Virus record (IMG/VR): IMGVR_UViG_3300020440_000013
Reading direction: 5' to 3' (one strand)
Length of the DNA stretch: 20,000 nucleotides
DNA from: an uncultured virus (IMG/VR IMGVR_UViG_3300020440_000013)
Taxonomy: Duplodnaviria; Heunggongvirae; Uroviricota; Caudoviricetes
In this document: positions 1-20,000 of the stretch, in pieces
Layout of the letters: every line of letters begins with the position of its first letter
Numbering within the stretch: the first letter of the stretch is position 1
Notes under the pieces: model-generated
The model's database searches: none
The model's input: only the letters and a program-made list of their open reading frames with translations
Told to the model about the DNA's origin: nothing
Program-made: the position numbers and the translations under genes

Positions 1-292
1 TTATATGATTCATGACTTAGCAGGTGGTTTAAATAGAAGTAAAAAACAATACACTAAAGCACAAGATGGCGACAATCCAATAGCTGTAGAAAATAGCATT
101 TATGAAGAATTAAAAGCTAGATACGAAGCAGCTAAAGCAGAAGCTAAATTTGACGAAATGGGCTGTAAAAAAGAAATGATGAAACTTAACGCAAGTGGTT
201 GTACAAAAGAATCTATGTATAAAAAAGTTAACGCAGAATATAATTGCGGAAGAGAAAAGTTTGAAAAGTTATACGCAAGTAATTGTGGTTAA
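1..292 (+). CDS. 3' end of a hypothetical phage protein, probably truncated by the window edge (possible head-associated protein)
   Basis: The frame is open back to the window start (TAT at 2-4 precedes the ATG at 5). Charged sequence (GGLNRSKKQY, GDNPIAVE). Ends TAA at 290-292, followed by a terminator. Confidence 0.6.
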   Translation, partial: YMIHDLAGGLNRSKKQYTKAQDGDNPIAVENSIYEELKARYEAAKAEAKFDEMGCKKEMMKLNASGCTKESMYKKVNAEYNCGREKFEKLYASNCG

Positions 293-316
293 TAATAATT
301 AACTCCCTCCAGACTC

Positions 317-343
317 AATAGGGCCTACGGGCCCTATTTTTTT
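317..343 (+). terminator. Rho-independent terminator
   Basis: Stem AATAGGGCC (317-325) / GGCCCTATT (330-338) with a C-UACG-G tetraloop, followed by a T-run to 343. Confidence 0.9.
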
Positions 344-346
344 GGT

Positions 347-352
347 TAAATA
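347..352 (+). promoter_or_regulatory. T4-like late promoter core TAAATA upstream of terL
   Basis: TAAATA (core of T4 TATAAATA) sits right after the terminator and 5 nt before the terL ATG. No Shine-Dalgarno. Confidence 0.65.
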
Positions 353-357
353 CTTAT

Positions 358-1938
358 ATGAGCAAAAGTTTAGACGGCGTTTTAACAAAAAAAGCCAATC
401 AAAAAGAAACATTTACAGAAGATCAAATACAAGACCTTGCTAAATGCATGGATCCTAAAGAAGGATACTTATATTTTGCACGTAAGTTTGCGTATATACA
501 GCATCCTGTAAAAGGTAAGTTACTGTTTGATCCTTACATATATCAAGAAGGTCTAATGCTTAGTTACCATAACCATCGTTTTAATATAAACATGTTACCA
601 AGGCAAACAGGTAAAACTACATGCGCCGGCATTTACTTGTTATGGTACGCTATGTTTAATCCAGACCAAACAATACTTATTGCCGCACACAAGTATGCAG
701 GTGCTCAAGAGATTATGCAACGTATTAGATACGCATATGAACTATGTCCTGATCATGTTAGAGCAGGTGTTACAAACTACAACAAAGGTAGTATGGAGTT
801 TGAAAACGGATCACGTATTGTTAGTGCTACTACAACAGGAAACACAGGACGTGGTATGAGTATTTCATTATTATACTGTGACGAGTTTGCATTTGTTAAT
901 CCGGGTATTGCACAAGAGTTTTGGACTTCGATATCACCTACACTAGCAACAGGTGGTCGTGCTATTATTACTAGTACACCTAATTCAGATGAAGATACAT
1001 TTGCTACTATTTGGAAACAAGCCGAAGAGAAGTTTGACGAACACGGTAATGAGCAAGAGATAGGCATAAATGGATTCCACAGTTTTACATGTTCGTGGGA
1101 CGAACATCCTGACAGAGACGACGAATGGAAAGTAGAAGAAATTGGTCGAATTGGTGAAGAAAGATTTAGGCGTGAATATGGTTGTGAATTTTTAGTATAT
1201 GATGAAACATTAATTAACAGTATTCATTTAGCAAACATGGAAGGATCACAACCTTTAATGAATATGGGTCAGACACGCTGGTATAAAAAGATAATGAAAA
1301 ATCAAACATATTGCATAGCACTAGATCCTGCAATGGGTACTGGGGGCGACTTTGCTGCAATACAAGTATTTGAAGTACCTAGTTATGAACAAGTTGCAGA
1401 ATGGCGACACAACACTTCTCCTATTCCTACACAAATACGAATATTAAAAGATATATGTGATTATATTCAAGAACAACAAGATTCGTCTAGTGGTATATAT
1501 TGGAGTGTTGAAAATAACTCAATAGGTGAAGCCGCACTAATTGTTATTAATGATTTTGGTGAAGAAAATATCCCTGGTATGTTTGTAAGTGAACCTATAC
1601 GTAAAGGACATGTACGTAAGTTTCGAAAAGGATTCAATACAACACACGGTACAAAAATCAGTGCATGTGCTAGACTAAAAACTATGATAGAAAATAACAA
1701 AATGAAATTACATTCTGGGGCTTTATTAAGTGAACTTAAAGGTTATATTGCAACAGGAAATAGTTTTAAAGCTAAAACAGGCGATACTGATGATCTTGTA
1801 AGTGCAGTGCTTCTAGTCATTAGAATGATGGTTGTATTAAAGGATTGGGATCCAAGAGTATACAATACCTTTGTAACTATAGAAAATGAGGAAGATTATG
1901 AACCGCCAATGCCTATATTTGTTTCTACCAATTATTGA
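358..1938 (+). CDS. terL: Terminase large subunit (T4 gp17-like)
   Basis: Walker A LPRQTGKTT, Walker B LLYCDEFAF, coupling motif ITSTPN, FRREYGCEF, and RNase H-like nuclease motifs IALDPAMG and DDLV. Confidence 0.96.
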   Translation: MSKSLDGVLTKKANQKETFTEDQIQDLAKCMDPKEGYLYFARKFAYIQHPVKGKLLFDPYIYQEGLMLSYHNHRFNINMLPRQTGKTTCAGIYLLWYAMFNPDQTILIAAHKYAGAQEIMQRIRYAYELCPDHVRAGVTNYNKGSMEFENGSRIVSATTTGNTGRGMSISLLYCDEFAFVNPGIAQEFWTSISPTLATGGRAIITSTPNSDEDTFATIWKQAEEKFDEHGNEQEIGINGFHSFTCSWDEHPDRDDEWKVEEIGRIGEERFRREYGCEFLVYDETLINSIHLANMEGSQPLMNMGQTRWYKKIMKNQTYCIALDPAMGTGGDFAAIQVFEVPSYEQVAEWRHNTSPIPTQIRILKDICDYIQEQQDSSSGIYWSVENNSIGEAALIVINDFGEENIPGMFVSEPIRKGHVRKFRKGFNTTHGTKISACARLKTMIENNKMKLHSGALLSELKGYIATGNSFKAKTGDTDDLVSAVLLVIRMMVVLKDWDPRVYNTFVTIENEEDYEPPMPIFVSTNY

Positions 1939-1944
1939 TAAATA
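1939..1944 (+). promoter_or_regulatory. Late promoter core TAAATA
   Basis: Immediately follows the terL stop (TGA-TAAATA), 8 nt before ATG 1953. Confidence 0.6.
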
Positions 1945-1952
1945 CTTGCAAC

Positions 1953-3995
1953 ATGGATAAGAACTTAAACGTAATAGCAGAAGAGCTTTTTAATAAAATC
2001 AGGGGAAGATTCCCATCTGTAACAATTGGTAACGACGAAGGTAAAGTTACTAATGTACCTACCGAAGCTAGATTTTTTGATTTTAACTTTACAGAAGGGG
2101 CTAATGACTTAGGTAAAGTAAGTATTAGTTTAGAAGACAAAGCGATTGCTATAATGTATAGTAACAGTTTTATCACAGCAGAAGATACTTTAACAAAAAA
2201 CAAATGGTACGATTTTTTAAAAGAGATAAGATTTTTTGCTAAGAAAAGATTACTTAACTTTGATACAAGAGACATAACTAAGAGTAACTTAAACAAAAGA
2301 GATTATAAGTTTTTAGCATCAAATACCGGAGAGCAAACAATGTCAGAATCGAAATTATACGGAACAAGCCGTATTAGCTATCAGGATGTTGATTCAGCAA
2401 GAATAAACATTAGGCATAATAGATCAGTAAACCCTGATTTACCAGCAGGTAGAACACAATACATCGAAACAATTTACATAGAAAGTTCAGACGGTGAACG
2501 CTTTAAATATCCATACAAACATCTAAGTGGTGCAAGAGCAATGGCAAGACACGTTGCTGAAGGTGGCAAACCATACGATAAATTTGGAACACAAATTGTA
2601 GGTCTTAGTGAAGAATTAGCAAAACTTAAAAAATTTAAAATGGCATTAGGTCGTAATAACATTATGGCTGAAGGATTATCAGAATATACTAGTATTGTTA
2701 CAGATCGTATTGAAGAAATTAAAGAAGGTATTCTTGCTTTACAAACTAAAGAAGCATATGAAATTACAAAAGAAACATTTGAACATATTTCTGTAGAAGA
2801 GAAGACAACCATGCCTGATGAGACTGCTGCTAATTGGATTGATCAACTAACAGTAAAACAATTTAACGAAGAACTTAAAGATACTTTTCCTTTTGTATAT
2901 AGATTAGTAAAAGAAAAAACAACACCTAAAGAACTTAATAACATGGAAGATTTGTTAGGTGAAAATCAAATTGATGAAATTGCTGGTCCGGTAATAAAGG
3001 TTGCAAAAGAACTTTTTACAGCGGCAGGTTTTTCAAAAAAGATTGTAGCTGCACTTGCAACAGTAGGAGGTCTATTTGGACTTAAAAAGTTATTAGAAAT
3101 TACAAGTCTAAAAAATAGCCCATTAGGTAAAGCAATAAAAGCAAAATGTGATTCTGGAGACCCAACAACAATAGTTGACAGTAATGGTAAAGAATTAGGG
3201 TGGTGTGAGCACTATGATCTATTAGACTTATATGCAGAAGCAGATAACTTATCTATTTGGACATTACACTCAATAGTATATGATGACAGTCCTTATAAAA
3301 ATAATCCATATGTAATACGTAGACTGAATAAAGGTCAGTCAGATGAATCAAATGATACTATCGATGTAAAGTTTGGCAAAGACGGAAGTATGGAAAAAGC
3401 AGATGATAAACCTAAAATTCCAGTAAGTGAATTTATTTTATCATTGTTTGATAGAAACAAAGGTACTTTTCCAAAAGGTGAAACAGCAGTATTAACAGCA
3501 GTAGAAAAAGATTATGGCGAACAGTATATCAACCCTGCTAAACAGTTTATTGAAAAAATTACTACAAAGTTTGAAGAGTTAAACACAGAAGGCAATGCAT
3601 ACGCACACGCTGTAAGAAAAGCCAAAATGAATGGCAAGAAAAAAGGTGATGTAGTTGACGGCCCAGACGGCGACAAAATTGAATTAGAAAAGTTTGACCC
3701 AAGACAAGAACAAAGCCGTGAAGCTCAAGCAATGGAAGAACTAATGACAGCATATGAGCAAGGTGGCGAAGAATCCCTAGCAAAAGAAATGGGAATAACT
3801 ACGCAAGAACTTGATCAAGAAATCAATGAAATGGGTAGAGAACATAACTTACACCCAGACGATGATAGAGATGAAATTATCGAACGTGTTGTTGAAGCAA
3901 CAGTTGACAATGCTGATTGGGAAGAACAGTTTGAAGCTATGCAACGATTAGCTGGTTTAGACAGTCAAAAAAAAAGACTAACGAATCAAAGTTAG
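1953..3995 (+). CDS. Large acidic hypothetical protein (680 aa), possible prohead-core or internal virion protein
   Basis: Long ORF. ATG 1953 is preferred over TTG 1935 because it follows TAAATA. Glu-rich C-terminal half, ends ...MQRLAGLDSQKKRLTNQS. Function is inferred from context only. Confidence 0.75.
   Translation: MDKNLNVIAEELFNKIRGRFPSVTIGNDEGKVTNVPTEARFFDFNFTEGANDLGKVSISLEDKAIAIMYSNSFITAEDTLTKNKWYDFLKEIRFFAKKRLLNFDTRDITKSNLNKRDYKFLASNTGEQTMSESKLYGTSRISYQDVDSARINIRHNRSVNPDLPAGRTQYIETIYIESSDGERFKYPYKHLSGARAMARHVAEGGKPYDKFGTQIVGLSEELAKLKKFKMALGRNNIMAEGLSEYTSIVTDRIEEIKEGILALQTKEAYEITKETFEHISVEEKTTMPDETAANWIDQLTVKQFNEELKDTFPFVYRLVKEKTTPKELNNMEDLLGENQIDEIAGPVIKVAKELFTAAGFSKKIVAALATVGGLFGLKKLLEITSLKNSPLGKAIKAKCDSGDPTTIVDSNGKELGWCEHYDLLDLYAEADNLSIWTLHSIVYDDSPYKNNPYVIRRLNKGQSDESNDTIDVKFGKDGSMEKADDKPKIPVSEFILSLFDRNKGTFPKGETAVLTAVEKDYGEQYINPAKQFIEKITTKFEELNTEGNAYAHAVRKAKMNGKKKGDVVDGPDGDKIELEKFDPRQEQSREAQAMEELMTAYEQGGEESLAKEMGITTQELDQEINEMGREHNLHPDDDRDEIIERVVEATVDNADWEEQFEAMQRLAGLDSQKKRLTNQS
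3967..3975 (+). other. A9 homopolymer, candidate -1 frameshift or transcriptional slippage site
   Basis: CAA AAA AAA AGA in the 0 frame (A_AAA_AAA heptamer at 3968-3974). The -1 frame is open from 3935 to 4408. Confidence 0.6.
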
Positions 3996-4051
3996 CACCA
4001 AAATCCCCCGATTGGAAAACTGTTAAACTTTTAGGTGAAACCCTTTATATA

Positions 4052-4408
4052 ATGGGAGACGATATAGAGCACGTTATTGCTGCAGACGGTTTACCAATAT
4101 ACAATGGTTCTCGCACACAACTAATACGTTACGGTCAAACCAATATAGAAAAAGCAGGATACGGATATCCAACAGATTACACTCAAATAATGGACACTTG
4201 GATTAATAAAAATCAATATGATGAATTTCGAAAACTAAGAAGTTTATCAAACCCTAGTGATCGTATGCAGCTTGAGTATCTTAAACTATTACGTCCAAAG
4301 TTAAAAAATGTGTCAGGGATTGGACAAAAAATAGATAAATTATTAACATCAGCACCTTTTAAAGGATTTGATGTAGAAATTGATGATCCTACCTACGGTA
4401 ACGCATAG
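4052..4408 (+). CDS. Hypothetical protein, possibly the C-terminal extension of the upstream gene through a frameshift
   Basis: 118-aa ORF. The only SD-like GGTG is 14 nt from the ATG. The frame extends upstream without stops across the A9 run. Confidence 0.6.
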   Translation: MGDDIEHVIAADGLPIYNGSRTQLIRYGQTNIEKAGYGYPTDYTQIMDTWINKNQYDEFRKLRSLSNPSDRMQLEYLKLLRPKLKNVSGIGQKIDKLLTSAPFKGFDVEIDDPTYGNA

Positions 4409-4433
4409 ATTACCAAAAAAGATAAAAAATAGG

Positions 4434-4462
4434 TTGACTTTTACTAAATAATATCGTATAGT
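4434..4462 (+). promoter_or_regulatory. Sigma70-type promoter with a nested late TAAATA element
   Basis: TTGACT (4434-4439), 17-nt spacer, TATAGT (4457-4462). TAAATA at 4445-4450 lies within the spacer. Confidence 0.8.
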
Positions 4463-4541
4463 ATATATTGTGCTGTACATATAAAGGCACAAGTAGCAAT
4501 GTAGCTACTGCACATAGGCATAACAAATAGGAGGCATAACT

Positions 4542-5525
4542 ATGGCATCATTGGCAGAAATCAGAGCAAAACTGAAAGAACAAGAATCACGCACAGGTGG
4601 TTCTCAAAGCGGCGGCGGCGATAACGCAATTTACCCATTTTGGAATATCAAAGAAGGCGAGTCGGCAACGATGCGTTTCTTACCAGATGGAGATGACACA
4701 AACACTTTCTTTTGGAAAGAACGTTTGATGATCAAACTTCCATTTGCAGGAGTTAAAGGTCAAACTGACTCACGTCCTGTACAAGTACAAGTTCCTTGTA
4801 TGGAAATGTACGGAGAAGCATGTCCGGTACTACAAGAAGTACGTCCTTGGTTTAAAGATCCAAGTCTAGAAGATATGGGTCGTAAGTATTGGAAAAAGCG
4901 TTCATACGTATTCCAAGGGTTTGTAACGGAAAATCCACTTGCAGAAGATAGTGCTCCGGAGAATCCAATTCGAAGGTTTATTATTGGGCCACAAATTTTC
5001 CAAATTATTAAAGCGGCTCTTATGGATCCAGACATGGAAGAATTACCAACAGATTATACTGCTGGTGTAGACTTCCGTCTTAACAAAACAACCAAAGGTG
5101 GTTATGCAGATTATTCAACATCTACTTGGGCTCGTAGAGAGCGTCCATTAAGTGATGCTGAAATGAATGCAGTAAACACACATGGTTTGTTTAACATGAG
5201 CGACTTTTTGCCTAAGAAGCCAGACGAAGTGGCTGTAAAAGTCATTAAAGAAATGTTTGAAGCATCAGTTGATGGTGAAGCATATGACATGGATCGTTTT
5301 GGTCAATATTTCCGTCCAGCGGGAATGTCGGCAAGAACGGGTGATCCACAAAATAGAACACCCGAAGCAAGTACTCCTGCTCCGACGTCAGCACCTGAGA
5401 CAGCTACTACTCCAGCAGTAGAAACTGCAACGGCTCCTGAAGCACCAGCGGCTGAAGCGGCACCTGAAACAGGCAGTGGCGAAGCAAAAGATATCCTTGC
5501 AATGATTAGAGCAAGACAGTCTTAA
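4542..5525 (+). CDS. gp32: Single-stranded DNA-binding protein (T4 gp32-like)
   Basis: ATMRFLP, C...CPV, KYWKKRSYVFQGFV, IFQIIKAALMDP, GVDFRLNKTTKGGYADYSTSTW and a flexible C-terminal tail. Strong SD GGAGG. Adjacent to uvsX. Confidence 0.9.
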   Translation: MASLAEIRAKLKEQESRTGGSQSGGGDNAIYPFWNIKEGESATMRFLPDGDDTNTFFWKERLMIKLPFAGVKGQTDSRPVQVQVPCMEMYGEACPVLQEVRPWFKDPSLEDMGRKYWKKRSYVFQGFVTENPLAEDSAPENPIRRFIIGPQIFQIIKAALMDPDMEELPTDYTAGVDFRLNKTTKGGYADYSTSTWARRERPLSDAEMNAVNTHGLFNMSDFLPKKPDEVAVKVIKEMFEASVDGEAYDMDRFGQYFRPAGMSARTGDPQNRTPEASTPAPTSAPETATTPAVETATAPEAPAAEAAPETGSGEAKDILAMIRARQS

Positions 5526-5539
5526 TATAAACAAGATTC

Positions 5540-5559
5540 GTAGGGGAGCAATCCCCTAC
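5540..5559 (+). promoter_or_regulatory. Intergenic GNRA-capped hairpin (weak terminator or mRNA processing/stability element)
   Basis: GTAGGGGA-GCAA-TCCCCTAC is a perfect 8-bp stem with no immediate U-tract. Confidence 0.65.
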
Positions 5560-5580
5560 TAGCTTTAACAAGGAGAAAAT

Positions 5581-6660
5581 ATGGCTAAATCATTCGATGT
5601 AAGTAAATTTAGAAAAGACTTAACAAAGTCTATTCAAGGTATGAGTACAGGATTTAATGACCCAACTGATTGGGTTAGTACTGGCTCATATGCACTAAAC
5701 TATCTTATTAGTGGTGACTTTCACAAAGGTGTTCCACTAGGTAAGGTAACAGTTTTTGCAGGAGAATCTGGCGCAGGCAAAAGTTATTTTGCGGCAGGTA
5801 ATATTGTAAGAAACGCACAAGAACAAGGCATCTACGTAGTTTTAATTGACTCAGAGAATGCACTTGACCAAGCATGGCTAGAAGCACTTGGTGTTGATTG
5901 TGACGAATCAAAACTACTCAAGTTAAGTATGAGTATGATTGATGATGTTGCAAAAACTATCTCAACGTTTATGACAGACTATAAAGCAATGGACGAAACA
6001 GATCGTCCTAAAGTGTTGTTTGTAATTGATTCGTTGGGTATGTTGCTAACACCAACTGATGTTGATCAGTTTAACAAAGGTGATATGAAAGGTGATATGG
6101 GTCGTAAGCCTAAAGCACTAACATCACTTGTACGTAACACTGTTAACATGATTGGTGCTCATAACGTAGGTCTAGTATGTACTAACCACACATATGCATC
6201 ACAAGATATGTTTGATCCAGATGATAAAATCAGTGGCGGTCAAGGCTTTATCTATGCATCATCTATTGTAGTAGCAATGAAAAAATTGAAACTAAAAGAA
6301 GATGAAGACGGTAATAAAACTAGTGAAGTGCATGGCATTAGAGCAGGTTGTAAAGTAATGAAAACTCGTTATGCAAAACCGTTCGAAGGCGTACAAGTAA
6401 AAATTCCATATTCAACTGGTATGGATCCGTATAGCGGTATTGTAGATCTTTTTGAAAAGAAAGGCGTTATTGAAAAAACTGGTAATAGGTTAAAATACGT
6501 AATGTCCGACGGAACAGAGATCCTAGAGTATCGTAAAAATTGGACAGGCGACAAATTAAAAGATGTTATGTCTGATTATCTTAAAAAAGAATCTTCTGTG
6601 GTAAATACCTCTGATGTAGTTGAAGAAACTACTGAAGAATTATCTACAGAGGAGATTTAA
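5581..6660 (+). CDS. uvsX: RecA-like recombinase UvsX
   Basis: STGSYALNYLISG, Walker A GESGAGKS, IDSENA, Walker B VIDSLG, TNHTY, SGGQGFIYASS, KTRYAKPF. SD AAGGAG. Confidence 0.95.
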   Translation: MAKSFDVSKFRKDLTKSIQGMSTGFNDPTDWVSTGSYALNYLISGDFHKGVPLGKVTVFAGESGAGKSYFAAGNIVRNAQEQGIYVVLIDSENALDQAWLEALGVDCDESKLLKLSMSMIDDVAKTISTFMTDYKAMDETDRPKVLFVIDSLGMLLTPTDVDQFNKGDMKGDMGRKPKALTSLVRNTVNMIGAHNVGLVCTNHTYASQDMFDPDDKISGGQGFIYASSIVVAMKKLKLKEDEDGNKTSEVHGIRAGCKVMKTRYAKPFEGVQVKIPYSTGMDPYSGIVDLFEKKGVIEKTGNRLKYVMSDGTEILEYRKNWTGDKLKDVMSDYLKKESSVVNTSDVVEETTEELSTEEI

Positions 6661-6662
6661 AT

Positions 6663-6896
6663 ATGGACGAAGGTCAAATTACAGATAGCTGGAATTTGTT
6701 TAAAGAATATCTAGATAAAAAGCAAATTGAACTTGTTGCTGAAAAATATGTAGATCTTTTAGCAGATTACGGTGTAGAAGACCAAACGTTAATAGCAACA
6801 CTTGGTAGTTGCCCACATCTTGATAATGCAATTAACTATTATTTAGATATGGATGATGAACTTGTTGCTGACGACGAAGTTGATTGGGATGAATAA
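6663..6896 (+). CDS. Small acidic hypothetical protein
   Basis: 77-aa ORF with SD GGAG. D/E-rich tail (DMDDELVADDEVDWDE). TAATG overlap with the next gene. Confidence 0.8.
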   Translation: MDEGQITDSWNLFKEYLDKKQIELVAEKYVDLLADYGVEDQTLIATLGSCPHLDNAINYYLDMDDELVADDEVDWDE

Positions 6897-7351
6897 TGGG
6901 TTGGTATAGCGAGATATCTCGAAACATTGGTAAGATACCTGATGCAATTAAATTCTTTGAATCAGAATTACAAGACGCACGGGTTGAGGTAAAACTAAAA
7001 GGCAATGTTGAAAAGGCTGCGGCAAATATGCCCGGCATTGTTGAACACAGGTTTAACCAACTACAAGAGATTGAAGCTATACTCAACTACATGAATATTG
7101 AACTTCGACGTTTACGTAGTTCGTATTTCAAAAAATATCTTGAAAACTATCAACGAGCTCTGTCAAGCCGTGACGTTGAAAAATACGTTGACGGTGAGGC
7201 AGACGTTGTTGATTATGAAAAGATTATTAATGAGTTTGCCTTACTTAGAAATAAATGGTTAGGATTATTAAAAGGACTTGATCAAAAACAGTGGCAGATA
7301 ACAAATGTAGTTAAATTAAGAGTTGCTGGAATGGAAGATGCATCAGTCTAA
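6896..7351 (+). CDS. uvsY: Recombination mediator UvsY-like protein
   Basis: 151-aa helical protein. KYVDGEADVV...LKGLDQKQWQITNVVKLR resembles the UvsY C-terminal pattern. Located near uvsX. Confidence 0.75.
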   Translation: MGWYSEISRNIGKIPDAIKFFESELQDARVEVKLKGNVEKAAANMPGIVEHRFNQLQEIEAILNYMNIELRRLRSSYFKKYLENYQRALSSRDVEKYVDGEADVVDYEKIINEFALLRNKWLGLLKGLDQKQWQITNVVKLRVAGMEDASV

Positions 7352-8177
7352 ATATAATGTAATATCAAGTGCAAATCAAAAATATTGGGAATCGGGTTCA
7401 AGGATCAATACGTTAACATGGGATCTAAATCTTGCTTCATATATTAATATACACACATATGCTGAAGATAAACTAGATACAACGGGGTTTAGCACACGTT
7501 GCCATTGGTATGATCTATATAATGAATGTCCTGATATATTAGAGTTTAAAGAAAAATACAAAGACGATCCTCATTACAACGGAACAAAAGAAACAGGCTT
7601 ACAAGCATACAAGTTCAATGCAATTAAGTTTGCACATAAAACATTTCCAATATTTGATCTAGCAAAAAAATTAAATACAGGTTGGCTTATGTGGGTTGAT
7701 AGTGATGTTATAATTTATAAAACATTAGAAAAAGATTTCTTAAATCAAATTTGTCCTCAAAGTAAAGCAATTACATACTTAGGCAGACCGTCAATGTATA
7801 GTGAATGCGGCTTTATAGGATTTAATTTAGACATGCCAGAAACTAAAATATTCTTAGAACGTTTTAAAGACTTTTATACTAGCGGCAATCTTAGTAATAT
7901 TAGAGAAACACACGACTCATTTGTATTTGATCAAGTTATGGAATCATTCTCGGACAAAACAAAATTTTATAACTTAAATACATATGCAAAGACTAACAAG
8001 CATCCGTTTTTACAATCTGTTTTAAAAGAACGTATGACACATGCTAAGGGTTTAGAAAAATTAAGAGTACAAAGAAAATATTTAAAACGTTTTAAGATGC
8101 ATAAATTTTTAGAAGAACATGATCGAATGATGGAGTTTCTACATAAAAAATATGGTCATCTTGGCGCTATAAAATAG
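7338..8177 (+). CDS. Putative GT-A fold glycosyltransferase (paralogue of 13039-13887)
   Basis: DxD motif WLMWVDSDV, AIKFAHK, ECGFIGFNL, HDSFVFD, THAKG. Start placed at ATG 7338 by alignment to the paralogue. Confidence 0.75.
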   Translation: MHQSKYNVISSANQKYWESGSRINTLTWDLNLASYINIHTYAEDKLDTTGFSTRCHWYDLYNECPDILEFKEKYKDDPHYNGTKETGLQAYKFNAIKFAHKTFPIFDLAKKLNTGWLMWVDSDVIIYKTLEKDFLNQICPQSKAITYLGRPSMYSECGFIGFNLDMPETKIFLERFKDFYTSGNLSNIRETHDSFVFDQVMESFSDKTKFYNLNTYAKTNKHPFLQSVLKERMTHAKGLEKLRVQRKYLKRFKMHKFLEEHDRMMEFLHKKYGHLGAIK

Positions 8178-8189
8178 AAAGAGAGATTA

Positions 8190-8759
8190 ATGTTGCAAGA
8201 ACATTTAGGCGGACATGCCGGCAAAACACATTTAGATAAAATGGCGATAGCCTGGATTAAAGAAAAATTTTTAGCAAAAAGTTTTTTAGATATAGGATGT
8301 GGTCCTGGAGGCATGGTCGAATATGCAACTTCGCAAGGCTTAGATGCAGTGGGCATCGATGGCGATCATACTCTTAAAAGATTTGACGATAGTAAATTTA
8401 TATTACACGACTTTACTAACGGTCCTTGTCCATTGTCTAAACAGTATGACTTTGGTTGGAGTTGTGAGTTTGTAGAACATGTATATGAAAAATATATTCC
8501 TAACTATATTCAATCTTTTCAAAATTGTAAAGTAGTAATGATTACATATGCTCCACCAGGTTGGGTAGGACATCATCATGTTAACTGTCAAGAAGAATAT
8601 TATTGGATCGATAAATTTAAAGGATACGGATTAGAATATAGAAAAGATTGGACTGAAGAATTGCGTAAAATTAGCTCTATGAATACTAAAAAAGGCAACG
8701 CTACGAAAAAATCTTTTGTAAAAAATAGAGGATTAATTTTTCAGAATGTCGCAAGATAA
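8190..8759 (+). CDS. Class I SAM-dependent methyltransferase
   Basis: Motif I FLDIGCGPG, GIDG, CEFVEHV, GHHHVNCQ...YW. Confidence 0.88.
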   Translation: MLQEHLGGHAGKTHLDKMAIAWIKEKFLAKSFLDIGCGPGGMVEYATSQGLDAVGIDGDHTLKRFDDSKFILHDFTNGPCPLSKQYDFGWSCEFVEHVYEKYIPNYIQSFQNCKVVMITYAPPGWVGHHHVNCQEEYYWIDKFKGYGLEYRKDWTEELRKISSMNTKKGNATKKSFVKNRGLIFQNVAR

Positions 8760-9687
8760 AGAACCTTTAGTTTTAGGAATAGAAGAAATGTATAGGAATC
8801 ATCCTATACCTAATCTACCAAATTTTAAAATTGTACCTTTTAACGATCCTTTATTAGAACAAGCAGACATATACATACAAAATAATATTATAGATCAAAA
8901 AAGAAAAAAATTTAAAAAATATTATCAATATATTATTGACAGCGGTAAGCCTTATATATGTGTTGAGTCTGCTGTATTTAGACGCAACATGAAACAGCCT
9001 CCACACCCAAAAGCATATCATAGATACAGTTGGTTTAGTTATTTTAGAGACGAAGGCTTATATAATAATTTAAATTCAAGTGGAGATCGTTGGAAAAAAA
9101 TACAACAAGATCAAAATATAGAAATAAAAGATTGGCGACACGAAGGCGAATATATATTATTGATTATGCAACGCCCTGGAGATAGTAGTTTAAAAAACTT
9201 AATGGCTAAGCATGGCGACTACGAATCTTTTATTACTAATGTATTAAACGAAATAAGAACATATACTGATAGAAAAATACGTATAAGATTACATCCGTTA
9301 AGACAAGAAATACAACACGAAATCTTAAAAAAAATAAATGCACCTAATATTGAAATTAGTACAAATATACAAGGAGCAGGTTTACTAGAAGGTGGAAATG
9401 GATTATACGAAGACTTTAAACATGCAAGAGTAGTTGTAGGATTTAATTCAAATGCACTAACAGAAAGTGTATGTGAAGGCATACCTACTTTTAGTTTATG
9501 CCCAAGTTCAATGGCTTGGGAGTGTTCAAACCACGATTTAAAATATATAGAAACTCCTGTTATAGATTTAGATAGGACATACTGGTTGCGTAATTTAGGT
9601 TATTGTCAATGGAGTGAAGAAGAAATAGAAAGGGGCGATCCTTGGTATCATCTCAGATCATTGTATCCAGATAACTTGGCTCGATAA
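8746..9687 (+). CDS. KpsC/KpsS-like (capsule synthesis, GT-B) putative Kdo transferase
   Basis: ILLIMQRPGDSS (QxxxD), IRIRLHP (HP motif), VVGFNSNALTESVCEGIPTF. Confidence 0.65.
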   Translation: MSQDKEPLVLGIEEMYRNHPIPNLPNFKIVPFNDPLLEQADIYIQNNIIDQKRKKFKKYYQYIIDSGKPYICVESAVFRRNMKQPPHPKAYHRYSWFSYFRDEGLYNNLNSSGDRWKKIQQDQNIEIKDWRHEGEYILLIMQRPGDSSLKNLMAKHGDYESFITNVLNEIRTYTDRKIRIRLHPLRQEIQHEILKKINAPNIEISTNIQGAGLLEGGNGLYEDFKHARVVVGFNSNALTESVCEGIPTFSLCPSSMAWECSNHDLKYIETPVIDLDRTYWLRNLGYCQWSEEEIERGDPWYHLRSLYPDNLAR

Positions 9688-9690
9688 GTA
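9685..9690 (+). promoter_or_regulatory. Variant late promoter TAAGTA
   Basis: TAAGTA-5 nt-ATG, the same spacing as TAAATA before terL. No SD. Confidence 0.4.
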
Positions 9691-9695
9691 TTACT

Positions 9696-10472
9696 ATGGA
9701 ACAAGTTGTATTAGTTACAGGTGGTTTTGACCCCTTACACTCAGGACACATTGAGTACTTTAAAGAAGCAAAAAAACTTGGCACTAAACTAATTGTTGGT
9801 GTTAATTCGGACGATTGGCTTACACGTAAAAAAGGCAGACCATTTATGCCATTTACAGAACGTGTTGCACTTATAGAAGAAATGAAAGTAGTTGATAAAG
9901 TTATCGGCTTTGATGATAGCGATGACAGTGCATGTCATGCTATATTCCATACTATGAGTACACACGGATCTGGAACTAAAGTTATCTTTGCTAACGGCGG
10001 AGATAGGACTAATACTACTACACCTGAATACAAAACATATAGTAGCTATCCACATGTAGATTTTGTATTTGGAGTTGGCGGCGAACATAAAATGAATTCT
10101 AGTAGTTGGATACTAGAGGAATGGAAAGCCCCAAAGACAGAGCGTACATGGGGATATTACAGAGTGATACATGAATACGATAAACACACTAAAGTAAAAG
10201 AGTTAGCAGTACCGCCCGGCGGCAAACTGTCAATGCAACGCCACAAAGAACGTGCAGAGCATTGGTTTATTGCAGAAGGTACAGCAACAGTATATACAAT
10301 AAACAATAAGACAGATATAGAAACATTAGGAGTATATCAACAGCATAAGTCATTACACATACCTGTAGGCACTTGGCATCAACTTGCTAATGAGCATGAC
10401 ACTGATTTAAAATTAGTAGAAATACAATATGGTACTAAATGCGTGGAGGAAGACATTGAACGAAGATCTTAA
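9696..10472 (+). CDS. HxGH nucleotidyltransferase (RfaE/TagD-like) fused to a mannose-6-phosphate isomerase-type cupin
   Basis: N-terminus TGGFDPLHSGH...GVNSD...KKGRP...FANGGDR...SSS. C-terminus RTWGYY...VKEL...PGGKLSMQRH..RAEHW...HQLAN...EIQYG...EEDIER. Confidence 0.88.
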   Translation: MEQVVLVTGGFDPLHSGHIEYFKEAKKLGTKLIVGVNSDDWLTRKKGRPFMPFTERVALIEEMKVVDKVIGFDDSDDSACHAIFHTMSTHGSGTKVIFANGGDRTNTTTPEYKTYSSYPHVDFVFGVGGEHKMNSSSWILEEWKAPKTERTWGYYRVIHEYDKHTKVKELAVPPGGKLSMQRHKERAEHWFIAEGTATVYTINNKTDIETLGVYQQHKSLHIPVGTWHQLANEHDTDLKLVEIQYGTKCVEEDIERRS

Positions 10473-12168
10473 AGTATTTGTAGGATACGATAGTCGAGAA
10501 GATATTGCATATCAAGTATGTAAACACTCATTAGAACAAAATAACAAAAAGAAAAATATAAAAATTGAACCTATCGCGTTGAGTCAATTACAAGAAGATT
10601 TAATCTATACAAGAGATGTAGACCCGTTAGCAAGTACCGAGTTTACGTTCAGCAGATTCTTAGTTCCGTATCTTATGGAATATAAAGGCTGGGCAGTGTT
10701 TTGTGATTGTGATTTTTTATGGTTAGATGATATACAAAAATTATTTGATAAAATGGATCCACGGTATGCAGTTATGTGTGTACACCATGACTATAATCCT
10801 CATGGTAGAGTAAAAATGGACGGTAAACAACAAACTATTTACCCACGAAAAAATTGGAGTAGTTTAGTTTTATGGAACTGTGGACATCCAAGTAACCAAC
10901 AAGTAACAAAAGAATTAGTTAATAATCCTGAAACAACAGGACAATACATGCATAGATTTAGTTGGCTCAAAGATGAAGAAATTGGACAACTATCACATGA
11001 ATGGAACTGGTTAACTGATTGGTATAAAGAACCACAAGATGGCAAACCAAGAGCATTACATTATACAGAAGGTGGTCCTTGGTTTAAAGATTATGAAAGA
11101 TGTGATTACGCAGTTGACTGGTTACTTGCAGAAAAAAGTTACATTAGTCACAAGCGTAAAGGTGAAAAGAAAGATAAAAAGCTCGGACCGTTTGAAGGGT
11201 TTAAACCAGAGTTAAATGAATATATTCAAAAAGCAATAAATTATAGTATCGATCCTAAAGGACTTTATTTAAAAAATAGTTCAATAGAGGATCTAAAGGA
11301 GTGTGTTAAGAAAATGGGAGATAAGGTAGCAGCAATTGATAGTAGTGGCCCTGGCGGCATCGACTATGCAACAAAAGGACATGAGTACGATCCGTTACTT
11401 GTAGATTTTATATCAGGCAGTGGTGGAATATTAAGTTCATGGGATAGAGAAAAGCCTACAAACAACACACTAGTTATTAGAGGTTTAGGCGGCGGAAGTC
11501 AAAAAGCATTACGTAATTGTAAAGAAAATGATAGAGAATTTTTTGCAATTGATACAGGATACTTTGGCAACGGCAAACTTAAAAAAATACACAGAGTCAC
11601 AAGAAATAATTTACAAGAACTTGGGCCTATTAAAGTCCGTGATTTAGATCGTGCTAGAGCAATGGGTTACAAATATAGAAAGTTTAAAAAAGAAGGAACT
11701 AAAATTTTAATCTGTCCTCCAAGTATAAAAGTAATGAAGTTTTTTGATCAAGGTACTCCTGAAGAATGGGTAGAAAAAACTCTTAAACAAATTAAAGTTT
11801 TTACTAATAGACCAATTGAAATACGTATGAAGCCTACAAGAACAGACAGGGTAACAATTAATACTATTCAAGATGCATTAGAAGATGATGTATTTTGCTT
11901 AGTAACTTATAATAGCATTGCAGCATTAGAAGCATTAATGGTAGGTAAACCCGCAATAGCATTAGGTCCTAATGCGGCACAACAAATATGTGAAACAGAG
12001 TTAAGAAACATTGACACTCCTAAAATTCCTAGTAGGGAAGAAATGGATGCACTAATGGCATATCTTGCGTACTGTCAATTTACTCAACCTGAAATGCGTT
12101 CAGGCCATGCATGGAGAATTATAAATGAAAATAGTCAGTTACCTGAGTGGCATCCCGGTAAAGAATAA
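10456..12168 (+). CDS. Two-domain glycosyltransferase: N-terminal CDI-like GT-A domain plus C-terminal KpsC/S-like GT-B domain
   Basis: VFVGYDSRE, STEFTFSRF, FCDCDFL (DxD), YPRKNWSS, HYTEGGPW; then IDTGYF, RPIEIRMKP, LVTYNSIAALEALMVGKP. Start taken as TTG 10456 (GGAGG at 10445-10449) rather than ATG 10429. Confidence 0.8.
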   Translation: MNEDLKVFVGYDSREDIAYQVCKHSLEQNNKKKNIKIEPIALSQLQEDLIYTRDVDPLASTEFTFSRFLVPYLMEYKGWAVFCDCDFLWLDDIQKLFDKMDPRYAVMCVHHDYNPHGRVKMDGKQQTIYPRKNWSSLVLWNCGHPSNQQVTKELVNNPETTGQYMHRFSWLKDEEIGQLSHEWNWLTDWYKEPQDGKPRALHYTEGGPWFKDYERCDYAVDWLLAEKSYISHKRKGEKKDKKLGPFEGFKPELNEYIQKAINYSIDPKGLYLKNSSIEDLKECVKKMGDKVAAIDSSGPGGIDYATKGHEYDPLLVDFISGSGGILSSWDREKPTNNTLVIRGLGGGSQKALRNCKENDREFFAIDTGYFGNGKLKKIHRVTRNNLQELGPIKVRDLDRARAMGYKYRKFKKEGTKILICPPSIKVMKFFDQGTPEEWVEKTLKQIKVFTNRPIEIRMKPTRTDRVTINTIQDALEDDVFCLVTYNSIAALEALMVGKPAIALGPNAAQQICETELRNIDTPKIPSREEMDALMAYLAYCQFTQPEMRSGHAWRIINENSQLPEWHPGKE

Positions 12169-13042
12169 TAATCTACAAAAACCTGCTATACTTAATAATT
12201 TTATACAAGGGTGTAATGTTGTAGGAGACCAGGGTATTCCGTATGTAGGATTTGACATGCAAGAATGTGATGTTGGAGTAATACAAGGATTTACACATGT
12301 TGACGGTAAGCATCTTCCTCATTTACAATTACGATCAAAAGTAATTCAACATCAAATAAGTCGTGGCAAACATACTGTTATTGCAGATAGTAATTTATTC
12401 TTATATGCAGATCCTGCCCAACAACATAACTATTTAAGATTTAGTTTTGATGGAGTCTTTCCTAATACAGGTTTTTACTTTGATAAAGATATTGATGCTG
12501 AGCGTTGGAAAAAGATATCTAAAAATTTAGGTATTCCTCTCAAAGACTATAGACAACAAGGCAATCATATCTTAATTTGTTTACAACGTAACGGTGGATG
12601 GAGTATGCGTGGTTTACCTGTAATGGATTGGTTAAGAAATACTATACAAGAGATTAGAAAATATAGTGACAGACCAATCATTGTTAGGGGACATCCTGGC
12701 GATAAAAAGAAAGAAATTTATCTAAAAATAAATGAGCCTAATGTACATGTAAGTGACTTTAGAAGACATATTACACAAGACTTAGATAATGCATGGGCAA
12801 CTGTAACTTATAATTCTAGCCCAGGTGTTGCTAGTTTAATTGAAGGTATACCTGTGTTTATGACTGACCCAGATCCTAATTACAGTCAATATTCAGAAGT
12901 TGCTAATCATAATTTTAAAAGATTAGAAGATCCTAAAATGTATAATAGACAAGAATGGATTGAAAAGATATCAATGTGTCATTGGAATTTTCAAGAACTT
13001 CAAAGCGGAGAAGCTTGGAGTTTTATGCGTCAATACGTTTAG
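12125..13042 (+). CDS. KpsC/KpsS-like GT-B putative glycosyltransferase
   Basis: ILICLQRNGGWS, IRKYSDRPIIVRGHP, TVTYNSSPGVASLIEGIPVF. Paralogous to 8746 and 13929. Confidence 0.65.
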   Translation: MKIVSYLSGIPVKNNNLQKPAILNNFIQGCNVVGDQGIPYVGFDMQECDVGVIQGFTHVDGKHLPHLQLRSKVIQHQISRGKHTVIADSNLFLYADPAQQHNYLRFSFDGVFPNTGFYFDKDIDAERWKKISKNLGIPLKDYRQQGNHILICLQRNGGWSMRGLPVMDWLRNTIQEIRKYSDRPIIVRGHPGDKKKEIYLKINEPNVHVSDFRRHITQDLDNAWATVTYNSSPGVASLIEGIPVFMTDPDPNYSQYSEVANHNFKRLEDPKMYNRQEWIEKISMCHWNFQELQSGEAWSFMRQYV

Positions 13043-13887
13043 CCTTGCCAATATTGCTCAGCTCTACCTTGCATTAAATCTTTAGCACGGCTTTTGCCTT
13101 CTTCTTTACGTACACCTTTCATATGATCAAAGTAGTCACCTAAGATACTATTAATGAAAGGATGTCCTCCTCCACCAGTCTTTGCAGTTCTTACATAAAT
13201 GCTTTCAGAATAGTCATGTTCTGCATTAAACTCTTTATATTTCTTAAGTACTTCTCCAAATACATAACTATCATGCCATTCGTCTAAAGTAAACATTCCG
13301 TTATCAGCATCTTCGTACATACGTTCAAACTCTTTTAAGAATTCATATGCAACAGGATGATTTAGATTGAATCCGTAAAACCCGCACTCTGGCCAAGTCT
13401 GTGATCCTTTACCTCTACCAACGTAAGTAATATATTTGTTGTCTGGTAATAGTTCTTTAAACTTATCATAGGTAACAATACTGTGAACAAAAATATCAGC
13501 GTCCATCCATACTACCCAATCACTACCATTTTGCTTTGCACGTTCTACACCGTCAAATACAGCATAAGTTTTATTAGCAAATCTAATAGCGTCCCATTTA
13601 AACTTCTTATGATGATCTCTTGGACGTCTTTCAGGAAACGGACAAATACCATTTGCTTTAGGTACGTCTTTCCAACGATCCTTAAATGCATTTAATTTTG
13701 GTAATACTTCTTTTGAATTTAATATTGTAATTTGTTCTGAATTAGGATTTACAGGTTCGCAGTCTTCTGCATATACAATTAATTTTACGTTGTCATCTAT
13801 TTCTTTTGCAAAACTATCTAAAAATCTCTGTCCGTATAAATCTAATCCCGGCTTATGGAATGTGGTAACCACAGTTATTGGTTTCAT
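13039..13887 (-). CDS. Putative GT-A fold glycosyltransferase
   Basis: 282-aa ORF with SD AAGGA. KWDAIRFANK, WVVWMDADI (DxD), ECGFYGFNL, EWHDSYVF, DHMKG. Confidence 0.8.
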   Translation of the reverse strand: MKPITVVTTFHKPGLDLYGQRFLDSFAKEIDDNVKLIVYAEDCEPVNPNSEQITILNSKEVLPKLNAFKDRWKDVPKANGICPFPERRPRDHHKKFKWDAIRFANKTYAVFDGVERAKQNGSDWVVWMDADIFVHSIVTYDKFKELLPDNKYITYVGRGKGSQTWPECGFYGFNLNHPVAYEFLKEFERMYEDADNGMFTLDEWHDSYVFGEVLKKYKEFNAEHDYSESIYVRTAKTGGGGHPFINSILGDYFDHMKGVRKEEGKSRAKDLMQGRAEQYWQG

Positions 13888-13900
13888 ATTGTTTCCTTTG

Positions 13901-13924
13901 TAAATATACTACTAGGAGTATTTA
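13901..13924. promoter_or_regulatory. Pair of face-to-face late promoter cores
   Basis: TAAATA on + (13901-13906) and on - (TATTTA at 13919-13924) in the 41-bp gap between divergent genes. Confidence 0.65.
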
Positions 13925-13928
13925 ACAG

Positions 13929-14771
13929 ATGATATTCAGTTTATGGACACATTATGGCGCACTTAATAGCAAACCAGTTTTTGAAGCTTTTGCAAATAGT
14001 CTTCTTAATAATGGGCATAGTGTTCTTTATAACAATGACACTGCCGATGTTAATGTTATTTGGAGCGTGTTGTTTAACGGAAGAATGGCTGGAAACAAAG
14101 CAGTCTGGGAACAACATAAACCAACAATAGTATTAGAAGTTGGCGGCATACAACGAGGAACAACATGGAAGGTGGGACTAAATGGTATCAACCGTGATGG
14201 GGATTATTTTTCTACTGGCAATAATAACGATCGTGCTAGGCTTTTGGGATTAGAATTAAAACCTTGGCGCACTGATGGTGAGTATATTTTAATAGCAGGA
14301 CAACATGATAAAAGTTTACAATGGCAAAATATGCCTAGTATGAGTAATTGGTTTTTAGATACATATGATACTATACGACAACATACTGATCGTCCTATTA
14401 TCTTTAGACCGCATCCACGTTGCAGATTAGAACATATTGAACGTGGGTTACGCAATGTAATTAGGCACGAGCCGCAACATATTAATGGTACTTACGATGA
14501 TTTTGATATGGTGTTTGATAACGTGCATTGTACTATTAGTTACAGTAGCAATCCTGGGATTCATTCTATCATCAACGGTGTTCCTGCTTTTGTTGGTCCT
14601 AGCAGTCTTGCTTATCCTGTAGCAAATGACATAAATCACTTAGAGGATATTGAAGAACTACACACAGGTGCTAGGCAACAATGGCTAAATGATTATGCAT
14701 GGACTGAATTTACTGTGGAAGAAATTTCACAGGGACTACCACTTTCTCTCTTGACTTCTGCGTTAATTTAA
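13929..14771 (+). CDS. KpsC/KpsS-like GT-B putative glycosyltransferase
   Basis: ILIAGQHDKSLQW, IRQHTDRPIIFRPHP, TISYSSNPGIHSIINGVPAF. SD AGGAG. Confidence 0.65.
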   Translation: MIFSLWTHYGALNSKPVFEAFANSLLNNGHSVLYNNDTADVNVIWSVLFNGRMAGNKAVWEQHKPTIVLEVGGIQRGTTWKVGLNGINRDGDYFSTGNNNDRARLLGLELKPWRTDGEYILIAGQHDKSLQWQNMPSMSNWFLDTYDTIRQHTDRPIIFRPHPRCRLEHIERGLRNVIRHEPQHINGTYDDFDMVFDNVHCTISYSSNPGIHSIINGVPAFVGPSSLAYPVANDINHLEDIEELHTGARQQWLNDYAWTEFTVEEISQGLPLSLLTSALI

Positions 14772-14779
14772 AGTATAAT
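14751..14779 (+). promoter_or_regulatory. Near-consensus sigma70 promoter
   Basis: TTGACT (14751-14756), 17 nt, TATAAT (14774-14779). Predicted +1 is at about the ATG at 14786. Confidence 0.85.
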
Positions 14780-14785
14780 GTACAC

Positions 14786-15997
14786 ATGCTTACTAACACT
14801 CATACTATAGAAGATTGCCTTGAAGTAGCTTGTGGACTTACAACAAGTCCTGCTATTAAACTACAACAAGACGATACACATATTATTTCATCACTTGCTA
14901 GGCAAGTATTTAAAGGCACAGGCTTAACAGATAAACAGTTAGATCTTAGTGTTGAAAAACTTAAAACATATGCAGATCAATTATTTGAATTAGGATATGA
15001 TTTAAATCAAGCACAGTCTAATTTACGTATTCCTTTACGTAAGATTGATAGATCTAAATGGATTAAACTTTTGCAAAAAGAAGACCTTTTGTATATTGGT
15101 ATTAGATTTACTTTTAACAAAAAGTATCTAAAATACATCGAGCCATTAAATCAAAAAATAAAAAATAAACACTATGACAGAGCAAGAAAAACACATTACT
15201 TTCCTTACAGCGAAAGAAACTTATTTGATGTAATGTCATGTTTTGAAAAAAGCAACTTTGAAGTAGAAGAACAATTATTAACAGTTTACAAGGAAATTTT
15301 AAACATGAGCGAAAACAGTAAAGACTATGTCCCTGGTGTATACGGATTTAGTTTAAAAAATTTAAATGACAATGCAATAGATTATATGATAAGCTCTGTA
15401 GGTCAGCCGTCAGCTAAAACATTACACATTTATAAAGATAGAGATCACTTGTTTGGATTAGATCATTTTGATTCAGACGACTTAGAAGAAGCACTGAATA
15501 ATTTATTACCACTAACACGTAAAGTAATTTTAAGAGAAACAAATCAAATTTTAATTGATAGTAAAGAATATAATTTTGAAGAAGTAGCATCAACACTTGT
15601 TGAGTTGCAAAGATTCCCGTTATTAATTATATTGCCAAAAGAAGATCCATTATATCATTTAGAATATGCACACGAATGTTTTAGCAAAGTAATATCAGAT
15701 GAAAGTACGTCTGTGTTATTTAGATTAGAAAATAAAGGTGAAGGTTTAGACTTTAATCAATACATAAAAGATAATAATTTAAACAAACCTCTTGACAATA
15801 CAACAAAAATAGTGTATATTAGTAACAATAAACTACCTAAAACTTTGTTTAAAGTAGACTGGCAACCTGTCGCTACTTTACAATTAGATAGTGAAAGACT
15901 AGGAACTTATATTAGTACATATGTTGATGCCCATGATTTGGTAATACATTATGACACTGATGCAACTCCTTTTAACCGGAAGGTGCAAAAAATTTGA
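14786..15997 (+). CDS. Hypothetical protein (403 aa)
   Basis: Long ORF with its own promoter and a TTGA overlap with the helicase gene. No motif recognised. Confidence 0.8.
   Translation: MLTNTHTIEDCLEVACGLTTSPAIKLQQDDTHIISSLARQVFKGTGLTDKQLDLSVEKLKTYADQLFELGYDLNQAQSNLRIPLRKIDRSKWIKLLQKEDLLYIGIRFTFNKKYLKYIEPLNQKIKNKHYDRARKTHYFPYSERNLFDVMSCFEKSNFEVEEQLLTVYKEILNMSENSKDYVPGVYGFSLKNLNDNAIDYMISSVGQPSAKTLHIYKDRDHLFGLDHFDSDDLEEALNNLLPLTRKVILRETNQILIDSKEYNFEEVASTLVELQRFPLLIILPKEDPLYHLEYAHECFSKVISDESTSVLFRLENKGEGLDFNQYIKDNNLNKPLDNTTKIVYISNNKLPKTLFKVDWQPVATLQLDSERLGTYISTYVDAHDLVIHYDTDATPFNRKVQKI
15792..15820 (+). promoter_or_regulatory. Internal sigma70 promoter upstream of uvsW
   Basis: TTGACA (15792-15797), 17 nt, TATATT (15815-15820), about 170 nt before the helicase start. 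Confidence 0.6.
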
Positions 15998-17457
15998 ACA
16001 GTTGTAGGTTAATAATTCAGGATGAAGTAAACATTAAACTAGAAGGACTAGAGGTTGACGTACGACGAAAAATTGCTAATGCATTAAAGTTTGAAGTTCC
16101 GTATGCACGTTATATGCCACAATATAAACTAGGACGTTGGGATGGCAAAGTTGCTTTCTTTGGTATTGGTGGCACTGGTTATGTTAATCATCTTGATACT
16201 GTTGTTGACATTCTACAAAAAAATAATATTGAAATAACTGATATTGTAGATCATAGACAACATGTGGATTTACAATTTAACTCAGTTACAGAACGCTACT
16301 GGGCTGATCAAGGAGTACGTTGGCCTAAAGGTCATCCAGCAGAAGGCGAAGAGATTATTCTGCGTGACTATCAAGTAGAATCAATTAATAACTTTCTTAA
16401 GCACCCACAGAGCTTACAAGAAATTGCAACAGGTGCAGGTAAAACAATTACTACTGCAACACTTTCCCATATAACAGAAACATATGGGCGTAGTTTAATT
16501 GTTGTGCCTAACAAATCATTAGTTACACAAACAGAAGAAGATTATATAAATTGTGGTCTTGATGTAGGTGTATACTTTGGCGACAGAAAAGAGCTAGGTA
16601 AGACTCATACTATATGCACTTGGCAAAGTTTGAATATACTTGACAAGAAGCATAAGGATGGCTCAGCAGTATTATCACTAGCAGAGTTTCTAGATGGTGT
16701 AAGCACAATTATTGTTGACGAAGTACACCAAGCTAAAGCAGAAGTACTTAAAAACTTACTAACACGTAATTTAAAAAATGCTCCAATACGTTGGGGACTA
16801 ACTGGTACTATACCAAAAGAAAGTTTTGAATTTGAAAGTATTCATGCAAGTCTAGGCCCAGTAATTGGAAACATTACTGCAAAAGAATTACAAGACAAAG
16901 GTGTACTATCACAATGTCATGTTAATATTTGTCAACTAATAGATACAGTTGAACATAGAAACTATCAAGAAGAATTAAAGTATCTTGTTACGGATAAAAA
17001 AAGAATTGAGTATATAGGAAAACTTTTAAACAATGTAAAACAAACAGGCAATACATTAATACTAGTAGACAGAATATCTGCAGGTGAGTTATTAGCAGAG
17101 CTTATACCAGGAAGTGTGTTTGTAAAAGGCGATGTAAAATTAAAAGATCGCAAGGAGGCATATGATGAAATCAATGAAGGAACTAACCATGTCGTTATCG
17201 CCACATACGGTGTCGCGTCTGTCGGTATTAATATACCGCGTATTTTTAATCTTGTTCTCATTGAGCCTGGGAAAAGTTTTGTCCGGGTAATACAAAGTAT
17301 AGGCAGAGGCGTAAGAAAGGCAAAAGACAAAGACTTCGTTCAAATTTGGGACTTAACATCAACGTGTAAGTTTGCGAAGCGACATCTAACTCAACGTAAA
17401 AAGTTTTACAAAGAGGCAGAGTATCCATTTACAATAGAAAAAATAAATTGGAATTAA
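15994..17457 (+). CDS. uvsW: SF2 DNA helicase, UvsW-like
   Basis: GRWDGK, LRDYQ, Walker A ATGAGKT, Walker B DEVH, motif III TGT, SVGINIP, motif VI QSIGRGVR. TTG start with AAGGTG SD. Confidence 0.92.
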   Translation: MNSCRLIIQDEVNIKLEGLEVDVRRKIANALKFEVPYARYMPQYKLGRWDGKVAFFGIGGTGYVNHLDTVVDILQKNNIEITDIVDHRQHVDLQFNSVTERYWADQGVRWPKGHPAEGEEIILRDYQVESINNFLKHPQSLQEIATGAGKTITTATLSHITETYGRSLIVVPNKSLVTQTEEDYINCGLDVGVYFGDRKELGKTHTICTWQSLNILDKKHKDGSAVLSLAEFLDGVSTIIVDEVHQAKAEVLKNLLTRNLKNAPIRWGLTGTIPKESFEFESIHASLGPVIGNITAKELQDKGVLSQCHVNICQLIDTVEHRNYQEELKYLVTDKKRIEYIGKLLNNVKQTGNTLILVDRISAGELLAELIPGSVFVKGDVKLKDRKEAYDEINEGTNHVVIATYGVASVGINIPRIFNLVLIEPGKSFVRVIQSIGRGVRKAKDKDFVQIWDLTSTCKFAKRHLTQRKKFYKEAEYPFTIEKINWN

Positions 17458-17458
17458 T

Positions 17459-17965
17459 ATGAGGATATTAACGTTAGAAAATAAATGCTTTTCTTTAAAT
17501 AATCTTCCAGAAGAAATAACTGAAGATGTTAGATTTAGTGTACTAGATAATTCGGATGCAAACGATCCAGACTTCTTTTTTATGCCTTTAATTTTTGTAG
17601 AGAGCTTTAACAGTCCTGCAATGGTTATGGAGATTAAAGGACAAGAGATAACAATGCCTATTGATTGGAGTATAGCAATAGGAGATCAATGGAGTGGTGG
17701 CGACTGTGAAGTGTTACCACTTACAAGTATAAATGATAGAGGCTTTGAAGCTTTATTGTTTAATCCACTGTCCAGCTATAAGTTGGATTTTGCGGATATT
17801 AAGATAACTAATTTTTATAATGATGTTAAATGGTATTTCCCTAAAATGAAACCAGGACATCTTTTGTCTGTGCCTATCACCGAAGGTAATAAACCCGAGT
17901 GTGCATTTTTTGTTAAAGATATAAGCAGACAAAGCGAACTAATTGACTATTCTAAACTGTTATAA
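17459..17965 (+). CDS. Hypothetical protein, beta-rich (possible degenerate Hint-like fold)
   Basis: 168-aa ORF tightly coupled to uvsW. The fold suggestion is from pattern recognition only. Confidence 0.7.
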   Translation: MRILTLENKCFSLNNLPEEITEDVRFSVLDNSDANDPDFFFMPLIFVESFNSPAMVMEIKGQEITMPIDWSIAIGDQWSGGDCEVLPLTSINDRGFEALLFNPLSSYKLDFADIKITNFYNDVKWYFPKMKPGHLLSVPITEGNKPECAFFVKDISRQSELIDYSKLL

Positions 17966-17978
17966 CAAGGAGTAAACA

Positions 17979-18335
17979 ATGACATTAAAAGCAGGAAAGA
18001 TTTGGGGTCAGACGGAACTGATCCATGCAAACGGAGTATTAGAATTTCACCGTATTGAATATAAAGGTGGGTTCAAATGTTCAGAACACGAGCATAAATT
18101 TAAATGGAACGGATTCTTTGTTGAATCAGGAAAGATGCTTGTTCGAGTTTGGCAAGATGACCAAGAAGGTCTTGTTGACGAAACAATTTTATTACCGGGT
18201 GACTTTATGCAAGTTAAGCCTGGAAAGGTACATCAGTTTGAAGGTTTAGAAGACGGTGTAGCATTTGAACTATACTGGGCTGAATTTAACCATGACGATA
18301 TTGTTAGACGTACAGTAGGTACTTCGGTAAAATAA
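17979..18335 (+). CDS. Cupin-domain protein (sugar isomerase-like)
   Basis: KIWG, CSEHEH, FFVESG, LLPGDF..VKPGKVHQF, DDIVR. SD AAGGAG. Confidence 0.82.
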   Translation: MTLKAGKIWGQTELIHANGVLEFHRIEYKGGFKCSEHEHKFKWNGFFVESGKMLVRVWQDDQEGLVDETILLPGDFMQVKPGKVHQFEGLEDGVAFELYWAEFNHDDIVRRTVGTSVK

Positions 18336-18875
18336 ATGCTAACATCAGGATGGTATTTAAAACAACTTCAAGCATTACATAACGATCCAAAAAGGCCACA
18401 AGGCTTTGGAGGCAAGGTAAAAAAGTTAGGTGTATTAGAAAGTTGTATGCTAGACTGGTCAGTTACTGAAGCCTTAGACTACGGTTGTGGTAAAGGACTT
18501 ATGCTACAGCATTTACAACAAAAGTATCCTAGCATACAATTTACAGGATATGATCCTGCTGTAGAAAAATACGAGACTATGCCTGTAAGAAACTTTCAAA
18601 TGTTATACAGTGTTGATGTATTAGAACATATAGAACCAGAGTACTTAGACGGTGTTCTTGATAACATGAATCATTTATCAAACGAATATCTTTGGCTACG
18701 TATTGATACATTGCCTGCACGTAAAAGTTTACCAGACGGACGGAATGCACACTTAATATTAGAAACTCCAGACTGGTGGATTGATAAGTTAAATATTTTT
18801 AATGGAGATATAATTTATCAAAATTATAAGAAAGGAAAATTTGATGTTGCAATCAGAAAAACTAATTCCAGGTGA
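18336..18875 (+). CDS. Class I SAM-dependent methyltransferase
   Basis: ALDYGCGKG, GYDPA, DVLEHIEP, NAHL...WW. Confidence 0.88.
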   Translation: MLTSGWYLKQLQALHNDPKRPQGFGGKVKKLGVLESCMLDWSVTEALDYGCGKGLMLQHLQQKYPSIQFTGYDPAVEKYETMPVRNFQMLYSVDVLEHIEPEYLDGVLDNMNHLSNEYLWLRIDTLPARKSLPDGRNAHLILETPDWWIDKLNIFNGDIIYQNYKKGKFDVAIRKTNSR

Positions 18876-19116
18876 AGCACTGATATACGAAAGAGCTAAC
18901 GGTGTTGTATATGCACGATATAGAGATGCTCCACATAATAAAATACCAAGATGGGTAATAGGTGGTGATCCGGGTGCTGTTGCAAGAGCACAAGGCAAAC
19001 TATTAGACTACTCTGAATGGCAAGATCTATGTGACCTAACAGAACAAAACACTACATTAAAAAAAATAATGAATAAATTAATAACAACTTATTATATAAT
19101 GAAGGAAGAAAAATGA
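18844..19116 (+). CDS. Hypothetical protein
   Basis: About 90-aa ORF (LIYERANGVVYAR) with AAGGA upstream and an ATGA overlap with kdsA. Confidence 0.7.
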   Translation: MLQSEKLIPGEALIYERANGVVYARYRDAPHNKIPRWVIGGDPGAVARAQGKLLDYSEWQDLCDLTEQNTTLKKIMNKLITTYYIMKEEK

Positions 19117-19895
19117 GGATTATCGCAGGACCGTGTCAACACGAAACACTAGAAAAAAGTTTAGAAATTGCTATGGAGTGTCAAGGAGTTTGTGACAAAT
19201 ACGGCATCGACTATTATTTTAAAGCATCATACGACAAAGCTAATAGGTCTAATCTAAAAGGAATTAGAGGACAAGGCTTAGCAACTACAATGGAAGCATT
19301 TGCTGAATTAAAAGAACGCATTCCTGGCTTAAAAATTATTACTGATGTTCACAACCAAAATGAAATATTAAAGATAGGTGCATACTATAATGACATTGTT
19401 GATGCACTTCAAATACCTGCATTTTTGTGTAGACAAACTGACTTAGTACAAGCGGCTTGTAAAACAAATAAAATTGTCAATATTAAAAAAGGCCAGTTTC
19501 TAGCACCGTGGGATGTAGAAAACATATTGTCAAAAACAGAAGGTGCTAAAGAAGTATGGATAACTGAGAGAGGAACAAGTTTTGGATATAATACACTTGT
19601 TGTTGACTTTACCGGCCTGGACTACATGCTTAATAATATTAATGCTCCTGTGGTGCTTGATGCCACACACGCAGTTCAGAAACCAGGCGGCAATGGAAGT
19701 AGTAGCGGCGGCAACCGCGATTACGTTCCTGGCTTATGTCGTGCAGGTAGTGCTTTGGGTATTACAAATTTCTTTTTAGAAGTACACCACGACCCAGACA
19801 ATGCTCCAAGTGATGGACCTAATGCATTACACTTAACAGACTTTAAAAAAGTAGTAAAGGAAATACATGAATACAGCTATACTAATACCCGCTAG
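19113..19895 (+). CDS. kdsA: 3-deoxy-D-manno-octulosonate 8-phosphate (Kdo8P) synthase
   Basis: [63 protein letters not shown]. Confidence 0.97.
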
Positions 19896-20000
19896 ATACG
19901 GTAGCACACGCTTCGATGGAAAGCCACTATGTATGTTAGATGGTGTTCCTATGATAAAACGTGTGTATGACGCTTGTACTGCGTCTAAGATACCAACATA
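19867..20000 (+). CDS. kdsB: CMP-Kdo synthetase (Kdo cytidylyltransferase), 5' part, truncated by the window end; not in the ORF track
   Basis: My translation from ATG 19867: [44 protein letters not shown], the typical IPARxxSTRFxGKPL start. Overlaps the kdsA 3' end. Confidence 0.88.

Follow-up and report, generated by a model that had tools for sequence, protein, structure and literature searches.

Does the 680-aa virion-structural-like protein encoded beside terL in an uncultured marine giant phage exist in a second, longer form, and if so, is its reading frame changed in the RNA or on the ribosome? The question arises in a stretch of 20,000 nt (the window), where the gene for this protein stops shortly after a run of nine A's and the -1 frame runs on into an ORF of 118 aa.

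The 680-aa gene and the open frame behind its A9 run

The features that bear on this question are as follows, all on the + strand.
1953..3995, +, gene of the 680-aa virion-structural-like protein, read in the 0 frame from ATG 1953 (686 aa if it starts at a TTG farther 5', at 1935)
3948..3959, +, L-A-G-L codons, a motif that forms the very C-terminus of the protein in nearly all relatives
3967..3975, +, A9 run of exact length 9, the proposed slippage site, which includes the heptamer A_AAA_AAA (3968-3974)
3977..4051, +, linker of 25 codons, TNESKLAPKSPDWKTVKLLGETLYI, translated in the -1 frame only
3978..3995, +, weak 5-bp hairpin CUAAC-N8-GUUAG found by folding, probably not functional
3993..3995, +, 0-frame stop TAG, 18 nt after the A9 run, end of the short isoform (...LAGLDSQKKRLTNQS)
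4052..4408, +, 118-aa ORF, an ORFan of the phage lineage in the -1 frame relative to the 680-aa gene, body of the proposed C-terminal extension
4434..4462, +, sigma-70-like promoter TTGACT-17-TATAGT of the gp32-like SSB gene, downstream limit of the unit of 680-aa gene and 118-aa ORF

By alignment, the 680-aa protein is conserved over its N-terminal ~330 aa and, past a variable middle, in a module at residues ~490-534, which is followed by the C-terminal LAGL. The family phrog_13484 ('virion structural protein') matched residues 28-271 (E 1.4e-16), and tblastn gave 27-28% identity to virion proteins of PA5oct and 121Q over residues 10-330, with an E of 1e-28 for PA5oct-like phages; at E<=0.001 there were 4008 homologues. 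The gene lies after terL, which together with the phrog_13484 match places it in the jumbo-phage virion structural protein family. The PA5oct and 121Q homologues are annotated as structural, the PA5oct entry with an ESI-MS/MS note, and by the annotation of these cultured homologues the protein can be regarded as virion-structural-like. No match was obtained by DNA-level blastn against phages. An AlphaFold model of the protein (mean pLDDT 61.9) had no Foldseek match in the PDB at E<=0.001, and a profile searched against PDB sequences gave only a hit at E 0.026, which is noise.

The 0 frame of this gene ends GAC AGT CAA AAA AAA AGA CTA ACG AAT CAA AGT TAG, that is, 11 residues past LAGL. The A9 run and the stop-free -1 frame that the preliminary description had reported were both confirmed. 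The run occupies 3967-3975 and is the sole A9 of the 34.7-kb record. Reading of the -1 frame found its final stop at 3932-3934, after which it is open over 3935-4408, reading ...QSKKKTNESKLAPKSPDWKTVKLLGETLYIMGDD..., and passes into the 118-aa ORF, with 143 codons beyond the run. A run of nine A's is in itself within chance, as a first-order estimate gives ~1.8 per 20 kb and the window holds 10 A7, 2 A8 and 1 A9, and the chance of a stop-free -1 frame over the 25 codons from the run to ATG 4052 is roughly 0.03-0.16. No stop, promoter-like or terminator-like site was seen in the linker, whose GC content of 0.357 is no guide at this locus to whether a sequence is coding or intergenic. The peptide across ATG 4052, LLGETLYIMGDDIEHVIAADGLPIYNGSR, is possible from a fusion only.

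The extension has no relatives beyond copies at least 96% identical to it. The 118-aa ORF matched no Pfam or PHROG family, and neither the ORF nor the whole 143-aa extension found a homologue by tblastn against phages. Among 80 related loci and in a further IMG/VR scan, only the same three identical contigs were recovered; HMMER over 1.84 billion representatives returned the query itself, the ESM Atlas gave no usable match, and near-length 90% clusters gave its own cluster. The AlphaFold model of the extension (pLDDT 40.9) was unusable. The preliminary description had also argued that the SD of the 118-aa ORF is poorly placed. The only SD-like word 5' of ATG 4052 is indeed GGTGA, 14-18 nt away, but the argument drawn from it is weak, because a good SD is missing from several other genes of the window as well; the 118-aa ORF may therefore be translated independently.

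Length of the run in RNA and in DNA

Public environmental RNA and DNA disagree at the run, exactly so that the two annotated genes fuse. In RNA run X16, the sole contig over the run (357 nt, 3696-4051) has one additional A behind position 3966, at 33.1 of 33.1 depth, and in RNA run X17 the sole contig (308 nt, 3774-4077) has the same addition at 48.6 of 48.6; both are otherwise identical to the window, and no A9 contig was seen over the run in RNA. Both DNA runs, X3 and X14 of different studies, gave A9, in contigs of 3705 and 3662 nt that cross the run with zero indels. A9 was also found in three IMG/VR contigs (L001-L003), one of them with 1 difference from the window in 7992 bases, and in the one contig (L109, an ENA-type metagenome) that a run-length census found in JGI metagenome records. 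Furthermore, 15 DNA-type runs from 7 studies contained 1.00 of the sampled 31-mers of 3300-4700.

One added A leads into exactly the open -1 frame, so the passage into an ~818-aa product that the preliminary description had ascribed to the A9 run appears in the RNA contigs as an in-frame fusion, whereas the DNA has A9. This comparison is one of assembled contigs, from which minor variants drop, and on the RNA side it covers two runs of a single study without same-sample DNA, and for that reason a local A10 genotype, that is, a true fused gene, is possible. Positions 4078-4378 lack RNA cover in both runs, a hole in the contigs that is evidence neither way. As A10 was the winning assembly in both RNA runs, slippage would need to be above about 50%.

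In protein records, 129+9+2+2 contigs carry the 680-aa form ending in DSQKKRLTNQS, and 142+30 and more carry the 118-aa ORF as a separate protein; a fused form turned up neither in the protein cluster nor in the near-length search.

Relatives of the gene and A runs after the LAGL motif

As had been proposed, relatives were aligned for an A run followed by an open -1 frame, with a divided outcome. The run and its frame relation are present in all copies of the window's lineage and in one distant locus, L004, but of the 68 loci whose 3' end is complete, 64 have no extension and stop 0-2 residues past [LM][AS]G[LIVM], and 113 of 119 database homologues stop there too. Among the 68 loci, only the window's clade (3 contigs) and L004 continue past LAGL. 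In L004, the motif is followed by DS (LAGLDS), then by A10, and then by an unrelated 69-aa ORF that also needs one more A to be joined, with no stop in between. The residues DS after LAGL are kept in both lineages with different serine codons, AGT in the window and TCT in L004. The L004 extension has no similarity to that of the window; it found no relatives in the local search or among longer proteins, and no other IMG/VR contig carries it.

It is the location of the A run that lies beyond chance, and not the run itself: two independent lineages have it at the same spot just after the C-terminal motif, as judged on the few runs of nine or more A's in the 80 related loci (560 kb). Pattern scans for the motif followed by a run returned 28 and at least 117 stretches, and among the matches listed, similarity to the 680-aa family was confined to the window's clade and to the L004 contig. 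Two further loci, L175 (A10) and L144 (A11), were found by the motif only and have the following module in frame; they are putative members of the family by position, neither having a BLAST match to it.

The spot between the virion-protein gene and gp32 is variable. Unrelated extra ORFs occupy it in 13 of 66 loci, and in L007 and L058 the extra ORF begins in an ordinary TAATG overlap. In the intergenic region of relatives, AGTCAAAAAAAA-like A tracts closely follow the stop, and a TTGAC-containing region lies directly 3' of the 680-aa-type gene.

Explanations and known systems

We favour productive transcriptional slippage at the A9 run, which would lengthen the 680-aa protein to 818 aa, and put its probability at about 0.6. 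RNA polymerase on the nine A's (nine T's in the template) of 3967-3975 would allow the nascent RNA to realign, with one A added. Ordinary translation of the A10 mRNA would then give ...LAGLDSQKKK-TNESKLAPKSPDWKTVKLLGETLYI-MGDD... up to the stop at 4406-4408, a product of 674 virion-protein residues, one Lys and 143 residues from the linker and the 118-aa ORF, and the unslipped A9 mRNA, which would coexist with it, would give the 680-aa form. The extra A would on this reading be made by the polymerase and reflect neither a local genotype nor a cDNA artefact, and the long protein would enter the virion and show the lineage-specific add-on module on part of its copies. A longer version of the protein is probably made. 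In favour of slippage are the A10 in RNA against A9 in DNA, the split protein forms without a fused one, the frame opened by one more A, the lack of a promoter or terminator between the ORFs, the LAGL endings of relatives, the parallel in L004, and the fact that no RNA structure is needed. The run also reaches the length for transcriptional realignment at a frame junction (~8-9 or more A or T), which is put at An with n>7 for programmed transcriptional realignment (PMC3711429) and at 9 A or T, runs that slip at high efficiency in vivo (PMC5009743). Against it, reverse transcription or PCR can add homopolymer indels, the extension is without a homologue, and the arrangement is rare, with 2 lineages among 68 loci. 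The >50% needed surpasses the 25-30% of Shigella spa13 and would equal the upper end of what is given for Thermus dnaX (PMC5009743), and E. coli RNA polymerase is reported to slip less on A than on T runs (PMC6260861).

A genome that truly has A10 and one continuous 818-aa gene, the outcome of an assembly or sequencing error, would accord with the A10 of the RNA contigs and with the error-prone nature of homopolymers. The preliminary description had named this as the finding that would overturn it, and it was not borne out: A9 is present in all DNA assemblies, namely the window, the three IMG/VR contigs, the further metagenome contig and the two Logan DNA runs of different studies, and each of the split forms is known from more than 140 contigs of many sources, with no fused form found. 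We regard such an error as exceedingly improbable. A programmed -1 ribosomal frameshift on A_AAA_AAA of the A9 mRNA would yield the same 818-aa product, so frameshifting could also add to slippage. The heptamer is of the X_XXY_YYZ type, stands in the correct phase and is among those implicated in frameshifting (PMC3711429). Neither a structure 5-9 nt downstream nor an upstream SD-like word was found as a stimulator, however. The hairpin CTAAC-N8-GTTAG that had been noted earlier was recovered by folding, but it has only 5 bp, begins 3 nt past the heptamer and lies in a 100-nt region that folds no better than its shuffles (MFE -12.6 kcal/mol; mean of the shuffles -13.1; z 0.19), and it is for these reasons that a stimulator is lacking; upstream, the fold was not significant (z -0.12) and 3940-3966 contained no SD-like word. 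The extra A of the RNA contigs would also be left unexplained. Frameshifting is thus decidedly unlikely, and of the two mechanisms put forward earlier, it is slippage by RNA polymerase that fits the A10 RNA and, with no frameshift-stimulating structure found, is the best reading.

The locus might also involve no recoding at all, the 118-aa ORF being a lineage-specific gene that starts at its own ATG 4052 in a variable spot, with an incidental A9 run and an A10 that stems from a local genotype or from a cDNA or assembly artefact. The hot spot with its unrelated ORFs, two of them joined through TAATG, would accommodate such a gene, and A tracts follow the stop in relatives; the A9 run may, for example, be a remnant of the A-rich sequence found upstream of the gp32 promoter there. 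The ordinary composition of the run, the appreciable chance of an open linker, the common lack of an SD in the window and the lack of a fused homologue wherever we searched point the same way. On the other hand, A10 was obtained in two of two RNA runs and A9 in every DNA assembly seen, and a homopolymer artefact is rarely the sole contig path at depths of 33 and 49. The motif, run and frame relation recur in the distant L004 with a different ORF, and DS is kept past LAGL despite different serine codons. We therefore consider the absence of recoding unlikely.

If transcriptional slippage is borne out in reads and in protein, gene callers would be cutting in two an actual 818-aa virion protein of a phage common across marine metagenomes (over 140 contigs; 15 DNA runs from 7 studies), homopolymer slippage would be a way for giant phages to add new ORFan modules to their virion proteins, and gene-end A runs in AT-rich phage genomes would deserve a systematic comparison of RNA with DNA. 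A broader proposal, tentative and on balance unlikely, is that in marine jumbo phages the A run after LAGL could be a general, evolvable docking device. Slippage above 50% would append to part of the copies any lineage-specific ORF that has come to lie in the terL-gp32 hot spot, and newly acquired ORFan modules would be tried on the virion without loss of the normal C-terminus; in L175 and L144, such a slip would instead bring back a short isoform, with its end a few residues past LAG[VI].

To our knowledge, recoding in tailed phages has been described almost only as ribosomal frameshifting, in tail-chaperone genes and a few capsid or tail genes. Within its coverage, our full-text literature search found no structural gene of a tailed dsDNA phage for which productive transcriptional slippage is described. 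The T7 capsid proteins 10A/10B are presumably comparable in having a minority or alternative isoform with a C-terminal part from another frame. The lambda tail chaperone gpG/gpGT is likewise a virion-associated protein with an isoform that gains a C-terminal part from another frame (PMC5009743). Both, however, arise by ribosomal frameshifts on heptamers, whereas here the RNA itself appears to be changed, and the 680-aa gene is neither a capsid nor a tail-chaperone gene. The jumbo-phage proteins PA5oct gp278 and 121Q gp5 share with it a homologous N-terminal ~320 aa (27-28% identity) and the gene order terL/680-aa-type gene/SSB/UvsX(RecA)/UvsY, but lack the LAGL C-terminal motif, the A run and the trailing ORF.

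Transcriptional slippage is described in bacteria. In Shigella flexneri spa13 and mxiE and Citrobacter rodentium tssM, a slip on an A or T run is reported to join two ORFs and to place a C-terminal extension on part of the product, an extension that in spa13 is of 112 aa (PMC5009743); these are secretion-system genes with a conserved downstream part that is a needed domain, whereas the phage add-on is an ORFan. Thermus thermophilus dnaX (tau/gamma) resembles the phage locus in its nine-base homopolymer, the addition of one or more A's to its mRNAs, the shared N-terminus of its products, the lack of an RNA stimulator and its high efficiency, with about 50% of each product (PMC5009743). It differs in that its long product is made in the 0 frame and slippage truncates, whereas slippage here would lengthen, and in that it is a cellular replication gene and not a late phage virion-protein gene. 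In Chlorobi dnaX, two ORFs are connected with an A10 run (PMC3711429), a layout closer to the phage case than that of Thermus dnaX.

The A9 run and its genomic setting

The window spans bases 14728-34727 of a 34.7-kb IMG/VR virus fragment (estimated completeness 9%) and has a composition of 34.6% GC, at which an A9 run by itself is unremarkable; the run at 3967-3975 is the sole A9 in the record.

Genes of the window considered here
358-1938, T4-type large terminase (terL)
1953-3995 (+; from 1935 with the TTG start), virion-protein gene, 680 aa (686 aa)
4052-4408 (+), ORF of 118 aa
also in the window, gp32-like SSB, UvsX and UvsY genes

The order terL, virion protein, SSB, UvsX and UvsY is the same as that of the jumbo phages 121Q (genes 4-8) and PA5oct, and the nearest cultured relatives are PA5oct-like phages (terL identity 53.6%). 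The 680-aa protein matched phrog_13484 'virion structural protein' and showed 27-28% identity to PA5oct gp278 and 121Q gp5 over the homologues' N-terminal ~320 residues; both are annotated as structural, and the PA5oct annotation carries an MS note. The exact word TAAATACTT occurs just twice on the window + strand (347-355 and 1939-1947), 11 and 14 nt upstream of the terL and virion-protein ATG start codons respectively. It is a candidate T4-late-type promoter or leader element, although its count was not above that of shuffles when one mismatch was permitted. A GC-rich, terminator-like inverted repeat, gtaggggagcaatcccctac, lies at 5540-5562, directly 3' of the gp32-like gene.

The preliminary description proposed that slippage or a -1 frameshift at the A9 run lengthens the 680-aa protein, and its layout of the junction was confirmed: the run at 3967-3975, the stop at 3993-3995, the -1 frame open from 3935 to 4408 and a small hairpin. 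With A10 the codons become CAA AAA AAA AAG ACT AAC GAA, reading QKKKTNESK... in the open -1 frame and on through the 118-aa ORF, and the product would have 674 + 1 + 143 = 818 aa. No promoter-like or terminator-like site was found between the two reading frames, and the next promoter downstream (4434-4462) belongs to gp32. ATG 4052 of the 118-aa ORF indeed lacks a good SD, as do several other window genes, and thus some independent translation from this ATG may occur.

Run length in RNA and DNA

The stretch was present in 20 runs. Every sampled 31-mer was recovered in 15 DNA-type runs from seven studies, and 17-49% of them in each of five RNA runs. Contigs of two RNA runs (X16 and X17) and two DNA runs were placed on the window. 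A single contig crossed the A9 run in X16 (357 nt, 3696-4051, depth 33.1) and in X17 (308 nt, 3774-4077, depth 48.6), each with one additional A and otherwise identical to the window, whereas the 3.7-kb contigs of both DNA runs spanned it unchanged. An RNA/DNA discrepancy at the run is therefore already visible in public data, with X16 and X17 belonging to one study and the DNA runs coming from other samples. The RNA evidence consists of assembled contigs, which hide minor variants, and shows A10 rather than an A9:A10 ratio; these contigs end before 4078-4378.

An assembly error, with a true A10 genome and one gene, was ruled out by A9 in further DNA contigs together with the split protein forms, and we give it almost no weight. 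The identical region with A9 was found in three IMG/VR contigs from different datasets, one with a single mismatch to the window over 7992 bases compared, and an additional metagenome contig also has A9. In a collection of 15 billion proteins, four sequence variants of the 680-aa form ending ...LAGLDSQKKRLTNQS were represented by 129, 9, 2 and 2 contigs, and the separate 118-aa ORF by 142, 30 and more. The fused ~818-aa form was absent from the 680-aa protein's cluster and from a near-length search, where it was expected at rank 2.

The C-terminal motif in relatives

The family is large (4008 matches). Among 80 related IMG/VR loci, 68 contain the 3' end of the gene, and in 64 of these the stop lies 0-2 residues past an [IM][RK]xL[AS]G[LIVM] motif, as in 113 of 119 database homologues. 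The motif, typically R-[MI]-[RK]-E-L-A-G-L-(R)-stop (window 3945-3959; loci L005-L080; proteins P0003-P0121), is conserved at the protein level, judging by the varied codons that encode it; the cultured homologues of PA5oct and 121Q lack it. The A-run and open -1 frame, which the preliminary description suggested seeking in relatives, were found in the window's clade and in locus L004, the only two lineages reading past the motif, but not in the loci that stop there. In L004 (terL 76% and N-terminal domain 63% identical to the window), ...RELAGLDS precedes an A10 run and the 0 frame stops after KKKTS; a 69-aa ORF lies downstream and would be joined only with one more A, no stop intervening. 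The appended ORFs of the two lineages showed no similarity and are unrelated; Asp-Ser after LAGL is common to both, the serine being encoded by AGT in the window and by TCT in L004.

A/T runs of at least nine in the 80 loci (560 kb) comprised the window-clade and L004 junctions, three sites within open frames or in intergenic promoters, and one near another gene end. In L057, the ORF upstream of terL (...SHSKKKKK-stop) has an A9 (1732-1740) 7 nt ahead of its stop codon, and past the run the -1 frame continues for 40 codons, rich in Lys and including CWTGYEKVPG; this A9 may be a second slippage site. In the L015 contig, a stretch of 24 A's (1893-1916) falls in the conserved N-terminal region of the family gene and is probably an assembly artefact.

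gp32 lies only 113-178 nt past the virion-protein gene in 53 of 66 loci, and 13 of the 66 have unrelated lineage-specific ORFs at this insertion hot spot (L007, L027, L040, L045/48/49/54, L058 and L076; up to 2.3 kb in L040), coupled via TAATG stop-start overlap in L007 and L058. In-frame extra modules are followed by a second motif copy, the protein still ending in LAG[LV], both in P0125, a 913-aa variant of the window's own lineage (DWEEQFEAMQRLAGL ... DWEEQFEAMQRLAGL), and in L175, reverse strand 1-1281 (DDDQVRMRHLAGV ... DDDQVRMRHLAGV). This pattern suggests insertion of modules by recombination at the motif with the terminal copy retained. The motif seems to need a near-terminal position, and if so, extension of only part of the molecules would make sense.

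In two presumed distant relatives, on the reverse strands of L175 (~790, LAGV-TEKK, A10) and L144 (~2501, LAGI-QKKK, A11), the following domain is in frame and one more A would bring a stop within 1-3 codons, possibly a mirror-image use of the same slip; BLAST gave no match between these ORFs and the family. Module order is permuted in some loci (e.g. L020 5510-6115, L023, L060), the counterpart of window residues 552-661 preceding that of 481-550, and a LysM domain occurs within the variable region of 4 of 38 aligned family members.

Possible routes to a fused product

A nine-base A/T run is a classical substrate for bacterial RNA polymerase slippage. We favour this route to a fused isoform, with a probability of roughly 0.6: the polymerase would slip on the A9 run and add an A, with nothing required beyond the run. 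RNA folds on either side were no better than shuffles. Of the two mechanisms in the preliminary description, the RNA contigs with A10 fit polymerase slippage and not the ribosomal shift. The heptamer A_AAA_AAA could support some ribosomal -1 shifting with an identical product, but as the main route this would leave the RNA result unexplained and be without a stimulator, and we regard it as improbable. Somewhat less unlikely, though still doubtful, is that there is no recoding, the 118-aa ORF being an independent moron gene and the A10 in RNA a local genotype or artefact. Slippage in Thermus dnaX inserts one or more A's and affects about half of the product (PMC5009743), and An with n>7 serves in programmed cases (PMC3711429).

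No structural gene of a tailed phage with transcriptional slippage was found in literature searches. Transcriptional slippage is known from dnaX, spa13/mxiE, tssM and IS elements, and recoding is also known to lengthen phage structural proteins at the C-terminus, but through ribosomal frameshifting. Thus the mechanism itself is already known, and the present case is notable for the RNA/DNA discrepancy in public data.
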